A stretch of 64,000 bases of DNA from Candidatus Bathyarchaeota archaeon (lineage in GTDB: Archaea; Thermoproteota; Bathyarchaeia; 40CM-2-53-6), in the NCBI GenBank assembly GCA_005888735.1, contig VBBN01000027.1, positions 99,845 to 163,844 on the forward strand. The letters are read 5' to 3'. Positions 1-64,000 of the stretch are shown here, piece after piece. Numbering within the stretch: the stretch's first letter is position 1; every line of letters begins with the position of its first letter. The position numbers were made by a program, and so were the translations under genes. The notes beneath the pieces were generated by a model. That model saw only the letters and a list, made by a program, of their open reading frames with translations, did no database searches and was not told the DNA's origin.

Positions 1-971
1 AGTACGACCATGAAGTCGGCCTAAAAACAGTCATCAGACCAGGACAGGCGGACAGCGCCATCCTACACCTTCCTAACAAGCGCAGCCTGGCCGCCACCAC
101 AGACGGCAACAGCAAACAATCCTACCTCGATCCCTACTGGGGAACAGTCAACATACTCTGCGAGGCAGTCTCCAACCTCGTCGCCACCGGCGCCACGCCT
201 CTGGCCATCGTCGACCACTTGCAATTTGGAGACCCCGGCAATCCCGAAGTCTACTGGACCTTCAAAGAAACAGTCCGAGCCATCACCGACTACCTTCGAA
301 CAATGCACGTCCCCTGCGTTGGTGGAAAAGTCAGCTTCTACAACGAAGACGAGCAAACCAAGACCGCGATCAAACCCACCCCTGTCATCGCCGCCCTCGG
401 CCTACGCGATCCCAAGACCCCGTGGACCACACTATCCCTCAAAGAGGAGAATGATGATCTGATTCTCGTCGGCACAACAAACGGGGACATGGGCGGGACA
501 GAGTACTACGAACAAACACATCACCTCGTCGGAGGATCCGTCTCCAAGCCTAACCTGAGAAAGGAAAACAGGTTCCACAGAGCGGTTCTCCGAGCCATTC
601 GGAGTGGCAGGGTCAAAGCGGCCCACGACGTCTCAAAAGGCGGGCTTGCAACAGCTCTGGCCGAGATGGCCATCGCGGGAGACAAGGGCTTTCTCGTGGA
701 CCTTGGAAAAGTCCCGGGCAAAGTCGCTAGAATGGACTACTTGCTCTTCTCCGAGAACAAGCCCCGATATGTTCTAGAGTCCAACCGGAAGAACACACTG
801 CTCATCCTCCGCGGTCTGAAGAGTCTGAAGATTCCAGCCGCAAAAATCGGCACCGTCCAGAAAACCGACCTTGTATTCAGCTATCCAGGCAAGACAATGA
901 TCAGCATCCCACTTTCTAGCGCGAAAGAGAAATGGGCCAGCATCCCACGGGCGATGGAAGCAACCCTTTAA
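1..971 (+). CDS. purL: Phosphoribosylformylglycinamidine synthase II (FGAM synthase PurL), C-terminal part; 5' end lies outside the window
   Basis: The frame is open from base 3 and in phase with the listed 219..971 ORF. Translation reads YDHEVGLKTVIRPGQADSAILHL...GTVNILCEAVSNLVATGATPLAIVDHLQFGDP...VSKGGLATALAEMAIAG, a PurM-like second domain typical of the PurL C-terminal half. It ends with TAA. Confidence 0.8.
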   Translation, partial: YDHEVGLKTVIRPGQADSAILHLPNKRSLAATTDGNSKQSYLDPYWGTVNILCEAVSNLVATGATPLAIVDHLQFGDPGNPEVYWTFKETVRAITDYLRTMHVPCVGGKVSFYNEDEQTKTAIKPTPVIAALGLRDPKTPWTTLSLKEENDDLILVGTTNGDMGGTEYYEQTHHLVGGSVSKPNLRKENRFHRAVLRAIRSGRVKAAHDVSKGGLATALAEMAIAGDKGFLVDLGKVPGKVARMDYLLFSENKPRYVLESNRKNTLLILRGLKSLKIPAAKIGTVQKTDLVFSYPGKTMISIPLSSAKEKWASIPRAMEATL

Positions 972-1210
972 CCAGCTATCAAGCCTCGCTCATCAACAGT
1001 CGCAAAGGGGGTTGTCGAGGTTCGATTCAACTCCCTTCTACAACATCGCTCTAATCTCGGTTATTGACGTGGTCTAGACGCGAGCGGGCTTCAGAATCTC
1101 CTTCACAAGTAGTGGTTCTTGGCGCTGATGTTTCTAGTCCTGATAGTGGAGACCTCAACCGTCAACTTGTCGCCAATCTGGCGATTAATCCCACAGTTCT
1201 GTGGCAGTGT

Positions 1211-1285
1211 TCGCCCATTCTCCCCGCCGAACAGAAAACGGTCCCCGGAAAACTACCGGGTACGGACGCGGCCGATTGAGACGTG
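1211..1285. repeat. Copy A of a conserved ~75-nt intergenic element (second copy at 46737..46812)
   Basis: tcgcccattctccccgccgaacagaaaacggtccccggaaaactaccgggtacggacgcggccgattgagacgtg aligns with 46737..46812 at about 85% identity. It contains the hairpin CCCGG-aaaacua-CCGGG and lies between the convergent genes purL and the SPFH gene. Confidence 0.5.
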
Positions 1286-1314
1286 GGAGACCCGAGTCAG
1301 AGCCTAAGGCTTTG

Positions 1315-2277
1315 TTACATTTTGTGGCCGCACTCAGGACAGAACTTTGTCCCCGCGGCCATAACCGTCCCACAGTCTGAACACTTGACAGTGGCCGGTG
1401 TCATCGATGCTCCGCAGCTAGGGCAGAACTTAGAGCCTTGAGCCGCCTGCGTCCCACACTTCGGACACGCGACCATAACAGTCTGAGGAGCTGTCTGCAT
1501 CGGAGACTGCATCGGCGCATTCATCACCTGCGGAATCAAGACCATCCCAGCCCCTAGACCCGCGCCTCCCTGCGAAGTGCTCAAGCTCTTCCCGATATCC
1601 TTAGCCGTCTCCATCCGCAACACGTCCTGAGCAGAAGCCCGCTGCTTAAGCCAGAACAACCGCTCCCGGAACTCGTCAGATGTGTCAACCCCTTCAAACT
1701 TGAAATCCACAAGATCAGAACCAATCCGTTGCATCGCATCGTTAATGTTGACCTTTGTAGCGATTGACACCTTGTCCAGCTGAGTGAACGCAGAGGTCAG
1801 ATCATACTTCGACATCTCATCAATAACTCTCTCGTTGATAAAGCCCCTGACAAAATCGTTAACCTGCCCCGTATTGTAGGCACCTTGGCCCCCAACAACC
1901 TCGTTCACGAACAAGCTAGCCTCAGTGATCTTGAACCAGAACGTCCCATGAATCATCAAAGGCGCCAGCTCGGTCGTCTGCGCCTTCGCGCCCCACTTAC
2001 CAGCAAACTGCTTCGTAGCAACGAAAATCACAGTCGCGGTGAAAGGATTCTTGCCTCCGAAGAAAATACCGTAGGCCCTAGAGATCAACGGAAGGTTCAG
2101 AGTCGTCAGCGTATGCCTCCCCGGCCCAAAAACATCATACGCTTTTCCGTCACGCAGGAAGACTGCTGCCTCGTACTCGTGGACTACGAGCTGGGCACCG
2201 GTCTGAATCTGTTCCACAGGGTACCGAAAGACAATGTCGTCGGGCCCCGCGCCCATCCATTCGATTACTTGTGGCAT
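1315..2277 (-). CDS. SPFH/band-7 (Band_7_1-type) domain protein with C-terminal double zinc ribbon
   Basis: The N-terminal region (FRYPVEQIQTGAQLVVHEYEAAVFLRDGKAYDVFGPGRHTLTTLNLPLISRAYGIFFGG...) fits the SPFH family. The C-terminus has CPKCG..17aa..CPSCG and CSDCG..11aa..CPECG, i.e. two zinc ribbons. The start overlaps the upstream gene by TAAgATG coupling. Confidence 0.7.
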   Translation of the reverse strand: MPQVIEWMGAGPDDIVFRYPVEQIQTGAQLVVHEYEAAVFLRDGKAYDVFGPGRHTLTTLNLPLISRAYGIFFGGKNPFTATVIFVATKQFAGKWGAKAQTTELAPLMIHGTFWFKITEASLFVNEVVGGQGAYNTGQVNDFVRGFINERVIDEMSKYDLTSAFTQLDKVSIATKVNINDAMQRIGSDLVDFKFEGVDTSDEFRERLFWLKQRASAQDVLRMETAKDIGKSLSTSQGGAGLGAGMVLIPQVMNAPMQSPMQTAPQTVMVACPKCGTQAAQGSKFCPSCGASMTPATVKCSDCGTVMAAGTKFCPECGHKM

Positions 2278-2278
2278 C

Positions 2279-2818
2279 TTACTGCAGTCCCAAGATTACC
2301 TGTTTTCTGCCGTTGTACGCGGTCTCCAGAGCGTTAACCGCCTTCATAGCATCCGTCACCTTACCACGCGCCTCTTGTAGCCTGCTATTGTCCACGGAAT
2401 CCTTCAGATCAAAGGCTGCTTTGGCAATAGTCTCGCTCATCTCCAACAGCTTGTCGTCATAGTCCATCATCCGGTCCAAGTCCGGTTCCCTGACCTTGAT
2501 CGCGTCGAAGAAGCCAGCATACCCGTACTCGGAATGGTTAATCCGCTCGTTAATCCTGTCCATTCGGGCTATCAAGTGGTCCGTGTCGTCCCAGGCCTCG
2601 CTCGCCCCCTCGTTGACCAGCGCCCTGTACGCGTCCTTGACCTGAGCCTCTGCGTCGGAGAGTTTCTGGTAGATCAGGTTTCGTAAGAGACGGTCAGACT
2701 CTCGTCTGAGCTCCTTCTCCTTGTAGCCCCTGAACCCAGGAATGACGAGTTCAATCTTTTCGAGAAGCCCCGTCTGGGCCTTCGTTCTTTCGAAAATAGA
2801 ACCTCCAGACTGACTCAA
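2279..2818 (-). CDS. Hypothetical coiled-coil protein, co-transcribed upstream of the SPFH gene
   Basis: 179-aa ORF rich in charged and heptad-like residues (KEKELRRESDRLLRNLIYQKLSDAEAQVKDAYRAL...). Its TAA stop at 2279-2281 is 1 nt from the SPFH start at 2277. No recognisable family. Confidence 0.5.
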   Translation of the reverse strand: MSQSGGSIFERTKAQTGLLEKIELVIPGFRGYKEKELRRESDRLLRNLIYQKLSDAEAQVKDAYRALVNEGASEAWDDTDHLIARMDRINERINHSEYGYAGFFDAIKVREPDLDRMMDYDDKLLEMSETIAKAAFDLKDSVDNSRLQEARGKVTDAMKAVNALETAYNGRKQVILGLQ

Positions 2819-2984
2819 CGCCTGAACCCTGACGATTTACGAAATCCTGCCAGTCTCCCTATTAAGGCTGTCAAAACTGGACCGGGAAAAACCCGGATAC
2901 TTCCTTTGGCGACGACGAAAGGATCTGTGGCCGGGCCTGGAGCCGACGACTCCGGTTACAGAACGAATATCTTCCCTGCGCTAC

Positions 2985-3344
2985 TTGGAAAAATCCCAGC
3001 CGACGATGAAGACCATCAAGCAGGATGAGCCGATCATTCGAAACCGGTTCATCGAATGTCCCAAATGCAAAACGCGGAACATGAAAATCAAGAAAATCAT
3101 TCACGTAGGACGCTGCAGAAAATGCCACGACTCCTACAAAGTAGTGATGGTCTTTGCTAAACCCGCTATAACGCTGGGCCAGCCACATAAGCAGGGCGGG
3201 TCGACTCTTCCGTCATGGGAAACCCCCTCCGACTCAACGCTGTTCGGGAAGTCAAGCCAAACATCTTCCACGTTCTCTGATTCCAGCTTTGACTGGAACA
3301 CCGAATCGCGGAAGTCGAAGTCAGAATCAGGTAACGGGCAATAA
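2985..3344 (+). CDS. Small zinc-ribbon protein (hypothetical)
   Basis: CPKCKTRNMKIKKIIHVGRCRKCH gives a CxxC...CxxC ribbon. The likely real start is ATG 3006 (MKTIKQ...). The C-terminal tail is low-complexity. A competing antisense ORF at 2871..3188 is less protein-like. Confidence 0.35.
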   Translation: MEKSQPTMKTIKQDEPIIRNRFIECPKCKTRNMKIKKIIHVGRCRKCHDSYKVVMVFAKPAITLGQPHKQGGSTLPSWETPSDSTLFGKSSQTSSTFSDSSFDWNTESRKSKSESGNGQ

Positions 3345-3382
3345 ATCTAGGCGAGGGCGAAAAAGGCCTCACTGGAGCGGGG

Positions 3383-3799
3383 TTACGGCTGTTCCTGTTT
3401 CTCGTCCTTCTTCTTGAAGCCTAGTGACAGCGAATTGATGCAGAAGCGTTGCCCGGTCGGCTGAGGCCCATCCTCGAAAACGTGTCCAAGGTGTCCTCCG
3501 CACTTCTTGCACAGGACCTCTGTCCTGCGCATGAAGAGACTGTTATCGGTCTTCTCCTCAATATTCTCTTTTTCCGCGGGTTGCCAGAAGCTAGGCCACC
3601 CAGAGCCGGAATCATACTTGGTGTCGGAATCGAAGAGCTCTGCTCCACAGCCAGCGCAGACATACATGCCCTTCACCTTGTTGTGCAACAGCTCACCGGT
3701 GAAAGCAGGCTCCGTTCCCTTCTTTCGAAGAACCTTGTACTGTTCAGGAGTGAGTTCTTTCTTCCACTCATCCTCGGACTTCTCAACCTTACGATCCAA
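3383..3799 (-). CDS. msrB: Peptide-methionine (R)-S-oxide reductase MsrB
   Basis: Contains [29 protein letters not shown]...[16 protein letters not shown]. This carries the SelR/MsrB signature, both CxxC pairs and the catalytic-region RxCxN (RFCIN). Confidence 0.9.
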
Positions 3800-3886
3800 A
3801 TGTTGCTTCCTAGACTAGAAGGGGTACTGGGGCTAAAATAGTATTGCCCGGTTTCAGTCAGGTTTCTACCGAATGACTCGTTATCG

Positions 3887-4540
3887 CTAAGCGACTCGTC
3901 CCACGAACGGGTTCGTCAGCTTCTCATCACCAATGGTTGTCTCGGGACCGTGACCCGGGTGAACAATGGTTTCATCATCAAGTTTGAACAGGACGTCTTT
4001 GATGGAATGGACCAACGTGTCGAAGTCTCCGCCAGGCAGATCTGTTCTCCCGATAGACTGGTTGAAGAGAGCGTCCCCAGTGAAGACGTAGCCGTTTCCG
4101 GCGAGGCTGATACTCCCGGGCGAGTGGCCTGGAGTGTGTAGGACGCGAATCGAGTCCGGTCCAACTTTGACGGTATCATCTTCGGCCAAGAATTCGTCAA
4201 CTTTCGGCGGGGGCGGGACTCGGAAGCCCATGAACTTCTGGACTCGTTCTTGCATCACCTCTAGGAGAGGTAGGTCATCCTTGTGAATCGCGAAAGGCGC
4301 ATGGGTCTTCGCTCTCAACGCATCGACTCCAAGGACATGGTCAAAATGTGTGTGAGTTGCAACAATAAGTTTCGGATTGACGCGGAGGTCTTTCAGTAAA
4401 CTGAGTATACGTTCCGTTTCATCCCCCGGATCTACCACGATGGCTTCGTCTTTCCAGTGGACGATGTAGCAGTTCGTCTGCAGCCTACCGACTACGATGG
4501 GGTATATCTGAACCATCGAGTTCTCGAATGTAAGAACCAT
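3887..4540 (-). CDS. MBL-fold metallo-hydrolase (glyoxalase II-like)
   Basis: Has the metallo-beta-lactamase metal-binding motif HTHFDH, followed by VLHTPGHSPGS and GDALF...GRTD.. Ends with TAG. Confidence 0.85.
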   Translation of the reverse strand: MVLTFENSMVQIYPIVVGRLQTNCYIVHWKDEAIVVDPGDETERILSLLKDLRVNPKLIVATHTHFDHVLGVDALRAKTHAPFAIHKDDLPLLEVMQERVQKFMGFRVPPPPKVDEFLAEDDTVKVGPDSIRVLHTPGHSPGSISLAGNGYVFTGDALFNQSIGRTDLPGGDFDTLVHSIKDVLFKLDDETIVHPGHGPETTIGDEKLTNPFVGRVA

Positions 4541-4609
4541 GACTGGGTCCTAATAACGTGAGATTGGAGCGAGCCCTCAAGGATGAAGAGCTGAAGTTTG
4601 ACATGTGGA

Positions 4610-4990
4610 CTAGGCTGTTTCCGTTTCCGGAGAAATGAGCGGGTCCTCTGGATTAGTTTCCGCGCGGTTTCGTCTTCCCAAGCCTCTGACAACTGCCGCC
4701 GATATCAGGAAGCCTGTGGCGATTCCGAGCGACAACAGGAAGCCGTAGCTTTGGGTGCCGAAATATCCAGTCTGGGCGATTCGCTCGACGGACCCCAGGA
4801 GGCCGAGGAGGAACGCAAGGGTGCTCAACGTGCCAATGGTTGAGAGAACTGCTGTTGCTTTGAGCAGCCCTCCCAACGCCCGGTCCCCAGAGTCTAGACT
4901 AATTGACGAACGCATACTAACAAGTTGGACCTGAAGCAAAGCGGGGCTGGGTTTCATGTTATTAATCATTGAGAATGTGGTCGTGGCCAC
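4610..4990 (-). CDS. Hypothetical small membrane protein
   Basis: The ORF has two predicted TM segments (LSTIGTLSTLAFLLGLLG; FLLSLGIATGFLISAAVV). The start codon is uncertain; an internal Met is possible. Confidence 0.3.
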   Translation of the reverse strand: MATTTFSMINNMKPSPALLQVQLVSMRSSISLDSGDRALGGLLKATAVLSTIGTLSTLAFLLGLLGSVERIAQTGYFGTQSYGFLLSLGIATGFLISAAVVRGLGRRNRAETNPEDPLISPETETA

Positions 4991-5064
4991 TCGGGCCTAG
5001 AATGGACTCTTCACTGATCGTCAACCCTTAACTTGCGAAGAGCGGAACCCGAGCATACAGGGAC

Positions 5065-5904
5065 GTGGGAAGTCTGGTGACTGTTCACCGTGTTGTTTTC
5101 GGAGACTGCCGTCAGATGGTAGAGATGGCTGACGGGTCTGCGAATTTGATGGTGACGAGTCCTCCCTATTACAACGCACCCTTCGACTATCCCGGCCTCT
5201 TCAAGGACTATGATGAGTATCTCGGGTTGTTGGAGGATTTTTCCCGAGACCTTTTTCGGGTCTTGGCGCCGGGGAGGGTGGCCTGCTTTGTAACGGATGA
5301 TATGCTTGTGGACGGTGTGAAGTTTCCTGTCGTCGCGGACACGACTCGGATTATGCTTCGGGCGGGATTTCGATACAGGGACCGGATTACCTGGGTCAAG
5401 CCGAAGGGCTATGTCAGGATTAGCAGGAGGAGCGGACTGGTTCTACAGCATCCGTATCCGATGTACTTTTACCCGGATAATATTCAGGAGAGCATTCTGG
5501 TTTTCCAGAAGGGACGCTTTGACTATTCTTTTCTCAAGAAGATGCCGCGGGAGGAGCTGGAAGAGTCGAGGATTCCGCTGGACGAGTATAATGGACAGGG
5601 CTGGGCCTTGTCTGTATGGAACATCACGAATGTTCTGCCGTTGGGCGATAGGGTGGAGCGTGGGGTGGCGGCGTTTCCGGAGGAGATTCCGCGGCGTTTG
5701 ATCAAGTTGTTCAGTTTTGTCGGGGACACAGTGTTGGACCCGTTCTTGGGGTCTGGGACGACCACGAAGATGGCCATGGAGCTAGGACGGAACAGCTGGG
5801 GATTTGAGAAGGATGCGGGATTGAGGAGGATTATTCAGAAGAAGCTGGGAAATACGCCAGGCGCCAGGACTGAGTGGATTACTAGAAAGGCGCGTATGAA
5901 CTGA
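5065..5904 (+). CDS. Site-specific DNA methyltransferase, beta-class N4-cytosine/N6-adenine family (N6_N4_Mtase); orphan
   Basis: N-terminal motif IV (LMVTSPPYYN) and C-terminal motif I (VLDPFLGSGTT) are in the beta-class order. No adjacent ORF looks like a restriction endonuclease. Confidence 0.85.
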   Translation: MGSLVTVHRVVFGDCRQMVEMADGSANLMVTSPPYYNAPFDYPGLFKDYDEYLGLLEDFSRDLFRVLAPGRVACFVTDDMLVDGVKFPVVADTTRIMLRAGFRYRDRITWVKPKGYVRISRRSGLVLQHPYPMYFYPDNIQESILVFQKGRFDYSFLKKMPREELEESRIPLDEYNGQGWALSVWNITNVLPLGDRVERGVAAFPEEIPRRLIKLFSFVGDTVLDPFLGSGTTTKMAMELGRNSWGFEKDAGLRRIIQKKLGNTPGARTEWITRKARMN

Positions 5905-6079
5905 AGGCCACGGGTAGGCCCACGGAGGATAGTTCAGGCCAGAGCCGTGCTTTCATAGAATTTGGATGCTTTGTCTGTCGTGTCCTGTTGGAGGTGCCTC
6001 TAGGCACTTGTGCCTGTTGTACACACTTTCCAAGGACCCGGGTTTCGTGTCACGAGAAGAAGGGTGATGTTGCGATTGT

Positions 6080-6901
6080 TTGGGAAGCCTGAGCATGTCT
6101 GGTGAATCGGTGTCTCCGAGAAAGTCTTGGCTGTCGGCATTAGCTCTGCTCACATTTCTTCCAGCTTTTGGCCTCGCGAGGCTGTTCACGTACTTTCTTC
6201 CTAGAGTTGTTGTCGAACAATCTGGAATCCACTTCCACCACTTCTGGTACGGGATTATTTTGTTGGCTGCTTCCGGCTGGCTGGGAATTGCGGGAGACGT
6301 GCGTTGGACGCGATTAGCCGCGATAATGTATGGTCTCGGCGGAGGGCTCCTGGCGGACGAGGTAGGTCTTCTCCTCACGCTGGGCGATTACCAGACCGAG
6401 CTCACCTACACAGTGGTCGTCGGAGCAGTCGGTGTCTTGGGCACTCTCTCAGTTTTCCAGAGGTATGGAAGAGAGATTGGCCTTGAACTGAAGAAGTTCA
6501 CCCTGTCAGAGAGAGTCGCGTACTTCGCCCTGTTCATTCTCGTTCTTCCCCTGCTGATTCTGAGCCTAGCCCAGGTTCAAGCAAGTACTGTCGGTCTCAT
6601 TGCAGCATTTCTCTACAGGGCCAAGTTTGGCGGAGCTTGGAGGATTTCACGAAAACAATTCTCGGCCGAACTAGCAGGCTTCCTGCCCGTCCTTCCAATT
6701 ATCATCGTGCCAGGTCTCGTGAGCGGGTACTTGGTGGACGCTGCCTTTGGACCCTTGATGAATCAGGGAGAGCCACCATTATCTCTTCTGCCGGTGCTGA
6801 TCCTTGCTGGGATCGGGGTTGATGTGATCGCGGGTCTGGTTGGAGGATGGATTTGGGTGCGAATCCTCCGTCGTGCAGCGAATCCCGCGACAAGGCTCTA
6901 G
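6080..6901 (+). CDS. Hypothetical polytopic membrane protein
   Basis: 273 aa with 6-8 hydrophobic segments. Ends with TAG. No family recognised. Confidence 0.5.
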   Translation: MGSLSMSGESVSPRKSWLSALALLTFLPAFGLARLFTYFLPRVVVEQSGIHFHHFWYGIILLAASGWLGIAGDVRWTRLAAIMYGLGGGLLADEVGLLLTLGDYQTELTYTVVVGAVGVLGTLSVFQRYGREIGLELKKFTLSERVAYFALFILVLPLLILSLAQVQASTVGLIAAFLYRAKFGGAWRISRKQFSAELAGFLPVLPIIIVPGLVSGYLVDAAFGPLMNQGEPPLSLLPVLILAGIGVDVIAGLVGGWIWVRILRRAANPATRL

Positions 6902-6961
6902 TTGTTGGATTGAATTCTCCTTTCTTGGAGGTCAATAACTCTATTATGATGCGGCTGTTGT

Positions 6962-7411
6962 TTGCTGGTAATGAGTTCTTTCGACAACTGGGTAAAGTCT
7001 TACGAGATTCAGTTGAGAGACTGGCTGTCCAAATGTCCAAATTGCTTATTGTCGCCGCAGGTGTCGCTGCATGCTAGAAGGGGAACGGCCATGGTCCAGG
7101 TTGGACAGAGCTTTGAGTTTGACCAAAGGCTTGGTAATCGTGATAACCCGCCGAACCGTCTTGTCGCTAATCGTCTCGTCCCGTACAACGGGAAGCTCAA
7201 GAACCCGATAATCTTCTGGCTCAACACTCTCTTCCCAAAAGACCAAGTCTACCAGTTGCACGAGAAGCCTGTGGTTCACCACGTTCTCCGTCTAGGAGCA
7301 GGCTACACATTCGCTATGGTCAGAGAGGGGTTAAAGGCCGCGCTCAAAGCCGAGAAAATAGACATCGACACCCTCTCCGACTGGGATCCGAAGAAATGGC
7401 AGGAGAAGTAG
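6962..7411 (+). CDS. Hypothetical protein
   Basis: ORF with a plausible internal start at ATG 7090 (MVQVGQSFEFDQRLG...). No motifs recognised. Confidence 0.35.
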   Translation: MLVMSSFDNWVKSYEIQLRDWLSKCPNCLLSPQVSLHARRGTAMVQVGQSFEFDQRLGNRDNPPNRLVANRLVPYNGKLKNPIIFWLNTLFPKDQVYQLHEKPVVHHVLRLGAGYTFAMVREGLKAALKAEKIDIDTLSDWDPKKWQEK

Positions 7412-7517
7412 GCAGGTTGGCTGCACTCCTCAACCATCAGCCCTAGAAGGCGTCTTGCGTCTCAAAACGTAGCAGGCGTATCCGGAGGTTTTTCGACTGC
7501 CTTCGGAGGCACGTGTC

Positions 7518-8969
7518 TCAGTCTCTATTGACAGCCAGGTAAAGGAATATGGCGAATGGAACGGCTGCCCAGAGGACGCCGTCCAAGACCAGTGCCGGTA
7601 GTGTTAGGCCGAAGTTCGATGTTTGAATTGGGATGCCTGACGTTGATTGGAACAGATACGCGTTTACGAGGGTGATGAACTGGGCCGGGTTTGCGAAGTA
7701 GGACAGTATCGCCGCCTGTAATGATACCTCTGAGCCCAGTGTCCCACCTAACAGGCTTGTGAGGAGGAGTATTATTAGGGTCCAGAAAAAGTCAAGCACC
7801 ACAAACAGTCCGATCATTATTCCGAGTAGTGCACCTGTAGACTTGACTACGTGGGAGAGAAAAAAGACCAGCCCGGTGAAGGCAGCAACCTCGACGAGCA
7901 AAGCGGCCATTATTGCGAGGGTGAAGTCTTGCGGGAGGAAGGTGCCTGATACACTGTGCAGTATCAGGTCCACTAGGCCGACTGACGCGACGCCTGCGAT
8001 ACCGACTGCGACTATGGTCGAGAAGAACCGGGATATGGCGAGGCCCCGCCTGCTAACAGGTCTTGCTAGGACGGACTCTAAGACTCCTGTCAGACGGTCT
8101 TTTCCGTAGGAGGTGTAGGAGCCAATTATTGCGACTAGGGGCATGAAGAAGCTCAGGATGGTGGAGAAGAAGAACGTGGCTATGTTAGTGCCGTTGATGC
8201 GTGTCTGAGGTTGCCTCAACTCGAAGCCGGCGAATTGCGAAGTGTAGAGGGCTGTGCTGTTGTTCGGCTTGAAAAGTCCGAAGAAGACCTGAGATGTTTC
8301 GTTCAGGTTGTTGGGAAGTGGGGGGTCAAAGATTTGATGATAACCAGTCAGGTTTCCGAGGAAGGTCATCTCGCTCTGGTTGCCATAGAAGCTGGAGAAG
8401 GAGTTGACCACCTTGTAATACAGGCTGTAGCCTAAAGGGACTGCGCCAAAAGGCGCCGCGTAGAATACTTGAATGTCCCTCTTGGCCGCGTTGGTCCTAT
8501 CCACTACCGTAGCCATCGGGCGGCCTGAGATGAGCTCCACATGACCCATGGGCCAGCTTCGTAGAGGGAAAGATGATTTGCCCACCCCACCTCCGGTTGT
8601 GGTGCTGATAGCTACATAGTATGTTGCGTTAGGTGCGTTAAGCGTAAGGAAGGCCAGTCCTGTATTGTTGGTCCTGGCCGTCTGCGTGTAATTCATTGTT
8701 CCTGATGGAGGAGTAGGGGTGAGGGTGATACCGACGCTCGTGCCGCTGACGGGTTCGCCAAACTGGTTTGCTGAGTACGCGAGGAAGTGGTATCCAGTGT
8801 TGTCTCTGTAGTAGAGGATGTTAGACTCAGAGAAGCCGGGGAATGAGGAGTTGATGCCGGTTAGGGGAATGATTGTGAGGCTGATAAGGAGCGTGATGAT
8901 GGTGAGGATTAGTACAGACTTGCTTGTTATGGTCCTCTTGAGGTCATAGAGAAAGGGCCGGATGATCAT
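7518..8969 (-). CDS. ABC-2 type transporter permease with large extracytoplasmic domain
   Basis: One N-terminal TM helix, a large extracytoplasmic loop of roughly 250 aa, then a block of 5 C-terminal TM helices. Translationally coupled (ATGA overlap) to the upstream ABC ATPase. Confidence 0.75.
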   Translation of the reverse strand: MIIRPFLYDLKRTITSKSVLILTIITLLISLTIIPLTGINSSFPGFSESNILYYRDNTGYHFLAYSANQFGEPVSGTSVGITLTPTPPSGTMNYTQTARTNNTGLAFLTLNAPNATYYVAISTTTGGGVGKSSFPLRSWPMGHVELISGRPMATVVDRTNAAKRDIQVFYAAPFGAVPLGYSLYYKVVNSFSSFYGNQSEMTFLGNLTGYHQIFDPPLPNNLNETSQVFFGLFKPNNSTALYTSQFAGFELRQPQTRINGTNIATFFFSTILSFFMPLVAIIGSYTSYGKDRLTGVLESVLARPVSRRGLAISRFFSTIVAVGIAGVASVGLVDLILHSVSGTFLPQDFTLAIMAALLVEVAAFTGLVFFLSHVVKSTGALLGIMIGLFVVLDFFWTLIILLLTSLLGGTLGSEVSLQAAILSYFANPAQFITLVNAYLFQSTSGIPIQTSNFGLTLPALVLDGVLWAAVPFAIFLYLAVNRD

Positions 8970-9895
8970 CTGTTCGCGGCCTCTGTTTTATGTATAAGCT
9001 CGAAGAAGTACTCTTCCAGCCCCGATTTTTCATGTTTGATTTCCTGAACGGAGAAGCCCCTTTTCACGAGTTCAGCGTTGACTTGAGACGAGTCTCCTTG
9101 GAAGTTCGAGAGTATGACCGAGTTTCCCTCGACCTGGATTGATCCACCAAGCGTCTTGAGGTAGGCTACAGCGTCATCGGTGACGTTCTGGAGGACTATC
9201 CTGAGAACTCCACCATGTCCGGCGTAGCTCGCGAGTTCGTCCCTTGTGGCTGTTTTGATGAGTTTTCCCCGATGAATGAAGACTACTCGATCTGCTAGGT
9301 TCTCGATCTCTGTGAGGATGTGGGAGGATAGTAGGATGGCCTTGCCGAGTTTTCTTTGTGCGAGCATTAGTTCTCGGAAGAAGTGTATTCCTTCAGGGTC
9401 GAGCCCGTTGAGAACTTCGTCGAAGAGAAAGTTTTGCGGGTTTGAGATGAGGGAAACGGCGAGGGAGAACCGTTTTTTCATTCCTTGAGAGTAGGTTCGA
9501 AGTTTGCGGTTCTCGAAACCGCTGAGGCCTACGCTGGAAAGGAGTTCTTTGGCCTGTTTCTTGGCCTCTGTGCGGTTGATCCCGTAGAAGCCTGCGAGGT
9601 ACTGCATCATCGTCCAGGCTTTCGCGTTGGGTTCATAGTTCGGTATCTCGGGGACCCAGCCGATGCTCTTCGAGGCTTCAGGCTTTTCGTTCGTTATGTC
9701 ATGCCCGTCTATGATGGCGGTTCCCGCGGTTGGAAGGCTGACTCCGACCGCTATTCTGATGGTCGTGGTTTTTCCTGCTCCGTTCAGTCCGACGAAGCCT
9801 ACAATTTCCCCATTCTTCACCTCGAAGCTGACAGAGCTTATGGCAGGGCCCTGTCTCGGAGAGAATATTTTCGTCAGGTTCTTGATCTCTAGCAA
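8966..9895 (-). CDS. ABC transporter ATP-binding protein (ABC-2/DrrA-like)
   Basis: Walker A GLNGAGKTT, a LSGGxxxR-type signature, and Walker B LFDEVLNGLD followed by the H-loop SSHIL. Confidence 0.9.
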   Translation of the reverse strand: MLEIKNLTKIFSPRQGPAISSVSFEVKNGEIVGFVGLNGAGKTTTIRIAVGVSLPTAGTAIIDGHDITNEKPEASKSIGWVPEIPNYEPNAKAWTMMQYLAGFYGINRTEAKKQAKELLSSVGLSGFENRKLRTYSQGMKKRFSLAVSLISNPQNFLFDEVLNGLDPEGIHFFRELMLAQRKLGKAILLSSHILTEIENLADRVVFIHRGKLIKTATRDELASYAGHGGVLRIVLQNVTDDAVAYLKTLGGSIQVEGNSVILSNFQGDSSQVNAELVKRGFSVQEIKHEKSGLEEYFFELIHKTEAANR

Positions 9896-10167
9896 GAAGA
9901 AAGGTCCCGCGAGACGGTTGTAAACGGCTCAGTGGGCAAATTTAACAGTTCACACACGCAGAGCGAACTGTTGTACTAGGCTGCCTGAGGAGCGGGAAGC
10001 GACGACTTGTCTCGAACCAGTTTCTCTCACGTCTCGAACACCGATAACAGATTCTCTGAGGGTCGATTGTGACTCTTCCCCGCTCTCAACTACTAGCAAT
10101 CGCTCTAGGTATCCTCAAATCTACGTGACAAGTCTCGCATATTCTCCTAAACAAAGCTGAGAATACT

Positions 10168-11508
10168 TTGACCAGTGTGCTCCCGGGGTTGGGCAAAGCA
10201 TCGTGGCGACGGGATCGTATCGTCTCAACTCCAGAGAGACTCTGCCCAATGTGTAAGCGGGTCAAACAATTGTCCAGCGAGGCGAGATGTGCCGTACATC
10301 TCAAGGCCATATCGCTCGAAGCTCACCACCCAGAATTTGACACCCAGTCCATTGCTGGGTCAAGTCCACCGGGTGTTTTTGTGGGCAGGTTCGGTTATCC
10401 AAAGGTCTTCATTGGACCGATGGTACCGAACGTCTCGGGCAACACTGAGATTCTTGACACCCCGGAATGGTGGATGGGGAAAGGCTTCGACGAGATTGTA
10501 GCTTTTCGGTACAGTCTGCTACGGGGATACAGTAAAGCAAGCATTCTGGATGCTCAGAAGGGAGGCAGGTTGATCGAGACTCTGCAGGACCTGGCTATGA
10601 TGACGAAACCAGTTGACACTGAACTCGTCCTTGCTCGACCGCCTCGAAAAATACTGGACCTGCGTGAAGATTCTCAGCCCTTCGGCCCGATAGCGCCGCT
10701 AACGTCTTTCAAGATGAGCAGCTCTTCCGCAGACAATAGGATTGAGAAAGCATTCTACGATGGCGACCTTCTAGCGGACGACGCGGTACTCCGGCTCTAC
10801 CGAGATGGTGTCCTTGTAACACGTATCCAGAGAGCGTTCAGCCTAGGCATGTTCGGCGAGGACAAGAGGCGAAAGCTTGTCCCGACGCGATGGAGTATCA
10901 CGGCGGTCGACAGTAATCTCAGCCTCAGACTAATGGCTCGGGTACGGCAGCACCCGCTGATTGACGAGTACCGGGTATACAAGTACACATACCTGGACAA
11001 TGTCTACGTTGGGATTCTTACCCCTGAGAGTTGGAGGTACGAGTGGATTGAGGCCTGGTTTGAGCCGGAACTGCTCGCGACGAGTTTTCCTGATGTGGAC
11101 ATGAAGGTTGATGTTGAGCCGAGTGGCTATACCTCCTTGGATGGGTACCGACCGGTGATGCTTGGTGACTCGGAGGGATTCCGGGGAAGGAAGACCTATG
11201 CTAAGCCGGGTGGATGCTATTATTCGGCGAGACTTGCCGTTTCGGAATACCTGGACTCTATTGGAAGGCAGGCTGGTGCTATAATGCTGAGAGAGATTCA
11301 CCCAGGCTACATAATGCCTGTTGGGGTTTGGAACGTTAGAGAGAGTCTTAGAGCACTTCTCAAGACACGATTCGAAAGTTTTGACTCTATGGATGCGGCG
11401 ATGAACCGCGCGACTGGATTGCTTGAGATTCCGAAGCGTTCATGGATTCAGGCTTCGAGCCTTCTCCAGAAGGCATACTTCCAGAGGAAAATCAGCGAAT
11501 TCAACTAA
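10168..11508 (+). CDS. Nre-family DNA repair protein (NreA-like, DUF650/DUF651); family assignment by recollection
   Basis: 446-aa archaeal-type ORF with an N-terminal CPMC...C zinc motif. Its size and organisation resemble archaeal NreA. The C-terminus QKAYFQRKISEF could be a degenerate PIP-like box. Treat the family call as moderate. Confidence 0.5.
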   Translation: MTSVLPGLGKASWRRDRIVSTPERLCPMCKRVKQLSSEARCAVHLKAISLEAHHPEFDTQSIAGSSPPGVFVGRFGYPKVFIGPMVPNVSGNTEILDTPEWWMGKGFDEIVAFRYSLLRGYSKASILDAQKGGRLIETLQDLAMMTKPVDTELVLARPPRKILDLREDSQPFGPIAPLTSFKMSSSSADNRIEKAFYDGDLLADDAVLRLYRDGVLVTRIQRAFSLGMFGEDKRRKLVPTRWSITAVDSNLSLRLMARVRQHPLIDEYRVYKYTYLDNVYVGILTPESWRYEWIEAWFEPELLATSFPDVDMKVDVEPSGYTSLDGYRPVMLGDSEGFRGRKTYAKPGGCYYSARLAVSEYLDSIGRQAGAIMLREIHPGYIMPVGVWNVRESLRALLKTRFESFDSMDAAMNRATGLLEIPKRSWIQASSLLQKAYFQRKISEFN

Positions 11509-11776
11509 ACCTAACATGTGGCTCGCCTACTCTCAGCAAGAGCTAGTAGGCCGTAGTGGGACTGCGTGACCCTGGTTCTCAAGAATAACATGTCTCCAAG
11601 CTATTCTCACGTCTCAGAAAGCGTTGCCTCTTCCCGCGGCCGGCCTCTCGAGAACCCTTAGGCATCCTCTCGGGATTCCATCGACCAAGCGCTGTGTTTG
11701 GTGGAGGGTGTCAGATACAACAGGGTGAATACAGGAAGGAATAGACGGGTGAGAACGGCATCCCATTGTTAAGAGC

Positions 11777-12232
11777 GTGCCCAGGAAGATGACGCGTCCC
11801 GGCTCCAATGAAACCTTGAGGCCGAGGATCTGGCGGAGACGCAAGTCCCTCTTGGTCGCCATCGTAACACTCGCAATTGTCGGGTCCTTCGGCATATTCT
11901 ATGCTTGGGAGTATCGCACGCAGGTCTTGCTTGATGAGACCGCTTCAATCAAGGAGACTTACATACGACAGCTCAACTTCAACGTTTTCTTTGGCAACAG
12001 AGGCATGGGGGTCACAGTTGAAACATACAAGATTCCTGCTTATGTGACACTATGGTGGCAGTCTGGAACCAACGCATTCGTATATCTCCAGGATCAGCCC
12101 GTCGCGGTTAACTCAACATGGACAACGAGCGTAACACTTCACAATTCAGGAGGACACTACTGGTTTCTCGTCGCGAAGAGCGAAGCCTTCGGCGAGGGCC
12201 TCACAACCATCCACGTAAGAGTCACCGTGTAA
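11777..12232 (+). CDS. Hypothetical membrane-anchored protein
   Basis: N-terminal R/K-rich region then a TM helix (LLVAIVTLAIVGSFGIFYAW), followed by an extracytoplasmic domain. Confidence 0.45.
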   Translation: MPRKMTRPGSNETLRPRIWRRRKSLLVAIVTLAIVGSFGIFYAWEYRTQVLLDETASIKETYIRQLNFNVFFGNRGMGVTVETYKIPAYVTLWWQSGTNAFVYLQDQPVAVNSTWTTSVTLHNSGGHYWFLVAKSEAFGEGLTTIHVRVTV

Positions 12233-12269
12233 AATTGGCTGATACGCGCTCGTCTGCGAAAAACGCTAA

Positions 12270-12716
12270 ATGAAAAGAGTAGGAAAGGTGGGGAAGTCGA
12301 ACCAGACGAACCTCTTGAAGGCCAAGTCGGAGAGCACGGTCAGATTCTACGACGTCTTAAGCGTGATTTTCTTCATTCTCGCGGCGGTATCCCTAGGCAT
12401 GCTCTCGCTGTTCTTGATACCTGACTTTGCTGTCTTGGGGCTCGGGGCCATGGATATCGGCACGATTCTTAACGCTGTGAGCCGCATGATATCGCTACGG
12501 AGTCTTGAAGACTTGGAGGAGCGGAAGAGAAAGACGAAGAACACAATCAAGTTCTTCCACGTGGTGAGCTACGCGTGTTTTGCAGTTGCCGCCGTACTAT
12601 TCGCCATAGCCCTGAACCTCTTCGATACGGACTTCGGGGTCATGGGACTGGAACTTTCCGGCTGCGGGACAATTCTCCGAGCTGTATCCCGAAGCATATA
12701 CTTGGAGAGTGGCTGA
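12270..12716 (+). CDS. Hypothetical membrane protein with internal duplication
   Basis: Two homologous halves: FLIPDFAVLGLGAMDIGTILNAVSRMISLRSLE and LFDTDFGVMGLELSGCGTILRAVSRSIYLESG. Confidence 0.45.
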   Translation: MKRVGKVGKSNQTNLLKAKSESTVRFYDVLSVIFFILAAVSLGMLSLFLIPDFAVLGLGAMDIGTILNAVSRMISLRSLEDLEERKRKTKNTIKFFHVVSYACFAVAAVLFAIALNLFDTDFGVMGLELSGCGTILRAVSRSIYLESG

Positions 12717-13380
12717 TTGCTTGGAGCTATGGAGACTAAACAACCTCTTCAAAATATTCCTCCTTTTCTTCGTCGTCGCGTACTTCGCCTCCGTCTTTCT
12801 GCTTAGGCAAGTAGCTCTCTCCCAGTATCTCCTCGTCATCCTCCTCCTAGGAATAGGCGTTTACATTGTGCTCATAGTTGCTCCTCTGCTCAAGAGGAAG
12901 AGTTCTGCAGCTCCGGAGGCGGGCGAAAAGGGAGGCGTCTCCAAAAAGACCGTCTTAGGAATTGTTGTGATAATTCTACTATTCGCAGGGGTCTTCTTCG
13001 TAGTTCGGAACCTCACATCTCCCACGCCAGGGTATCAGCTAGTCAGCGTCCAGTTCTTGATGGTGCCTAACGGCACAGCCTTCGTGATGCGCCCCTTCAT
13101 TCCCAACAATGAGTGCGCCTGGTTGGAGAGCATGAACATCACTACTAGGCAGAAAGCGACCGGCTTGGGGCTTCCAGACTGTGATTATGCCTGGCCGCAC
13201 GTCAACCTGAGCCAGGCAACCCTGTTCTTGGAGTTTGAAAACTTCACCGAGTTCGCCTACAACCTCAACGCTACCGGTCTCGTCCATGGTTCCAAAGGAA
13301 CAGCGATTCTCTGCTTCACAATACCTACTCAGAGCTTTCAATGCTGGGTCCCACCGGCAAGAGTCACTCATCTCCGGTAA
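12709..13380 (+). CDS. Hypothetical membrane/secreted protein
   Basis: Three N-terminal TM helices then a Cys-containing, N-glycosylation-sequon-rich extracytoplasmic domain. Overlaps the previous ORF by 8 nt. Confidence 0.45.
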   Translation: MADCLELWRLNNLFKIFLLFFVVAYFASVFLLRQVALSQYLLVILLLGIGVYIVLIVAPLLKRKSSAAPEAGEKGGVSKKTVLGIVVIILLFAGVFFVVRNLTSPTPGYQLVSVQFLMVPNGTAFVMRPFIPNNECAWLESMNITTRQKATGLGLPDCDYAWPHVNLSQATLFLEFENFTEFAYNLNATGLVHGSKGTAILCFTIPTQSFQCWVPPARVTHLR

Positions 13381-13596
13381 GACCCGGCGCGAAGATTCAC
13401 GCGAGACTTCAGTGGAAACTGGGCACTTGAACTTGGAAGATGCGCGGGAAGTTCGGCTCAACCTATTCCACTAATCAGTCTTAGTTAGATTCGCCGAGGA
13501 GTTTGCTCGTCAAGGCTGAGTTTGGTTCTAGCTCGGCAGTGCATGCCCTCCGCAAATGGGCGGAGCCAGACGAATTCGGTGGGACGGCGGTAATCC

Positions 13597-15498
13597 GTGC
13601 AAATCGATTCAAAACCGAAACTCACTGTTGCATTCATGTTCTTAATCGCCCTAGGCGGACTTAGTCTTGCACATCCTGCAGGTCAGACCATCCTAAGCGG
13701 AAGCCCCGAATCTGGTCTCTTCAAAGCTGCTCCCACTGGATCATCCTGGAATACTGCCGTTACGTGCCAGCCAGTCATCGCCACCGTTAGGGATATTCTG
13801 GGAAGCCAGCTGAATAGCAACGGCGGGGCAACTTTCTCCGGAGGCTACGGGGTGTCAATTCCAGATAAGCGGTCGATAAACCCACCATGCAACGTAAACG
13901 CGAAACAAATGCTCGTAGAAATTCACAACGTAGTCCTGATAGACTTCAGTGCTGCAGACGAGTGCGGCGACCCAGGCTACAGTCCCCCAATTCCAAGCGC
14001 TTACTGTGATTCCACCGGGAACATCGAGGACCAGAACGACCACACCTTCGGCAGCAATTACAACATGGTAAGAATGCACACCGAGAACGACATGGACTGG
14101 AAGTACCATAGTATCGCTTATCCTGACGCGCCGATGGGTGTGCCGATAGATGTCCAGGGCTTCGTCTACTGGGACCCGAGCCACGTGGCAGAGGCTTGGC
14201 ATTCCTACTCCGGATGGGAACTCCACCCGCTCACCGCGTGGAGACTCTCCGGACAAGGCCAGCCTCTCACCGCCAGTTTCCTCTCCAGTCCAAGCAGCCC
14301 TGTCGTAAACACAAACGTCTACTTCGCGGCTACCCCCATGGGCGGAAGCTCCCCCTACATGTACGCGTGGACCTTCGGAGACGGCTCGACGGGGACCGGG
14401 GCAGCCCCAAGCCACGCGTACACAACCTCTGGCGTTTACACGGTCAGCTTAACAGTCACAGACTCGGCGGGCGGTTCGTCACAAGTCTCCAACGTTGTCT
14501 CGGTTTCGTCTCCAGCTCCGCTTGTCGCAAGCTACCAGTACCTACCATCAACACCGTTAGCAGCGGAAACGGTAACCCTAACAGCCTCAGCCACCGGCGG
14601 ACAACCAGGCTACGGTTACGCTTGGCAGTTCGGCGATGGAGCGAGCGCAAGCGGGAACCCGATCAGCCACTTATACACAACGCCCGGAAGCTATGTAGTA
14701 ATCCTAACCGCAACCGATTCGGTCGGGCACAAGGCCACCTTCTCTGAAACCATCAGCGTTCTTTCTTCTTCGCCTCCACCCCTCAACACGTATTTTGTAT
14801 TTGCCAACCCGTCAGGGGTTGATCTCTCAAACCAACTCTCCTGGCAGGTCATGGACGGAGACGTTCAAGTCACCAGCAGCAGCCCAGCCCTTCTAGACAC
14901 GACTAAAGTCTATTTTCTCAACGTCTTCTACCAGGGTCGTCTTGTGGAGAGTCGAACATTCAGCCCCCAGCCCTCGATATTGATAACAGTCTACATGTAT
15001 CCCCACCAGTCGGCTACGAACGGCTACATCGCGTTCAACTCAACAATCAACACCTTCGCCATAACAGAACAATCCGGCTCGCGCCTTCGGTTCACAGCCC
15101 TCTCCGCGTATGGAACAGGCTCCTCTGATCACATGATCATAGTCAAGGTTCCCAAGTCGCCAGCGCTAGTGCAAAGAACCGGGTCCGATTATCCATTCTC
15201 CTTCGACCAGTCCAACAACGTTGTCATCATAGAAAGCCCCACGCTGTCAGATTGGAATCTCATCTTCAACACTCCCTTACAACCCCCGTCTCCTCCGACA
15301 TCACAGCCACCGACCAGCCAACCACAATCTCACTGCCAGATATGCCTGAACACCCGAGGCCCTGTTTACTTCCTGTCGTTGCTCGCTTTAGGAGCAATAG
15401 TGGGGCTCGTCCTCACGTTACTGGTTCTAACTGCAGGGGCAAGAAGGCGTCTTCGAAAGACCCGCCGGACATATCACAAAAGAGTGCTCTTGGAATAG
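13597..15498 (+). CDS. Cell-surface protein with two PKD domains and C-terminal TM anchor
   Basis: Signal peptide MQIDSKPKLTVAFMFLIALGGLSLAHPAG. PKD signatures YAWTFGDGSTGTG...YTVSLTVTDSAGG and YAWQFGDGASASG...YVVILTATDSVGH. A PPSPPTSQPPTSQP linker leads to a TM helix and an RRRLRKTRR tail. Confidence 0.8.
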   Translation: MQIDSKPKLTVAFMFLIALGGLSLAHPAGQTILSGSPESGLFKAAPTGSSWNTAVTCQPVIATVRDILGSQLNSNGGATFSGGYGVSIPDKRSINPPCNVNAKQMLVEIHNVVLIDFSAADECGDPGYSPPIPSAYCDSTGNIEDQNDHTFGSNYNMVRMHTENDMDWKYHSIAYPDAPMGVPIDVQGFVYWDPSHVAEAWHSYSGWELHPLTAWRLSGQGQPLTASFLSSPSSPVVNTNVYFAATPMGGSSPYMYAWTFGDGSTGTGAAPSHAYTTSGVYTVSLTVTDSAGGSSQVSNVVSVSSPAPLVASYQYLPSTPLAAETVTLTASATGGQPGYGYAWQFGDGASASGNPISHLYTTPGSYVVILTATDSVGHKATFSETISVLSSSPPPLNTYFVFANPSGVDLSNQLSWQVMDGDVQVTSSSPALLDTTKVYFLNVFYQGRLVESRTFSPQPSILITVYMYPHQSATNGYIAFNSTINTFAITEQSGSRLRFTALSAYGTGSSDHMIIVKVPKSPALVQRTGSDYPFSFDQSNNVVIIESPTLSDWNLIFNTPLQPPSPPTSQPPTSQPQSHCQICLNTRGPVYFLSLLALGAIVGLVLTLLVLTAGARRRLRKTRRTYHKRVLLE

Positions 15499-15828
15499 AC
15501 TGATTTTCAAAGGGAAGGAAGGGCGGCGGGGACTTTTGCGCTCCCCGCCTGCCACGGAAAATAGACGAATCTCTTCTGCGTGGAAAGAAGGGTTCTGAAT
15601 GCAGACCGATCTCGTCAGCTTGCCGCTGAGGAAGAGTACTAAGGCCGATGTGTGGACTCTCCCGCCGACCACGCCACACCTATTAATCACAAACCGCCTC
15701 TTAGGCAGGTAATGCGAGCAGCGAGATCGTCTTTCTCTTCCTTATTCACGAGACCTGAGGAGGAATAGGGCGGAGCCCTTTTCGCTCTCGGTCCGGGCGG
15801 TGGCCTACGACAGGTAAGGCACGGGAAC

Positions 15829-18705
15829 ATGGCCGTTAGAAGTCGTGCGAGGCTGGACAAGAAGAAGATATCGAGAGATGTAGTCGCAATCATCCTCCTG
15901 CTCGCCACTACTACCCCGGCTGCGTTCCACGCAGTCCGGGCTCAAGGACTTGCAGCCAGCATCACATACACACCAACATCACCCGCAAGAACGGAGACCG
16001 TTACCTTTACCGGATCTGCCACGGGAGGCGTACCACCATATACATTCTCATGGACCCTCGGCGACGCCTCCACCGTAACCGGCTCCACCGTCTCCCACAC
16101 CTATGCCTCGAGCGGCGCTTACACTGTCAACTTGACAGTTACCGATTCCAACCTGCAACAAGCCTTCCAGGCACAGAAGGTCATCGTCACCAACTATCAT
16201 GGGTTCAGCTTCGGCATAGCCAGCGACATCGGCAACCTCAACGTCGGCTACAGCAACAATGCCCTCTACGCATCTCGGCAGAGCCTCCTACGCCTCGGCA
16301 ACAGCACGGGCTTGAGCTTCTTCATTGCCAATGGCTGGTTCGCGGATGGGTTCTATTACCGGAATGAGGCCGCGTGGTGCAGCGAGTTCAAAGCCCACTA
16401 CTCTAACATAGTCCTCGTCGCAGGTGAGACCGATACCGGCTGGACGAGTGTCCCCTATAGCGACATCATCTACGACAGCAACACTAATGGCGTATACGAC
16501 AACTCCGGCTCAGGACCTGACAGTATTTTGTTCAACGGTTGGGGGGGAGGCAGCCGTCTGCCCGGCCCAGTCAACGGGAGTCCAATAGCGTCAGATAACA
16601 GGATCCGGTACTGGGACGCCAACCATGACAATCAATGGAACCCCGGCGAGGCTATCGTCGATGACGATGCTGGTGTTAGCTTTATGCGTGCCTACTATCC
16701 TGTAATGGTTGGGCCGATACCTCCCACTGGCACTCCGCTCTCGTCTGACCCCAAGCTGAAGTATTTCCAGCGGGACAGCAACCGGTTCTATGTTCGTCCC
16801 CAGACCAACGGCGACTTTGAACAATACGTCATCAACTGCGGCTTCCCGTCGAGCCTCGGAACATGGCACGGCAGCGGCATCAACTGCGGCAACGCCCTCC
16901 CCGGCCAGCCCGGCTACACTTTCCCCACGTGCTACGGTCGCGAATACTACTTCGACATAGGATATCCGACACCGGAGTTGCGTATCGTGGCGATTAGCCC
17001 CACGGTACAGAATATCACCGGCCGCATGACCGTATTCGGCACCGACACTTGGCTCTACCAGAAGAACGATGCGCACTACAACTGGGTCAACCAGACAATA
17101 CAGGCAGCCCGGGCGGCCGGGATCCCCCAAACCATGGTGGTCAGTTTTGACCAGTGCATGGGCACCACCGTTGAAGAGTGTGGCCAAAGCTTCCATCACC
17201 AGAGCGCCTACGACTCCACCGGGACCCAGATCGAAGGGGATCTATGGTCATTACTACTTGACAGTCTTGGCCCACAAGGCGCTAGGATAACCTACTTGGT
17301 CCAAGGAGAGGACAAGGGATACAGCAGGTTCTACCCGTTGGCAACCCATCCTGCCCCCCCTTTTACGAGTGACGGACTAGGCTGCCTTTGGGACAGTGCC
17401 ACCGGCAATCATGGCTTCCCGTTGATAAAATACTCCTATGACACCCCCGCAGATCTCTACCCTGTATACAACCCAGCCTGTTTCGCCAACCCGCAGACCC
17501 CTGGGCAGCCGTACACTCCTTGGCCCGGCCTCGCCGGCCAAGGGGCATCGCTAATCATCTCCGCGGCTTTCGGCGCTGGCCTATACAACACACTCTACCC
17601 GGGAGAAATCCTAGTCAAAGACGTGAAGGGCACTGGGTTCTATGAACCGGGCTACGCCTACATTGGAGGCATCCAGCCCGTCCCGGGAACTATGCTCACG
17701 GGCAACCAGGCCACTAACAGCCACGTCGGCTTCATAGACACGAACGGCAATGGCCAATGGGACTTGGGCGAGACACTCTTTCGAGATTCGGACAACACCG
17801 ACGGCTGCACTGGTGGAACCACCTGTAACGGGAAATACGACCCCGGCGAGACCGTATACTCTGGGCCGGTTCCTAGCACTCAACAGCCCGCAGCTTTCAA
17901 CGACACAGATGTGAAGCTAATCGACACCAATGGGAACGGTAAATGGGACAGGCTCGGCGGAGCACCCCACAACGTCCTCGAAACACCCTACATAGCCACT
18001 TCAATGGGTGCAAATACACCATGCAACAATCTCGCCTACTCGACCACATGCCCCGGGCACGGCTGGGTCACTTTTGCCTTCAACCCGGCTGGCAACCAGA
18101 CGAACATAGACACGAACTTCTGCATTGACGGAGAACGGCCAACGCCTAACTATGCGTCCTGCATCAGCCCCCACGTCTACAAGGACAAGTATGTCACGGT
18201 CACATCAACTCTGCCCGTCCAGAAAGGCTTCTCCGTCACAGGCTCATTCTACGGCGTCTCAGCGACGATGGCCGCCTACCTCGGCTCCGATCCAGCCATC
18301 ATGCCGACCGCATGGCTCACCGCGGCAAACACCAGTAGCGCTCAACCCTTCGTCGTCCATACCGCTACCTATCTGAACGTCACTCAGACAAGCCAGGGCT
18401 TCAAGTTCGTCTACCAGATCAACACCACAACCTCGACGAACCGCGCCCAGCCCTGGCTCGCCTTCGCCTGCAAGTATACACCCGGCGTGTCAAACAACCC
18501 TTGCGGCTTCCAGAGGACACTAGACATAAACCATGACGGTATGGTGAACATATCCGATATCGCGGCATGCGCTCTCGCCTGGGAGTCTCACCCTGGGGAT
18601 TCGAAGTGGAACGTAAACTGTGATATCAACAACGATGGTGCAGTGAACATATTCGATATCGCAAACATGGCATTATATTTCGACAGCCCAGTGTTCACAG
18701 TATAA
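15829..18705 (+). CDS. Large secreted protein: PKD domain, Ca-binding-like repeat region and C-terminal type-I dockerin
   Basis: Signal peptide. PKD signature FSWTLGDASTVTG...YTVNLTVTDSN. Several DTNGNGQWDLGE / DTNGNGKWD / DANHDNQWNPGE motifs. The C-terminal DINHDGMVNISDIAACALAW...CDINNDGAVNIFDIANMALYF is a canonical duplicated dockerin Ca-binding segment. Confidence 0.8.
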   Translation: MAVRSRARLDKKKISRDVVAIILLLATTTPAAFHAVRAQGLAASITYTPTSPARTETVTFTGSATGGVPPYTFSWTLGDASTVTGSTVSHTYASSGAYTVNLTVTDSNLQQAFQAQKVIVTNYHGFSFGIASDIGNLNVGYSNNALYASRQSLLRLGNSTGLSFFIANGWFADGFYYRNEAAWCSEFKAHYSNIVLVAGETDTGWTSVPYSDIIYDSNTNGVYDNSGSGPDSILFNGWGGGSRLPGPVNGSPIASDNRIRYWDANHDNQWNPGEAIVDDDAGVSFMRAYYPVMVGPIPPTGTPLSSDPKLKYFQRDSNRFYVRPQTNGDFEQYVINCGFPSSLGTWHGSGINCGNALPGQPGYTFPTCYGREYYFDIGYPTPELRIVAISPTVQNITGRMTVFGTDTWLYQKNDAHYNWVNQTIQAARAAGIPQTMVVSFDQCMGTTVEECGQSFHHQSAYDSTGTQIEGDLWSLLLDSLGPQGARITYLVQGEDKGYSRFYPLATHPAPPFTSDGLGCLWDSATGNHGFPLIKYSYDTPADLYPVYNPACFANPQTPGQPYTPWPGLAGQGASLIISAAFGAGLYNTLYPGEILVKDVKGTGFYEPGYAYIGGIQPVPGTMLTGNQATNSHVGFIDTNGNGQWDLGETLFRDSDNTDGCTGGTTCNGKYDPGETVYSGPVPSTQQPAAFNDTDVKLIDTNGNGKWDRLGGAPHNVLETPYIATSMGANTPCNNLAYSTTCPGHGWVTFAFNPAGNQTNIDTNFCIDGERPTPNYASCISPHVYKDKYVTVTSTLPVQKGFSVTGSFYGVSATMAAYLGSDPAIMPTAWLTAANTSSAQPFVVHTATYLNVTQTSQGFKFVYQINTTTSTNRAQPWLAFACKYTPGVSNNPCGFQRTLDINHDGMVNISDIAACALAWESHPGDSKWNVNCDINNDGAVNIFDIANMALYFDSPVFTV

Positions 18706-18807
18706 TCCTCCATAGGAGCATTTTCAGTTAGGGGAGCCAACTCCTCGGTGGAGGAGTCTAAACTCGTTGACTAACGTGTTCTCAGCGCGTGTTGACTAGT
18801 ATCGGTT

Positions 18808-21669
18808 CTAGTTGTTCCAGAAGGGTCTTGTTGCGATGAACTGTAGCTTTGCCTCTAGAAGGTCCTTGTAGAACTCCTCTTCCTTATCATGCATCTTCGA
18901 CAGGACCCTACTGGCAGTTTGGGGGCCAATCCCGTACACCGACTGGGCCACCACTCCTCTTCTCCCGTAAGATATTACAAGATCGGCCGATCTTCGGGCT
19001 CTCGTAAGCGCCTTCACCTCGTTCTCGTCCAGACTCTCACCTTTCCGCTTCTTCTGCAATACTCCCTCGACGTACGCGCTTGTCCAGAAGAGTGGAGCCA
19101 GCAATTTCGACCCACAAGCCCAACATATAGGATGTTCGGGTAGGTCTGAAACACGAACCTGGTCACCCAACTCTCCGCACTCAAAACACAACAGGTCGAT
19201 CATACGTCCTTCAATCGCGGTCTTGAGCCGTACCATATTGTCAGCAGCTACATTATCAGGGGCAATCAGCTCCGGAACATCCACATGCCGGTAGAGAATA
19301 TGATAGGCCAACGGCGTCGGCTTCTCTCGGCTAGTGAAAAACACGACGTCCTGCGTCTTGTCTTTTATTTGGCTGAAGACTCGTTTAACGCCTTCAAAAT
19401 CGGCCAAGACGAGCAATGCCTCCCTAATCGTCTCATCATAAATCGGAGTCAGCCGGAACTTCACAGCGAGCTCCTTCATCGCGTCCCCGTACATCAACCG
19501 GCCACGGCGCAGCGCGCCGAAACGTTCCGCGATCTGTTTCATTCGCATCTGCCAGGGAAAATGCCTGTGCAAGACTCCGTGGCAGGCCCCGTTGAGGATC
19601 TGCTCCGAGACACCGAACACCTCGTCGGTCATTAGTGATTGAACGTTCAGGTCAGCAGTGTCAGCCGTAAACTCGAACAGTATCCGATACGCGTCTGACC
19701 ACCACATGCGAACATATCCCTGTCGACGCAAAAGCTCCTCGACCACCTCGCCCAGGGAATTGTTGAGAATCTCGCCAAAATGCGTATGAATAATCATGTA
19801 CCTGTCGAACGCTTCGACAAGTATTTTCCGGTCAGTTGGGACCGGCGCACCCGTCGCCATGTGAGTCTCAATCTCCTCAACCACCCGTCGTATGCCGTAT
19901 TCATCGGCGGGCCAAACCTCGGCCAACCGTTCGACCACAAGCGCTTTCGCAATGTATTCCTGGAACAACTCCTCGATCTTCCGCCTGTAGGCACCAACTC
20001 TCATTCCCAGGGGTCCTGGCACGGGGAGAATCTCGCCGTCCCAGCCTGGAATGGCCGCTGTCGGGTCGTTAACCGGCAAAACGTACACTTTTCCATCGTC
20101 AGTGATCTGCTGCATCTGCCAGACCCGACCCTTGACGATAAAATTCAACCCGACGCGGGCCTGTGTCACCATGAACTCCTCGCCCAGTATGCCGACGGAT
20201 TGTTGTGTTGACAAGTCGACGACTAGATATCGTCGCTCGTCAGGTATCATGCTCAGATTCTCGAAATAGTGCATCCTCGTCCTTGGTGTTCGGTAGAGTG
20301 TCTCCCCGTCACGCTTGAGCAATCCCATCTTGTTCAGAAACACAAGAACCGATTCTAGCTGCGCATCATCTAGGTTGCTGTAGGGGAAGGCTCGTTTAAT
20401 GACGCCTTTGAGATGTGTTAGCTGAACGCTTCCCTCAGAATCCATTATCAAACCGGTAATCTGGTGCGCAAGAACATCCAGTGCCCCCACGTGCACCTTC
20501 GTCTCCTCCAACTGGCCCTCCTTGGCCAGCTCGATAACCGCCACCGATTCTAGCAGATCTTCCGTCGACACTGCAACGAGAACGCCCTCAGATGTCCGCG
20601 CCAACGTATGACCCGACCGTCCCACACGCTGAACAAGACTACTCACCTGTCGGGGCGACATATACTGGACCACGAGATCGACAGAGCCGATGTCAATTCC
20701 CAGCTCCAGCGTCGATGTTGCGACAAGCCCTCGGATCTCCCCCGCCTTGAAAGCCTCCTCGGCACGGACGCGCTCTTCCTTCGGAAGCGATCCATGGTGG
20801 ACCATTATCTTCTCGTCCATCATGTGAAACTTCGACCCGAGCATCTCAGCGTTCACACGGCTGTTCGAGAAGATCAGAGTCGAATCATGACTCTCGACAA
20901 GACCCGCGACGAGCGACAATCGAGCAGCAGCCTCAGGAGCAGTATACAGTCTCCGGGCCAGCTCTTTGTCAGCCTCTCCCGGAGCAGGATAATCCACCTT
21001 GTAATGAGTCGACTTGCTCAACGGAATCTGGACAATTCTAACAGGCTCGACACCACCGAGAAAACGAGCAATAGTCTCCGGATTGCCAACTGTCGCAGAC
21101 AAGCCCACGCGTTGAAACGGAGCCTGCGTCACCTCTCTCAGTCTTTCCAACCCGACTGCTAGCTGGACGCCTCTTCGGTCACCTGCCAGTTCGTGAATCT
21201 CGTCAACCACCACCGATCTGACATGGCGAAGGTGGTCTCTCATACGGCGTCCCGGGAGAATCGCCTGCAAAGTCTCTGGGGTCGTGATCAGAAGATCCGG
21301 CGGCTTCATCGTCATTCGACGCCGGTCTTTCTGCGGAGTGTCCCCATGGCGGACCTCCACCGTGAAGCCGAGCCTCGCCGACCAGACCTGTAATCGTTTG
21401 AGCATGTCCCGGTTGAGAGCGCGTAACGGTGTAATGTAGACGAGGGAGATTCCCTGTCGGTTCTTGTCCTGAATCAGACGATCGATTAACGGCAGGAGCG
21501 CAGCTTCAGTCTTCCCAGACCCCGTCGGGGCGATAACGAGAACGTTCTCGCCCCGAGTAATGAGAGGAAGAGCCTTGGCCTGAGGTGGGGTGGGCGCTTT
21601 GATTCCAGACTGTTCAAGCAGACTCTTCACTGGAGGTGAGAGGAGAGTGAAGACTTCGAGACTCGTCAT
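18808..21669 (-). CDS. lhr: Lhr-type ATP-dependent DNA helicase (DEAD/DEAH superfamily 2, archaeal large helicase-related)
   Basis: Motif I APTGSGKTEAA, DEAH-type motif II VVVDEIHE, motif VI QRVGRSGH, and a long C-terminal domain with a CxxC...CxxC cluster. 953 aa, typical of Lhr-core proteins. Confidence 0.85.
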   Translation of the reverse strand: MTSLEVFTLLSPPVKSLLEQSGIKAPTPPQAKALPLITRGENVLVIAPTGSGKTEAALLPLIDRLIQDKNRQGISLVYITPLRALNRDMLKRLQVWSARLGFTVEVRHGDTPQKDRRRMTMKPPDLLITTPETLQAILPGRRMRDHLRHVRSVVVDEIHELAGDRRGVQLAVGLERLREVTQAPFQRVGLSATVGNPETIARFLGGVEPVRIVQIPLSKSTHYKVDYPAPGEADKELARRLYTAPEAAARLSLVAGLVESHDSTLIFSNSRVNAEMLGSKFHMMDEKIMVHHGSLPKEERVRAEEAFKAGEIRGLVATSTLELGIDIGSVDLVVQYMSPRQVSSLVQRVGRSGHTLARTSEGVLVAVSTEDLLESVAVIELAKEGQLEETKVHVGALDVLAHQITGLIMDSEGSVQLTHLKGVIKRAFPYSNLDDAQLESVLVFLNKMGLLKRDGETLYRTPRTRMHYFENLSMIPDERRYLVVDLSTQQSVGILGEEFMVTQARVGLNFIVKGRVWQMQQITDDGKVYVLPVNDPTAAIPGWDGEILPVPGPLGMRVGAYRRKIEELFQEYIAKALVVERLAEVWPADEYGIRRVVEEIETHMATGAPVPTDRKILVEAFDRYMIIHTHFGEILNNSLGEVVEELLRRQGYVRMWWSDAYRILFEFTADTADLNVQSLMTDEVFGVSEQILNGACHGVLHRHFPWQMRMKQIAERFGALRRGRLMYGDAMKELAVKFRLTPIYDETIREALLVLADFEGVKRVFSQIKDKTQDVVFFTSREKPTPLAYHILYRHVDVPELIAPDNVAADNMVRLKTAIEGRMIDLLCFECGELGDQVRVSDLPEHPICWACGSKLLAPLFWTSAYVEGVLQKKRKGESLDENEVKALTRARRSADLVISYGRRGVVAQSVYGIGPQTASRVLSKMHDKEEEFYKDLLEAKLQFIATRPFWNN

Positions 21670-21822
21670 ATTCCACCCTGGAAACTAGGGAGAGAAAGAG
21701 ACTGGACTCTGCGAGATAAACCCCTAGGCTGGGCGAAAGTGAAAGTGTCTACGGTATTCTTAGGTGAGTAGGGAGCGTCTGTTTCTCAGAGTGTCCGCGT
21801 GTCTACTGTTCCTCTGGCGGAG

Positions 21823-22167
21823 TCAGGACTTTGTCTGTGGAGGTTTTGCTCTTAGGCCGAGAGCAGTAATTGCTCCCCCGACGACTGCAATCACTATACC
21901 TATCTCTATCATTGAATTAGCCAGACTCCGTACTCCCTGGATTGTGTCAGCTCCGTAGAAAGGGCTAATGCTGCAATAGAACTGGTTGCATACACTTGAA
22001 CCGCCGCCTCCGGACGAAACTATGCAAAGCTGGCTGTTCTGGCAACTATTGAGGGCCGAAACCTCGTTCGCTCCGAGAATAATCGGTATCGAGCCTGACA
22101 CTAGGAGGATGAGTCCCACAATGATTAGGGGAAGCCTCATTCGAGAATCCCCGAGGGCGTGCAGCAT
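21823..22167 (-). CDS. Small secreted/membrane protein (hypothetical)
   Basis: Signal-peptide-like N-terminus, a Cys-rich middle (NSCQNSQLCIVSSGGGGSSVCNQFYC) and a C-terminal TM segment. Confidence 0.4.
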   Translation of the reverse strand: MLHALGDSRMRLPLIIVGLILLVSGSIPIILGANEVSALNSCQNSQLCIVSSGGGGSSVCNQFYCSISPFYGADTIQGVRSLANSMIEIGIVIAVVGGAITALGLRAKPPQTKS

Positions 22168-22202
22168 TTCGAAATCACTCTATAAAGAACAGAGAGGACT
22201 CG

Positions 22203-22721
22203 TTGAAAAGAATATGTCGCGGTGCAATTGGGGAATCTGCCTTGAGCATGATTGACCCTGTTGTATTGAGCACCATCGTACAGACAGCCGTTTTGACTCT
22301 CACCCTCGTCATCTTCATCCTCTCATTCCGTAGCCAGAACAATGCCAACAAAGAAGCCGCCTACCAGAAGGTCTTGGATGATTATTCAGATGCGATGAAG
22401 ATGCTCGTTGACAAGCCAGAGCTGAGCAGGCTCCAGCTTGAGATTGCACGGGCAACCGCTACTGATTCAAACGCCGCATCGCGCTCTCCTGATGACATGG
22501 TTGTTCGCAACTACCTCCTGCTACTCTACGGGATTTTTGAAAGGGCCCACCTTCTCTACCGGAAGAAGTGGATCGACAAGGAGGCCTGGAGCCAATGGTC
22601 AGCCTTCCTAAAGGTCGTGGCAAAACATCCGATGTTCGATGAGGTTCACCGTTCCTCCGAAGGAATGTTCGACAAGCCCTTCCAAGAACACGTATCCACC
22701 ATTCTCAACCGCAAAGCCTGA
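22203..22721 (+). CDS. Hypothetical protein with N-terminal TM anchor
   Basis: A TM helix (VLSTIVQTAVLTLTLVIFILSF) then a soluble domain. Probable start at ATG 22248. Its 3' end overlaps the next ORF's upstream frame. Confidence 0.4.
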   Translation: MKRICRGAIGESALSMIDPVVLSTIVQTAVLTLTLVIFILSFRSQNNANKEAAYQKVLDDYSDAMKMLVDKPELSRLQLEIARATATDSNAASRSPDDMVVRNYLLLLYGIFERAHLLYRKKWIDKEAWSQWSAFLKVVAKHPMFDEVHRSSEGMFDKPFQEHVSTILNRKA

Positions 22722-22761
22722 GACTAAAAAGAAGTATCACACGCGCAGTGGAGTCGTGAAT

Positions 22762-23262
22762 ATGGTCGCCAACAGGTCCAGACCCCCGGCAACAGTCATA
22801 CCAACCTTGATCTATGAAGACGTGGGCAGGGCTGTCGAATGGCTCTGCGGAGCCTTCGGCTTCACCGAACGGCTGCGCGCCACAGGAACCGGCGGAAAGA
22901 CAGGACATGCACAACTCACCGTCGGGAATGGCGCCATTATGCTGGGCAGTCAGCGTACGGGCCAGGTATTCGCCTCACCTGACCGAGCGGAATTTCGGCC
23001 ACCACGCCCCAACGAGGTCAGCCAGTACATTAGTGTCCACGTTGAAGACGTTGACCAACACTTTCAGCACGCGAAACACTTCGGCGCACGAATTCTCACA
23101 CCCCCAGCTGATCACCCGTTCGGCGAGAGGCAGTACACCGCGGAGGACCTTGCCGGCCATCGGTGGACGTTCTCACAGTCCATAGCAGATGTGGCCCCGG
23201 AAAAATGGGGGGCCGTACAAGCGAATCGTCGAAAGCCTGAACCAAACGAACGTGCGGGCTAG
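22762..23262 (+). CDS. VOC-family protein (glyoxalase/bleomycin-resistance fold, PhnB-like)
   Basis: VIPTLIYEDVGRAVEWLCGAFGF...AQLTVGNGAIML...HVEDVDQHFQHAKHFGARIL is the typical PhnB/3-demethylubiquinone methyltransferase-like VOC pattern. The start was moved to ATG 22762 inside the listed 22639 ORF. Confidence 0.7.
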   Translation: MVANRSRPPATVIPTLIYEDVGRAVEWLCGAFGFTERLRATGTGGKTGHAQLTVGNGAIMLGSQRTGQVFASPDRAEFRPPRPNEVSQYISVHVEDVDQHFQHAKHFGARILTPPADHPFGERQYTAEDLAGHRWTFSQSIADVAPEKWGAVQANRRKPEPNERAG

Positions 23263-23304
23263 CGTCCCTCGGGTAGGACTATGCATGCTCTGAGAATGCT
23301 CCGC

Positions 23305-23715
23305 TTATTTCTTCTCGGTAATCTCCTTCAGAAGACTGCGATAGTCTTCTGGCCTCATCAAACCTGGAAGGTCCTTCTTCAAATCCTCGGGCTTGATTAC
23401 CGTGATCCATCCTTCGCTGTATGGCGTCTTGTTGACTAGTTCAGGAGCATCAGATAGGGTGTCGTTCACCTCGACGACCTCACCTGACACGGGCGAGTAA
23501 ACGTCGGCGACAGCTTTCACGGACTCGACTGTTCCGAGGCTCTGCATCTGCGCAACCTTTGTGCCTACCTTGGGTAGGTCGACGTAGACTATTTCGTGAA
23601 GTGAGTTCTGGGCGTAATCTGTGACCCCGACACGGCACTTGTTCTCTTCAACACGGACCCATTCGTGCTCCTTGGTGTAGTATAGTCCGTCAGGGACAGA
23701 GTATTCACCTTTCAA
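23305..23715 (-). CDS. gcvH: Glycine cleavage system H protein
   Basis: YTKEHEWVRVEEN...VGVTDYAQ...SLGTVESVKAVADVYSPVSGEVVEVN contains the lipoyl-lysine motif ESVKA. Confidence 0.9.
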   Translation of the reverse strand: MKGEYSVPDGLYYTKEHEWVRVEENKCRVGVTDYAQNSLHEIVYVDLPKVGTKVAQMQSLGTVESVKAVADVYSPVSGEVVEVNDTLSDAPELVNKTPYSEGWITVIKPEDLKKDLPGLMRPEDYRSLLKEITEKK

Positions 23716-23812
23716 CTAGGAACCTAAAGGTTGATCACGATTACCGCGTATAAAGGTGCTCTGTGAAAACCGCTAAATTCTGCGCGACCGGTCCTAACGC
23801 CGAGAGACACGA

Positions 23813-24091
23813 TTGAAAGGAATGCCTCACACTGTCAAAGTGGAAAGACGCGGTAACGAGCTTATTGTTCATCTAGCTTTGCTAGAGGGACCGCACCCCA
23901 AGCTGCCCGGCGGAGTCCTTCTCCACTCTGAGGGCTGGGTCGATATTGGATACGGTCTGAAAATGTTCTTGGTCGTCGCAACGGTAAACACGACAATTCG
24001 ATCCTTCAAGACGATTACCGAGGAGAAGAGGAGCTTCGCTCAGCGTCTGTTCGGACGGAAGAGTCCTCCTCTACTAGAGGATAAGAGTTGA
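23813..24091 (+). CDS. Hypothetical small protein (weak)
   Basis: Only ORF of note in a 418-nt gap between two minus-strand genes. No motifs. Could be non-coding. Confidence 0.2.
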   Translation: MKGMPHTVKVERRGNELIVHLALLEGPHPKLPGGVLLHSEGWVDIGYGLKMFLVVATVNTTIRSFKTITEEKRSFAQRLFGRKSPPLLEDKS

Positions 24092-24133
24092 GGACAACTC
24101 GACAGGAAGAACTCTGGCAAGAATATTCCGGGA

Positions 24134-24703
24134 CTAGAATATCTCCCTCAGGACTTGGGGGATCTGCTTCCAGCCCTTCACCCTAACGACTCCTCTCATA
24201 GTCGAGATCTCCCTGTTCCAGGGTCTCTCATAGAGAATCGCCCTCATCGCCGGGTTCCGGGAGACAAGAGGCATGAGGTCAGGTGCGTCATCAATGTACA
24301 CGTCATAGTTCAAAAGAACCTTGTCCCGCCAACCGTCAACCCTGATGAATCGTTCGTAAGGAATTCCTTGGTGGGCGAGCCAGTTTTTCGCCGACGGGAC
24401 AGTCTTTCTGCTGCGTCCCGTTACAATGTCAAGAGACCCGAAAGTCTCCACCTTACGCACTTTAGCGGCCAACCCTGGCTCTGTAGGTGGGACTTGTTCC
24501 CAGTCGTCCCACGCCTCATCTAGTAGCCGGAAGAAGTCATCCTTCGAAACGCCAAGCTTCCGCCAGGACGCCCAGCCGTCAATATCGTCAATCGTCAAAC
24601 GCGTCCCAAACTCGTGATTCGCCAGAGTACACCAGGCAGTCATTGTCTCAGCTAAGACACCGTCAAGGTCGACAGCAATCCGCAACCTCGAAGGTGTAGA
24701 CAT
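24134..24703 (-). CDS. 5'(3')-deoxyribonucleotidase-like HAD phosphatase (NT5C family)
   Basis: HAD motif I AVDLDGVLAE. Size and pattern match NT5C-type nucleotidases. Confidence 0.7.
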   Translation of the reverse strand: MSTPSRLRIAVDLDGVLAETMTAWCTLANHEFGTRLTIDDIDGWASWRKLGVSKDDFFRLLDEAWDDWEQVPPTEPGLAAKVRKVETFGSLDIVTGRSRKTVPSAKNWLAHQGIPYERFIRVDGWRDKVLLNYDVYIDDAPDLMPLVSRNPAMRAILYERPWNREISTMRGVVRVKGWKQIPQVLREIF

Positions 24704-24763
24704 TCTCGCTAGGTCAAGGCGTGCCGAGGTTTTAATCTTGGCTGAAACAAACCCTGGCCACCA

Positions 24764-25366
24764 ATGCCAGAGATGAGCCTTCTCAAGGGAATCAATACTT
24801 TACGATCCGTTCGGGAGTTCAAGCCCGACCCTATCCCAAGCGACACGATCAGAGAGATACTGGAAGCCGCCTCAAAGGCCGCATCCGGCAGCAACACCCA
24901 GCCCTGGGAATTCGTTGTCGTCTTCGACCCGAAAGTGAAAGCCCGGCTGACAGAGCCTATGCTCAGAACTTGGATGCAACGCTTAGGCGCCGCTCCAATG
25001 AGTGGACGGATGAAACAGGTCTACGATGACGCGACAGAGATGCTGCGCAATACCGCGAGTGTCCCGGCAATAATCTACTGCTGCCTAGACGCGAGCAATA
25101 CCAGCAAAAGTGAAGAGGTCCGTTACTCGAGTATCTATCCCGCTGTCCAGAACCTCATGCTGGCGGCCCACGCTCTCGGAATAGCCTCATGTCTCACAGT
25201 CCACGGCTCCACCCCGACCCGGGGAGAGCCCGAGGTCAAGAAAATACTCGGAATCCCAGACCATGTGAAGGTCGCTTGCCTAGTTTACTTGGGATATCCA
25301 GCGCGCAGACACGGACCTCCAAAACGAAAAGCAATCGAACGTTTCACACACTACGACAGATGGTAA
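24764..25366 (+). CDS. Nitroreductase-family protein
   Basis: RSVREFKPDPIPSDTIREILEAASKAASGSNTQPWEFVVV is the classic nitroreductase N-terminal signature. Confidence 0.8.
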   Translation: MPEMSLLKGINTLRSVREFKPDPIPSDTIREILEAASKAASGSNTQPWEFVVVFDPKVKARLTEPMLRTWMQRLGAAPMSGRMKQVYDDATEMLRNTASVPAIIYCCLDASNTSKSEEVRYSSIYPAVQNLMLAAHALGIASCLTVHGSTPTRGEPEVKKILGIPDHVKVACLVYLGYPARRHGPPKRKAIERFTHYDRW

Positions 25367-25465
25367 ACACATCCGACTATTCATGGACCAAGGGAAGCAC
25401 GATTGCCCGTGCCAGCGGGGTATTGGTGTTTCGGAAGCACCGCTGTCATGCACAGCTCACACGGT

Positions 25466-26368
25466 TTATCCGCGAGATAGATTACGCCTTCTCACTAAAA
25501 CTACTGCAGTCGTGATAGCCACCAAAGCGACTCCTAAAAGCGAAATGTACCAATACCTTAGGAACAAGGACGTGGGCTGATTCGAGTCTGAGTTTGCTGT
25601 GTGTCCAGGAGAGGCGGCTCCAGCGGAACCTGGGACGGGGACGTTTGTTGTTGGTCTCGGCGTGACCACATATGTGGTAGCACCGGAGAAGTAATCACCA
25701 TAAACATTAGTCGCGCCAACGCGGAAGCTGTAAGGCGATTCCGGCATCAATCCCGCAACGAAATAGGAATGCGTCATGTTGGAAACAGTAGCAAACAAAT
25801 TGTTAGAGCCGAATATTCGATAGTCAACAATGTTCGCGCCGTCTCGGGTACTAGTCCAGGTCAACGTTAGGCTTGTAGGTGCGACATTGGAGGCGACGAG
25901 CGTGCTACCGTCAGGCCAAGGATGAATAGTAGGGTCGGTCGATACGTCAACAAACATTACCATCAGTTCGCCTATGACAAACCCTGGCCACGGAGGGCAC
26001 GACCTATCTTCAGGAATGCAGGAAATGGAATCCCTCTCCACCGCTTGAATGTAGGACTCCTCTTGGAGTTCCTCTTGGACCCGGTTCTGCGAAGTTATTC
26101 TTTTCGAATCTGGAAGGCCCCCGGCATAATCTATTCTAATGACTACAGTTCGAATAAAGTCGAAAACTCGCGTAACCTGAATCCCATCGACATGTGGAAC
26201 CTTTAGCGCTATGCTCGAGAGGTCCTGTTCAAACCTCGTTTCGAATGGATATGATGAGTTGGCCCTAGCGCTTGGTAAGCTACTAGTTGCAGCGGTCAAA
26301 GCTAGCCAGGCTAACAAGCCCAGAGTCGCCAGAGGCTTTTTCGAATTCCATTTGCTCATCCAGTCCAA
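25466..26368 (-). CDS. Secreted TM-anchored protein with subtilisin-propeptide-like (I9) domain and fibronectin type III domain
   Basis: Signal peptide (LATLGLLAWLALTAATSSLPSARA). An I9-like segment KVPHVDGIQVTRVFDFIRTVVIRID...SYIQAVERD. An FN3 domain PTSLTLTWTSTRDGANIVDYRIF...YSFRVGATNVYGDY. C-terminal TM helix plus RRRNLSRG tail. No protease domain present. Confidence 0.6.
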   Translation of the reverse strand: MDWMSKWNSKKPLATLGLLAWLALTAATSSLPSARANSSYPFETRFEQDLSSIALKVPHVDGIQVTRVFDFIRTVVIRIDYAGGLPDSKRITSQNRVQEELQEESYIQAVERDSISCIPEDRSCPPWPGFVIGELMVMFVDVSTDPTIHPWPDGSTLVASNVAPTSLTLTWTSTRDGANIVDYRIFGSNNLFATVSNMTHSYFVAGLMPESPYSFRVGATNVYGDYFSGATTYVVTPRPTTNVPVPGSAGAASPGHTANSDSNQPTSLFLRYWYISLLGVALVAITTAVVLVRRRNLSRG

Positions 26369-27059
26369 CTCTCCTTCATAGCAAGACGAAAATCCCGAAT
26401 AGTGAACCTGGTCAACGTAACTACCAACCTTCTCTCATGCCGTCAATCCCGGCATAAGGTGATGGTCTTTCAGGCTTTATTCGCCTGACTCTCTTAAATC
26501 TAGCTCATTGGTTCTGTTAACTTATCGTTTGATAAGCAACTTGCTCTCATCGACTCCGGGGATTACCGTCGTCGTCGGGTTCCTCTTCACTGCTTCACCT
26601 GAGAGCGCTTCCGCCTCAGAAGCATGAATGCTTCATCTTGGCCTGGAACGGTCGAACCTCAACCGCCCCAGAGTAAGCCCATGCAGGCCTGTCACGGTTT
26701 GTTAGCCTACGTCACACCCGTAACTATCCTTTCATGGTGTAGAGATCAATGGACGGTTCTTGCACGGGTGCCCATTCACGACGACGAATAAACTACTAGG
26801 GACCATACGGGTTAGGGTGTAGAAGTGGGTGAAACTGAAAACCGTCCATCCATCGACAAGTCAACAGAGCCCTCATTTACAAGTCGAGTCCGAGGACAAT
26901 GATCCATCTCGACGGAAGGAGAAATTCTTGGAATCCCAGTCCGCCCTCCAAAAATCGCCAGCCTGGTCTACCCGGGGATTTCCATCCAGGAAACGTGGAC
27001 CTCAAGGTGAAAAACCATGGAAGTCATGCTCACTATGTCAAATGGTAGCATGTTCCAGT

Positions 27060-27980
27060 CTACCCCGGGACGGTCTGTTTAGCAGGCCATGGATTATAGC
27101 AGGCCAGCCAGTGGCCTGGCCGAACCTCAACAAGCTCAGGCTCTAGTTTAGAACAGATGTCAATTGCCCTTGGGCATCGAGGGTGGAACCTGCAACCGGA
27201 AGGTGGGCTAATCGGGCTCGGCACTTCGCCTGGCAGGATGATTCGGGTGGACTTGTGCCTCGGGTCCGGTATGGGAATCGCGGACAACAAGGCCACCGTG
27301 TACGGGTGCAGTGGGTTAGCGAAGAGTTCTTCAGTTTCCGCTATTTCGACCAGCTTTCCAAGATACATGACTGCTACTCTGTCACAAATGTGTTTGACGG
27401 TGCTGAGGTCGTGCGAGATGTACAGGTAGGTCAGACCGAGTTGCTGCTGAAGGTCTCTCAAAAGGTTCAAAATCTGAGCCCGAATGGAGACGTCTAGGGA
27501 CGCCACTGGCTCGTCGGCAATAATCAGTTTCGGGTCGACCGCTAGGGCACGGGCGATGCAGATTCTCTGCCGCTGCCCACCACTGAACTCATGCGGATAC
27601 CTCTCCGCATGGTAGTCTTCAAGACCCACCATCTTCAGCAATTCGTACATTCTGTCAAGCCAACGATCCTTGGGTATGTGGCCGTGAACCGCAAATGGCT
27701 CCATGATTATGTCGGCCACGCTCATCCGCGGGTCTAGAGAAGAGTAGGGATTCTGGAAAATATACTGCATCCGACGTCTCAGCGCGAGCACATGTCGTTT
27801 GTTTCCCTTCTTGAAGACCTGGACAACGTCTTCCCCATTGAAGACTACCTCCCCGGATGTCGGAGGATCAAGGTAGAGTGCACACCTGGCTATTGTGGTC
27901 TTTCCGCAACCGCTTTCCCCGACCAGCCCAAATGTTTCGCCGCGGTCAAGTGAGAAGGATACTCCGTCTACAGCGTGCAC
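27060..27980 (-). CDS. oppF: Oligopeptide/dipeptide ABC transporter ATP-binding protein OppF/DppF (N-terminus unresolved)
   Basis: Walker A GESGCGKTT, signature LSGGQRQR, Walker B LIIADEP, and the C-terminal oligopeptide-transporter extension. The frame is open up to 28085 and encodes the expected N-terminus TSDVALEVKNLTKHYPVYERGVLLKRKIGDVHAVDG, but there is no ATG/GTG/TTG upstream of GTG 27978. Confidence 0.8.
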   Translation of the reverse strand: MHAVDGVSFSLDRGETFGLVGESGCGKTTIARCALYLDPPTSGEVVFNGEDVVQVFKKGNKRHVLALRRRMQYIFQNPYSSLDPRMSVADIIMEPFAVHGHIPKDRWLDRMYELLKMVGLEDYHAERYPHEFSGGQRQRICIARALAVDPKLIIADEPVASLDVSIRAQILNLLRDLQQQLGLTYLYISHDLSTVKHICDRVAVMYLGKLVEIAETEELFANPLHPYTVALLSAIPIPDPRHKSTRIILPGEVPSPISPPSGCRFHPRCPRAIDICSKLEPELVEVRPGHWLACYNPWPAKQTVPG

Positions 27981-28077
27981 GTCCCCGATTTTCCGCTTGA
28001 GAAGGACGCCCCTCTCATAGACGGGATAGTGTTTTGTCAGGTTCTTGACTTCAAGGGCTACGTCGCTCGTCTGAAGG

Positions 28078-29073
28078 TCAGCTCGTCACCGGTGATTTGA
28101 GTTTGAGTTCTCGAGCAAAATGGCAGGCTGCAAGGTGTCCCTCTTCCATTGGCTCCAGCTCCGGGACCTTATCGATGCAGATCTGTTGCGCATACTTACA
28201 GCGCGGGTGAAACCGACACCCTGACGGAGGCTCTATGAGGTTGGGTATGTTTCCTTGAATAACCGAAAGCCTCTCCCTCTTCAAAGCCAAGTGCGGAACA
28301 GAGGTCAGCAGTGCTTCTGTGTACGGATGCTTTGGGTTTTCAAAGACCTGCTCGGTTGTGCCTGTTTCGTACACTTGGCCTGCGTAGAGTATGACCACCC
28401 GGTCGCATGTCTCGGCGACGATGCCCATGTCGTGAGTGATTAGAACCATTGACATGTTGAATCTATCCTTTAACCCCTTCAAGGTCTCAAGGATCTGCGC
28501 CTGAATAGTCACGTCTAGCGCAGTTGTAGGCTCGTCAGCCAATAGGAGGCTTGGACTACAGCAGATGGCTCTAGCGATTGCGATTCTCTGCTTTGTCCCA
28601 CCGCTCAGTTGGTGGGGATACTGGTTGATTCTGATCTCAGGGTCAGGAATCTCCACGATCCGAAGCAGCTCGACAGCTCTGTCCATTGCGCTTTTCTTGT
28701 CAAGGTTCTGATGGCGCACCAAGACCTCGGAAAGTTGTTCTCCCACTGTGTAGACAGGATCTAGTGTCGAGGTGGGGTCTTGGAAAATATATCCGATTTC
28801 CCTCCCGCGTAGCTTCCGCATCTCCTCATCCGATTCAGCAAGAAGATTCTTCCGCTGAAATTCTATTTTCCCCTCGATAATCTTCCCTGGCGCGGGCACG
28901 ATCCTCATTATCGACAGGGCAGTGACAGTCTTGCCAGATCCCGACTCTCCCACAATTCCCAGAGTCTCTCCTTTGTTTACGTGTAGGCTCACGCCGTCAA
29001 CGGCTTTGACCACTCCCGCCCAAGTGTAAAAGTAGGTTCTAAGTCCCTCAACGCGCAGAAGCGTCTCTGCCAT
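28078..29073 (-). CDS. oppD: Oligopeptide/dipeptide ABC transporter ATP-binding protein OppD/DppD
   Basis: LLRVEGLRTYF...GIVGESGSGKT (Walker A), LSGGTKQR, LLLADEPTTALD, and a C-terminal CxxHxxC-type extension. Confidence 0.9.
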   Translation of the reverse strand: MAETLLRVEGLRTYFYTWAGVVKAVDGVSLHVNKGETLGIVGESGSGKTVTALSIMRIVPAPGKIIEGKIEFQRKNLLAESDEEMRKLRGREIGYIFQDPTSTLDPVYTVGEQLSEVLVRHQNLDKKSAMDRAVELLRIVEIPDPEIRINQYPHQLSGGTKQRIAIARAICCSPSLLLADEPTTALDVTIQAQILETLKGLKDRFNMSMVLITHDMGIVAETCDRVVILYAGQVYETGTTEQVFENPKHPYTEALLTSVPHLALKRERLSVIQGNIPNLIEPPSGCRFHPRCKYAQQICIDKVPELEPMEEGHLAACHFARELKLKSPVTS

Positions 29074-29088
29074 CGCTGGTCCTCTTGC

Positions 29089-30033
29089 CTACTCTCTTAG
29101 CCTAGGGTCCAAGGCATCCCTGAGACCATTGCCCAAGAGGTTGAAACCCATCACCAGTAGTGTGATGAATATTCCGGGAGCAAGACCTGCCCACCAGGCC
29201 TGCTTCACCGCCTCGGACGCGTCGGCCAACTGCCTCCCCCACGTGATTGAGTTGGGATCACCGAACCCGAGAAAGCTTACAGCGGCTTCTGTGAGAATTG
29301 AGCCCGCTATCTGAAGAGTGCTTAGGACGATTATGATGTGCAGGGTGTTCGGGAAGAGGTGGCGGAAGAGTATTCTGAACCCCGACGCGCCAATCTGACG
29401 AGATGCAGCGACATATTCGAACTCTCTGACTCGGAGAACCTCCCCACGTATTATCCTAGCCGGTCCAGGCCATGAGAAGGCCCCTATTACTAGAATGATA
29501 ACCAGGAGTCCTCCGGACGCTCCGGGTGAGAGGGTGAAGAGTATCCGAAGGAAGACGAGGAGAATGAGGAAGAAAGGGAGGACGAGGACTACCTCTGTAA
29601 GTCTCATCAAGACATTGTCCACCCAGCCTCCGAAATATCCGGCAACGAGGCCGATCAATGTCGCAATGGCTAATGCGATGGCCGTAGCTCCAATTCCGAC
29701 AAGAAATGCGGCCCGGGCCCCGTAAACAATCTGGCTATACACATCTTGGCCAGCGAGGTTGGTGCCGAACGGAAACGACCAGGAGGGAGGGATTCCAATT
29801 GCCCACACATCAGGCTTCGGGCCAGGATTCGGGCAGTTCGGGGTAGTTCCTACGTTGCAGTTTGGTGGGTATAGAGCGATCAACTGATCGAGTAAAGCCA
29901 TTACTCCAATCACCCCTACTATCACAAGGCCCGCGAGAGCTGCCTTGTTCATCTTGAGCCTTCTCCAGGCAAGTTCCCACTGACTCACACCGCTTACCCG
30001 TCGTTTTCGAGGCCTACTAGATAGACTAGCCAT
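29089..30033 (-). CDS. oppC: Oligopeptide ABC transporter permease OppC/DppC
   Basis: BPD-transporter inner-membrane component with the EAA-like loop (SRQIGASGFRILFRHLFPN) and six TM segments. Confidence 0.85.
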   Translation of the reverse strand: MASLSSRPRKRRVSGVSQWELAWRRLKMNKAALAGLVIVGVIGVMALLDQLIALYPPNCNVGTTPNCPNPGPKPDVWAIGIPPSWSFPFGTNLAGQDVYSQIVYGARAAFLVGIGATAIALAIATLIGLVAGYFGGWVDNVLMRLTEVVLVLPFFLILLVFLRILFTLSPGASGGLLVIILVIGAFSWPGPARIIRGEVLRVREFEYVAASRQIGASGFRILFRHLFPNTLHIIIVLSTLQIAGSILTEAAVSFLGFGDPNSITWGRQLADASEAVKQAWWAGLAPGIFITLLVMGFNLLGNGLRDALDPRLRE

Positions 30034-30049
30034 GAACCAAAAGCCTCTG

Positions 30050-31054
30050 CTAATCGATGCGAATCCTCGGGTCTATGTACGCATAGGTCAGGTCAGTAAC
30101 GAGGTTGGCCACGAGAGTCATCAAAGTAATCAAGACGACCACACCTTGGATTACGGGGAAGTCCAGAACGTTAGTTTTCACAACAAAGAGTGCGCCCACA
30201 CCAGGCCAGTTGAAGACGGTCTCTGTGACCGGAGCGCCCGCTAGCAGTCCACCAAAGTAAAGGCCAACATATGTCACAATCGGTATGAGAGCGTTTCTCA
30301 AAGCATGCTTGTACAATATAGCCCGATCACCCAAGCCGCTTGCACGAGCCGCGAGAATGTAGTCCTGCCTCAAGACTTCTAGCATGCTGGACCTGACTAG
30401 CAAAACGACGGGAGCCAAGATTGCGAAAGTGTAAACTAGCGTTGGGAGGGTCAGATGCCAGAGTTGGTCCAAAATCACGTTCCCATACAGGTATTGTGAC
30501 TGTATGGTCGACTGAGCACCGCCCGATGGAAAGAGGTTAAGATAGTATCCAAAAATAAGTATGAACGCAATGCCCATGAAGGAGATTGGGATGGACGTTC
30601 CGACAAGAGCAGAACTGCTAAGCGTGACATCTAGAACGGAGTATCGTCTCTTGGCAGAGTAAATGCCAATTGGAATAGCTATTACCAAAGACAAGAAGAG
30701 ACCGAGAAGCTGTAGCTCTAAAGTCGCCAAAATTCCTTGGCCAACGAGATTGGAGACAGAACCACCGCCAAAAGAGTCTCCAAGGTTCAGAACAAGAAGC
30801 TCTGAAAGCCAATGGAGGTATTGAAGGTAGACTGGCTTGTCTAGTCCGTAATACTGTCTAATCCTTTGCCTTTGGTCTTCAGTTATGTGCGTGTTCCCGA
30901 ATGTGGCAATCTGGACCGGGTCCCCGGCTAACCGTTCGATTGAGAACACCAGTAGAGTAATTCCAAGGAAGACTGGAATGAGGTAAAGGGATCGTCGTAT
31001 CAGGTATTTGATAAGAGACACTAGGCAAAGCACTCCAGGTTCCGAATTCCGCAC
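30050..31054 (-). CDS. oppB: Oligopeptide ABC transporter permease OppB/DppB
   Basis: The N-terminus LIKYLIRRSLYLIPVFLGITLLVFS is typical of OppB. The EAA loop is ARASGLGDRAILYKHALRNALIP. Confidence 0.85.
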   Translation of the reverse strand: MRNSEPGVLCLVSLIKYLIRRSLYLIPVFLGITLLVFSIERLAGDPVQIATFGNTHITEDQRQRIRQYYGLDKPVYLQYLHWLSELLVLNLGDSFGGGSVSNLVGQGILATLELQLLGLFLSLVIAIPIGIYSAKRRYSVLDVTLSSSALVGTSIPISFMGIAFILIFGYYLNLFPSGGAQSTIQSQYLYGNVILDQLWHLTLPTLVYTFAILAPVVLLVRSSMLEVLRQDYILAARASGLGDRAILYKHALRNALIPIVTYVGLYFGGLLAGAPVTETVFNWPGVGALFVVKTNVLDFPVIQGVVVLITLMTLVANLVTDLTYAYIDPRIRID

Positions 31055-31257
31055 CCAGAACCGAGAATCCGAAGGGGCCTGACCATGTCGACGACCACAT
31101 TACAATTGGCCAAGTTGATTATTAGGAATATCGTAGCACCGGTCACAAAGTTCAGACCTTGCCAAGCTCGCGAGGGGATTATGCGCTTCGCCATAATGAT
31201 TATACGCGTCAAGAAAGCTCCTTTTGCCTGTGGCGCAAAATTCTGAAAACCACTAAT
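31055..31257. promoter_or_regulatory. Divergent intergenic/promoter region between oppB (minus) and the oppA-like SBP gene (plus)
   Basis: About 200 nt between divergent starts. Contains AT-rich TATA-like stretches (ttattaggaata; ataatgattatacg) at plausible distances from both starts. Assigned by position only. Confidence 0.3.
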
Positions 31258-33216
31258 TTGAAACACTTCCAAGCCATCGTTCTGTGCTTTCTGGCCCTAT
31301 CCCCCTTCCTCAGCTTCCTGATTCCCCCTGCTCAGGCAGCGGGCACGCTTAGTCCGAATCTCAAAATCACGCTACTTGTCCCAACGTCCAACAGCGCGCG
31401 AAGGGCCTGGGCAACAATAATCCAGAACAACCTCAACTTTCTCGGAATCGACACCGGGAGAGTAGAACTCCCATTCAGCCCCAACATATTCGACAGAGCA
31501 CTGACCCCTGGTGCAAGTGCCCTTGGCAAGACCTACGACCAAGGCGGATTCGACATCCTTTTCGTTGGATACAATCTTGGAATCGATGCCGACCCCTGGT
31601 CGCTCTACCACAGCTCACAATTCGCCCCAACAGGGCAAAACTACTACCTCTGGAACAACACTCAAAATGACCAGCAGACAACCCAGATCAAAGAAAACAT
31701 CAACAAGACCCAACGCCTCAACTTGGTGAAGCAATGGCAGGTCCTAGCCGCGGATGAACTACCCTCCATTCCGATATTGTACACCCGCGAGAATGTAGCG
31801 TTCGACGGGACAGCTTCCAATGCCCAGGCTATCTTCACAGCATACCATGCCCCCGCGTGGCCACCGATCGAACATCTCACGACTGCCCTAGACGCAAACT
31901 TGATCCTCGCTCAGACAGGTCAGGCACCCGGAGAGGGAATGATACCAGAACTCAGCACGTCATACTACGACACAACGGTCTTCAACGAAATATTCAGCTC
32001 GCTGGCAATCAGAAACGACACAACATTCAAGACAATGATTCCGCAGCTCGCCTCGGGAACAGTCGCAAGCCCTGGTTGGTCAGTCGCATCCGACTCCAAG
32101 ACTTGGACCGTTACGCTTCGGCCAGGCATAAAGTGGCATGATGGCATAGATTTCAACGCGACCGACGTAAAATTCACGTTTGACGCAATCCAAGACGACC
32201 TACTAGCGGCGCCCACCGAAGCCTTCGTCAAAGGACTCGTCGGAGGGAAGAGTAACGTCACGATCGTCGACCGGATGACAGTGAAGTTTGACCTCCCGAA
32301 GCCCTACGCATACTTTGTCGAGAACATTCTCACATACCCGATTCTTCCGCAGCACATTCTCAAGAGCATCGCGCTGGACCAGTGGCAGAAGAGCCAATTC
32401 AACAGGCCGGACACGGGAACCGTAACGTCTCCTCCACCCACGGGCACGGGACCCTACAAATGGGTCGACTGGACCGCTACCACAAAGACAGTCCACCTGA
32501 CCAGGAATGATGCCTACTTCGACTTCCCGGACAAAGGCAGAGCCGCACTCCTACTCAAGGGACAGTTCACAGTCAAAGAATACTACGTGAAGAATATCGT
32601 GGACACAGATGTAGCTATCACCGCGCTCAAGAATCACGAAGTCAATGTCCTAGACAGCCAATACCATATTGAAATCCAGCCCAGCTTCCTCATCGAGTGG
32701 GGCGCGAGCAAGATCGCGAGCTATGACGCATTCGGCGTCCAGGAAATGGGCGTCAACATGAAACATCCACTGATAGGAACCGGAGTAGACACACCTCTGG
32801 GTAAGTCAGACCCGACAAAGGCCGCACTCGCCGCCAAGTATCTCCGCCAAGCGATCAGCGAGGCGGTCCCACGAGAGCAAATTGTGGGTCAGTTGCTCAA
32901 CGGCTATGGAGTCTCCGCGATAACAACGCCAGTGGTCGGCAACTACAAGACCGGCATCCCAGTTACCGAAGGCTTCAACGCGGCACTGAAGCCCTACGAC
33001 TTCAACCTAACCCGGGCATCGGAGCTTATCAAAGCTGCTGGCTACGTCCCGGCCCCACCAGCGCCAGGCTTCTTTGAAGCCTACGGACTCTACCTAACCA
33101 TCGCGCTCGTCGCTGTCATTGTCGCGCTCGCTGGCATCTACGTTTGGAGGACCAGGCGCAAGCCTATGGCTGCTTCGACAACAATGCCTCAACCATCGAT
33201 GCCAACAAGTCCCTAG
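31159..33216 (+). CDS. oppA: ABC transporter substrate-binding protein, family 5 (oligopeptide/nickel, OppA-like) with C-terminal TM anchor
   Basis: SBP_bac_5-like organisation. Signal peptide LKHFQAIVLCFLALSPFLSFLIPPAQAAG. The probable real start is TTG 31258, in frame with the listed ORF. The C-terminus has a TM helix LYLTIALVAVIVALAGIYVW plus an RTRRK tail, an archaeal-type anchor. It is divergent from oppBCDF. Confidence 0.8.
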   Translation: MPSSRGDYALRHNDYTRQESSFCLWRKILKTTNLKHFQAIVLCFLALSPFLSFLIPPAQAAGTLSPNLKITLLVPTSNSARRAWATIIQNNLNFLGIDTGRVELPFSPNIFDRALTPGASALGKTYDQGGFDILFVGYNLGIDADPWSLYHSSQFAPTGQNYYLWNNTQNDQQTTQIKENINKTQRLNLVKQWQVLAADELPSIPILYTRENVAFDGTASNAQAIFTAYHAPAWPPIEHLTTALDANLILAQTGQAPGEGMIPELSTSYYDTTVFNEIFSSLAIRNDTTFKTMIPQLASGTVASPGWSVASDSKTWTVTLRPGIKWHDGIDFNATDVKFTFDAIQDDLLAAPTEAFVKGLVGGKSNVTIVDRMTVKFDLPKPYAYFVENILTYPILPQHILKSIALDQWQKSQFNRPDTGTVTSPPPTGTGPYKWVDWTATTKTVHLTRNDAYFDFPDKGRAALLLKGQFTVKEYYVKNIVDTDVAITALKNHEVNVLDSQYHIEIQPSFLIEWGASKIASYDAFGVQEMGVNMKHPLIGTGVDTPLGKSDPTKAALAAKYLRQAISEAVPREQIVGQLLNGYGVSAITTPVVGNYKTGIPVTEGFNAALKPYDFNLTRASELIKAAGYVPAPPAPGFFEAYGLYLTIALVAVIVALAGIYVWRTRRKPMAASTTMPQPSMPTSP

Positions 33217-33260
33217 CAGAAGCTTTGCCGTCATCTTCCCCTTTTTCCTTTCGCTCAGTG

Positions 33261-33617
33261 CTAGACCAAAGACGCTAGGAATCCTAGTAGGACTAGGAAG
33301 CTGGAAGCGAGCATCCATCTCGAACCCACTTTCTCAGCGTGTTTCTCTGATTCACGAGTCCATGGAGACGTCCCGAAGAGGGTCTGGCCCACTCTGGATG
33401 CTGAAGGACTAGACGATAGTGAAATTACGACGCCCAGCAACAGCCCAAGCCCTCCCTCAAGAAAGAGGACGAGTACCAGCGTTGACCTTGACAACTGTCG
33501 TAGGCCTATGAGTAGCCCCAGACTGTCGCAGGCCGCGATGACAAGCGCTGCGGATAATGGCGTTTTCGAGTAGGAGAAGAGACGTCTCGAGCTTTTTCCC
33601 GCCCGAATCTTCCCCAT
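33261..33617 (-). CDS. Small hypothetical membrane protein, translationally coupled to upstream gene
   Basis: ATG at 33615-33617 overlaps the TAA of the 33617..34480 gene (TAATG). Encodes MGKIRAGKSSRRLF... with 2-3 TM helices. Only visible as the 3' part of a longer listed ORF. Confidence 0.35.
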   Translation of the reverse strand: MGKIRAGKSSRRLFSYSKTPLSAALVIAACDSLGLLIGLRQLSRSTLVLVLFLEGGLGLLLGVVISLSSSPSASRVGQTLFGTSPWTRESEKHAEKVGSRWMLASSFLVLLGFLASLV

Positions 33618-34480
33618 TAGCCCAGCAGTCCTAGAACAGTTGGCAAAATGCCGAGCCAGATTGGGAGAGGAAGCCCTGGAGCTTTGGTTCGAGCCCGAGC
33701 CATTTGAAATGTTGCAAGGGATCCTATGAGGATGAGGGCAAGGGTCGCGATGCCAGTGAATACGTTGATTCTGACTGAGCTCGCGGCAAGAATAGAATAG
33801 GCCGCGAAGTCGCCAAACCCAACGGTGTACTTTTCCAAGGGAAGGGATGTCGTCGCTGTCATTACACCGCACTCACCTTCTCCCACACTTTTCCTTAGCA
33901 AGTCACTTTCTACTAGGAAAAAGTCCACCATGGAGAGGGCAAGGAGAAGCAAGATGACAAATGTCAGGGAGAATACTGTGCCGATCAGCGAGCCAAGAAA
34001 AGTGAGGGAGCCAATGATGAGGATACTCCTCTTCCTTTGCGAGAGGGTGCCGTAATAGCTGCGGAAGGAGGAATAGATTCCCAAGAAGCCTAGGGGAGTC
34101 GCTAGGAGATAGAATGGCCCCGCGAAAGCCCTTGAAGAATCAACCCAGGTCTTCCACAATATCAAGCCTGAGAGAGTCCCTAGGAGAGTTGTTCCTGCCA
34201 TGAGTAGTCTGGCAGCCTCTTCCACATGCCGCCTTAGACCGTAGAAGATGAATAGAAGGGCCAGGATGCAAACGGATGCAGCTGTGAGAAAGTCAAAGCT
34301 CGGCAGGCCCGTGGCAGAATTGGAGACAAAAGCTGGACGAGCTGACAGCACGGCTTGGGAAATGAGCGCGGAAACTACGAGGGGGAGAGACAACTTAGCC
34401 ATGTCCTTTAGAAGAACGGGACGTGTAGGGTCCCTTTGACTCAAGAGGGTCTCGGGTAGGAATCGACGTCTCCAACTCAT
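33617..34480 (-). CDS. Polytopic membrane protein; candidate GxGD-type intramembrane aspartyl protease (presenilin/SPP-like, A22)
   Basis: About 8 TM helices. A GFGDF motif sits in a TM helix (TVGFGDFAAYSILAA), with an earlier membrane-embedded Asp (LSMVDFFLV) and a downstream PLPIWLGILP. The family assignment is tentative. Confidence 0.5.
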   Translation of the reverse strand: MSWRRRFLPETLLSQRDPTRPVLLKDMAKLSLPLVVSALISQAVLSARPAFVSNSATGLPSFDFLTAASVCILALLFIFYGLRRHVEEAARLLMAGTTLLGTLSGLILWKTWVDSSRAFAGPFYLLATPLGFLGIYSSFRSYYGTLSQRKRSILIIGSLTFLGSLIGTVFSLTFVILLLLALSMVDFFLVESDLLRKSVGEGECGVMTATTSLPLEKYTVGFGDFAAYSILAASSVRINVFTGIATLALILIGSLATFQMARARTKAPGLPLPIWLGILPTVLGLLG

Positions 34481-34635
34481 AAAGGACGTGGGGGGACATT
34501 CTCATGCTCAAGGCTGTCCATTCTGACGCCTCAGTAGAGGGCAAATTCTGAGCATCTGAACGTCTCTTCTCAGCGTTAGGGTTATGAACATCCAGTTCCC
34601 CGGAAACTTGAACGCGACCGGGAGCTTGACCCTGA

Positions 34636-37182
34636 TTGGAACAAGACTACGTGGCTAATGGCATTCTTTCAAAGCACAAGCCGTTCGCGCTTCCCGGCTC
34701 GAAGGTCCATTATGCCCGCGACCGGGATTTTGATGTTCAACATGTCAAGCTTGAGTTAGCTGTTGACCCTGAGAAGAAGAAGCTCGAGGGAGCAGTCCAC
34801 GTAACACTATCTCCCATCGTCGACAACGTCACACGGCTCGAGTTTGACGCTGTGGACCTGGACATTGAGGATGTAAAGCTCTCTCTCGGCAAAATCTCCA
34901 TTTTCGAGAACACTGGACGTAAGCTCATCATCAACTTGGACAAGGCGTTGAAAATGTCCGAGAACCTAACGGTGAGCATACGCTACTCAGCAGAGCCACG
35001 CAGAGGACTCTACTTCATCGGCCCCGACAAGTACTACTCAGACAGGCCATATCAAGCGTGGACGCAGGGCGAAGATGAGGACAGCCGATACTGGTTCCCG
35101 TGCTACGACTATCCTAACGACAAAGCAACCAGTGAGATGATCGCCACAGTCCCGTTAAAGTACACGGTGATATCAAATGGCGTCCTGTTCGAGACAAAGG
35201 AGGACAAGGCCAGAGGAACCAAGACCTGCCGCTGGAAACAGGACATCTCACACTCCAGCTATCTCACAAGCCTCGTCGTCGGCGAGTTCTCCCTTGTCAA
35301 GGAGAAGGTTGATGATGTCGAGCTGCAATACTATGTTCCTAAGGGCCGGGAGGAAGATGCCAAACGGAGCTTCGAGAAGACTCCAAAGATGATCCGGTTC
35401 TTCGGCGACTATTTTGGCGTGAAGTATCCTTATCCAAAATATGCGCAGGTCACAGTTTCTGATTTTATCTTCGGCGGAATGGAAAACATCTCCGCTACAA
35501 CCCTGACCGAGAGAACACTCCACGACAGACGTGCTCACCTAGACTTCTCCAGTGACGACCTCGTCTCTCACGAACTAGCCCATCAATGGTGGGGGGACCT
35601 CATCACCTGCCGCGACTGGTCACATGGATGGTTGAATGAGGGTTTCGCCACATACTCTGAGACGCTTTTCAAAGAGGAGGATCTAGGAAAAGACGAAGCC
35701 TCCCACTTCATCATGCGGGAGTTCGATACCTACGTCGAAGAGGATTCGGAACGTTATCGTCGGCCAATTGTGAGCAGGATCTACATCGACCCGACAGACC
35801 TCTTCGACCGGCACCTCTACCAGAAAGGGGGGCTTGTACTTCATACCCTTCGTTACTACTTGGGCGAGGAGCTGTTCCAGAAAGGGCTGCGCAACTATGC
35901 TAACACGTTCCGGGAGAAGGTTGTTGAGACAAGCGACTTCCGGCGCGCGATGGAGGAAGCGACAGGGCGGAGCCTGGAAGGTTTCTTCGACCAGTGGGTT
36001 TACCACGGAGGCCATCCTGAATTCAAGGTCAGCTACGACTGGGACGACAATGCGATGATAGCCAAAATTTCAGTATCACAGACGCAAATTGGAAACGGCG
36101 AGACCCCGCTGGTCTTCCAGACCCCTGTCGACGTTTCCTTCACCTTTGCCAAAGGAGTCCAGACGAGACGGGTAATGGTCACTCAGCGCGACGAGACCTT
36201 CTACATCTCTCTACCTGAGAGGCCAAGGGATGTCGAGTTCGACCCAGGCAACTGGGTTCTCAAGACCCTCAGCTTCGACAAGCCCAAAGGGATGCTTCTC
36301 TATCAGCTCACAAATGACAAGAACGCGGTCGGAAGAATACGAGCTGCCCAACGCCTGGCTAAGCATCCGACCGAGGACGTCATAGATGCATTGAAAACCG
36401 TCTGTTTGAAGGACCCGTTCTGGGGCGCCCAGGCAGAAGCCGCTAAGGCTCTCGGCGTCATACAGACAAGCTCAGCACTAAAAGCCCTCATCGCCAGTCT
36501 CAAGATCAAACATCCCAAAGCCCGCAGAGCCGTTGTGAAGGCTCTAGGCGAGTTTCGCGATGAAGACTCGGCCAAAGCGTTGATAGGAATCCTGGATGAA
36601 GGAGACGCTAGCTACTACGTGGAGGGAGAGGCGGCGAGAAGCCTCGGCAAGACGCGGTCCCTCAAAGCCTTCGACGTTCTCAAGAAGAACCTCCGCAAAG
36701 AATCCTTTCTCGACGTCATCCGCGTCGGGGTCTTCGACGGGTTCGCGGAACTGAAAGACCTTGAAGCCATCCCCATCGTAACAGAGTGGACCCGATACGG
36801 AAAACCGCACCCGGCCAGGGAAGGGGCCACGAAAGCCCTCGGCAAGCTCGGAGAAGGAAGACCCGAAGTAATAGACCATCTCACACGTTTACTGGACGAC
36901 CCCTGGTTCAGGGTTCGCATAGAATCATGCATCGCCCTTGGCGAGTTGATGGAGCCCAAAGCTGTCGCAGCTCTACAGAGGCTTATCGACAAAGAGCTGG
37001 ACAATAGAGTCAAGAGACGGGCTATGGAGGCCGCTCAGAAAATTCAAGCGGGCCGCGAAGCTTCAACAGCCTTCCAACGGCTGCGAGACGATGTGGACAA
37101 GCTCCGTGAGGAAAACCGACAGCTCAAGGAGCAACTGAACAGGATAGAAGCTTCCAAGGAGAAACCCGCCAGAAAGTCCTAA
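34636..37182 (+). CDS. M1-family aminopeptidase (aminopeptidase N / tricorn-interacting-factor-like) with C-terminal HEAT repeats
   Basis: GAMEN-like motif GGMEN. Zinc-binding HELAHQWWG...18aa...WLNEGFATY. The C-terminal ~300 aa carry PBS-lyase/HEAT-like repeats and a terminal coiled coil. Confidence 0.9.
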   Translation: MEQDYVANGILSKHKPFALPGSKVHYARDRDFDVQHVKLELAVDPEKKKLEGAVHVTLSPIVDNVTRLEFDAVDLDIEDVKLSLGKISIFENTGRKLIINLDKALKMSENLTVSIRYSAEPRRGLYFIGPDKYYSDRPYQAWTQGEDEDSRYWFPCYDYPNDKATSEMIATVPLKYTVISNGVLFETKEDKARGTKTCRWKQDISHSSYLTSLVVGEFSLVKEKVDDVELQYYVPKGREEDAKRSFEKTPKMIRFFGDYFGVKYPYPKYAQVTVSDFIFGGMENISATTLTERTLHDRRAHLDFSSDDLVSHELAHQWWGDLITCRDWSHGWLNEGFATYSETLFKEEDLGKDEASHFIMREFDTYVEEDSERYRRPIVSRIYIDPTDLFDRHLYQKGGLVLHTLRYYLGEELFQKGLRNYANTFREKVVETSDFRRAMEEATGRSLEGFFDQWVYHGGHPEFKVSYDWDDNAMIAKISVSQTQIGNGETPLVFQTPVDVSFTFAKGVQTRRVMVTQRDETFYISLPERPRDVEFDPGNWVLKTLSFDKPKGMLLYQLTNDKNAVGRIRAAQRLAKHPTEDVIDALKTVCLKDPFWGAQAEAAKALGVIQTSSALKALIASLKIKHPKARRAVVKALGEFRDEDSAKALIGILDEGDASYYVEGEAARSLGKTRSLKAFDVLKKNLRKESFLDVIRVGVFDGFAELKDLEAIPIVTEWTRYGKPHPAREGATKALGKLGEGRPEVIDHLTRLLDDPWFRVRIESCIALGELMEPKAVAALQRLIDKELDNRVKRRAMEAAQKIQAGREASTAFQRLRDDVDKLREENRQLKEQLNRIEASKEKPARKS

Positions 37183-37284
37183 CCGGAAAAACTCTCGGGT
37201 CCTCAACATCGGTTGCAACGCTAGTTTGAAGTGGCCAGTATCCGCAAGTCCGGGCCTGGGTTCTAGGAGAGGCCATGCCTGGCG

Positions 37285-38469
37285 ATGATGCGGAATCTCA
37301 ACCTTCTCGCATCAATCCAAGCCCTGCCTCGCGACCTGCGATTACTGTTCCTCTCGCTCTTCCTCTGGACCTTCGGGCTAGGTGTATACAACTATGTCTG
37401 GTCCATCTATCTCCGAAACCTAGGTGCACTGCCTGAACAAGTAGGCCTCGTATATTCAGTAGGCTTCCTCGCCGCGGCTGCCTCTATGATCCCCGGGGGT
37501 CTGCTAGCGAACAAGTACGAACTGCGAACCTTGATCATCATCAGCTGGGCCATGTCCCTCCCACCGCCAGTAATGTTCTACTACGCCCGCGTCTGGCCCG
37601 ATGTTATCCCGGGACTTTTGATTCTCCAAGTCTCCGGGTTCAGCCTCCCAGCCTTCAACGCGTACATATCAACCGCTAGTGACCAGGGAAAAATGGCCTC
37701 AAGCTTCGGAGCAGTCTACGCCGCGGCCCCATTGGGAATCGTCATTTCACCTGCGATGGGAAGCATTCTGTTGAACTGGCTCCAGATCCGAGACCTCTTC
37801 TGGGTCAGCTTCGCATTCTTCTCTGTCTCAACACTCGTCCTGTTTCGAGTAGGACGCCAACCCCCGCTGGAAACCGACAAGAGTCATCCACTGATCGAAC
37901 TCCCCAAGTCCTCCTTGGAGAAGACAATCCTCATCCTACTCGCAGGCGATACCATAGCCTACAGCATCACAGCATCGTTTCTGCCTCTTTACTTTCAGGA
38001 CATCTATCACCTAACCAATGTCCAGATTCAGCTCCTCGGCGCAGTCCAGTCGCTCGGTGGAGCGGTTCTCGCAATACTCCTAGGAAGGTGGGCTACAAGA
38101 CGCAACCCAGGTGGGGCCATGGCCGCAGGATTTCTCCTCGTTTCGGGAGGGGTCGCTGGAATTGCCCTTACCGCCTCACCCTTCCTAGTTCTTCCAATGG
38201 TATTCTTCTTTGGCACCGCAAGGGCTCCTTCGCTAGTCAGCTACTCAATCCTTAGCGGGCTCAAGAAGGGAGGGTCGCGCGGCGGCCGGTTTGGCCTCTA
38301 CCTGACCCTCGAGCAACTTGGCTTCGTCATTGGCTCTTCCGTGGGCGGGTTTCTCTATGCAATGGGTCCTGTTTCAGTCTTGGGAGTGACGTTGGTCTCG
38401 TTTCTCGCTCTTGCAGGGCTAAGCCTGCTGCGCATAGAGAGACTCGTCCCCTCACAAAAGCAAACGTGA
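37285..38469 (+). CDS. MFS transporter
   Basis: 12 TM helices in two 6-helix halves, with the MFS loop motif GGLLANKYELR between TM2 and TM3. Confidence 0.8.
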   Translation: MMRNLNLLASIQALPRDLRLLFLSLFLWTFGLGVYNYVWSIYLRNLGALPEQVGLVYSVGFLAAAASMIPGGLLANKYELRTLIIISWAMSLPPPVMFYYARVWPDVIPGLLILQVSGFSLPAFNAYISTASDQGKMASSFGAVYAAAPLGIVISPAMGSILLNWLQIRDLFWVSFAFFSVSTLVLFRVGRQPPLETDKSHPLIELPKSSLEKTILILLAGDTIAYSITASFLPLYFQDIYHLTNVQIQLLGAVQSLGGAVLAILLGRWATRRNPGGAMAAGFLLVSGGVAGIALTASPFLVLPMVFFFGTARAPSLVSYSILSGLKKGGSRGGRFGLYLTLEQLGFVIGSSVGGFLYAMGPVSVLGVTLVSFLALAGLSLLRIERLVPSQKQT

Positions 38470-38520
38470 TCATCGGTGGGGGAGAGAGGAAAAAAAGAGG
38501 GGAATAGAGAATGGAGCGGG

Positions 38521-40584
38521 CTAGTGTCTCGACAGAATAGTTACTGTGACTGCAGTCGTGTGAGTCAGCGACCCACTAGTCGCAGTTATGGTGATTGTGT
38601 AGGTCCCCGTTTGCGTCCCGCCGTTCGTGGAAACCGTCAATATGGCTGTATCGCTTCCGCCTGGAGATAGGTTCAGACTTGTCGGTGTCAGTGTTACTCC
38701 TGGGCCTTTCTTGACACTGGGCGTGATGGTTGCGGAGAGGGTTACGGTTCCCGTGAAGCCGTTTAGGCTGGTGAGTGTTACCGTGGAGCTGGCTGACTGG
38801 CCTCTGATGATGGTTAAAGAAGACGGGCTGGTTCGGCTGGCGAAGTCTGGTGGCGGGGCAGTCGATGTGAAGTTAGCCTCGAGGACGTTCTCTGGGTCAA
38901 CGCCCCCTGGAGCATTCGGATTTGTGACGGTGACGCATATGTTGTCGTTGCTCGTTCCGCTGCAGCCAACAGGGAACAAAATGTAGGTTCCCTGAGTGGT
39001 GCCCACGATGTTGTAGGTGATGCTAAAGAAGCGTCCAGTAGTCGGTGCGGTAGTGATGCTGCCTTGGGACACAGCCGCCACTCTAACAAGACCGCTGGTT
39101 GAGTTGACAGAGTTGCGGACTACGAAGACGTTTTGAAGAACAGTTCCGTTGAGACTATCACTGACTGGTCGAAGTACACTAGGGTCTGTCAGTACTAGGA
39201 TGTCGAAGCCGTTGAGAGCAGGTGAATTCTGAACGTTCACAGCGACACTCAACTGTCCCCCAACAGTTCCCTGGGCCATCAGTGGAGTCGAAGGACACGA
39301 GGTGGACGACGCGGGAGCGATGCACACCGTACCAGGTGTGAGTGCGGCCACTATTGTAAAGGACGATGTTGTCGAGTGAGATAGGTTACCGTTTGTCCCG
39401 GTAACGTTGACGACGAAGGTTGTGGTTGGGCTTCCAGTAGTGGTGGAGAAGGTGAGGGTAGACGTCGCAGATCCCCCTGATGGGAGAGTGACGTTTCTAG
39501 GGCTCAAACTCCAGGTTGGACAGCTGGGGCATAGAGGAGGTGCGGAACTTGAGAGATTGACCGTGCCGCTGAACCCGTTAATGCTGGTGACCACGATCAT
39601 GGAGGTCGCAGTGGAGCCTTGCTGCACGTTTTGGGAAGCCGGGTTGGCAGACATGGAAAAGTCCGGTGTTGGAGCCTGCACGACTTTGAACGAAACTGTC
39701 ACCGAATGGGACAGGCTACCGCTGGTTCCTGTGACTGTGACGTTGAAGATCATGGCCGGTGTGTTAGAGGATGTTGTGAAAGTCAGCGTGGCCTGGGCTG
39801 TCCCGCCCGAGGCAACGAACACGCTGCTTGGGCTGATGCTCCAAGACGGGCATCCTATAGCGAGACACATAGCAGGGAGCGAGAAGTTGACTGTGCCCGA
39901 GAAACCGTTCAGGCTGGCGACGGTTATGGCTGACTTTGCGGAGGAGCCTTGTTGGACCGTTTGAGACAGCGGGTTGGCGGCAATGGTGAAGTCGGGGGTT
40001 GCCGTCCCGCCAAATGTTGCGGTCTGAACCATCTCGGGGTCAACCGTGTTTCCGTTGACAACTGTCACACACGTACTGGGAACGCTTGTGCCCGAACAGC
40101 CTGTCTGAAAGACAATCGCTGTTCCCTTGGTTGAGGATAATACCTTGTAGAGGATGTTGAACAGGTTTCCTGTGACAGGACCTGCTATAATATAGCCTTC
40201 AGCGACTATCGCGAGACGCGCGATTCCTGTTGACGAGTCCGTAGATTGCGCGACTATAAGGCGGGGATCGTGGACTACGCTGTTAGCTACGGTTATGTTC
40301 AAGGGTTGCAGAACAGACGGGTCAACTTGGACTGCAATGTCGAAGCCGTTCAGGCTGTCACTGCCTTGAATGTTGACTGCGAGAGTAATGCTGGAACCTA
40401 CCGGCGCGGACAGGGAAGGGGGTGATGAGGGACAAGATGAAGGGTTCACTGAGCTGTTTGCGATGCAGACGAGGCCTGTGGCAGCGCTAACTTGCGGAAC
40501 GGTTACCAAGAGTCCTAGCAATGTTAGAGTTAGAAGAGAGCTGAGCGAAAGAATCATTTTCAGTTCTTTCAAGAATTTCCGCAA
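38521..40584 (-). CDS. Ser/Thr-rich surface protein with two cohesin domains and three Ig-like repeats
   Basis: Signal peptide. Cohesin-like segments ITLAVNIQGSDSLNGFDIAVQVDPSVLQPL (about 40497..40060) and LSVAVNVQNSPALNGFDILVLTDPSVLRPV (about 39342..38904). In between are three ~95-aa repeats (PDF[TS]..ANP.SQ.VQQGS...SLNGFSGTV). All plus-strand ORFs in this span are antisense artefacts. Confidence 0.7.
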   Translation of the reverse strand: MRKFLKELKMILSLSSLLTLTLLGLLVTVPQVSAATGLVCIANSSVNPSSCPSSPPSLSAPVGSSITLAVNIQGSDSLNGFDIAVQVDPSVLQPLNITVANSVVHDPRLIVAQSTDSSTGIARLAIVAEGYIIAGPVTGNLFNILYKVLSSTKGTAIVFQTGCSGTSVPSTCVTVVNGNTVDPEMVQTATFGGTATPDFTIAANPLSQTVQQGSSAKSAITVASLNGFSGTVNFSLPAMCLAIGCPSWSISPSSVFVASGGTAQATLTFTTSSNTPAMIFNVTVTGTSGSLSHSVTVSFKVVQAPTPDFSMSANPASQNVQQGSTATSMIVVTSINGFSGTVNLSSSAPPLCPSCPTWSLSPRNVTLPSGGSATSTLTFSTTTGSPTTTFVVNVTGTNGNLSHSTTSSFTIVAALTPGTVCIAPASSTSCPSTPLMAQGTVGGQLSVAVNVQNSPALNGFDILVLTDPSVLRPVSDSLNGTVLQNVFVVRNSVNSTSGLVRVAAVSQGSITTAPTTGRFFSITYNIVGTTQGTYILFPVGCSGTSNDNICVTVTNPNAPGGVDPENVLEANFTSTAPPPDFASRTSPSSLTIIRGQSASSTVTLTSLNGFTGTVTLSATITPSVKKGPGVTLTPTSLNLSPGGSDTAILTVSTNGGTQTGTYTITITATSGSLTHTTAVTVTILSRH

Positions 40585-40828
40585 AAGGCTAGGGTCGCAG
40601 TGCGATAAGTGTTTCTGAGTCTATACGCAAGTATATCATGGTTTCTCAGGGTTGTCGCGGGAAGAAGACGCAGATTTCCTTCGGAGGCTGCGGTCTACCC
40701 AGAGGCACTGCAGGAATCTTTGAGAAACCATTGAGCAGCTTGGGGCCCGCATGTCCTCCCACTCCAGGGCCCGTGCCTCCACTCACCCTTCTCAGCTACC
40801 CGATTTCCTTCACAGAGGCGCTTTCCCA

Positions 40829-41539
40829 CTATCGTTTCTTCCCGTAAACCGCACAGACGACTCCCATTGTCAATGGGACAGAACGAGTGTTCACTAGGCC
40901 CTCTACGGTCATCAAATTTTCCACTTGTTGCCCGGTTCGAGCTCGCAATATGGACCGTCCCAGATAGGATAGTGTCTGCCCCCAGGCTTCCGATACGATT
41001 CTCCCGATTACTGGGAAGAGGCCCAGCAGGTAGTCGTAGTAGACGACCCTGAAGAGCTTGTTGGTAGGACGGGTAAAGTCTAGCGAAATAACCGTACCCC
41101 CAGGAATCGTGGTCCGGGCCATTTCGCCGAGCGTCTTCTTCGCATCCGACACGTTTCGGAGGGCGAGGCTAATCGTTGACGCGTTGAAACACTCATCTTT
41201 GAATGGGAGATTCTCCGCCCGGGCTAGGACCCAGTCCGCCCTATTGCCAAGGTCTCGCCCACGCAGGTTCGTCTTTGCTGTTTGGAGCATCGCTCTGGTC
41301 AAGTCGATCCCCACAACGAGGCCCCTTTCCCCGAGTCGTTGGGAGAGTTCCGTTGCGAGAGTTCCAGGCCCGGTTGCCACGTCGAGGACCAGCCCGTTTG
41401 TCGGCAAGTCAGACTTCGCAGCAACGAAACTTCGCCAGTAATGGTCCTGGCCGAATGTCAAGAGGCCGAGGAGTGCATCATATTCCTTCGGGACTCTGCT
41501 GAATAGACTGCGAACATACCAGGCCTTAGGGTCTGTCAC
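40829..41539 (-). CDS. Class I SAM-dependent methyltransferase, UbiE/MenG-like
   Basis: Motif I VLDVATGPGTLA and motif II VVGIDLT. The overall pattern matches demethylmenaquinone/ubiquinone methyltransferases. Confidence 0.8.
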   Translation of the reverse strand: MTDPKAWYVRSLFSRVPKEYDALLGLLTFGQDHYWRSFVAAKSDLPTNGLVLDVATGPGTLATELSQRLGERGLVVGIDLTRAMLQTAKTNLRGRDLGNRADWVLARAENLPFKDECFNASTISLALRNVSDAKKTLGEMARTTIPGGTVISLDFTRPTNKLFRVVYYDYLLGLFPVIGRIVSEAWGQTLSYLGRSILRARTGQQVENLMTVEGLVNTRSVPLTMGVVCAVYGKKR

Positions 41540-41543
41540 GTTA

Positions 41544-41927
41544 CTAAGCAGGTCTTGCTGCGGCCTGCTTGTTCTGGGCCCGCAGGAAACTGTAGCCTAC
41601 TGCGGCTATTCCGGCGATGATTATCAGCGTCGCAAATGTCACCGGTAGAAGTTCTCCGATGTTGAAGGCGATGAACCAGAGGATTGAGACACCTGTCAGC
41701 ACGGCTCCCCAGCCGACAATCAGTATGCGCGGGGTGGAATAGGGGTTCTTTGATGGTGGAATGATCGTTCCTAGAAGGGCGAGCCAGGCACCAAACAATA
41801 CGAAAACAAGCGGCAACGCGTTAAGCGGTGCCAACGGAATAATCCCAAGGAGCGAAGTGAGGATTAGGCTTCCGAAGACTATGAGAAAGACACCAAAGTT
41901 CAATGGCGCCCAAGGCACGCGCATCAA
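41544..41927 (-). CDS. Hypothetical membrane protein (4 TM)
   Basis: Hydrophobic 127-aa ORF, 5 nt downstream of the methyltransferase stop. Confidence 0.45.
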   Translation of the reverse strand: MMRVPWAPLNFGVFLIVFGSLILTSLLGIIPLAPLNALPLVFVLFGAWLALLGTIIPPSKNPYSTPRILIVGWGAVLTGVSILWFIAFNIGELLPVTFATLIIIAGIAAVGYSFLRAQNKQAAARPA

Positions 41928-41951
41928 AGGTCCCTTTCAGGCGACGAGTTG

Positions 41952-43121
41952 TTATTCGCTTATAGTTCTGTCGTCACCGCTACCAAGCTTTCTTCTCCGT
42001 GCGACTGTGATAATAGCTGCGAGCCCGACGGCTGCCCAGGCCGCGATTGTTGCGTAAATGAAGAATGAGGCACTCGGCTGGCTTGAGGTAGGCTGGATTG
42101 TGGTCTCGTAGGACACTCGGACCGTAGTGTTGGAGTTTACGACAAGTGAGCCTCCAGATGGGTTCGACTTGTATCCGGGAGGGTTTTGCACGGTAAACAG
42201 ATGCGTGCCCTTTGACACTTCAAACGTTATCGACTTTTCGGTTGACTCCTGACTGATTCCATCTAGGATCACCGACCAAGTTGTGCCGGGCGCAAGTCCT
42301 GATTTTGAAAAGCTGACGGAGTACTCTAGTGGCGCGAATCCTACGAGTTGGGAGACGGGGTTTCCGCTTACTTGCAGGATGGCTGATGCAGGGATGCTGG
42401 TGTAGCCGTTGATGGGTGCGACCGTGAAAGCGTATGTTCCGTTGGGCTCTGAGAAGAGGACACTCTCGGATGTGGAGGAGAGAGTTGTATGGTTGAGTGT
42501 GACGGACCATGAAGTTCCGGGTCTTAGGCCGGTTTCTGTGAGTCTGACCGGGTAGGTACTCGGGCGTGAGACTTGAATGAGTGTCGCATTGCCGTCATTG
42601 TAGTAGTTCTGGTATAAGCCACTATTTGGGAGCGTGTAGCTTGAAACCGAGACGGTCGCGCTGTTCTGCGCGAAAGTTGAACGAACCTCTCGCTCGGCGA
42701 TCTCCCAGCCGTCGATCACATGCTTGCAAAACGGAAAGGGATTGCATACGCTGGTTTCATGGTGCGCGGCACCTATGCTCCATTGCCCGAGGACAGGGTC
42801 CAATCCCGTGTCCCAGACTCGAATGTGAAAGCGGGGACCGTAGCAGGGCGGGATTTGGCCTCCGGTATCAGGTGTTTCAAGGGTGAAGTCGTACGTTTTC
42901 CCACTGAGCGTCTTTGGCTCCGAGCAGGGCGTCGGGTTCCATCCGTTAAAGTTCTGAAGAACCCACCAAGCTGGCGCGTACCCGGTGAAGATTAGGTTTA
43001 CAGGATCTAAGCCGTCGTCGGTTTGAGGGGGAATTGTCATGGTGGCGTCGGCCCCCCGAACAGCCAATAGAAACGAACTCTCGAGACAGAGAGCTATGAG
43101 AAGGCCTGCGGTCGTTCTCAA
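41952..43121 (-). CDS. Secreted surface protein with tandem beta-sandwich repeats and C-terminal TM anchor
   Basis: Signal peptide. A Cys-containing N-terminal domain. Two homologous ~60-aa repeats (TSWSVTLNHTTLSSTSESVLFSEPNGTYAFTVAPINGY / TTWSVILDGISQESTEKSITFEVSKGTHLFTVQNPPGY). A C-terminal TM helix and RRRK tail. Confidence 0.6.
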   Translation of the reverse strand: MRTTAGLLIALCLESSFLLAVRGADATMTIPPQTDDGLDPVNLIFTGYAPAWWVLQNFNGWNPTPCSEPKTLSGKTYDFTLETPDTGGQIPPCYGPRFHIRVWDTGLDPVLGQWSIGAAHHETSVCNPFPFCKHVIDGWEIAEREVRSTFAQNSATVSVSSYTLPNSGLYQNYYNDGNATLIQVSRPSTYPVRLTETGLRPGTSWSVTLNHTTLSSTSESVLFSEPNGTYAFTVAPINGYTSIPASAILQVSGNPVSQLVGFAPLEYSVSFSKSGLAPGTTWSVILDGISQESTEKSITFEVSKGTHLFTVQNPPGYKSNPSGGSLVVNSNTTVRVSYETTIQPTSSQPSASFFIYATIAAWAAVGLAAIITVARRRKLGSGDDRTISE

Positions 43122-43166
43122 TTGTTCCGCTAGAAACTGGGAAGGGTCCTGCTCTTAGCCTTGGCT

Positions 43167-44186
43167 TCAGATGTGCCTATAGATGCTCGTCTGGGTGAAG
43201 GTTCCCGAGTTCAGGTCCTGTTCTATCTCTCGGAGAAGGAGGATTCTCTTGAACACAGGTGGGTGGGTGGAGAATGCTTCACTGAACTTTCTCCAGTTCG
43301 ACTTAGCCTCGGTCTCCATTGCCTGTTCCAGTTCACGTTCACTGAGCACTCCGTCATGGTCCAAGTCGTACCGGTTCTTCTGTTCTAAGATACTTGCGAC
43401 TTCCATCCGGGCTTGAGCGGGGTCTTCGATGAAGAAAGCCCGGGCCCCGTGGGGTTCCTCCGGCGACAGCGATAATCCATAGGCGATTTTCGTCAAAGCG
43501 CTCTCAAGCTCACGAGGTTTCTGCGTGAGGAAGGCCGAGTAAGCGTCCGCGTAATGCTCTCGAAGTCGGGTCAGACGAAGGCTGAGGAGCGTCGTTACAA
43601 TGTAGACGACGTAGGCGGTCACGGCGGCGATGATGAGAATTCCTGCCCCATTGTCCGATTTACCCCTCCGCCCACCGTAGCTCGAGGTAGCGCTGGTCCA
43701 GAAGACGGTACGGGCGACTAGATACGCTACGAGCGGAATGGCGCTGACGAGCGTAACGACGATAAAGTCCCGGTGTTTGATGTGGCCAAGTTCATGGCCG
43801 AGAACCCCCTCAATCTCTTCCTCGTCCAAGCGTTGCAGCAAACCTTGGTTGACCGCGAGAGTTGCATCGTGCTGCGTCCTGCCGAAGGCGAAGGCGTTGG
43901 GAGTTGGGTCGGGGGATATCGCGAGCCGCGGCATTGGGATGCCGGATTTTCCGGCAAGCTCGCTGACTTTTGCCTCGAGCCACTGATTCTCACCAGGCTG
44001 AAGATAGTGAAGGTGGCTTGTCCAGGCGACTATAGTGGGGCCGATGAGGTATTGAATGAACATGATTAGGAAGCCCCCGGTGAGGCCGAGGATGAAGGCA
44101 GCTCCCGGGCTTATCGTGAAGAGCAATGAGATGATTGTGAGGAGCGCTAGGAAAATTGCGAAAGTGATTATTATCGTCAGGCCCAT
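43167..44186 (-). CDS. htpX: M48-family zinc metalloprotease HtpX
   Basis: HELGHIKHRD (HExxH), a downstream E in ...FGRTQHDATL..., and four TM helices in the HtpX arrangement. Confidence 0.85.
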   Translation of the reverse strand: MGLTIIITFAIFLALLTIISLLFTISPGAAFILGLTGGFLIMFIQYLIGPTIVAWTSHLHYLQPGENQWLEAKVSELAGKSGIPMPRLAISPDPTPNAFAFGRTQHDATLAVNQGLLQRLDEEEIEGVLGHELGHIKHRDFIVVTLVSAIPLVAYLVARTVFWTSATSSYGGRRGKSDNGAGILIIAAVTAYVVYIVTTLLSLRLTRLREHYADAYSAFLTQKPRELESALTKIAYGLSLSPEEPHGARAFFIEDPAQARMEVASILEQKNRYDLDHDGVLSERELEQAMETEAKSNWRKFSEAFSTHPPVFKRILLLREIEQDLNSGTFTQTSIYRHI

Positions 44187-44295
44187 TGTTCGTTTAAGGG
44201 CCCCGAGTCCCGCCGTACCGTGCTCCCTCCTCGTCAGGGAACCTTTTTCCAGCCAGTCTTAATCCTTAGCACAAGCAGAATTAGGTCGCCACGAA

Positions 44296-45051
44296 ATGTC
44301 CAATGTCGTCTCGGAAATTCGCTGCAAGAACTGCGGCGCCCCGCTCGACCTGCATCCTGGGGAACTGCTTAGCACATGCCGATATTGCGGATACACTGCC
44401 GTTGTCGGCGCGGACTCCACGTTTCAACTCCAGCACAGTTTGATCCTAAACCAGCATAACGCTGCAAGTACGACCGACATTCTCCAGGACTGGATGAGAT
44501 CGGGGTTCATGAAGCCAGGTGACCTGGCGAAGAAGAGCAACATTACGATGCTAGAACTCCGGTATTTGCCATTCTGGCTAGTCCCATTGACAGCAACAAG
44601 CAACTACGAAGGTGTACTAGAAAGAATCTCCCCGCCATCACAACGAAAAGGGACGATTGAGAACAGCTACGACTGGCTGGTCCTCGGAAGAAAGGCTGCA
44701 GAGTTTCCAACGCGGGACTACAAGGTCCCCGTCGAAGGAAAGATCCCTTTCGACTATTCAAAAGTGGAGGCGTCGGCGAAGTTTCTCAACAGCGAGATCG
44801 AGAATACGGAGGCAATAGCACACGCCAAGGACGAGGTCGAACAACACCACCAGTTCCTTGCGAAACAGGAGGTTGACCGTTTGACCAATTTTTCTACAAC
44901 TTTCAAGGTTGAGGCTGCAACATACCTTCACGCACCATTATGGTTTGCACAATACGACTACAAGGGACGGTCGTACAACGCGATTATCGACGGCTCATCA
45001 GGGGCGGTGTTGCGCGCAGACATACCGCCTGTCGACTTCAAAATGTTCTGA
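44296..45051 (+). CDS. Hypothetical protein with N-terminal zinc ribbon
   Basis: CKNCGAPL...17aa...CRYCGY then a ~200-aa globular domain with no recognised motif. Divergent from htpX. Confidence 0.5.
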   Translation: MSNVVSEIRCKNCGAPLDLHPGELLSTCRYCGYTAVVGADSTFQLQHSLILNQHNAASTTDILQDWMRSGFMKPGDLAKKSNITMLELRYLPFWLVPLTATSNYEGVLERISPPSQRKGTIENSYDWLVLGRKAAEFPTRDYKVPVEGKIPFDYSKVEASAKFLNSEIENTEAIAHAKDEVEQHHQFLAKQEVDRLTNFSTTFKVEAATYLHAPLWFAQYDYKGRSYNAIIDGSSGAVLRADIPPVDFKMF

Positions 45052-45357
45052 ACCCTACAATTGGAGTTTCCGAGCTCGGGTTACTGGACTCAGAAGCCAA
45101 ACATGTTGGATGAGGTCTTGTTCTGTGGAGTGAAGGGCGCGAGGGTTCGGTTGTTTAGGGGAGTCGAGGCATCTTGGCGGATGCAGCTCAACGGTGTCGG
45201 CCGCTCATCGTTAAGAAAAGCTACACGGGTGCGGAAAACGCTCTCACGAACGAAATCCAGTAGAACCTATAGGTAAGCGTCACGAAATTGCCCAATCTAT
45301 TATGGGTTTAATACAAACAATCTCCGCTGGCCCGGGCCTCTTTGTCCCGCGCACGTC

Positions 45358-45789
45358 CTATTCCATTGGCGTTTCGTCATCCGGTGCGGCATATTTCTTG
45401 GGCGGCTCCCAAAGCTCTAGCCAGTTACCTTCAGGATCGCTTATCCAGGCGAACTTGCCGTACTGTGATTTTTCGAGTTTCCTGGCGATTTTGACCCTTT
45501 CTCTGCGAAGTTTCTGGAGCACTTTTTCCAGGTTCTTGACCCTGTAATTGATCATGAACTGCTTGCGAGGATTGTGAAAATAATCAGTGTTCGAGGGGAA
45601 CAGGGCCCAAACAGTGTAGCCCTTCCGTTTCGCCTCCTTAGGACCTTGCCAAGTGAAGAGGGCGGTGTTCTGGGTAGTCTTGAGCCCGAGGTGCTTTCTG
45701 TACCAATCGGACAACCTCTTCGGGTTTCGCGCTCTGAAGAACACACCACCGATCCCGGTCACCCTTTTGCTGGAGGGCTTTGCGGTCAA
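45358..45789 (-). CDS. VOC-family (glyoxalase-like) protein
   Basis: GIGGVFFRARNPKRLSDWYRKHLGL...AWISDPEGNWLELWEP is a typical single-domain glyoxalase/VOC fold signature. Confidence 0.7.
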   Translation of the reverse strand: MTAKPSSKRVTGIGGVFFRARNPKRLSDWYRKHLGLKTTQNTALFTWQGPKEAKRKGYTVWALFPSNTDYFHNPRKQFMINYRVKNLEKVLQKLRRERVKIARKLEKSQYGKFAWISDPEGNWLELWEPPKKYAAPDDETPME

Positions 45790-45969
45790 TGTCGGCCGTT
45801 TTCGTCCTCGATTGCCCTATTATCACCTTCTAAGGAACCCGAGTCTCATTTTTTCAATCTCATCGCAACGAACCCGGACGGGCGTGCCCTTTGAGATTAG
45901 TAGAACCTATTGAAACTGAGGATGGATTACGATTCGGTCACCATGTTTTAAGAACCCTAGCTGGAAGGT

Positions 45970-46500
45970 ATGAACTCGGCAATGTCGACTTCTGCTGTTG
46001 TGGAAAGGAGGAGGGCTCGGGGTTTAGAGGAGCGTTATGAAATGCTGAGGAAGACACTGGCCCACTACCTCCTCCTCCAAGTGGGCACTTTCGTTGCAGC
46101 TTTCGGTTTCGACGCTGTGGGACCCGCCATGAACACTCTCACAGACAAGAAAGCAGAGCTGAAAGTCTTGGAGGTCAACAGGAACGGCGGGGTTGGGGGC
46201 TCAGAGCAGGCGGTAAAGAGGCTCTCGCAGAACCTTGTTGATAGTATGGGTGAGACTTTCAACAGCGATTATCTAGTCGAGGCAGGAAATTCTTCTCGAA
46301 CTGTCAAGCTGAGCAGGTGCGGCTGCATAGAATCAGTCGTGGAACAAGCGGAAACGTATGGGCTCACCAAGGCCCAGGCCAGATCCATCTTTTGCGGAAC
46401 GTGCATGAGCAGCTACAAGAAAGCAGCACAGACCTTGAGCCTTAGTTTCAAGGGCAGGCTCAGTAAGGAAGGCTGCTCGATGGGGTTCTCAACAAACTAG
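45970..46500 (+). CDS. Hypothetical protein (Cys-cluster containing)
   Basis: 176 aa with a CGC...CGTC cysteine arrangement. No confident family. Confidence 0.45.
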   Translation: MNSAMSTSAVVERRRARGLEERYEMLRKTLAHYLLLQVGTFVAAFGFDAVGPAMNTLTDKKAELKVLEVNRNGGVGGSEQAVKRLSQNLVDSMGETFNSDYLVEAGNSSRTVKLSRCGCIESVVEQAETYGLTKAQARSIFCGTCMSSYKKAAQTLSLSFKGRLSKEGCSMGFSTN

Positions 46501-46736
46501 TTCCACTGACTAAACACCAGTTTGAGACACATGAGTTTCAGGTGTCTTCACATAGGGAGAGACGCTAATCTTGATCTTGTCGACCAGGGTCACCGGTGAA
46601 TCGCCCAAATTCACCCCTGAATCACAATCTGTCAGCGACCACTAACGCTCACCCTGGAGCCTTGAAGGAAAATGCTAACGATCCCATCGTGCCGAAAACC
46701 CGAAGCGCGCCCATTTTACGCCGTGTCAGCCAGAAA

Positions 46737-46812
46737 TCGCTCATTATCCCCACCAGACAGAAAACGACCCCTGGAAAAACGACCGGGTACGGACGCGGCT
46801 GTTTGAGACGTG
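46737..46812. repeat. Copy B of the conserved ~75-nt intergenic element (copy A at 1211..1285)
   Basis: tcgctcattatccccaccagacagaaaacgacccctggaaaaacgaccgggtacggacgcggctgtttgagacgtg. The hairpin is conserved with a C-to-U change that keeps pairing as G-U. It lies between convergent genes (45970..46500 and the DRG GTPase). Confidence 0.5.
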
Positions 46813-46837
46813 AAACTTCAGATCCGAAGAATTTCGT

Positions 46838-47929
46838 CTACCGCATGATTGTGACGATGTCCTTGTCAGCTGGAACATGGTCCAAGCTCACCCTTTGCCC
46901 TGCAAACTTGACACTGGGCCCTGAGACGTAGGCGTACTTCGCCCCCTCAGTGAACCGTGGATGAATACGCTTACAGACATCCAACAAGTTGGACCCGGCG
47001 GGTAGAATCAGCGGCTTCTCGAAATCCGCATCCTCACTGGGCCGCTTCAAGTATATCCGGATGAAGTTCAGGGTCTTCCAAATGTCAGAGGCCAGCATGT
47101 CAATGTGAACACCCTTCTCCGCTGAAACCGGGACAAAATCATCCCCAAGCTCCTTCTTCACCGCGTCAAGGTACTGCTCGTTGACAAGGTCCACCTTGTT
47201 CAAGACAACCCTCGCCGGAACATACCTCCGGTTCCCGGCCAAAACATCAATCAGCTCATCGTCCGAAACATCTTCCCGGATGACAATCCCTCCGTTGGAG
47301 ATCCCGTAGGCTTCCATAATCCCTTTGACGGTGTTCATGGATAACTTGGTCAGCTTGACGGTACTCGTCACGGATATTCCTCCTTTGTTCGACTTGGTCA
47401 CGGTCACATCGGGAGGCTTCCGGTTAAGCCTGATCCCCATCTCAAACAACTCCTTCTCCAGCGTCCTCAGCTGGCCCGGCTGAAACACATCCAGAACAAG
47501 AAGGATCAAATCGGCGTTTAGAGCAACAGACAGAACACGTCGACCCCTACCCTTGCCGCTCGCCGCGCCGCTAATGATACCGGGAAGGTCGAGAATCTGA
47601 ATGTCGGCCCCGTTAAGCCTCATTATTCCAGGGACAACGGTCAAGGTCGTGAATGCGTACGAAGCTACTTTGGACTTTGCGTTCGTCAGCCTGTTCAGAA
47701 TCGTTGACTTGCCAACACTCGGCAGGCCTATCAGAACAACAGTCGCGTCTCCTCCCTTCCGAACCTCGAAGGAGGGCCCGCCACTCTTGCTGGACTGCTT
47801 CTCAACGTCCCCCCGGAGCTTAGCCAGCTTCGCCTTGAGGAGGCCAATGTGGTGCTCGGTGTGCTTGTTGCGCTGGGTCTTCTTCATCTCCTCCTCTATT
47901 TCCTTAATCTTCTCCGGGACGCCCATCAC
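46838..47929 (-). CDS. drg: Developmentally regulated GTP-binding protein (DRG/Obg-like GTPase with C-terminal TGS domain)
   Basis: G1 GLPSVGKST, G3 DLPGI, G4 NKVD, and a C-terminal TGS-like region. The N-terminal coiled-coil helix is typical of archaeal and eukaryotic DRG. Confidence 0.9.
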   Translation of the reverse strand: MMGVPEKIKEIEEEMKKTQRNKHTEHHIGLLKAKLAKLRGDVEKQSSKSGGPSFEVRKGGDATVVLIGLPSVGKSTILNRLTNAKSKVASYAFTTLTVVPGIMRLNGADIQILDLPGIISGAASGKGRGRRVLSVALNADLILLVLDVFQPGQLRTLEKELFEMGIRLNRKPPDVTVTKSNKGGISVTSTVKLTKLSMNTVKGIMEAYGISNGGIVIREDVSDDELIDVLAGNRRYVPARVVLNKVDLVNEQYLDAVKKELGDDFVPVSAEKGVHIDMLASDIWKTLNFIRIYLKRPSEDADFEKPLILPAGSNLLDVCKRIHPRFTEGAKYAYVSGPSVKFAGQRVSLDHVPADKDIVTIMR

Positions 47930-48055
47930 TCAGCCGACCTTATGCAGGCCAAGAGAGCCCGGACTTAGAGTCTTCGAAACGTACCCAAAGCCCAGTTCGC
48001 CTGGAATGAGAAGACTTGGATGGGCAGGCTGGTTTGTGGCCGTAGGGCCGAGAGT

Positions 48056-49022
48056 TTAGGCATCGCTCTTCCAAAAGGCCAGCGCGTCTTCAACTATTTT
48101 CACTTCTTCCTCTCCTAACCTCCAATCCAAGCCTCCTACCATCTCCTTAGCTTCTTTCTCGTTTCGTATTCCGACGATGGCGCCGGTAAGGGCCGGATGC
48201 ATGAGTTCCCAGGCAATTACAAGGTCAACCAGTCGCTTCCCACGTTTCTCGGCAAGCGGTCGGAGCATTCTCTTGATCGCTAGTATCTTCTCATAGTTAT
48301 CCGGTTGGCCATACCGGTGTCGTCTACGGAAATCTCCTGGGGCTAACTCGCCCAGGTTAAAACTGTCCGCAAGAAAACCTTCTGCTAGTGAACCCCAGCC
48401 AAGGATCCCGATATTGTTCGCTTGGCAGAATGGCATCATCTCCTCTTCTATTTTTCTCTCCAACGGGTTGTACTGTAACTGGTTGGAGGTTACGGGGAAT
48501 ATCCTGATCGCTCGCTGCAACAGGTCGACCGGATGGTTGGACAGCCCCCCATGTCTAACCTTCCCGTCTCGTATCAACTCCTGAATCACACTCCACGACT
48601 CTTCGATTGGCACCGAGGGGTCCGGGTCGTGGAACTGTAACAGATCAACATGGTCGGTTTGGAGCCTGCGGAGGCTTGCCTCGACTTCGCGCCTGACGGT
48701 CCCCGGCCGAAGGTCCTCAAGAGAACCCTCCTTGCCGTCCGGCAGTGTTCCACACTTGGTGAAGATGTATACGTCATCTCTACGCCCTTTGACAGCCTTG
48801 CCAACGATCTCTTCAGCGCGCCCCCATCCATAGAACGGGGCCGTGTCGATCCAGTTCACACCCTCGTCAATGGCAGCATTCACTGCGCGTATGGCCGATT
48901 GCTCATCTTGCCGTCCCCAGTACATGCCAGCTTGTTGTTGAACCGATAGGTGCGGTTCCGATCCCGACGCGTGAGATTTTCAGCCCGCTCTTTCCCAGCG
49001 TCACCCTATCAACTTTCTTCAT
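48056..49022 (-). pseudogene. Aldo/keto reductase interrupted by a 1-nt frameshift (N-terminal 39 codons are in a different frame)
   Basis: The listed ORF 48056..48925 starts at MYWGRQDEQSAIRAVNAAIDEGVNWIDTAPFYG and lacks the AKR N-terminal hairpin. The missing part, MKKVDRVTLGKSGLKISRVGIGTAPIGSTTSW, is encoded from ATG 49022 to a TGA at 48903-48905 in the -1 frame and overlaps the main ORF. Removing one base near 48915-48925 restores a full-length AKR. Confidence 0.6.
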
Positions 49023-49052
49023 TTGGGGACGCCGTGCTAGTGAAAGAGTGGA

Positions 49053-49247
49053 TCAGTTATTCTTACTTTTCCATGTTGATCCGCAGAGCTTGCAGCTGTG
49101 GAAGTCATCAGTGGAGAAGCACTCGCCAATTTCGCCACAGATTGGACATCGGTGAATGGCCTCGCCACCGACAGCGCCTTCCATACGCCCCATGTAGCCG
49201 GCGTCCACAAGGGCCTTTTGGTCAAGAGTCAACATTTTCGGTTGCAA
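49053..49247 (-). CDS. Small zinc-ribbon protein (hypothetical)
   Basis: HRCPICGEIGE...CKLCGS gives four Cys in a CxxC..CxxC arrangement. Two other overlapping short ORFs lack such a motif. Confidence 0.3.
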   Translation of the reverse strand: MQPKMLTLDQKALVDAGYMGRMEGAVGGEAIHRCPICGEIGECFSTDDFHSCKLCGSTWKSKNN

Positions 49248-49632
49248 TCCTCCGTGTGTTTCGCTACCTCACTTGGCTTCGGAGATTGTTGAGGAATGGG
49301 CTGTTCCTTTTGCGTTCTAGCTCAACAGAGCTGAGACCTATCGTGTTTGGATTCAGGCTGTTGGAGAGTCGTCGGAGCTTCATGGGTGGCGCATCGATCG
49401 GTTTCCCCTTTCTTGTCCTTGCAAAGCCAATCGCGTTCTGGATTGTTCTTGCGAGGCCATGCGGACTTCCGTTGCCTTTCGTGCATGTTGGACATGTTTC
49501 CAAATCCTTTTTCACCTGACTATGCTGCATCACGTCTATCGGATTATGTTTGACCCGTCTTACGCTGGCACTAATTTACCCACTCTGGAATGGTAGTTTC
49601 TAGCCGGCGCACGCTGGTGCAGCCCTTATACT

Positions 49633-50502
49633 TTGGAACGCCCGGGCATACAGTGGCGTAAGATGTTCGAGCTGTTCCTTCGAATTCAGCATAAGTGTCC
49701 CAATAATGATTTGAGCCGGAAGTTTCCCGGTGCTAGGATTTCTGTCTGGTGTAATAGTGGGGCTGACATTCTCGAAATTGAGGCTGACGGGCTTGAATCG
49801 TTTGAGGGCTTACAAAGGGAACTTGCTGGACAGTGCAGTCGTCTCGAGGGCCGGGTAAGGGGCCGGATCATATCGAAGACATATTGCCAGGACAGGTTCC
49901 AGCTTGTAGCCCGGACGTGCATGTGCACTCGTGGTGAGGAGACCACCAGTACCGGCCCGATCATCGAGCGGTACAATTTCATGGAGGTCCCGCCTACCCT
50001 TTTGATGGGTGGCTGGGAACACTATAGGCTTGTCGGGTTTGATGATGCAGACATGAAGGGCCTGCTCAGAGATTTAGACAAGATCGGGCCGACTGAGGTG
50101 TTGCATAAGAAATCGTTGCATGAGGGAGTTACTGATGACACGTTTCTCTTGTCCCTCAGCAGCCTTTTTGGCCAGTTGACTGAGAAGCAGATGAAGTCGC
50201 TAGTGACGGCGGTCGAAAACGGGTACTATGAGGTTCCGAAGCGAGTGACTGCTGACGATTTGGCCAAGAGGGCTGGACAGCCTCGAAGCACTTTTGAAGA
50301 GCATATCAGAAAAGCGGAGAGTAAGGTTGTGCTGGCCATGGCCCCGTATATGATGATGTACGCGAGGGGCCCGGGTGTCCACTTTAACGCGGTGACCCGC
50401 GACGCACGTGCAACGGTGGGCGCTCGGCTGATGAAACAGATAGCGGTCCAAGTGTCAGGACAGCCAAAGGGTCTTGAGAGACGGGGCCGTATGACATACT
50501 AG
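49633..50502 (+). CDS. HTH_10 (bacterio-opsin activator-like) family transcriptional regulator
   Basis: C-terminal LTEKQMKSLVTAVENGYYEVPKRVTADDLAKRAGQPRSTFEEHIRKAESKVV is the HTH_10 DNA-binding domain. The N-terminal ~200 aa are a sensor-like domain. Confidence 0.7.
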   Translation: MERPGIQWRKMFELFLRIQHKCPNNDLSRKFPGARISVWCNSGADILEIEADGLESFEGLQRELAGQCSRLEGRVRGRIISKTYCQDRFQLVARTCMCTRGEETTSTGPIIERYNFMEVPPTLLMGGWEHYRLVGFDDADMKGLLRDLDKIGPTEVLHKKSLHEGVTDDTFLLSLSSLFGQLTEKQMKSLVTAVENGYYEVPKRVTADDLAKRAGQPRSTFEEHIRKAESKVVLAMAPYMMMYARGPGVHFNAVTRDARATVGARLMKQIAVQVSGQPKGLERRGRMTY

Positions 50503-50728
50503 AGGGCCGGACATTGTTGATTCTTAACTTTCGACTTGGCACAAGTTAATTCTGCTTTCCGGTGTAGGAATTGCTACCGGTGCTCGGACAAGACCGGAGC
50601 TGAGGGATCCTAGGCAGAGGCGGTCTGGCCGATGCCGCGAATTCTACTGAGGGGCTGATTCTCGGCGATTCTTGTGTTCTCAGCCTGGACTCGTGAGAAC
50701 CTTGGTGTCCTAACGCGGAGTTCCTGGC

Positions 50729-51418
50729 CTATACTCCGAAGAAGGGGGTTTGAACGCCGAACAAGGCCGAGGCTGTGGCAAGAACAGCAATGTACGCGGC
50801 TAGAAGTCCAAGGGTTATGACCAGGTTGCGCTTCCAACGATCTGACCACGCGATCCCGAAAGGAATCCCCACCGTGAAGCCGATTACGTGCGCGATATAC
50901 GCGACGTTGGGGTCGTAGTTGCCCCCTATGAGCCCTGGATTGGTCACGATGATCGCGTTGTAGATGAAGTAGATTATCGCCACGAGCCCTTGGGGGGCCA
51001 TGAACAGCCAGGAGAACTTCAAAGGCCTCATCAACATCACGCACGCCGCGAGGGTGAATATCGCAGCAGATGCGCCCAGCATTCCCTCGTTCGGGGGAAA
51101 GAATGCCATGCTCAACAGAAACGCTGTGAAGCCTCCGATGAAGAAGACCATCAAGTAATACTTCCGCCCGACCATCTTCTCGAGAGTGTTGCCGAAGACG
51201 AAGAGGAAGAGCATGTTCCCGAATACGTGAAGAGGGCTTGCGTGGACAAACAGTGCCGTGACAAGTGTCCACACGCGTCCGGCGAGAAGGTTATCTTGGC
51301 TAAACACCAAATTATCAGCCACCCACTGCTGGTCCGGGGTGGACAAGGCCCAAAAAGTGGCTCCGATGCAGGCGAGTATCAGAAGATAGTTCGACCTCAA
51401 CCTGGACCCTTGTCCCAC
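50729..51418 (-). CDS. Rhomboid-family intramembrane serine protease
   Basis: Catalytic-serine motif GASAAIF in a TM helix and catalytic histidine in AHVIGF, with 6 TM helices. The antisense Arg-rich ORFs here are artefacts. Confidence 0.85.
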   Translation of the reverse strand: MGQGSRLRSNYLLILACIGATFWALSTPDQQWVADNLVFSQDNLLAGRVWTLVTALFVHASPLHVFGNMLFLFVFGNTLEKMVGRKYYLMVFFIGGFTAFLLSMAFFPPNEGMLGASAAIFTLAACVMLMRPLKFSWLFMAPQGLVAIIYFIYNAIIVTNPGLIGGNYDPNVAYIAHVIGFTVGIPFGIAWSDRWKRNLVITLGLLAAYIAVLATASALFGVQTPFFGV

Positions 51419-51555
51419 AGCATCCTACCGAGATATTTCAGAGGTTCCTTACTCTTCTCCATGCAATGGTGTTGCGGAAAGCCCTCAGGGCCTAGCTGAT
51501 TAGCGCAAAACCCTTTTACACATCACTTGCCGCCGGACGCTAACAGTCTCCACGA

Positions 51556-52428
51556 TTGTCCTCCCGCGCTTTCGAGAGCTATCTAGCGTTGACCAAGCCC
51601 AAGATAGTCTTCTTGCTCGACCTCACAGCTGTTACGGCCTTTCTCGTATCCAAGCCGGTGATTGACCCGGTTCGAATAATCGCGGTGCTTGTTGCGGGGA
51701 CATTGGCGTCTGGTGGAGCAGGGGCCTTGAACAATTATGTGGACCGGAATCTGGACAGGGAGATGCGTCGAACAAGCCAGCGCCCCATACCGAAAGGAAC
51801 GATAACTCCTGCAAGGGCATTGGTCTTTGGACTAGCGCTGGTCGCGGGTGCTCTCGCGATCTCTACCGTCTTCCTCCCACTGCTTGCCAGCCTGTTCATA
51901 TTTCTGGGAGCCGCCATCTATGTTCTATTCTACACGAAATACCTCAAACCCCGTACAACCCTGAACATAGTCCTAGGAGGGTCAGCGGGAAGCTGCGCAC
52001 CGTTGGCGGGTTGGGCTGCGGCTACGGGGAGCCTTAGCATCCCGACGCCTTGGCTCATGGCCCTCCTCGTGTTCGTCTGGACCCCCAGCCACTTCTGGAG
52101 TCTCGCTCTACGAGCTTCAAACGATTACAGTCATGCCGGGATTCCAATGCTCCCAGTCGTTGTGGGCGAGAAAAAAGCAGCGCAGTACATTGCATTGAAC
52201 ACTTTCCTGCTCGTCCCAGTGTCGTTGCTCTTCGTCTTCCTCGGCGAGTTCAGCCTTCTCTACCTGGTGGTCGCAGGGATACTCGGTGTAGCGATGATTC
52301 TTGTCGACGTGAAGCTTGCTCTGAACCCGACGAAGGCTCAGGCGTGGACCGCTTTCAAAATATCAAGTCCATACCTTGCCATAGTCTTTGTCGCCATGGT
52401 GCTGGACGCTAGACTTCTGTTACACTAG
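51556..52428 (+). CDS. ctaB: Protoheme IX farnesyltransferase (heme O synthase), UbiA family
   Basis: NNYVDRNLDREMRRTSQRPIP and the second Asp-rich region around HFWSLA...DYSHAGIPMLPVV, with 8-9 TM helices. Confidence 0.9.
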   Translation: MSSRAFESYLALTKPKIVFLLDLTAVTAFLVSKPVIDPVRIIAVLVAGTLASGGAGALNNYVDRNLDREMRRTSQRPIPKGTITPARALVFGLALVAGALAISTVFLPLLASLFIFLGAAIYVLFYTKYLKPRTTLNIVLGGSAGSCAPLAGWAAATGSLSIPTPWLMALLVFVWTPSHFWSLALRASNDYSHAGIPMLPVVVGEKKAAQYIALNTFLLVPVSLLFVFLGEFSLLYLVVAGILGVAMILVDVKLALNPTKAQAWTAFKISSPYLAIVFVAMVLDARLLLH

Positions 52429-53030
52429 GCCCGGGTCCTAGTTATCTTCAACAGGTTCTGGAGAAAGATCCGACCATCGGGGTGCAAGTCGTTCGCGCGC
52501 TCCGGGTGGAACTGGACTCCGTAGATCGGCTTAGTCTCATGACGTATCGCCTCGACAGTCGTTGTCGTGGATTCCGCCAGCCTTTGAAACCCTAGCGGGA
52601 CCTTGTTGAGAACCTGCCGGTGCGACTCGGCCACGGTAATTTTCGGCGGCAATCCGTCAAACAAGGGGTGACGATGCACTACACTCACCTGGTCGAACCG
52701 TTGAATCATCTGTCCCAGGTCAGAAAGCCCAGAGCCGAACGCTGTGCCGATCAACTGATGTCCGAAGCATATGCCGAGAATTGGGACGGGCGCTTTCTTG
52801 ACAAAGTCAGCCTCCTGCTGGAACTCCTCCCGGGTGCCAGAACGGGTCAGGAGTGCTGACGACCCTGTGAGAATGACTAGATCAGGAGACAGCTCTAGGA
52901 CCTTCCTCTCAAACTCCGGCACTCCATGGTCGACAGTCTCCAGCGGCTGGCCTGTGCAACGTGTTAAGTTCTGGAGTGCTTGCAGAGTTTTCTCCCGTTC
53001 CCTGTAATTGTTGACCATTACAATCTTCAC
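52425..53030 (-). CDS. Class I glutamine amidotransferase-like protein
   Basis: Catalytic triad context GICFGHQL (nucleophile Cys) and FHPE (His/Glu). The start overlaps the ctaB end (convergent). Confidence 0.8.
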   Translation of the reverse strand: MKIVMVNNYREREKTLQALQNLTRCTGQPLETVDHGVPEFERKVLELSPDLVILTGSSALLTRSGTREEFQQEADFVKKAPVPILGICFGHQLIGTAFGSGLSDLGQMIQRFDQVSVVHRHPLFDGLPPKITVAESHRQVLNKVPLGFQRLAESTTTTVEAIRHETKPIYGVQFHPERANDLHPDGRIFLQNLLKITRTRA

Positions 53031-53039
53031 TGATCAATG

Positions 53040-54197
53040 TCACAGCGCTGCGAGAAGCTTGTCCACTTCTTCTTCCGTGTTGTAGTAGTGGGCGGACACC
53101 CGTATAGCTTTGACCCTGCTGGCTACTGTGATGTTGAGCGACTTTAGCTTGTTGAACGTGCCGGCCGGGTCCGGGTCTTCAAAAACGATTATCCCGCTTC
53201 GCCTATCTGAGTTGAGCGGTGTGAGAATGGTTCGCCCTTTCCTTTTCAATCCGTCGACGAGATGGTCGGTGACCTTGATCACGTGATGGTAACGGTCAGC
53301 TTGGTCATCCTTCAACGCCCATTCGAGAGCGGCCTTGGCGCCTACTACGCTGATGACTCCCCAGCTTCCACCCTCAAACCTTGTCGCGTCAGCCGCAGGC
53401 TCGGCCTCTTCAAGGTTGAAAGGTGTCCCGAACATGTCCTGATTGTGTGAGTGCCGGTTGACGACCGAGTCTTTGACTCCGTGCCAGCCGATGTAGTTCG
53501 GGTCTAAATCGCCCAGCTTGTCGCGGCGCGTGTAGAGATAGGCTGCCCCATGCGGTCCTTGAAGCCACTTGTACATACCACATGCGAGAGCGTCAACGCC
53601 GTCTTGTTGAACGTTTACTGGATAGACGCCAAGTGCGTGAAAACAGTCGCCTATGACGAAAGCGTTGTGCTCGTGGGCAATTCTGGCGATGTCGCGAATT
53701 TTCTCCCTGCTTCCGTTGGTCCAGGAGGCGTAGTCGACGGAGACGAGGGTTGTGTCATCGTCGATGTTTTTTTCCCATTCCTCGAGCGGGATAATGCCGT
53801 TATCGTTTCGGTGAAGCAGCCGGACCTCGTCAGCGCGTCCGCGTTTTTGCTGGAGGTGCCAGATGTAGATGTTGGTTGGAAAGTTGAGGTCGCTGATGAC
53901 GATGTTGCCCTTGGGCTTGTACCTTATGCTGCTTGCGAGAGCTGTGAGCCCGGTCGAAACGTTTGGAACACATGCAATCTCACCCAGTGAGGCCCCAGTC
54001 ATTTTTCCGAAGAGCCGACGGCTCTCGACGATGATCGGGAGCCATTCTTCCCAGTTCTCGCCGTAGTCGCGCCATTCCATTATGAACTGGTTGATAGCGT
54101 TGAGAACAGGAATAGGTGGTGGTCCAGTGCCTGCGTTGTCAAAGTAGGCGCGCCGGCTGGTGACTGGTATTTGTTTTCGTGCGAGTTCTATGTTCAA
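53040..54197 (-). CDS. Aminotransferase class V-fold PLP-dependent enzyme (cysteine desulfurase/selenocysteine lyase-like)
   Basis: PLP-lysine region ...DALACGMYKWLQGPHG, and AFVIGDCFHALGVYP. Size and fold are consistent with the class V family. Confidence 0.8.
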   Translation of the reverse strand: MNIELARKQIPVTSRRAYFDNAGTGPPPIPVLNAINQFIMEWRDYGENWEEWLPIIVESRRLFGKMTGASLGEIACVPNVSTGLTALASSIRYKPKGNIVISDLNFPTNIYIWHLQQKRGRADEVRLLHRNDNGIIPLEEWEKNIDDDTTLVSVDYASWTNGSREKIRDIARIAHEHNAFVIGDCFHALGVYPVNVQQDGVDALACGMYKWLQGPHGAAYLYTRRDKLGDLDPNYIGWHGVKDSVVNRHSHNQDMFGTPFNLEEAEPAADATRFEGGSWGVISVVGAKAALEWALKDDQADRYHHVIKVTDHLVDGLKRKGRTILTPLNSDRRSGIIVFEDPDPAGTFNKLKSLNITVASRVKAIRVSAHYYNTEEEVDKLLAAL

Positions 54198-54266
54198 CAG
54201 GCTCTGACTTCCGGAAGATTTTGATAGGGTTCTTGGGACTGGGTCGAGTATAAAGGCGACGCGGGT

Positions 54267-54572
54267 TCAGGGGGTGTGAAAAGCCTCTATTCTGCCATGA
54301 ACGCAGTTCTTGCACCAGAACTGGCCACGTTCGATGCTAAACTGGGAGTAGGAGTCGGTGACGACTTGGCCGCAGCGTGCACAGCGGACTACCTGGACTC
54401 GGCGCATCCTATGGCTGGGCTTGTCGAGCTTGTGCTGTTGAACTTCCGGGTCACCTATGTCCAGGACCATGTTGCATGACTCGCAAAAATAGATGACGTG
54501 AAGTACACCCTTGTCCCGTTGCTCTAGCCAGTCGCCTGTTGCCAGGTTCGAGTCCCTGTCACAACCGGGCAT
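54267..54572 (-). CDS. Hypothetical zinc-finger protein
   Basis: Cys/His clusters (CESC, CARCGQ, CKNC) compatible with two zinc ribbons. No family recognised. Confidence 0.4.
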   Translation of the reverse strand: MPGCDRDSNLATGDWLEQRDKGVLHVIYFCESCNMVLDIGDPEVQQHKLDKPSHRMRRVQVVRCARCGQVVTDSYSQFSIERGQFWCKNCVHGRIEAFHTP

Positions 54573-54804
54573 CTGGGCCAGTTGTTATCCTTGCTTCATC
54601 GTTCTAGCTTGGAGGGAGTCCGACTCTTTCACGTTCAAAAATGGAGTTTGGAAACCTGTCCACCCTCCATGCGTGGTCTACACGAATGGAAATGACGATT
54701 TCTAGCATTTCTTGCGCGGCCCCTGTTCCTGTTTCTGCTAGTTTCATGGGTTGGCGGGCTGGAAAGGTTGAAATATCGCTTATCCGATATCGTATAACCG
54801 ATAT

Positions 54805-55176
54805 TTGATGATGGACCAAGAGTCGAGACACATTAGACGGATTATCGCCTTCGGACTCGCAGCTATAGTAGCAGTGATAGCACTCCTCGGCGCTCTAGCA
54901 CTTGTCATAGGAATCTCACGACCAACCGGGGTAGGATACTATCCGTTCTTTCCATTCTTTGGTTTCGGCTGGATTGGAGCACTCTTCGCCTTTTTCTTCG
55001 TCTTCTGGATTGGAAGATGGATTTTCTGGGGATGGGGATGGGGAGGGCACTACCCGCGAAGATACTGGAGATACCGAGATGAATCATACTACATAATTAG
55101 GGAACGATACGCGAGCGGCGAAATCACCAAGGACCAGTACGACCAGATGATGCGCGACCTTCAGCAACACGCCTAA
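54805..55176 (+). CDS. Membrane protein with C-terminal SHOCT domain
   Basis: Two TM helices and an aromatic/Gly-rich region. The C-terminus ERYASGEITKDQYDQMMRDL is the SHOCT (short C-terminal) motif. Confidence 0.6.
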   Translation: MMMDQESRHIRRIIAFGLAAIVAVIALLGALALVIGISRPTGVGYYPFFPFFGFGWIGALFAFFFVFWIGRWIFWGWGWGGHYPRRYWRYRDESYYIIRERYASGEITKDQYDQMMRDLQQHA

Positions 55177-55375
55177 AAACACCCAGCAGAATTTTTTTCA
55201 GCAGATACCGAAACACGGCCGCGAAAAATCCGCGGCGGCCTAACCTAGTTTTCGGCATATCGGTTGCCAAAGCCTGACTCAGGCCTTTAGGTTGAACTTG
55301 CCTGTTCCAGCACGTGAAGCTCTCCGAGCGGAAGGAGGGCACACGATACGCGGTTTCACCGGTCTTGAACGGCCA

Positions 55376-55864
55376 TCACAGTTTCCAGGTGAAAGCTTTC
55401 TCCGGGTTGAATTCTGCGAGTGCATCGGTGACCCAGCCGTATTTTTTCCTCTGAGTTTCCCCGACTCTCTTGGCGGTCTGGCCTTCCATGTCGAGAAAAT
55501 CAACCGTTCCCTCTAGGATGGCTTGACGTTTGTACCCGTCGGCCATCATTACGGCTATCGCAGGGTTTTTCTTTAGATTCCTGTATCTAGCCGTTGCAAC
55601 ATCTACCCCTAGATAGAGCCTTTCGTCAACGGCCACGAGGTCTGTGGGCGATAGGTGCGGCTTCCCGCTAGGCTTTGCCGTTGCGGCCAGCGTTAGAGCC
55701 CGACTGTTTGCCAGGTCGAGCACATCCTGAACCGTCAAGGGATTCTTTCCGTACACCTTCTTGGAATGGGAGCTGGCCTTCGCTAGAGACGTTTCTAGGA
55801 CAGTCTGTAAGATAGACAAGTCTTCATGGGGAAGACCTACCCTTGCAATTAAGTTGTACGTCAA
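55376..55864 (-). CDS. Pyridoxamine 5'-phosphate oxidase-like FMN-binding protein
   Basis: LANSRALTLAATAKPSGKPHLSPTDLVAVDERLYLG is a PNPOx-like split-barrel signature. The start may be internal. Confidence 0.65.
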   Translation of the reverse strand: MTYNLIARVGLPHEDLSILQTVLETSLAKASSHSKKVYGKNPLTVQDVLDLANSRALTLAATAKPSGKPHLSPTDLVAVDERLYLGVDVATARYRNLKKNPAIAVMMADGYKRQAILEGTVDFLDMEGQTAKRVGETQRKKYGWVTDALAEFNPEKAFTWKL

Positions 55865-56436
55865 ATCTGCTCGGCCGTCTTACTCGAAGTACTACGTTTG
55901 AAGGCGTGTCTTCAGTCGAGAACGATTCGCTCCTCGGCTTCAAGACTTTTCTACCACAAGGCAAGCCTGAGAGGGCGGAGTTGGCTGAAACGTCTCAGAC
56001 TCAAGTTCCACGCACGACCATTTCTCCGACAGAAGTTGTGAGAAAATACAGGATTATTGCTGTTGTCGGCGCGTCCAAGAATCCGGAGAAGGAGGCATAC
56101 TCAGTTCCAAAATACATGCAGGAGCATGGTTACAAGATTATCCCAGTTAATCCGACCGCAGACCAGATCCTCGGCGAGAAGGCTTATCGAAGCCTAGAAG
56201 AGCTACCCTCGGAACTAGCAAAACAGATCGAGCTGGTGAATGTTTTCCGGCCAAGCGAGGAACTCCCACAGGTGGCTCAACAAGTAATTGAGATGCGGAA
56301 AAAATACGGACGGCCCTTCGCGTTCTGGGCCCAACTTGGACTCGAGAACGACGAGGCCAAGCGGGCTCTGGCCAAGAACGGGATTCCGTATGTGATGGAT
56401 GCCTGCTTCAGGGTTGTCCACCGATCCCTGCGATAG
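55843..56436 (+). CDS. CoA-binding domain protein (YccU/SucD-N-like)
   Basis: RIIAVVGASKNPEKEAYSVPKYMQEHGYKIIPVNP is the Rossmann CoA-binding signature. The probable real start is near TTG 55981, so the overlap with the upstream minus-strand gene is likely spurious. Confidence 0.7.
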   Translation: MQLSCTSNLLGRLTRSTTFEGVSSVENDSLLGFKTFLPQGKPERAELAETSQTQVPRTTISPTEVVRKYRIIAVVGASKNPEKEAYSVPKYMQEHGYKIIPVNPTADQILGEKAYRSLEELPSELAKQIELVNVFRPSEELPQVAQQVIEMRKKYGRPFAFWAQLGLENDEAKRALAKNGIPYVMDACFRVVHRSLR

Positions 56437-56460
56437 CCAAGAGGGTCACCGGGTCCGTCA

Positions 56461-58881
56461 ATGACGTTTAGCGAGCTACTTCCCGATAAACTACGGCTGG
56501 AATGCCCGCCCGGCTCGGTGGGCTGTGAGACAAGCGAAGAACTCGGGCCAATAGAAGGCATCATCGGCCAGGACCGCGCTCTGAGAGCGCTGAAGTTCGC
56601 CGTCGAGATGAAGGGGAAGGGCTTCAACGTTTACGCTGCAGGGATCCCAAGCACCGGAAAGAGACCGGCCACAAGGGATTATTTGCGGGGAATCGCGAAG
56701 ACAAAACCTACTCCGCCAGACTGGGTCTACGTGAACAATTTCGAGAACTCCTATGAGCCCAAAGCCCTCCAACTTCCTCCCGGCACAGCGAAAAGCTTCC
56801 AAAAAGACCTGAAGAATTTCGTAGACCAGGCCAAACGCGCAGTTCCCGCAGCCCTTCAGAGCGAGGAATTCGTCTCACGCACGAACACCATAACGAAGAA
56901 GTCAGTGGAGGAGAGAAACAGGATTCTCAACGAGCTCAGCGAAGAAGCGCGACGCCACAATTACGCGGTTCGAATGACGCAGCTCGGCATCACAATTGTT
57001 CCTATGCAGGCGGGAAAGCCGCTCAGCCAGGAGGAGTTCGACGCGCTACCGGCCCGAGTGAAGAAGAAGTTTGACGAGAGCCGGGAAACGGTGAGAAACG
57101 CTCTCGACAAGGCCGGAAAGCAGGTCAACGAGCTCGAAGCGAAGACTTTGGATGAGCTGCGAAAGCTTAGAGACGACTCTGTTCACTACGCGATAGGCGG
57201 GCTCATCAGCAAACTAGTCTCCAACTACGAGAACCTCCCGGAGATAACTCAATACTTCGAGGAGCTTAGAGACGACATCTTAGAGAACGCGGACCTGTTC
57301 GCTCAGCCTGAAAAACCCCCGTCCCCACCTTCATCAGACGATTCTGAGGATCCGACACCAAACCTCGGTGAGAAGGCTCTGCCTAACCTGTCTTTCCGGA
57401 GATACCAGGCCAACGTAATCGTGGACAATTCAGGCCTGAAAGGAGCACCGGTCATCATCGAAGACAACCCGACTGTTACGAATCTTCTCGGCCGGATCGA
57501 GAACGAGGCACGGTTCGGTGCTCTAACAACGGATTTCACTCTCATCAGGGGAGGGTCGGTTCACAAGGCGAACGGCGGCTATCTAATCATCGGGGTCGAC
57601 GAGCTTCTGAAAAACCAGTTCTCCTACGACGGGTTAAAGAGGGCATTACAGAGCGGAAACATAGCGATTGAGGAGACGGGCCAGAGGCTGGGGGTCGCCA
57701 GCACCAAGAGCCTTACGCCACAGCCGATTCCCCTAAGCGTGAAAGTTGTCATCGCCGGGGACCATCAGAGCTACCAGGCGCTCTACACCCTCGACCCGGA
57801 CTTCAGCCTCCTCTTCAAAGTCAAAGCCCACTTCGACGATTCCATCGATAGAAATGAGGATAGCATGAAGAACTACGGAAGGTTCGTACACACCCTCTGC
57901 GAACGGGAAAGCCTCAACCATCTAGAAGCGGCGGCAATTGCGAAAATTGTGGAACACGGGTCTAGGTTGGCGGAAGACCAAAGCAAGCTCTCAACGAAGT
58001 TTCCGGAAATCGCGGACCTGGTCCGAGAGGCCAGCTTGTACGCTTCGCAGGACAGGTCCAAGTACATCAAAGGCCCGCATGTCTTGAAGGCGCTCCAAGA
58101 GAAGGTCTACAGGTCCAACCTCATTGACCAGAAAGTGAAAGAGATGATACAGAGAGGCATCATTCTCATAGATACCGCGGGGTCGAAGGTCGGGCAGGTA
58201 AACGGTCTCTCTGTCATAGCGCTGGGCGACTTCGAGTTCGGCCAACCCTCCCGGATTACTGTCAGCCTTGGGCTGGGTAGAAAGGGAATCATCGACATCG
58301 AACGACAAGCCGGTATGGGAGGACAGACACATACGAAAGGGGTCCTCATAATCTCCGGCTATCTAGAGAATAAGTACGCGCATGACAAGCCGTTGAGCGT
58401 TTCATGCAGGCTGGTCTTTGAGCAGAGCTACGGAGGTGTTGACGGAGACAGTGCATCCAGCACAGAACTATACGCCATTCTCTCAGTACTATCCGAGCTA
58501 CCGATCAAGCAAAACCTGGCCGTGACTGGCTCGGTGAACCAGAAGGGCGAGATTCAGGCAATTGGAGGGGTTAACGAGAAAATCGAGGGATTCTACGAGA
58601 CATGCAAGGCCAAAGGGCTCAAAGGTGACGAGGGAGTCATGATTCCCAAGAGCAATGTCCAGCACCTAATGCTCAAAGAGGACGTGGTCGAGGCTGTGAA
58701 GCAGGGCAGATTCCACATCTACCCTGTGGGGACGGTGGATGAGGGCATCGAGATTCTCACCGGCGTAAAAGCCGGCGAGAGGAATAGTGATGGGACCTAT
58801 GATGAGGGCACGGTCCATCACAGGGCGGACAAACGGCTGGCTCAAATGGCTGAAGAAATCGCCAAGTTTACCAGGCTGTAA
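56461..58881 (+). CDS. Lon-like S16 protease with degenerate AAA+ module and helical insertion (LonC-like)
   Basis: Protease domain with the Ser-Lys dyad context GGVDGDSASSTELYAILS...GGVNEKIEG. AAA-like N-terminus with a non-canonical P-loop GIPSTGKR, an intact Walker B LIIGVDE, and a ~140-aa charged helical insertion between them. No TM anchor, so not LonB. Confidence 0.8.
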   Translation: MTFSELLPDKLRLECPPGSVGCETSEELGPIEGIIGQDRALRALKFAVEMKGKGFNVYAAGIPSTGKRPATRDYLRGIAKTKPTPPDWVYVNNFENSYEPKALQLPPGTAKSFQKDLKNFVDQAKRAVPAALQSEEFVSRTNTITKKSVEERNRILNELSEEARRHNYAVRMTQLGITIVPMQAGKPLSQEEFDALPARVKKKFDESRETVRNALDKAGKQVNELEAKTLDELRKLRDDSVHYAIGGLISKLVSNYENLPEITQYFEELRDDILENADLFAQPEKPPSPPSSDDSEDPTPNLGEKALPNLSFRRYQANVIVDNSGLKGAPVIIEDNPTVTNLLGRIENEARFGALTTDFTLIRGGSVHKANGGYLIIGVDELLKNQFSYDGLKRALQSGNIAIEETGQRLGVASTKSLTPQPIPLSVKVVIAGDHQSYQALYTLDPDFSLLFKVKAHFDDSIDRNEDSMKNYGRFVHTLCERESLNHLEAAAIAKIVEHGSRLAEDQSKLSTKFPEIADLVREASLYASQDRSKYIKGPHVLKALQEKVYRSNLIDQKVKEMIQRGIILIDTAGSKVGQVNGLSVIALGDFEFGQPSRITVSLGLGRKGIIDIERQAGMGGQTHTKGVLIISGYLENKYAHDKPLSVSCRLVFEQSYGGVDGDSASSTELYAILSVLSELPIKQNLAVTGSVNQKGEIQAIGGVNEKIEGFYETCKAKGLKGDEGVMIPKSNVQHLMLKEDVVEAVKQGRFHIYPVGTVDEGIEILTGVKAGERNSDGTYDEGTVHHRADKRLAQMAEEIAKFTRL

Positions 58882-58989
58882 AGGGAGACGGTTGCGAATT
58901 GACTAGCCGGTTGTAACTTTGGGCCAGTTCACAAAGTAACGACAGGGTTTCGACCGGTATCGAGCGTCCGACTTGGGCGATTCACGGCG

Positions 58990-59298
58990 ATGAGCTCTGC
59001 GGCCATCAACCGAGAAGTCATCTTAACGGTCATGGGTTTCGGTGTGGCGATGATACTTTTCGGGGTTGTCTTGCTGGTGTCCTGGGGCCAAAACCCTTTC
59101 TACATAGTGGCCGGCTTCTTTCTTCTTGTCCTCGGGATGGCGGCGTTCGTCACACCGCTCTCGATTTTCAGCAGGTGGGACAGTTTCCCGGTTCCTAAGG
59201 TGAGATGCAGACACTGTGCAACTCTAAACTACGAGACTACTGCCCGATGCAGGAACTGTGGCGCAAACATGTTCGAGCGAGCGGCACCCTTGAGCTAG
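58990..59298 (+). CDS. Membrane protein with C-terminal zinc ribbon (hypothetical)
   Basis: Two TM helices then CRHCATLNYETTARCRNCG. Lies 108 nt downstream of the Lon-like gene. Confidence 0.45.
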   Translation: MSSAAINREVILTVMGFGVAMILFGVVLLVSWGQNPFYIVAGFFLLVLGMAAFVTPLSIFSRWDSFPVPKVRCRHCATLNYETTARCRNCGANMFERAAPLS

Positions 59299-59817
59299 AT
59301 CTACAAGGTAGGTGTTGTCCCGAAAATATTGCTGACTGCTACTGCAAGCACAGCGGCAGTTAACTATCGCGAGCAGAGGTCTAAGCTTGATCGTGAAGTA
59401 AGCAAAGGCTGTAGCGTAGGCTGAGTGAAGGCTTGTAAACGCGGCGAATTTGTCCGATTCCATTAACTGGGTGAACCAGCCTCCATACACTGAGAGCTGC
59501 TCGATCAGTTCAGGACCAAGTTCTGCGGGGTCCCCTGGTACTAGGGAGGCAGGGTTGGGAGGAGGAATAGGGTGAGAGCTGCGAAGGTGTGATCAGCATC
59601 GTGTTGACGACGACCGGTAGAGGGGATTGTTGGCAAGCCAGAAGGGGCTGAGGCTGCTAGGACTAGGGGGAAGTGGAGACCGTAGAAGACGAGAGCGATA
59701 ATCGTGGCTGAAACTGATTGCAGGTGTGATTGGACCAGCAGGTCAGGTTGAAGCCGCACGGCTACTGTTATCCGGTATCATACCACCTTATTAAGAATAA
59801 CCAAACGAGTGCGAAGC

Positions 59818-61328
59818 ATGGAAAAACTTTCGCGGTCTCTACTGCTCCTTCTCATACTTTCAATGTTATTGCCCGTGTCTAGTCTCGCTAGTCCAAACGT
59901 CTATGCTCCAGGCACTTCCAACTAGTTTGCATATGGTCCAAACATGGAAGCTGGGCGCTTGCAACGCATAGTTAGCAGTCAAGCAGTGTTTCTCGATATT
60001 GTTCGCGTCAACAATTACAAGTTCGTGATTGACCATTCCAATTCCAATGGAACTGGCACTTCAGATGTTGTGAGTAGTACAGGCGATTACGTGCAGGGCG
60101 TTTTGTGGCAAATACCACTGTCGCAACAGACTGCTCTTGATATCGCTGAAGGTGTTCCAACCGCCTACCAGCGCAACGACAATTTCAAGGTCATCAGCAT
60201 GACGACGGGCTTCACAACTGTGGCCAGCGTCTACACCGTAGTCAGTCCAGTCAGTCCAGCCCCGGCGCCAGACAGTTTTTTCATAACTTATGTTCGAGCT
60301 GGCATCGTACAGCACAGCGTCGGACTGCAATACCTCAACAAGATCAACGCGATTCTCACACCTGCGACAGCAACTCCCCCAGGCATCTGGGCAACCAACG
60401 TCGTGACAATACTGATGGAAAATGAGGGCCTTGAGGACGCCACCCTTTCTGGGACTTGTAGTTTCAACCCACCGCGTGGCGGGGATCACTTTCCCTTTCT
60501 TGACTTTACCGACATGATCACAACGGCCAGGTGTGCCAACTTTCTGACTACGGTCTCTGCAAGCAACGACCAAGAATTCGTCGACGCCCTCGCAACGACA
60601 GCCACCAACTATGTCTGGCTGACGCCAAACGATTGCAATAACATGCATGGCGTTTCGGGCAATCCGAGTCCCTGCACAAATCATTGTACGACGGTCCCCG
60701 CGAATGATACTTGTATAGCAGATGTTGATACATACATCGCCAACCTCGTACAAAAAATCCTCAGTAGCACGATGTTCACCACAGCTTATTCAGCGCTGTT
60801 CGTCCTGTTCGACGAAGGCGGCAACTTCTGCCCAACCTCTCCATCTGGGGCGGGTCCCCTTGGTGACTGCGTTCCCTTCATCGCCGCTGGTCCGGCCGTA
60901 AAGGCAGCCTACCAAACCACTTCAAACTTCAACCATTACGGCTATCTAGTGACACTAGAGCAGAACTTTCAAGCATCGTGTCTCGTGAAGCGAACGACTG
61001 CGGTGCAAACGTGTTCAGCGAGGTCTTCAAGACGCAGACCGGAAACTTCGACGCAAGCTGGTACATCAACAACTGTCCGACCACAAGTCCGAACGGCGCA
61101 GGCAGCACAGAGTCCATTTCGACCTCGGGCGTTCTATCAACAAATGAATACATTCCAGGCGGAGATAGCAACAGCTTCGGCTTTTGCTCTATTGAGAAGG
61201 GAGTGTTTCCCTTCGCACCCAACGGTGTTGGTAGCGCTCTCTCCCCAGCATCAGGCATTAGCCTCACTGGCACTCTAACAACAGCAACCCTGTCCCCGCC
61301 TCCGTCGCAATACCACCTGCGGAACTAG
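59818..61328 (+). pseudogene. Secreted GGCT-like (AIG2/gamma-glutamylcyclotransferase fold) - phosphoesterase (AcpA/PLC-family) fusion, disrupted by an in-frame TAG and a late frameshift
   Basis: ATG 59818 encodes a signal peptide MEKLSRSLLLLLILSMLLPVSSLASP...GTSN, then TAG at 59923-59925. The same frame continues FAYGPNMEAGRLQRIV...GDYVQGVLWQI...LDIAEGVPTAYQR (GGCT motifs), then phosphoesterase motifs (VVTILMENEG, NYVWLTPNDCNNMHG, ALFVLFDEGG, GDCVPFIAAGPAVKAAY, HYGYLVTLEQNF). The codon-usage-consistent C-terminus (ANDCGANVFSEVF...) continues in the -1 frame to 61328. Confidence 0.55.
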
Positions 61329-61926
61329 GCTCGGAAGTTCGAGGAATACTGTTAGGAAGAGAAAAACGATAGGTAAAAGAGATTTCAGTTTGGTCGAATA
61401 AAGCATTGTCAGTCTAGTTTCCCGTGGGAGCTATTAGGTCTTTCCAATAATTCTTGACAAATAACGTAGCATGGAACCGACTGTCGCACAGTCTCGACGC
61501 TTCTGCATAGGTAGCAGATGCCAACCTTTTGGAGACGGAGTGCAGTTTTTAGCGAACTTTGCCCTTCTTCGGGCCTTCTCTACCCGCCATTTTCTTCCGT
61601 TTCTTCTGCCAGTCTGGACGAGTCATCCATGATCTCTGTGAACATCTCCACAACGGTCCTACATAATACTAGGAGTCGCAACGAGAAGGCCGCCATGGGC
61701 AGCTCGGAAGGTTGCTCTACACAATCTGTTTATTGATGGTTTTCGTTTTTCAGTCCGTTCTTTGAGGTTAGCCCGATTGTTCCCCGTTTGTAGCGTTCGA
61801 CCAGTTCGAGAAGGCTTGGCGGGCTGACCAGGCCATCGGGGCAACAGTGGTCTGACGCATTAAAGCTAGGACTGGAACCAGTCACAAGAAAATCCGGTGG
61901 CTTGACTTGAGCATGCATTTCAAGGC

Positions 61927-62628
61927 TCAGCACTTCCACTCTTCCGCCTTGGTAGAGCCCCGAATTTCTCCCTGTAGAACATCGTAAGCCAGTGGTCCAT
62001 CTCTGTCGTCAACGACCATTATGATGTCACCGTAGCCTAGAAATGCATCTAGGATGTTTACCCCGTTTCTGAACAGCAGTTCGGTAATGTAGGATGCTAT
62101 ACCAGGGGTCATCTCGGCGCGAGGTGACAGGTTGAGTGTCAGCTTGGCCACGTTCGCCAGTGTCGCCGCCCCCCTAAGATGTCCTAGTTTCCCCTCGATC
62201 AAAGCGTAATCGTCTCTTGGCAGAATGAGTTTGATCGAGTTCAAGAGGGGAAAGATATGGGGGAACTCTGACAGCTCGGCCGCGGCGTCTGACAGTTCTT
62301 TGACTATGGCTGAGAATTGGTTTCTGGACGCTTTCATCGTCACGTCTACTATTCCGCTTGAAAGGGAGATTCTGGCGTCCTTGAGAACCCTTGACGCGTC
62401 CGGTGTGTTGCTACTGGATAGGGTGTCGGAGAATCTCTTGATTGCTACGACAAGCGCGTTGATGCTTGCTTCTTTCCCGCTCAGTTGTTTGACTTGGGCT
62501 TGGATGAGCTCTGCGAGGGAGTGAAAGTTCACGACCCTCATCTTCAGGCATTGAAAGACGGGGTAGTTTCTGGTTAGAATTTCGCGGACCGCTTCAGGTA
62601 CGCTGAGGCTGTTTCTAGGGGCTGTCAA
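61927..62628 (-). CDS. ACT-domain-containing protein (aspartokinase regulatory-domain-like)
   Basis: Two ACT-like beta-alpha-beta-beta-alpha-beta segments (ISLSSGIVDVTMK...; GIASYITELLFRNGVNILDAFLGYGDIIMVVDDRD). Confidence 0.5.
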   Translation of the reverse strand: MTAPRNSLSVPEAVREILTRNYPVFQCLKMRVVNFHSLAELIQAQVKQLSGKEASINALVVAIKRFSDTLSSSNTPDASRVLKDARISLSSGIVDVTMKASRNQFSAIVKELSDAAAELSEFPHIFPLLNSIKLILPRDDYALIEGKLGHLRGAATLANVAKLTLNLSPRAEMTPGIASYITELLFRNGVNILDAFLGYGDIIMVVDDRDGPLAYDVLQGEIRGSTKAEEWKC

Positions 62629-62722
62629 GCCTTTGTGTCACCTATGTCCCCACGTAATGTAACGTGAATTCTGGAATAAAAGCCTTAAATGTAAGTAATA
62701 GACATTACTATCCTGCAATAAA

Positions 62723-63262
62723 ATGCAAGAGAAAAAAACAACAATGCAAACCAATATGAGTTTCCCGACCTACGTCTTCGCGACCGTCAATCCGGGCCGC
62801 GCGACGAAAGTGGTTGAGGAGCTAAAGCGAAATAGCCAGATAGACCTCATCGCACCGGTCACAGGCAGATACGACCTAGTTCTACGCCTGAAACCAAACA
62901 CACCACACAACGTATACCAGACAGTCAAAGAAATCCGCGAGATCAACGACATTCGCACCACCGATACTCACATCGGCTTCGACGGTATTCAGCCGACCCG
63001 AAAGCTCGAGAGCCAGATGGCCCTTGGGTTTTCCTTGCTAAATTGTGAGCACACCCCTAGCGAGAACGTCATTAAGCAGCTCAGCAACATCCCAGGCTTC
63101 ATCGAAGCATCGACAGTACCAGGACAGTTCGACATCGTAGCACTCTGGCAAGCAAGAACCTCTGAAGACATAGTGAAGACTTCCGTTGAGAAAGTTACTA
63201 ATCTCGAAGGCATCTTCAAGAGCGAGACACTTCTCGCCTATGCACCGTTCTTCAAAGCGTAA
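62723..63262 (+). CDS. Tandem Lrp/AsnC ligand-binding (RAM) domain protein without HTH
   Basis: Two RAM-like halves (VFATVNPGRATKVVEELKRNSQIDLIAPVTGRYDLVLRLK; IKQLSNIPGFIEASTVPGQFDIVALWQAR). Confidence 0.65.
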   Translation: MQEKKTTMQTNMSFPTYVFATVNPGRATKVVEELKRNSQIDLIAPVTGRYDLVLRLKPNTPHNVYQTVKEIREINDIRTTDTHIGFDGIQPTRKLESQMALGFSLLNCEHTPSENVIKQLSNIPGFIEASTVPGQFDIVALWQARTSEDIVKTSVEKVTNLEGIFKSETLLAYAPFFKA

Positions 63263-63730
63263 TCATGCGAATATAGCTCCATCGACCTCCCCCCTTTTTG
63301 TGTCCGATAAGAGTTTGAAATTACTCGGATAGCGAACTCGAGTTGACTAATCAGTTGGACTCGAGGCAAACGCGGTCCCCCAAGGGCCTTTTCCAGCATA
63401 CTTGGGGACCCCATAGGTAAGCTACTGCAATCAGTATCCTACGTATCCTTCTCCAAGTTTTCCAGAAATGATGCCGCGCTCCTTCTCACCACGTCGTGTT
63501 GTGATGAACTAGAGACATCAGAGATTTGCGTTCATGCACTCCACGTCATACCAAGCATTAGGTCACCCGTTATTGTCACGATCGGAGGCGACACCTGCAT
63601 ATGTTTATCACAGGAGCTCCCGTCCCGTATTCCTGTTAGAGTGTGATTTGAAACGTCGGAAATGCGCGTTCTAATTTTGAAGGAGGGCACTTCCCGGTCT
63701 AGGGGAAGAGACGCTCAGAGAAGTAACATC

Positions 63731-64000
63731 ATGGCTGCGAAAGTCCTAGCGGAAACGGTCCGGTCGACTATCGGTCCCAAGGGCATGGACAAGATGCTAG
63801 TCGGGGGCATGGGCGATATTGTCATTACAAACGATGGTGCCACCATCATGAAGGAGATGGACGTTCAGAACCCAGCAGCTAAGATGCTTGTTGAGGTCGC
63901 CAAGACCCAGGACAGTGAAGTAGGGGACGGAACAACAACCGCAGTGGTCCTGGCTGGCGAGTTGCTAGCGGGAGCCGAAGCCCTGCTCGACAAGGACATC
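63731..64000 (+). CDS. ths: Thermosome (group II chaperonin) subunit, N-terminal 90 codons; 3' end outside window
   Basis: [24 protein letters not shown]...[52 protein letters not shown] is a highly conserved thermosome N-terminus including the GDGTTT ATP-binding motif. Confidence 0.9.

Follow-up and report, generated by a model that had tools for sequence, protein, structure and literature searches.

A lineage-restricted family of ~270-nt non-coding intergenic repeats associated with gene 3' ends in soil Bathyarchaeia

Bacterial genomes are well known to contain dispersed intergenic repeats that are tied to gene 3' ends; to our knowledge such repeats have rarely been described in archaea. 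Archaeal MITEs – for example SM1–SM4 of Sulfolobus and those of haloarchaea – are non-coding, dispersed and lineage-restricted sequences of 100–350 nt, and the defining marks of a MITE are terminal inverted repeats matching a parent insertion sequence (IS) and target-site duplications. Archaeal RNA polymerase stops at oligo-T without a hairpin: ordinary archaeal oligo-T terminators need none, and involve no conserved 270-nt repeat. Bathyarchaeia are an uncultured lineage that is abundant in soil and sediment. The REP/BIME, ERIC, BOX, RUP and Correia elements are intergenic repeats of bacteria, and repeats of the REP/BIME group can serve as terminators or transcript stabilisers (PMC3184786). 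Non-coding RNAs from the 3' ends of IS200/IS605 elements (IS1341-type), the omega RNAs among them, occur in archaea (PMC4615843, PMC12558985).

Here we describe a non-coding repeat of ~270 nt that is present at no fewer than 20 distinct loci (at least 20) in soil Bathyarchaeia. Two members, copy A and copy B, lie in the window, that is, the whole stretch of 64,000 nt from Candidatus Bathyarchaeota archaeon (GCA_005888735.1, VBBN01000027.1:99845-163844) that was analysed; a search of the literature found no report of such a repeat in Bathyarchaeia. Like repeats of the REP/BIME group, the family is non-coding, multi-copy and modular, lies at the 3' ends of genes with enrichment in convergent gaps, contains a GC-rich imperfect palindrome, and varies in module number through internal recombination (PMC3184786). 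It differs from REPs in being archaeal, in length (~270 nt versus ~35 nt per REP unit), in not being palindromic overall, in the conservation of its primary sequence – with a near-invariant core of 17–18 nt – and in having no transposase, RAYT-type or other, in the flanks of 20 copies. With archaeal MITEs it shares size, lack of coding capacity, dispersal, restriction to a lineage and the existence of truncated or deleted derivatives; unlike MITEs it has no terminal inverted repeats or target duplications, its copies are old, and positional orthologues are kept across species. As in archaeal oligo-T terminators, a run of T4–T8 stands ~65–70 nt past the stop codon on the sense strand, but here the T-run is inside a repeated, sequence-conserved cassette. 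Finally, as for the non-coding RNAs of IS200/IS605, this is a conserved, multi-copy non-coding sequence of archaea, of a kind that may outnumber intact transposase genes (PMC4615843, PMC12558985), yet it has no adjacent tnpB, no Pfam signal and no conserved secondary structure. The finding is a lineage-restricted addition to the known intergenic repeats associated with 3' ends, and as such more ordinary than a new structured RNA.

An initial annotation of the window, made from the sequence alone, had drawn attention to a conserved element of ~75 nt with ~85% identity between two intergenic regions. BLASTN bears this out: positions 1211–1285 and 46737–46812, both on the + strand, align over 76 columns at 84.2% identity, and the single 1-nt indel in this alignment disrupts all reading frames common to the two copies. 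The pair is the top long-range repeat in the window, with no comparable other, and degenerate 31-mer and 22-mer versions of the core each have two exact matches in the 64 kb, where shuffled sequences lead one to expect 0.00–0.02. The annotation was also right about the surroundings: from ORF calls and Pfam matches both copies occupy gaps of ~340 nt between convergent genes, no tRNA is found beside either copy (a search of the whole window found neither tRNA nor tmRNA), and the flanking gene tables contain no integrase. Its view of the extent, however, was wrong on two counts, since the ~75 nt are the 3' third of an element of ~270 nt and the family is not limited to the A/B pair. The caveat that the similarity might be restricted to this pair by chance is ruled out by the shuffles and by the further copies.

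The nearest named relatives of the source genome are Bathyarchaeia/Bathyarchaeota MAGs. The proteins encoded next to copies B and A – a DRG-type GTPase and an SPFH/band-7 protein, respectively – are found unchanged on dozens of soil metagenome and MAG contigs (e.g., MNGL01000065.1 and VBBU01000033.1), with the DRG protein matching exactly on 40 blocks of contigs. Copies A and B hardly vary among 20 strain-level loci, which are therefore uninformative about covariation, and no differences in presence or absence of the element were seen among them.

An exact scan of JGI metagenome contigs with an 18-mer common to copies A and B returned 93 stretches. Among the matches listed (80 of 93), ~33 have long flanking similarity and reduce to 16 distinct loci, while the remaining listed matches are chance occurrences in GC-rich bacterial DNA. 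Alignment of wider flanks shows that similarity reaches ~185–245 nt to the left and ~40 nt to the right of the core, and hence that the full unit is ~270 nt. A search with an nhmmer profile built from 14 copies added members that lack the exact 18-mer, namely second copies on the L103, L110 and L069 contigs (direct or inverted relative to the first copy, and 1.5–6 kb from it); further copies are those of L162, L164, L167 and L168. In the window the profile matches copy A at 1211–1311 (E=6e-22, model positions 181–282) and copy B at 46571–46846 (E=3e-72, model positions 18–290). A third, partial copy is situated ~3.9–4.0 kb to the left of window position 1 and is + in the window orientation (E=2e-14, model positions 42–185; L011-L020 16175–16315 (-)), in a mostly non-coding gap of ~1.2 kb upstream of purQ; a called ORF of 80 aa that overlaps this partial copy is probably spurious. 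The borderline 34-nt fragment GTTCGAGACGTGAGAGAAACTGGTTCGAGAC (Table 1) is in a divergent gap, between an ABC-transporter ATPase gene and an Nre gene. Scanning of a genome collection with a 21-base degenerate core gave 0 matches, the source MAGs being evidently absent from, or masked in, that collection; in viral contigs a 16-mer and a second conserved block matched by chance alone, the flanks being unrelated, and plasmid and phage collections gave no match.

Table 1. The two copies of the repeat, their modules and their neighbouring genes in the window.
Feature	Position	Strand	Basis or remark
purL 3' end	219–971	+	Left neighbour of copy A; last 250 codons in window
Copy A	1185–1311	+	Same element minus ~135 nt between box 1 and box 3
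Zinc-ribbon-containing SPFH/band-7 gene	1315–2277	-	Pfam; stop codon adjoins core-proximal end of copy A
Borderline solo fragment resembling family right end (GTTCGAGACGTGAGAGAAACTGGTTCGAGAC)	10006–10039	-	nhmmer E=0.026, model positions 245–278; not secure
176-aa hypothetical gene	45970–46500	+	Left neighbour of copy B
Copy B, full-length ~270-nt member	46559–46834	+	Family alignments; fills nearly whole 176-aa hypothetical/DRG gap
Distal-end motif GCTAATC (family consensus GAAAGTAATC)	46564–46570	+	Left-end alignment; in ~half of copies
Internal box 1, TCGCCCA	46601–46607	+	Alignment
Boxes 2 and 3, direct repeats of box 1	46708–46713; 46737–46743	+	Internal direct repeats
A5 (= T5 on DRG sense strand)	46775–46779	-	Sequence; first T-run of four or more after DRG stop
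Conserved core: ACCGGGTACGGACGCGGC, two variable bases, TTTGAGACGTG	46782–46812	+	Imperfect GC-rich palindrome
DRG-type GTPase gene	46838–47926	-	Pfam; stop codon adjoins core-proximal end of copy B

Analysis of the organization of the element shows a succession of modules. From the distal end, an optional GAAAGTAATC motif and a variable spacer of ~19 nt (often hairpin-forming) are followed by three direct TCGCCCA boxes – spaced 105 and 135 nt in several copies – a strongly conserved GGAAAATGCTAACGAT block, ACAGAAAACGA, and an A/T-rich tract; beyond this tract come the core CGACCGGGTACGGACGCGGC, two free positions, TTTGAGACGTGAGAG, and a right end with an inverted box (CGAGTC). Across the family the sequence of the A/T tract varies and its A/T-richness stays. 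The left boundary of copy B falls at about 46559–46598. In a sub-family (L107, 5805–6000; L115; the first copy of L110) an extra right-hand module of ~150 nt carries a T6–T8 run on the + strand of the element and a GC hairpin: the family thus has long and short right-hand forms. The regions of the boxes (46601–46620, 46708–46727 and 46737–46755) each read CCC-N6-7-CCC, so that the + strand has six C3 tracts and the - strand G3 tracts. The consensus + strand is rich in C and A (76 C and 68 A vs. 50 G and 41 T). Its fold is much weaker, at about -55 kcal/mol, than that of the - strand, at about -82 kcal/mol.

Copy A is an internally deleted form. It retains the distal TTAATC (1185–1190), the hairpin CCACAGTTCTGTGG (1191–1204), a fused box (1211–1217), A4 (1249–1252), the core (1255–1272) and TTGAGACGTG (1276–1285), and its right end reaches to 4 nt before the SPFH stop. 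The part shared with copy B starts exactly at the third box, with the distal TTAATC and the hairpin remaining upstream. At another locus the deletion from box 1 to box 3 is exactly what sets the short allele, L075, apart from the full one, L139, and the L164 site orthologous to copy A is occupied by a full-length element with the same derived right end (GAGACCCGAGTCAGA). Copy A is therefore a full element minus ~135 nt, which were lost by recombination between its own TCGCCCA direct repeats, and the 75-nt element of the initial annotation is simply the portion still common to A and B.

The element is not a structured RNA. A small structured RNA family had been one of the original candidates, on the strength of a CCCGG/CCGGG hairpin in both copies and a C-to-U change taken as a hint of selection on structure. 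The hairpin is present in both copies as claimed, but it does not hold as a trait of the family: the 5-bp form occurs in only 3 of 14 members, a 3–4-bp CYYG/CGGG remnant of it being common. Moreover, the 3' arm never varies, so there is no covariation and the C/U change is uninformative about pairing. The Rfam covariance-model search returned nothing over the window at gathering thresholds, and only chance-level matches at the two loci at E up to 10. RNAalifold found 5 invariant pairs and nothing more on the + strand, and on the - strand a weak structure of 22 pairs, of which a single one shows a double change; an exhaustive scan of column pairs found no covarying helix, only short, promiscuous stacks of 4–6 bp. 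Minimum free energies of the whole element, compared with dinucleotide shuffles in 15 copies, gave a mean z of +0.13 (+ strand) and -0.68 (- strand), and copies A and B taken alone gave z of 0.14–0.87, except for B on the - strand (-1.37). With no Rfam match, essentially no consensus structure and no covarying helix, this candidate finds no support. Whether the inverted box of the right end pairs over a distance with box 2 or box 3 was examined by eye and in an all-pairs scan, and the pairing proved inconsistent.

Nor is the element coding. An ATG-started small ORF with a Shine–Dalgarno-like GAAGGA was considered and rejected, as most copies have lost starts, early stops or frameshifts. All six frames of the consensus are about equally open (2–4 stops each), variability shows no codon periodicity (p=0.73), and Pfam gives no match on the element even at E=10. 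One frame, NRPEQALNRNLSATINARLDGLKENAND...RPGTDAAV-stop, suggests that a small protein is encoded here or that the 3' end of a gene, for instance a TnpB C-terminus and its omega RNA, has survived as a relic: it is open in many copies, was called once as an 81-aa gene, and loosely resembles the DRDxNAAxNI motif (the string compared in the element frame is NRNLSATINA). Yet indels and an in-frame TAG break this frame in most copies, there is no excess of third-position change, and among 5.8 billion proteins the one called ORF that matches is the 81-aa ORF itself, in another copy of the element (L162), with no longer protein containing the sequence; the TnpB relic was likewise rejected for want of a Pfam match, a longer homologue, codon periodicity or a conserved fold like that of an omega RNA. 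We regard a coding origin as highly improbable. Still less can be said for attL/attR remnants, a further candidate of the initial annotation, in which the copies would be the diverged ends of a 45-kb integrated element. Two direct repeats 45.5 kb apart are what such an event would leave, but the copies are 16% divergent, the parts of the interval nearest to each are ordinary chromosomal genes with no integrase and no tRNA, the sister species keep the element independently behind each of the two abutting genes, and at least 20 unrelated loci carry it as well. The att reading is refuted by this distribution and barely conceivable; both it and the coding reading are effectively excluded.

Hallmarks of transposition were sought with the following results. 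No end-to-end terminal inverted repeats were found in the five copies examined, and there is no target-site duplication; GTTTGAGAC occurs once on either side of copy B, 281 nt apart, in the 46519–46550 and 46800–46812 regions, and is a feature of this copy alone. Neither a transposase nor tnpB is present in the flanks of 20 copies. The boundaries of the element are fuzzy because the copies are old. The trait shared with MITEs is the presence of many dispersed non-coding copies (at least 20 distinct loci), with the element absent from ~99 kb of relatives.

The distribution of the copies is biased toward gene 3' ends. A convergent right neighbour is found in about 9 of 13 scorable copies against an expectation of 25%, and the element often fills nearly the entire intergenic gap; the flanks of 20 copies show no protein family common to the neighbours. 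At copies A and B, L167 and L168 the element begins 3–10 nt past the stop codon, and at four loci (DRG in three species and SPFH here) the core motif CACGTCTC begins 24–29 nt past the stop, the order on the sense strand at these four being stop, 24–29 nt of element, CACGTCTCAAACGGCCGCGTCCGTACCCGGTCG and T-run. On the sense strand of the abutting gene the near-invariant core (CCGGGTACGGACGCGGC) corresponds to a GC-rich imperfect hairpin followed by T4–T8, a tract that copies with a convergent gene have in common and that lies about 65–70 nt past the stop; the DRG and SPFH stops are followed by no earlier run of four or more T. In every copy with a convergent gene the A/T tract is A-rich on the + strand, and so T-rich for the abutting gene. 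L139/L075 and L074, which have no evident convergent gene, have T5 on the + strand (a small sample), and L139 lies in a non-convergent setting.

The consensus hairpin has a dG of -11.8 kcal/mol (z -2.06), with an upstream AAA pairing with the first U residues. For the core CCGGGTACGGACGCGG together with its extended form, 88% of cells pair in 14 copies, as against 29–53% when the partners are slid. Of the 11 pairs 6 never vary and none shows a double change, the two lower pairs are broken in 5 of the 14 copies, and the local folds of copies A and B do not surpass those of shuffled sequence (z +0.83 and +0.45). From its sequence, the combination of hairpin and T-run resembles an intrinsic terminator, arranged as a cassette that reads in the same direction as the abutting gene. 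It was the remaining candidate of the initial annotation – a repetitive extragenic or terminator-associated element – that fits the dispersed copies, the convergent gene ends, and the GC-rich hairpin with T-run on the strand of the abutting gene.

Two sister MAGs, in which the DRG and SPFH proteins are 92–93% identical to those of the window, allow the fate of individual copies to be followed. In GCA_030157165.1 (L167) the element adjoins the DRG stop. In GCA_030157145.1 two tandem head-to-tail copies lie between DRG and a rhomboid gene (L168, 3466–4000), both with degraded cores (e.g., ACGATTCCAGC and GGGGGGGGACGCGTC) that could reflect relaxed constraint after duplication or an assembly error, and a full-length element lies behind SPFH (L164). 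The gene on the distal side differs, being rhomboid in the sister MAGs and the 176-aa hypothetical in the window: the element thus travels with the 3' end of the core-proximal gene. Between positional orthologues, identity is 75% for B and L167 and 84% for A and L164, which is above the benchmark set by four-fold degenerate sites of the flanking genes (42–68% identical between sister MAGs and window), and hardly above the range among paralogues (55–81%, mean 70%).

In more distant relatives (73–84% protein identity) no element was found in ~99 kb of sequence (L021-L024, L165, L166 and L169). Comparison of window 1–2277 plus L012 10001–19468 with L165 and L166 shows that in the latter two SPFH is followed directly, on the same strand, by Csl4-RpoL-HAD-RNase III-like-EndoU, whereas in the window genome the block from Csl4 to EndoU is inverted and separated from SPFH by purLSQ; copy A is therefore at a rearrangement breakpoint. 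At the other presumed breakpoint (L012 19469–19621) no copy of the element was detected. In L021 the gene that DRG faces, with no intervening element, is an orthologue (75% identical) of the 251-aa zinc-ribbon gene of the window. The 176-aa hypothetical and a glyoxalase-family gene beside copy B (window 45358–46500) are absent from this syntenic DRG/251-aa interval (L021 11089–11363).

Conservation along the element is uneven. With the search 18-mer set aside, 23 columns are invariant versus 4.3 expected, and the variance is 6.9 versus 2.7. Within the core, apparent conservation is inflated because most copies were found through an exact core; four copies found without the 18-mer have one mismatch, the core is intact in L162 and L164, and it is degraded in the tandem L168 copies. 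An even, neutral decay of old transposon copies would not give such an uneven pattern. Together with the retention of copies at the same positions, it argues for selection at individual loci, on at least the core and a few other blocks.

The account that we favor, at a probability of roughly 0.5, is that the family is a clade-specific repeat, probably of mobile origin, that is kept at gene 3' ends as an intrinsic-terminator-like module. The element would have spread as a non-autonomous mobile element in the ancestor of the species group, and its copies would later have been kept at gene 3' ends, usually in convergent gaps and with the core-proximal end just past the stop. Along the sense strand (the window - strand for both DRG and SPFH) the stop, 24–29 nt, the palindrome (GGCCGCGTCCGTACCCGGTCG), T4–T8 and further T4 runs would then make up a cassette that ends, and perhaps stabilises, the transcript of the abutting gene, with recombination between internal direct repeats giving rise to forms such as copy A from full-length ones. 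We infer both the mobile origin and the role at 3' ends, the former from circumstantial evidence only, since neither terminal inverted repeats nor target duplications nor a parent transposase came to light; the paralogues are old (55–81% identical). Because archaeal termination needs only oligo-T, a terminator role leaves the invariance of the core and ~200 other conserved nucleotides unexplained, and 2–3 copies (L139/L075 and L074), with the T-run on the other strand, are a counter-case.

In a rival reading the copies would be decaying relics of a selfish, MITE-like transposon that have no host function and survive between convergent genes solely because insertion there is least harmful. Dispersal, truncation and internal deletion, tandem duplication, the occurrence of both relative orientations on a single contig, the breakpoint at copy A, confinement to one clade and the preference for convergent gaps are all as such relics would have it. 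What makes us hold this to be rather unlikely is that terminal inverted repeats, target duplications and a nearby transposase are lacking, that decay has been uneven (the 23 invariant columns against 4.3), that positional orthologues have stayed at 75–84% identity when four-fold sites have fallen to 42–68%, and that the element remains with the 3' end of the same gene across rearrangements. It is possible, though unlikely, that the core (CGACCGGGTACGGACGCGGC..TTTGAGAC) is a putative sequence-specific 3'-end signal read by a dedicated protein or RNA factor, which would terminate, process or insulate transcripts between convergent genes. We know of no factor-read, sequence-specific 3'-end signal of this kind in archaea; were it real, a domesticated mobile element would have become a portable, factor-dependent terminator in Bathyarchaeia.

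Alternatively, the + strand might produce independent RNAs of ~270 nt, that is, unstructured cis-antisense or trans-acting sRNAs that start from the distal GAAAGTAATC and overlap the 3' end of the convergent gene. The succession of motif, ~19-nt spacer and conservation from box 1 onward resembles the layout of an archaeal BRE/TATA and start site, GAAATATC and TTGAAAG strings stand upstream of some genes in this genome (a weak and ambiguous resemblance), and the core could act as a conserved seed; scanning for sigma-70 promoters is not applicable to archaea. However, the GAAAGTAATC motif and its variable spacer precede box 1 in only ~half of the copies, the motif is unlike the commoner CCTTAWAC-like boxes upstream of genes, a T-run terminator on the + strand is absent from A, B and most other copies, and there is no structure, covariation or Rfam relative, so that we think such RNAs quite unlikely. 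A site acting as DNA, bound by a sequence-specific protein between convergent genes in the service of chromosome organisation, topology or insulation, would make contacts of the TCGCCCA boxes and the core: it would suit the three to four repeated boxes, the location in convergent gaps, and a primary sequence that is near-invariant even at the loop and mismatch positions of the core, rather than at pairing positions alone. No candidate protein is known, though, and the orientation of the element relative to the abutting gene is fixed, which a symmetric role at the DNA level does not require; we judge this very unlikely.

The family offers a clean example of an old burst followed by retention at the same positions in sister species, with a small and strongly constrained core. 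For annotators it provides a profile that explains intergenic DNA otherwise recorded as 'conserved', and it marks rearrangement breakpoints. If it is true that a specific factor reads the core, the family would also give a handle on termination between convergent genes in this lineage.

Some minor features adjoin the two copies. Immediately left of copy B, in the 46519–46550 region, is an AGACAC..GTGTCT hairpin (46523–46550). At 1298–1324 (+) a terminator-like hairpin, CAGAGCCTAAGGCTTTG, with a T-rich tail overlaps both the SPFH stop and the right end of copy A; it could end read-through from purL. The purL gene itself (L011-L020 11307–15036) encodes 1225–1242 aa with Pfam matches to Intein_splicing and LAGLIDADG, and so contains an intein; on the metagenome contig L019 two genes are called in its place.

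What the first reader, a model, noticed from the sequence alone, without database searches (positions are those of the whole stretch)
15829..18705. Canonical type-I dockerin on a PKD/Ca-repeat surface protein, with a two-cohesin partner 20 kb away
The last ~65 residues of the 958-aa protein (about 18510..18702) read DINHDGMVNISDIAACALAW...CDINNDGAVNIFDIANMALYF. This is the duplicated DxNxDGxVNxxD Ca-binding loop plus helix of a dockerin. The Ser/Thr-rich protein at 38521..40584 carries two cohesin-like modules (NGFDIAVQVDPSVLQPL and NGFDILVLTDPSVLRPV). Both proteins have signal peptides. Together with the TM-anchored PKD protein immediately upstream (13597..15498), this suggests a cohesin-dockerin surface assembly. 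Cohesin/dockerin modules occur sporadically in archaea, where no function is established. The partner specificity and cargo here would be new.
Basis: partly seen in the sequence, partly recalled or inferred. Interest (0 to 1): 0.6.

Follow-up and report, generated by a model that had tools for sequence, protein, structure and literature searches.

The report
Archaeal dockerin protein with cohesin partner
A soil-type Bathyarchaeota genome encodes a secreted protein ending in a true dockerin and, 20 kb away, a secreted protein with two true cohesins; this is a non-cellulosomal "plug and socket" surface-attachment pair of a known kind, and its cargo turns out to be a catalytically dead phosphatase-like protein.

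Summary
ORF 15829..18705 (+, 958 aa) ends in a dockerin that passes Pfam's threshold and has two intact Ca-loop/helix repeats. ORF 38521..40584 (-, 687 aa) carries two cohesin modules. Each passes Pfam Cohesin's threshold when scanned alone. Module 1 was modelled (pLDDT 93.7), and its 50 best PDB matches are all cohesins.

- "Type I" is not supported. The nearest solved relatives of both modules are type II.
- The upstream TM-anchored PKD gene is absent from the two orthologous loci examined.

Two orthologues carry a C-terminal membrane helix where the dockerin sits, which argues that the dockerin is a surface-attachment device. Relatives show the same dockerin subfamily on diverse secreted proteins, and cohesins on TM-anchored, four-cohesin and cohesin-plus-dockerin proteins.

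That the two window proteins bind each other is inferred, not shown. No anchor was found on the cohesin protein. Verdict: a new member of a known kind (non-cellulosomal archaeal cohesin-dockerin), of moderate interest.

The parts
15829..18705 (+). Gene for the 958-aa secreted dockerin-bearing protein. Order of parts: signal peptide, PKD, degenerate phosphoesterase core with two repeat insertions, beta-sandwich, dockerin.
   Evidence: ORF. Identical to NCBI protein cluster P0121. Domains.
15829..15942 (+). Putative Sec signal peptide (aa 1-38: basic n-region, VVAIILLLATTT, AVRA|QG).
   Evidence: Read from the sequence. No predictor was run.
15961..16188 (+). PKD domain (aa ~45-120).
   Evidence: Pfam PKD_4 6.5e-14 and PKD 9.7e-09. 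ColH PKD matches in PDB.
16195..18168 (+). Purple-acid-phosphatase-like metallophosphoesterase fold with a degenerate active site (aa ~123-780).
16441..16803 (+). Insertion 1 (aa ~205-325), absent from active relatives. Carries the D-x-N-x-N-G-x-W-D-x-G-E type repeat.
   Evidence: Gap in the hhalign alignment. Repeat hits. No Pfam family. pLDDT 80-89.
17608..17958 (+). Insertion 2 (aa ~594-710) with DTNGNGQWDLGE and DTNGNGKWD loops.
   Evidence: Only sub-threshold EF-hand, FG-GAP and GEVED hits.
18181..18513 (+). Beta-sandwich domain directly before the dockerin (aa ~785-895). Possibly X-module-like, unresolved.
   Evidence: Eight strands in the model. Foldseek gives local hits to X-module-plus-dockerin chains, probability 0.8-0.93 but E 0.006-0.16. 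Its own profile A4 finds no X module.
18523..18687 (+). Dockerin: two 22-residue Ca-loop plus helix repeats (aa 899-920 and 932-953), joined by the linker HPGDSKWNVNC.
   Evidence: Pfam Dockerin_1 29.2 / 32.9 bits vs cut-off 22.9. PDB dockerin hits. Helices 908-916 and 941-949 at pLDDT 81-87. Coordinates.
38521..40584 (-). Gene for the 687-aa secreted two-cohesin, Ser/Thr-rich protein.
   Evidence: ORF. Cluster P0001 is 100% identical. 31% Ser+Thr and 12 N-x-S/T sequons.
39985..40482 (-). Cohesin module 1 (aa 35-200).
   Evidence: Pfam Cohesin 37.1 bits, E 4.4e-09. AF2 pLDDT 93.7. Top 50 Foldseek PDB hits are all cohesins.
39340..39996 (-). Two Ig-like spacer modules (aa ~197-415).
   Evidence: Repeated PDF...SLNGFSGTVN...GTSGSLSHS units. 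Shared with hundreds of other proteins.
38845..39339 (-). Cohesin module 2 (aa 416-580).
   Evidence: Pfam Cohesin 31.7 bits, E 2.1e-07. 45% identical to module 1.
38524..38853 (-). C-terminal Ig-like module ending ...TVTILSRH. No membrane helix.
   Evidence: The NCBIfam 'invert_tail' match is generic to the Ig-like repeats.

Best explanation
This is a non-cellulosomal cohesin-dockerin attachment system of a Bathyarchaeota archaeon.

The 958-aa protein is exported. Its C-terminal dockerin, with two intact Ca-binding loop-helix repeats, plugs in a Ca-dependent way into a cohesin module on a second exported protein. The only cohesins in the window are the two on the 687-aa Ser/Thr-rich Ig-repeat protein. 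That protein could therefore hold two dockerin-tagged proteins at the cell envelope.

The cargo is not an enzyme of the usual kind. It is a purple-acid-phosphatase-like fold that has lost four of its five metal-ligand motifs and gained two insertions of a putative Ca-binding repeat. It most likely acts as a binding or structural (adhesin-like) surface protein.

Shown: the identity of the modules, the fold and degenerate motifs of the cargo, and the replacement of the dockerin by a membrane helix in two orthologues.

Inferred: Ca-dependent binding, the pairing of these two particular proteins, localisation at the cell surface, and the non-catalytic role.
For: - Dockerin: Pfam above threshold. 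D/N at loop positions 1, 3, 5, 9 and 12 in both repeats. Two helices predicted at pLDDT 81-87.
- Cohesins: Pfam above threshold for both modules. The family profile hits only cohesins in PDB, best 5.4e-10. The model has pLDDT 93.7, and the top 50 Foldseek hits are all cohesins, including the Archaeoglobus fulgidus cohesin 2xdh.
- Attachment role: orthologues P0132 (64% identical) and P0133 (57%) end in a hydrophobic helix plus basic tail where P0121-P0131 have the dockerin.
- A wider system in relatives: the same dockerin subfamily (linker ...PGDP.WNP..D) closes active phosphoesterases, repeat proteins and a beta-propeller-like protein. The same cohesin subfamily occurs on TM-anchored proteins (P0052, P0075, P0077, P0087, P0298), on a four-cohesin protein (P0106) and on cohesin-plus-dockerin proteins (P0264, P0287).
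- Degenerate motifs: GDxG / GDLxY / GNHD / H / GHDH in the active relatives read ASDIG / GWFAD / GETD / SFDQC / GEDKG here. This is conserved in orthologues down to 56% identity.
- Both genes are conserved single-copy-looking genes. Cohesin-gene synteny is kept in L001.
Against: - No binding test or complex model could be run.
- The two genes are 20 kb apart, on opposite strands, among housekeeping genes.
- They are not linked in related loci. L001 has the cohesin gene but no dockerin. L002 and L003 have dockerin genes but no cohesin.
- Relatives encode several kinds of cohesin protein, so the true partner may lie outside the window.
- The 687-aa protein has no membrane helix or any recognised anchor. 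The NCBIfam 'anchoring domain' match is generic to its Ig-like repeats.
- Some orthologues have a decayed first Ca loop: DVFHLG, DIVHLG, DIYHFG.
- The acidic replacements in the cargo (GETD, GEDKG) leave open a different metal site and some residual chemistry.
Confidence: 0.55

Rival explanations
1. The modules are real, but these two proteins are not partners. The dockerin docks to another cohesin protein encoded outside the window, for example a TM-anchored one. The two-cohesin protein holds other dockerin-tagged proteins.
For: Relatives carry TM-anchored, four-cohesin and cohesin-plus-dockerin proteins, and many different dockerin cargos. There is no gene linkage in the window or in L001-L003. 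The window's cohesin protein has no anchor.
Against: These are the only cohesins and the only dockerin in 64 kb. Both modules lean to the same (type II-like) solved relatives. The rest of the genome could not be read, so there is no positive evidence for another partner.
Confidence: 0.3
2. The two-cohesin protein is not cell-bound. It is a free secreted cross-linker that joins dockerin-tagged proteins into an extracellular matrix or biofilm.
For: No TM helix, lipobox or known sorting signal is present, and the C-terminus is ...TVTILSRH. It has two cohesins separated by Ig-like spacers.
Against: Orthologues of the cargo swap the dockerin for a membrane helix, which points to the cell surface as the destination. 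Related cohesin proteins are TM-anchored. The conserved C-terminal Ig-like module could bind the envelope in a way that sequence does not reveal.
Confidence: 0.1
3. The dockerin-like tail works without any cohesin, for example as a Ca-dependent stabilising or glycan/S-layer-binding tail. The cohesin-like modules are then just Ig-like spacers.
For: For archaeal dockerin and cohesin domains, the literature held here says the implications of their presence in a genome are not clear (PMC9012536). Some orthologues have decayed Ca loops.
Against: Dockerin and cohesin subfamilies co-occur in this lineage. The most conserved cohesin segments are NGFD..V..DPSVL and TG.LF.I.Y; I expect these to be strands 3 and 8 of the dockerin-binding face, but strand identity was not mapped here. 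Archaeal pairs have been reported to bind specifically (PMC9012536, citing Haimovitz 2008).
Confidence: 0.05

Closest known systems
Non-cellulosomal cohesin and dockerin modules of archaea (Archaeoglobus fulgidus, ANME archaea; Peer et al. 2009 and Chadwick et al. 2022, PMC9012536)
   Same: The organism is an archaeon that is not evidently cellulolytic. Dockerin and cohesin sit on separate secreted proteins. The cargo is not a glycoside hydrolase. The A. fulgidus cohesin 2xdh is among the structural matches. As in ANME, relatives have multi-cohesin and cohesin-plus-dockerin proteins.
   Different: The lineage is Bathyarchaeota. The two searches of the held library (Bathyarchaeota with cohesin and dockerin; Bathyarchaeia with dockerin) found 6 and 4 papers, none with the topic in its title or abstract. 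The cohesins have an extra N-terminal strand and four conserved cysteines. The cargo is a dead phosphatase fold, not a solute-binding protein. In this window the solute-binding protein has a TM anchor instead.
Type II cohesin / X-dockerin anchoring pair of clostridial cellulosomes (e.g. CipA XDoc-SdbA, 2b59; A. cellulolyticus ScaA-ScaB, 4u3s)
   Same: These are the best sequence and structure matches for both modules. Their role is anchoring to the cell surface, which fits the dockerin-to-TM-helix swap in orthologues. A beta-sandwich precedes the dockerin.
   Different: No X module is detected by sequence, and the structural hits are weak. There is no SLH or sortase anchor on the cohesin protein, no CBM and no glycoside hydrolases. 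Sequence identity to the solved cohesins is only 12-18%.
Purple acid phosphatases and inactive metallophosphoesterase-fold scaffolds (e.g. Plasmodium GAP50, 3tgh)
   Different: The protein is 958 aa, with two roughly 120-aa repeat insertions, a PKD domain and a dockerin. Its loss of ligands is independent, because the closest active relatives are archaeal secreted enzymes.

Membership tests
Dockerin (Pfam PF00404) | Profile score above the curated threshold | tested here: met
   29.2 bits on the whole protein and 32.9 bits on the C-terminal 174 aa, against a cut-off of 22.9.
Dockerin (Pfam PF00404) | Two tandem ~22-residue segments, each a 12-residue Ca loop with D/N at positions 1, 3, 5, 9 and 12, followed by a helix | tested here: met
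   DINHDGMVNISD and DINNDGAVNIFD at aa 899 and 932. Helices 908-916 and 941-949 at pLDDT 81-87.
Dockerin (Pfam PF00404) | Ca2+-dependent binding to a cohesin | not testable with these tools
   No complex prediction or experiment was available.
   Best PDB matches are type II dockerins (2y3n_B 1.1e-4, 4wi0_B, 4u3s_B, 5k39_B), ahead of type I (4fl4_A 0.06, 2mte 0.11). X-dockerin chains are hit by the family profile and by Foldseek. The preceding domain alone finds no X module.
Cohesin (Pfam PF00963) | Profile score above the curated threshold | tested here: met
   Module 1 scores 37.1 bits and module 2 scores 31.7 bits, against a cut-off of 24.1, when scanned alone. The full-length scan missed both. 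21 of 34 family modules match.
Cohesin (Pfam PF00963) | Nine-stranded beta-sandwich (jelly-roll) fold | tested here: met
   AF2 pLDDT 93.7, all-beta. Foldseek top 50 are all cohesins, TM 0.6-0.7, probability 1.00.
Cohesin (Pfam PF00963) | Binds a dockerin through the 8-3-6-5 face | not testable with these tools
   Only indirect evidence: the most conserved segments are NGFD...DPSVL and TG.LF.I.Y. I expect these to be strands 3 and 8, but this was not mapped.
Cellulosome | Dockerin-borne glycoside hydrolases and a scaffoldin with a carbohydrate-binding module | tested here: not met
   The cargo is a degenerate phosphoesterase. No CBM or GH family is found on either protein.
Cellulosome | Anchoring of the cohesin protein by SLH domains or sortase | tested here: not met
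   No such domain. No C-terminal helix. The 'invert_tail' hit is generic.
Calcineurin-like / purple-acid-phosphatase metallophosphoesterases (PF00149) | Alpha/beta sandwich phosphoesterase fold and homology | tested here: met
Calcineurin-like / purple-acid-phosphatase metallophosphoesterases (PF00149) | Five metal-ligand motifs: GDxG, GDxxY, GNH[DE], H, GHxH | tested here: not met
   The motifs read ASDIG, GWFAD, GETD, SFDQC and GEDKG. Only the first Asp is kept. This is conserved across the clade. There is no Pfam Metallophos hit on the protein itself.

The most novel reading that the evidence does not exclude
Soil and sediment Bathyarchaeota may run a broad cohesin-dockerin 'display network' that has not been described. 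In it, one dockerin subfamily tags many secreted proteins: active phosphoesterases, beta-propellers and proteins built from a new Ca-loop repeat. Several scaffold types hold them at the envelope: TM-anchored, two-cohesin, four-cohesin and cohesin-plus-dockerin proteins. The window protein would be a phosphatase turned into a non-catalytic adhesin. The two-cohesin Ser/Thr-rich protein would be an envelope (S-layer-like) component attached in a way not yet known.
Probability: 0.3. Interest if true: 0.55.

Novelty: new member of a known kind. Interest (0 to 1): 0.4.

Why it matters
Bathyarchaeota are abundant, mostly uncultured archaea, and I know of no direct description of their cell envelope or of how they hold extracellular proteins. 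A verified cohesin-dockerin pair would give a concrete, testable handle on how their surface is organised. The test is simple: two small recombinant modules, Ca2+ and EDTA. The natural swap between a dockerin and a membrane helix in orthologues is a neat argument for what archaeal dockerins are for, a question the literature held here still treats as open (PMC9012536). The dead-phosphatase cargo and its uncatalogued repeat are side findings that may interest people who study pseudo-enzymes and adhesins. None of this overturns current knowledge.

Tried and rejected
- Full-length Pfam scan of the 687-aa protein gave no Cohesin hit. I did not take this as negative. Scanning the modules alone gave hits above threshold.
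- The NCBIfam 'invert_tail / lipo-invert C-terminal anchoring domain' hit (40.4 bits vs 37) looked like an anchor. An internal Ig-like module scores the same as the C-terminal one, about 25 bits each, so I rejected it as specific evidence. No paper uses the term.
- X-module hypothesis. The family profile and Foldseek hit X-dockerin chains. A profile of the pre-dockerin domain alone finds nothing relevant. Left as inconclusive.
- The A2 profile against PDB found only dockerin-containing chains. The link to phosphatases needed the active relatives as a bridge.
With the single protein, the genome scan returned only three loci, matched through the Ig-like repeats. So I obtained no genome-wide census of cohesins and dockerins for this organism.
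- The assemblies GCA_030157145.1 and GCA_030157165.1 look like bulk metagenome assemblies (contig names numbered into the thousands), so co-occurrence by assembly was not used.
- Rfam and tRNA scans of the window found nothing.
- A cohesin-dockerin complex could not be modelled, because only two single-chain prediction jobs were available.
Full report
**1. The observation**

ORF 15829..18705 (+) encodes 958 aa. It ends with two 22-residue segments, DINHDGMVNISDIAACALAWES and DINNDGAVNIFDIANMALYFDS, joined by HPGDSKWNVNC.
- Pfam Dockerin_1 scores 29.2 bits on the whole protein and 32.9 bits on the last 174 aa. The curated cut-off is 22.9.
- A direct comparison with PDB sequences returns dockerins, best 2y3n_B at 1.1e-4.
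- A regular expression for the dockerin Ca loop, run over all six frames of the window, matches only these two sites.

ORF 38521..40584 lies on the minus strand and encodes 687 aa. They belong to two roughly 165-aa modules (aa 35-200 and 416-580) that are 45% identical, E 1e-41.

**2. Are the modules cohesins?**

The full-length Pfam scan found no Cohesin hit. Four further results show that this was a miss, not a true negative.
- Nine listed homologues carry a precomputed PF00963 hit: P0002, P0003, P0023, P0052, P0061, P0070, P0081, P0083 and P0084.
- A profile of 34 such modules (A1) hits 15 PDB sequences. All are cohesins, best 3l8q_A at 5.4e-10.
- An AlphaFold2 model of module 1 is confident (pLDDT 93.7, pTM 0.89) and all-beta. 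Its 50 best Foldseek matches in PDB are all cohesins, with probability 1.00 and TM 0.6-0.7. Type II cohesins come first, and the Archaeoglobus fulgidus cohesin 2xdh is at rank 21.
- Scanned on their own, both modules pass Pfam's threshold: 37.1 and 31.7 bits against 24.1. Of the 34 family modules, 21 match Cohesin.

Compared with bacterial cohesins, this subfamily has an extra N-terminal strand (GLVCIA...SCPS) and four nearly invariant cysteines.

**3. Organism and context**

The 958-aa protein is identical to an NCBI protein named 'PKD domain-containing protein [Candidatus Bathyarchaeota archaeon]'. Loci retrieved through the Ig-like repeats also come from Bathyarchaeota MAGs.

The window holds ordinary archaeal genes: Nre, an Lhr-type helicase, LonB, an oligopeptide ABC system, an M1 peptidase, an MFS transporter and a UbiE-type methyltransferase. 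It has no RNA genes.

HMMs built from the window's dockerin and cohesin families find no further copy in the window.

The cohesin gene sits in a conserved neighbourhood (methyltransferase, cohesin gene, MFS, M1 peptidase) that recurs around a 70%-identical orthologue in L001.

The dockerin gene's neighbours are not conserved. In L002 and L003 the orthologues lack the upstream TM-anchored PKD gene. I therefore do not count that gene as part of the system. It is simply another surface protein with the C-terminal helix-plus-basic-tail anchor. The oligopeptide-binding protein at 31159..33216 has the same kind of anchor.

**4. What the dockerin protein carries**

The PKD domain is real (aa ~45-120), but about 650 residues had no Pfam hit.

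An exhaustive HMMER search with aa 120-894 found a small family plus weaker hits of two kinds.
- The first kind are secreted Metallophos proteins.
- The family profile A2 aligns to these at E 1e-42 to 1e-82.
- Profile-profile comparison with 20 of them (A3) gives 100% probability, E 5.7e-76.
- A3 hits plant and mammalian purple acid phosphatases in PDB at 5e-14.

The motif table shows a graded loss of metal ligands.

| Group | Motifs I to V |
|---|---|
| Active-type relatives (P0177, P0179, P0190) | GDIG / GDLAY or GDLTY / GNHDTGE / HK.C / HDH.YQR |
| Intermediate clade (P0134-P0137, P0174) | Asp of motif I lost; T[HF]D for NHD; AD for H; SD[YF] for HDH |
| Window clade | ASDIG / GWFAD / GETD / SFDQC / GEDKG |

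The window clade's pattern is conserved in orthologues down to 56% identity. Four of the five motifs have therefore lost their canonical ligands. I read the protein as a pseudo-phosphoesterase under purifying selection for another role.

**5. The insertions**

hhalign shows two insertions that are absent from the active relatives, at aa ~205-325 and ~594-710.

They carry loops of the form D-x-N-x-N-G-x-[WYF]-D-x-G-E. These are the second kind of hit. The motif is counted 1-8 times per protein by a regular expression, and HMMER reports up to 11 matched stretches per protein. Seven of the nine such proteins checked (P0178, P0180-P0184, P0186) also end in a dockerin.

No Pfam family covers them. 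There are only sub-threshold EF-hand, FG-GAP and GEVED hits. Ca binding by these loops is a guess from their composition.

**6. What the dockerin is for**

Eleven orthologue clusters (P0121-P0131) keep the dockerin. P0132 and P0133 (64% and 57% identical over the body) instead end in a hydrophobic helix followed by a basic tail. This natural swap argues that the dockerin does the same job as a membrane anchor: it holds the protein at the cell surface.

The dockerin subfamily (linker ...PGDP.WNP..D) closes about 35 of the other retrieved proteins. These include active phosphoesterases (P0179, P0213), repeat proteins, and an apparently NHL/beta-propeller-like protein (my reading of the sequence, not scanned) next to the orthologue in L003. 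It also occurs in a named Bathyarchaeota MAG, L004.

The cohesin subfamily occurs on several architectures:
- proteins with C-terminal membrane helices (P0052, P0075, P0077, P0087, P0298);
- a four-cohesin protein (P0106);
- proteins with both a cohesin and a dockerin (P0264, P0287).

Together these describe a cohesin-dockerin network in this lineage, much like the one reported for ANME archaea (PMC9012536).

**7. What remains inferred**
- The pairing of the two window proteins is not shown. The genes are 20 kb apart, on opposite strands, and unlinked in related loci. Relatives have several cohesin proteins.
- The 687-aa protein has no recognisable anchor. The NCBIfam 'invert_tail' match is produced equally by an internal Ig-like module.
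- 'Type I' is not supported. Both modules are closest to type II structures. The family profile and Foldseek touch X-dockerin chains. The pre-dockerin beta-sandwich alone finds no X module.
- Some orthologues have a decayed first Ca loop.

**8. Comparison, novelty and score**

Non-cellulosomal cohesin and dockerin modules in archaea are known (Peer 2009; Bayer 1999; Chadwick 2022, as cited). Binding has been reported for archaeal pairs.

My two searches of the held library (Bathyarchaeota with cohesin and dockerin; Bathyarchaeia with dockerin) found 6 and 4 papers, none with the topic in its title or abstract.

This is therefore a new member of a known kind. Its points of moderate interest are a clear dockerin-to-TM swap, a dead-phosphatase cargo and an uncatalogued repeat. 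Interest 0.4.

Noticed in passing
window 16441-16803 and 17608-17958; proteins P0178, P0180-P0188: A repeat of roughly 50 aa, with the loop D-x-N-x-N-G-x-[WYF]-D-x-G-E followed by VYD.N.NG.YD and G..P..GT.L..DP..K[FY].D. It occurs once or twice in each insertion of the 958-aa protein. In other proteins a regular expression counts the loop 1-8 times and HMMER reports up to 11 matched stretches; seven of the nine checked end in the same dockerin subfamily. No Pfam family covers it.
   Followed up: partly
proteins P0132 and P0133 (orthologues of window 15829-18705): Two orthologues (64% and 57% identical) end in a hydrophobic helix plus Arg/Lys-rich tail in place of the dockerin.
   Followed up: partly
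proteins P0126, P0129, P0130 (orthologues): The first Ca loop of the dockerin has decayed (DVFHLGIVSIQD, DIVHLGVVNILD, DIYHFGVVNLFD), and Pfam no longer flags a dockerin. The rest of the tail is conserved.
   Followed up: no
window 38521-40584 (-): Method point. The full-length Pfam scan missed both cohesins, yet each module alone scores 32-37 bits against a cut-off of 24.1. Domain censuses of Ser/Thr-rich surface proteins like this one may under-count cohesins.
   Followed up: yes
window 38524-38853 (-) and internal modules 39340-39996: The NCBIfam NF058595 'lipo-invert putative C-terminal anchoring domain' passes its cut-off only by summing over repeated Ig-like modules. Internal and terminal modules each score about 25 bits.
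   Followed up: yes
L003 9144-10928 (-): A 594-aa protein, NHL/beta-propeller-like by my reading of the sequence (not scanned), with a dockerin of the same subfamily lies directly downstream of the orthologue P0124.
   Followed up: partly
proteins P0106, P0264, P0287, P0052, P0075, P0077, P0087, P0298: Relatives of the cohesin subfamily include a four-cohesin scaffoldin-like protein, two cohesin-plus-dockerin adaptor-like proteins and five proteins with C-terminal membrane helices.
   Followed up: partly
window 31159-33216 (+): The oligopeptide solute-binding protein (SBP_bac_5) has a C-terminal hydrophobic helix and basic tail. In ANME archaea such binding proteins often carry dockerins instead. 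The mechanical ORF start (TTG) probably lies upstream of the real start.
   Followed up: no
window 13597-14286 and 14752-15498 (+): The N-terminal 230 aa and the 250 aa after the PKD pair of the upstream TM-anchored protein match no Pfam family.
   Followed up: no
window 12709-13380 (+) and 41952-43121 (-): ORFs of 223 and 389 aa with no Pfam hit; the first also has no NCBIfam hit.
   Followed up: no
L001 12659-15247 (+): An 862-aa PKD/MG2 protein near the cohesin orthologue gives a weak match to the cohesin-module HMM (E 3.5e-06, partial).
   Followed up: no

What the first reader, a model, noticed from the sequence alone, without database searches (positions are those of the whole stretch)
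59818..61328. Secreted GGCT-like/phosphoesterase fusion interrupted by an in-frame TAG between signal peptide and mature domain, plus a -1 frameshift near the C-terminus
A 35-codon signal-peptide ORF from ATG 59818 ends in TAG at 59923-59925. The same frame continues directly into FAYGPNM..., the conserved N-terminal strand of AIG2/GGCT-fold proteins, so the TAG splits a single ancestral ORF. TAG is a normal stop elsewhere in the window, so pyrrolysine is unlikely. Around 60976-60985 the conserved phosphoesterase C-terminal region (expected ...IEDNWGL..AWRRAVTGDLTSAF) switches frame: HYGYLVTLEQNF is in frame 0 and SREANDCGANVFSEVF is in frame -1, and frame -1 has the genome-typical C-ending codons. 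A GGCT-like domain fused to an AcpA/PLC-type phosphoesterase is itself an unusual architecture.
Basis: partly seen in the sequence, partly recalled or inferred. Interest (0 to 1): 0.55.

Follow-up and report, generated by a model that had tools for sequence, protein, structure and literature searches.

The report
Decaying secreted-enzyme pseudogene in soil archaeon
This is a broken, decaying gene for a secreted two-domain enzyme in a soil Bathyarchaeota population; the stop codon and frameshift are real mutations rather than recoding or sequencing error, so the finding is ordinary.

Summary
ATG 59818 opens a 35-codon signal-peptide ORF that ends at TAG 59923-25. The same frame continues into a GGCT/AIG2-like domain and then a PF04185 phosphoesterase domain. 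The coding frame shifts by -1 at about 60982-60987. A family HMM shows an in-frame loss of 77 core positions of the phosphoesterase domain, including the invariant HPSEPNY motif that aligns to the nucleophile motif of phospholipase C. The deletion is present in all seven other assemblies of this near-clonal population (99.4-100% identical DNA), and the frameshift is present in the six that reach that site. The TAG replaces a conserved Tyr, which is TAC in three assemblies, and TAG recurs in two other assemblies, so it is a segregating nonsense allele. Other strains carry a second nonsense codon (60424) and a 2-bp deletion (61192-93). Nucleotide diversity in the gene is about 2.7 times that of the neighbouring Lon gene, and 8 of its 10 SNPs are missense or nonsense. 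TAG is the commonest stop in the window (20 of 47). There is no slippery site and no stimulatory RNA structure. The SP-GGCT-phosphoesterase domain order occurs only in this population. However, the nearest GGCT-like relatives sit in secreted phosphoesterase-GH5-GGCT-dockerin proteins, so the two domains do co-occur elsewhere. Interest is low.

The parts
59788..59795 (+). TTATTAAG, a TATA-box-like element about 26 nt upstream of ATG 59818 (possible archaeal promoter of a leaderless transcript)
   Evidence: Read by eye. This is an inference only and was not tested.
59818..59922 (+). Signal-peptide ORF of 35 codons: charged n-region (K3, R6), hydrophobic core LLLLLILSMLLPV, and an SLA|SP cleavage-like site
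   Evidence: Homologous phosphoesterase proteins start with comparable signal peptides. No signal-peptide predictor was run.
59923..59925 (+). Premature TAG, a nonsense allele of TAC (Tyr). This Tyr is the residue before FAYG in the GGCT N-terminal motif (x)YFAYGSNM
   Evidence: TAG is present in the window, L084 and L086. TAC is present in L001, L002 and L003. The alignment has Y or F at the residue before FAYG in most canonical members. The linked private change TCC/TTC lies at 59918.
59926..60357 (+). GGCT/AIG2-like domain (aa 37-180) with the family-invariant residues kept: FAYGxNM, G-V, LD..EG (catalytic-Glu position, 60136-60153), and Y..R
   Evidence: phmmer against 1.84 billion representatives gave 432 hits, all of the GGCT-like type. 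Those hits pass the Pfam GGACT and AIG2_2 cutoffs. A family profile hits human GGCT structure 2i5t at 3e-38.
60358..60390 (+). Pro/Thr/Ala linker TPATATPPGIW between the two domains
   Evidence: Homologues have a PPxPPP linker at the same place.
60391..60438 (+). N-terminal motif of the phosphoesterase domain (ATNVVTILMENEGLED, the E-N metal/activation motif)
   Evidence: The family HMM matches positions 30-63 here. tblastn with P0050 aa 13-45 also matches.
60433..60441 (+). Junction of an in-frame internal deletion. 77 family-HMM positions (64-140), including the invariant HPSEPNY nucleophile motif, are missing with no residues in between
   Evidence: HMM 30-63 ends at aa 207 and HMM 141-319 starts at aa 206. 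The invariant residues H97, S99, N102 and Y103 of the family are shown. They align to GPTNPNR of phospholipase C 8k3g. The missing segment is not found anywhere else in the window.
60442..60984 (+). C-terminal two-thirds of the phosphoesterase domain in frame 1 (SGTCSFNPPRGGDHF ... NDCNNMH ... FDEGG ... NHYGYLVTLEQNFQASCL). It includes a 20-aa lineage-specific insertion at 60652-60711
   Evidence: 206.7 bits, E = 2.4e-65 against the family HMM. One search shows 40-51% identity to Bathyarchaeota phosphoesterase/PKD proteins.
60982..60987 (+). Frameshift site. The ancestral reading frame moves from frame 1 to frame 0 (-1), consistent with loss of one base. There is no X XXY YYZ heptamer
   Evidence: The DNA is identical in L001, L002, L003, L086, L087 and L088. 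There is no stable downstream structure (z = +2.15).
60987..61328 (+). Frame-0 continuation: the end of the phosphoesterase domain (EANDCGANVFSEVF) plus a truncated Ser/Thr/Gly-rich tail, ending at TAG 61326-28
   Evidence: The tail is weakly similar to regions downstream of the domain in P0050, P0045, P0048 and P0037. P0050 continues about 180 aa further.
60985..61278 (+). Out-of-frame read-through of frame 1 (VKRTTAVQTCSARSSRRRPETST...), which is what the 486-aa product of the TAC strains actually ends with
   Evidence: Its codon-usage score of -0.29 is non-coding-like.

Best explanation
The locus is a lineage-specific pseudogene in a soil Bathyarchaeota population. It is the remnant of a gene for a secreted protein: Sec signal peptide, GGCT/AIG2-like domain, then a PF04185 (AcpA/PLC-type) phosphoesterase domain and a C-terminal tail. 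Two lesions are present in every assembly that covers them. One is an in-frame loss of about 77 residues from the phosphoesterase core that removes the nucleophile motif. The other is a one-base frameshift at about 60982-60987 that replaces the end of the domain with out-of-frame sequence. Free of selection since then, the gene has been collecting further mutations that still segregate in the population. These include the TAC-to-TAG nonsense mutation at 59923-25 carried by the window's strain, which cuts the signal peptide off from everything downstream. No product of this locus in the window's strain can be a functional secreted enzyme. Shown here: the lesions, their presence in independent assemblies, and the excess of damaging polymorphism. 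Inferred: that the deletion abolishes folding and catalysis, and the order of events.
For: (1) A family HMM matches in two abutting pieces with positions 64-140 absent. The absent part holds the family-invariant H-P-S-x-x-N-Y. That motif aligns to GPTNPNR in phospholipase C 8k3g. The Thr of this motif type is the nucleophile in NPC4 and a Ser is the nucleophile in AcpA (PMC9837106). (2) The frame switch is supported by homology and by codon usage. (3) Seven other metagenome assemblies carry the same locus at 99.4-100% identity. All seven carry the deletion, and all six that reach the frameshift site carry the frameshift. (4) The disabling alleles differ between strains. TAG at 59925 is in the window, L084 and L086, against TAC in L001-L003. 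GAG-to-TAG at 60424 is in L084 and L087. A 2-bp deletion at 61192-93 is in L086. (5) Of 10 SNPs in the gene, 8 are missense or nonsense and 2 are synonymous, against 2:4 in Lon. Pairwise diversity is 0.0034 in the gene, 0.0013 in Lon and the upstream genes, and 0 in the downstream genes. (6) Related Bathyarchaeota genomes (72-78% Lon identity) have no copy beside Lon, and no protein or contig with this domain order exists outside the population. (7) TAG ends 20 of 47 ORFs. There is no Rfam hit, slippery heptamer or stable structure.
Against: The GGCT-like domain still has every family-invariant residue, and the reading frame from 59926 to 60984 has good codon usage. Decay is therefore recent, and the GGCT module of the TAC allele could still be made and secreted. 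The polymorphism counts are small: Fisher p = 0.12 for N:S against Lon. Metagenome consensus sequences may mix strains. No reads, transcripts or proteins were examined. The claim that loss of 77 residues prevents folding is an inference and was not tested.
Confidence: 0.82

Rival explanations
1. The gene is only partly dead. In strains with TAC, the 486-aa protein is made and secreted and its GGCT-like domain works, with the phosphoesterase remnant as inert baggage. The window's TAG is then a loss-of-function polymorphism of a dispensable exoenzyme.
For: The GGCT-like domain is full length and retains the invariant residues, including the catalytic-Glu position. The signal peptide and a TATA-like element are intact. 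Codon usage in the domain is gene-like. Three assemblies keep the ORF open.
Against: Missense and nonsense variants are spread over the whole gene, including P100Q inside the GGCT domain. Diversity is higher than in the intergenic flanks. A protein with a broken alpha/beta core and about 98 aa of out-of-frame tail is likely to misfold. The nonsense allele is found in 3 of the 6 assemblies that cover the site.
Confidence: 0.13
2. The stop and the frameshift are sequencing or assembly errors in an intact gene.
For: The window's two differences from L001-L003 at this site (59918, 59925) lie within 8 bp, and another pair of private differences is clustered at 55895-55900. Such clustering can be a sign of local consensus problems.
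Against: The TCC..TAG haplotype recurs in L084 (NCBI WNEQ01003813.1) and L086 (JGI Ga0066709). The frameshift region is base-for-base identical in seven assemblies made by different groups and assemblers, and it is not in a homopolymer. The 77-residue gap cannot be a base-calling error.
Confidence: 0.03
3. Expression is programmed recoding: TAG is read through or decoded as pyrrolysine, and the ribosome makes a -1 frameshift to produce a full-length protein.
For: I recall reports of pyrrolysine genes in some Bathyarchaeota; this is from memory and was not checked here. The two interruptions leave long open frames on both sides.
Against: TAG is the most frequent stop in the window, 20 of 47. 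The same codon is an ordinary Tyr codon in sister strains. There is no X XXY YYZ slippery site at 60960-60990. The RNA downstream of both sites folds no better than shuffled sequence (z = +2.15 and +0.92). There are no Rfam matches. Even a perfectly recoded product would lack the catalytic core.
Confidence: 0.01

Closest known systems
PF04185 phosphoesterase family (Francisella AcpA, bacterial PlcH/PLC, plant NPC4); more precisely the Bathyarchaeota secreted phosphoesterase(-PKD) proteins P0002-P0050
   Same: The locus has the ILMEN (E-N) motif, SGTCSFxPPRxxDHF, NDxxNxH, FDEG (the D-E pair) and NHYS/G..T.E..W/F motifs. It is 40-51% identical to the archaeal members over the retained part. An N-terminal signal peptide is also shared.
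   Different: It lacks 77 core positions, including the HPSEPNY nucleophile motif. It has a 20-aa insertion, a frameshift before the last conserved segment, and a GGCT-like domain in front of it. None of the 50 homologues has these features.
Gamma-glutamylcyclotransferase / AIG2-like fold (human GGCT C7orf24, PDB 2i5t/2pn7; Pfam GGACT PF06094, AIG2_2 PF13772)
   Same: The domain has the same length and the motifs (Y)FAYGxNM, G-V, LD..EG and Y.R in the right order. The family profile hits GGCT structures at 3e-38.
   Different: The motif reads YGPN rather than YGSN. The Pfam scores of the window domain itself fall just below the curated cutoffs. The domain sits behind a signal peptide, whereas characterised GGCTs are cytosolic (my own knowledge). 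No activity is known for this subgroup.
Secreted phosphoesterase-GH5-GGCT-dockerin proteins (P0054, the L085 798-aa ORF, P0206; uncharacterised)
   Same: These are the closest relatives of the GGCT-like domain (40-45% identity). They also combine it with a PF04185 domain in a secreted protein.
   Different: The domain order is the reverse and a GH5 domain lies between the two. A dockerin is present there and absent here. Their phosphoesterase domain is complete, and only 35% identical to the window's.
Ordinary prokaryotic pseudogenes with segregating loss-of-function alleles
   Same: Multiple independent disabling mutations are present. Some are shared by all assemblies that cover them and some are polymorphic. 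Diversity is raised and damaging changes are in excess.
   Different: Nothing essential differs. This locus is a clean example seen in metagenome assemblies.

Membership tests
PF04185 phosphoesterase (AcpA/PLC/NPC) | Significant match to the family model | tested here: met
   Pfam scores 24.9 bits against a cutoff of 23, covering only profile positions 258-354. The custom archaeal family HMM scores 213 bits.
PF04185 phosphoesterase (AcpA/PLC/NPC) | N-terminal E-N motif (ENRSFD in PLC/NPC; ILMEN in the archaeal group) | tested here: met
   VVTILMENEGLED at 60400-60438 aligns to HMM positions 50-63. The counterpart in 8k3g is ILLENRSFD.
PF04185 phosphoesterase (AcpA/PLC/NPC) | Hydroxyl nucleophile motif (TxPNR in PLC/NPC, Ser in AcpA; HPSEPNY in the archaeal group) | tested here: not met
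   HMM positions 64-140 are absent from the protein and from the whole window. The motif is invariant in homologues and aligns to GPTNPNR of 8k3g. The nucleophile role is taken from PMC9837106.
PF04185 phosphoesterase (AcpA/PLC/NPC) | D-E pair (DExxG) and the conserved His before it | tested here: met
   FDEGG lies at 60808-60822 and NDCNNMH at 60628-60648.
PF04185 phosphoesterase (AcpA/PLC/NPC) | Uninterrupted reading frame through the whole domain | tested here: not met
   A -1 frameshift at 60982-60987 precedes the last conserved segment.
GGCT / AIG2-like (PF06094, PF13772) | Match to the family models | tested here: inconclusive
   The window domain scores 22.7 against a cutoff of 22.8 (GGACT) and 23.7 against 27 (AIG2_2). 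phmmer finds 432 relatives, of which the five canonical ones I sampled (plus the close relative P0206) pass both cutoffs. The joint profile hits GGCT structures at 3e-38.
GGCT / AIG2-like (PF06094, PF13772) | N-terminal YGSN(M/L) substrate-binding motif | tested here: inconclusive
   The motif is present as FAYGPNM (Ser replaced by Pro). The closest relative has FAYGRDM. In the window's strain, the conserved Tyr before it is the TAG codon.
GGCT / AIG2-like (PF06094, PF13772) | Catalytic Glu in the LD..EG motif (Glu98 of human GGCT, from my own knowledge) | tested here: met
   LDIAEG at 60136-60153. The E column is invariant in the 18-sequence alignment and aligns to LDEQEG of 2i5t.
GGCT / AIG2-like (PF06094, PF13772) | Gamma-glutamyl cyclotransferase activity | not testable with these tools
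   This needs an enzyme assay.
Pyrrolysine (TAG) recoding | TAG rare as a stop, and a conserved in-frame TAG in orthologues | tested here: not met
   TAG ends 20 of 47 ORFs. Sister strains have TAC at this codon.
Programmed -1 ribosomal frameshift | Slippery heptamer X XXY YYZ plus a downstream stimulatory structure | tested here: not met
   There is no such heptamer in 60958-60990. The fold z-score is +2.15.

The most novel reading that the evidence does not exclude
The GGCT/AIG2-like module found here behind a signal peptide, and in its closest relatives between a GH5 cellulase and a dockerin, could be a new extracellular use of the GGCT fold in soil Bathyarchaeota. It might, for example, act on gamma-glutamyl- or amide-linked polymers alongside phosphoesterase and glycosidase modules in a cellulosome-like assembly. 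On this reading the window's locus is a recently abandoned, rearranged member of that set, and the TAC allele may still export an active GGCT-like domain.
Probability: 0.2. Interest if true: 0.45.

Novelty: already known. Interest (0 to 1): 0.12.

Why it matters
For annotation, this locus should be called a pseudogene. It should not be annotated as a 444-aa or 486-aa "phosphoesterase", a recoded gene or a novel fusion enzyme. It also shows that metagenome assemblies of one near-clonal soil archaeal population can reveal gene decay in progress: two lesions are present in every assembly that covers them, and at least three further disabling alleles are still segregating. The only point of wider interest is indirect. 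The nearest relatives reveal a small, uncharacterised set of secreted archaeal phosphoesterase-GH5-GGCT-dockerin proteins, which suggests an extracellular role for the GGCT fold.

Tried and rejected
(1) Syntenic orthologues. I used the neighbouring Lon protease to fetch 80 loci from GTDB species genomes. The six closest Bathyarchaeota loci (72-78% Lon identity) have neither this gene nor its neighbours p102, p233 and p179 downstream of Lon, so no ancestral intact copy could be recovered. (2) More divergent copies of the fusion. The protein searches, the exhaustive phmmer search and the JGI metagenome DNA scan found the SP-GGCT-phosphoesterase order only in the same 99%-plus identical population. 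(3) Remnants of further domains in the 519-bp and 598-bp non-coding flanks: none. (4) The missing 77-residue segment elsewhere in the window: none. (5) RNA elements, repeats or mobile-element ends around the gene. There were no Rfam hits and only one chance-level 25-nt repeat. (6) Recoding signals: none. (7) A single-sequence search of PDB with a homologue gave nothing, so a profile was needed. (8) The context of P0054 could not be looked up because it is not on record. (9) MAFFT aligned ATNVVTILMENEGL to the internal APNIIDRIEASGRTW segment of homologues. I rejected this in favour of the HMM alignment to the N-terminal FDxIVTILMENxGL motif, which has many more identities. Either way the nucleophile region is absent. 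(10) Structure prediction was not run. It would not discriminate, because AlphaFold tends to model truncated domains confidently from the alignment.

Full report
**1. What is in the sequence**

ATG 59818 opens a 35-codon ORF, MEKLSRSLLLLLILSMLLPVSSLASPNVYAPGTSN. It has the layout of a Sec signal peptide: a basic n-region, a Leu-rich core and an SLA|SP cleavage-like site. The ORF stops at TAG 59923-25. The same frame continues as FAYGPNMEAGRL... and stays open to TAA at 61276-78. A 116-codon ORF in the -1 frame runs 60978-61328 and carries SREANDCGANVFSEVF. TAG is not special in this genome, because it terminates 20 of 47 long non-overlapping ORFs in the window. The neighbouring genes place the window in a soil Bathyarchaeota lineage. 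These are an archaeal-type Lon protease (78% identical to Bathyarchaeota/"Crenarchaeota" soil MAGs), a thermosome, TBP, and PKD/dockerin proteins.

**2. Domain identities**

Pfam hits on the repaired protein are marginal: Phosphoesterase 24.9 bits, AIG2_2 23.7 and GGACT 22.7.

Stronger tests confirm the N-terminal domain.
- phmmer against 1.84 billion representative proteins finds 432 relatives.
- The five canonical relatives I sampled, plus the close relative P0206, pass both Pfam cutoffs.
- A joint profile hits human gamma-glutamylcyclotransferase structures at 3e-38.
- The window domain keeps FAYGxNM, the G-V pair, LD..EG (the catalytic-Glu position) and Y.R.

Stronger tests also confirm the C-terminal domain.
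- It is 40-51% identical to about 50 secreted PF04185 proteins. Most carry PKD repeats, and the named one comes from Bathyarchaeota.
- It scores 213 bits against an HMM built from them.

**3. The frameshift**

That HMM aligns ...NHYGYLVTLEQNFQASCL (frame 1, ending at 60984) straight into EANDCGANVFSEVFKTQT (frame 0). This matches the family consensus ..tleaaWglpslt.snDasa..teFf. A codon-usage log-odds score trained on 23 window genes gives the following values per codon:

| Segment | Frame 1 | Frame 0 |
|---|---|---|
| GGCT part and phosphoesterase part (before the site) | +0.31, +0.24 | -0.62, -0.57 |
| After 60988 | -0.29 | +0.37 |

Real genes in the window score 0.25-0.45. The shift therefore lies at about 60982-60987 and is equivalent to the loss of one base. 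There is no X XXY YYZ heptamer. The downstream 100 nt fold less stably than shuffled sequence (z = +2.15).

**4.

The family HMM matches in two abutting pieces. Positions 30-63 cover aa 174-207 (..ATNVVTILMENEGLED) and positions 141-319 cover aa 206-409. Seventy-seven model positions are absent, with no residues in their place. In homologues this segment contains the invariant H-P-S-x-x-N-Y, plus several invariant Asp, Glu, Gly and Trp residues. A profile of the homologues aligns HPSEPNY to GPTNPNR of phospholipase C 8k3g. In this superfamily a Thr is the catalytic nucleophile in NPC4 (T158) and a Ser is the nucleophile in AcpA (PMC9837106). That the aligned Ser/Thr of HPSEPNY and GPTNPNR is this nucleophile is my own inference from motif knowledge. 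The missing piece is nowhere else in the window. The domain also has a 20-aa insertion (60652-60711). Its frame-0 tail stops after about 95 residues, whereas the most similar tail (P0050) continues about 180 residues further. The phosphoesterase "domain" is therefore a catalytically dead remnant, independent of the TAG and the frameshift.

**5. Population evidence**

The same locus occurs in seven other assemblies at 99.4-100% identity.

| Locus | Source | Record |
|---|---|---|
| L001 | JGI | Ga0066685 |
| L002 | ENA | CRIT18-1 |
| L003 | ENA | k141_117623 |
| L084 | NCBI | WNEQ01003813.1 |
| L086 | JGI | Ga0066709 |
| L087 | JGI | Ga0134083 |
| L088 | JGI | Ga0134075 |

- **Shared lesions.** All seven carry the 77-residue gap. 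All six that reach the frameshift site have the same sequence there, which is not a homopolymer.
- **The TAG allele.** L001-L003 read TTC..TAC (Phe..Tyr) and encode an uninterrupted 486-aa product, P0001. The window, L084 and L086 read TCC..TAG. The Tyr is the residue before FAYG, a position held by Tyr or Phe in most canonical members of the GGCT N-terminal motif. TAC is therefore ancestral, and TAG is a real nonsense allele recovered three times.
- **Further disabling alleles.** GAG-to-TAG at 60424 is in L084 and L087. A 2-bp deletion at 61192-93 is in L086.
- **SNP spectrum.** Of 10 SNPs in the gene, 2 are nonsense, 6 are missense (including D272G at a family-invariant Asp) and 2 are synonymous. 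Lon has 2 missense and 4 synonymous. Fisher p = 0.12, which is only suggestive.
- **Diversity.** Pairwise diversity is 0.0034 in the gene. It is 0.0013 in Lon and the upstream genes, 0.0017-0.0022 in the flanking intergenic DNA, and 0 in the two downstream genes.

Lesions shared by every assembly, several segregating lesions and a neutral-looking polymorphism spectrum are together what an abandoned gene is expected to show.

**6. Origin and the "fusion"**

Related Bathyarchaeota genomes have no copy downstream of Lon. Nothing with the order SP-GGCT-phosphoesterase was found outside this population. That covers 5.8 billion protein clusters, 1.84 billion representatives and the JGI metagenome contigs.

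The closest relatives of the GGCT-like domain (40-45% identity) are domains of secreted proteins with a different layout: signal peptide, PF04185 phosphoesterase, GH5 cellulase, AIG2/GGACT, dockerin. Examples are P0054, the L085 798-aa ORF followed by an AIG2-dockerin ORF, and the P0206 fragment. The two domain types therefore recur together in this group. The window's gene is a differently ordered, lineage-specific combination, with a clean Pro/Thr linker joining the GGCT domain to the start of the phosphoesterase domain. How it arose cannot be reconstructed from the data.

**7. Alternatives**

- **Recoding** (pyrrolysine or read-through plus a -1 frameshift) is excluded for practical purposes. 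The reasons are TAG usage, the TAC allele, the lack of signals, and the fact that even a perfectly recoded product lacks its catalytic core.
- **Assembly error** is excluded by recurrence in independent assemblies.
- **A partly live gene** is the one open alternative. In TAC strains the GGCT-like module, which is still intact in sequence, might be made and exported. I give this about 0.13.

In the window's strain the TAG separates the signal peptide from everything else. The next ATG (59944) lies inside the FAYGPNM motif, so a restart product would be cytosolic and would lack the first strand and the substrate-binding motif.

**8. Verdict**

The biological answer is an ordinary, recently decayed pseudogene. 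It is an already known kind of thing, and its interest is low.

Noticed in passing
P0054; L085:1975-4892; P0206 (relatives, not in the window): There is a small uncharacterised set of secreted archaeal proteins with the architecture signal peptide - PF04185 phosphoesterase - GH5 cellulase - AIG2/GGCT-like - dockerin. In L085 a second, partial AIG2 plus dockerin ORF overlaps the end of the 798-aa ORF. I do not know of any description of an extracellular GGCT-fold module next to a dockerin.
   Followed up: partly
window 15829-18705 (+) and 13597-15498 (+): Two large secreted-type proteins are encoded here. One is a 958-aa PKD protein ending in a type I dockerin and the other is a 633-aa multi-PKD protein. 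This suggests dockerin-based surface assemblies in this archaeon. No cohesin partner was looked for.
   Followed up: no
window 58989-59184 (5' half of the 102-aa zinc-ribbon membrane gene) versus L003: L003 differs from all other assemblies by about 55 substitutions packed into about 200 bp and is otherwise nearly identical (17 mismatches over the 3,036 bp that blastn aligns). This looks like a short recombination tract from a diverged strain.
   Followed up: no
window 58127-58210 (inside Lon) versus L084: L084 lacks 84 bp, in frame, within the Lon protease gene. It also shows a split UbiA gene. This is either real strain variation or a lower-quality assembly.
   Followed up: no
window 55895-55900: The window has a substitution (C versus G in L001 and L002) and a 1-nt gap (an extra A after 55900 in L001 and L002) within 6 bp, just upstream of the CoA-binding-domain gene. 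Like 59918/59925, it is a tight pair of differences.
   Followed up: no
window 59299-59817 and 61329-61926: The pseudogene is flanked by unusually long non-coding stretches for this compact genome (519 and 598 bp). They have no detectable protein remnants, RNA families or repeats. Three substitutions in L086 cluster at 61858-61871.
   Followed up: partly
window 61927-62628 (-): This 233-aa protein has only sub-threshold ACT_7 and DUF7523 hits. It is conserved at 100% across the assemblies and is divergently arranged with an AsnC/Lrp-type gene at 62723-63262.
   Followed up: no
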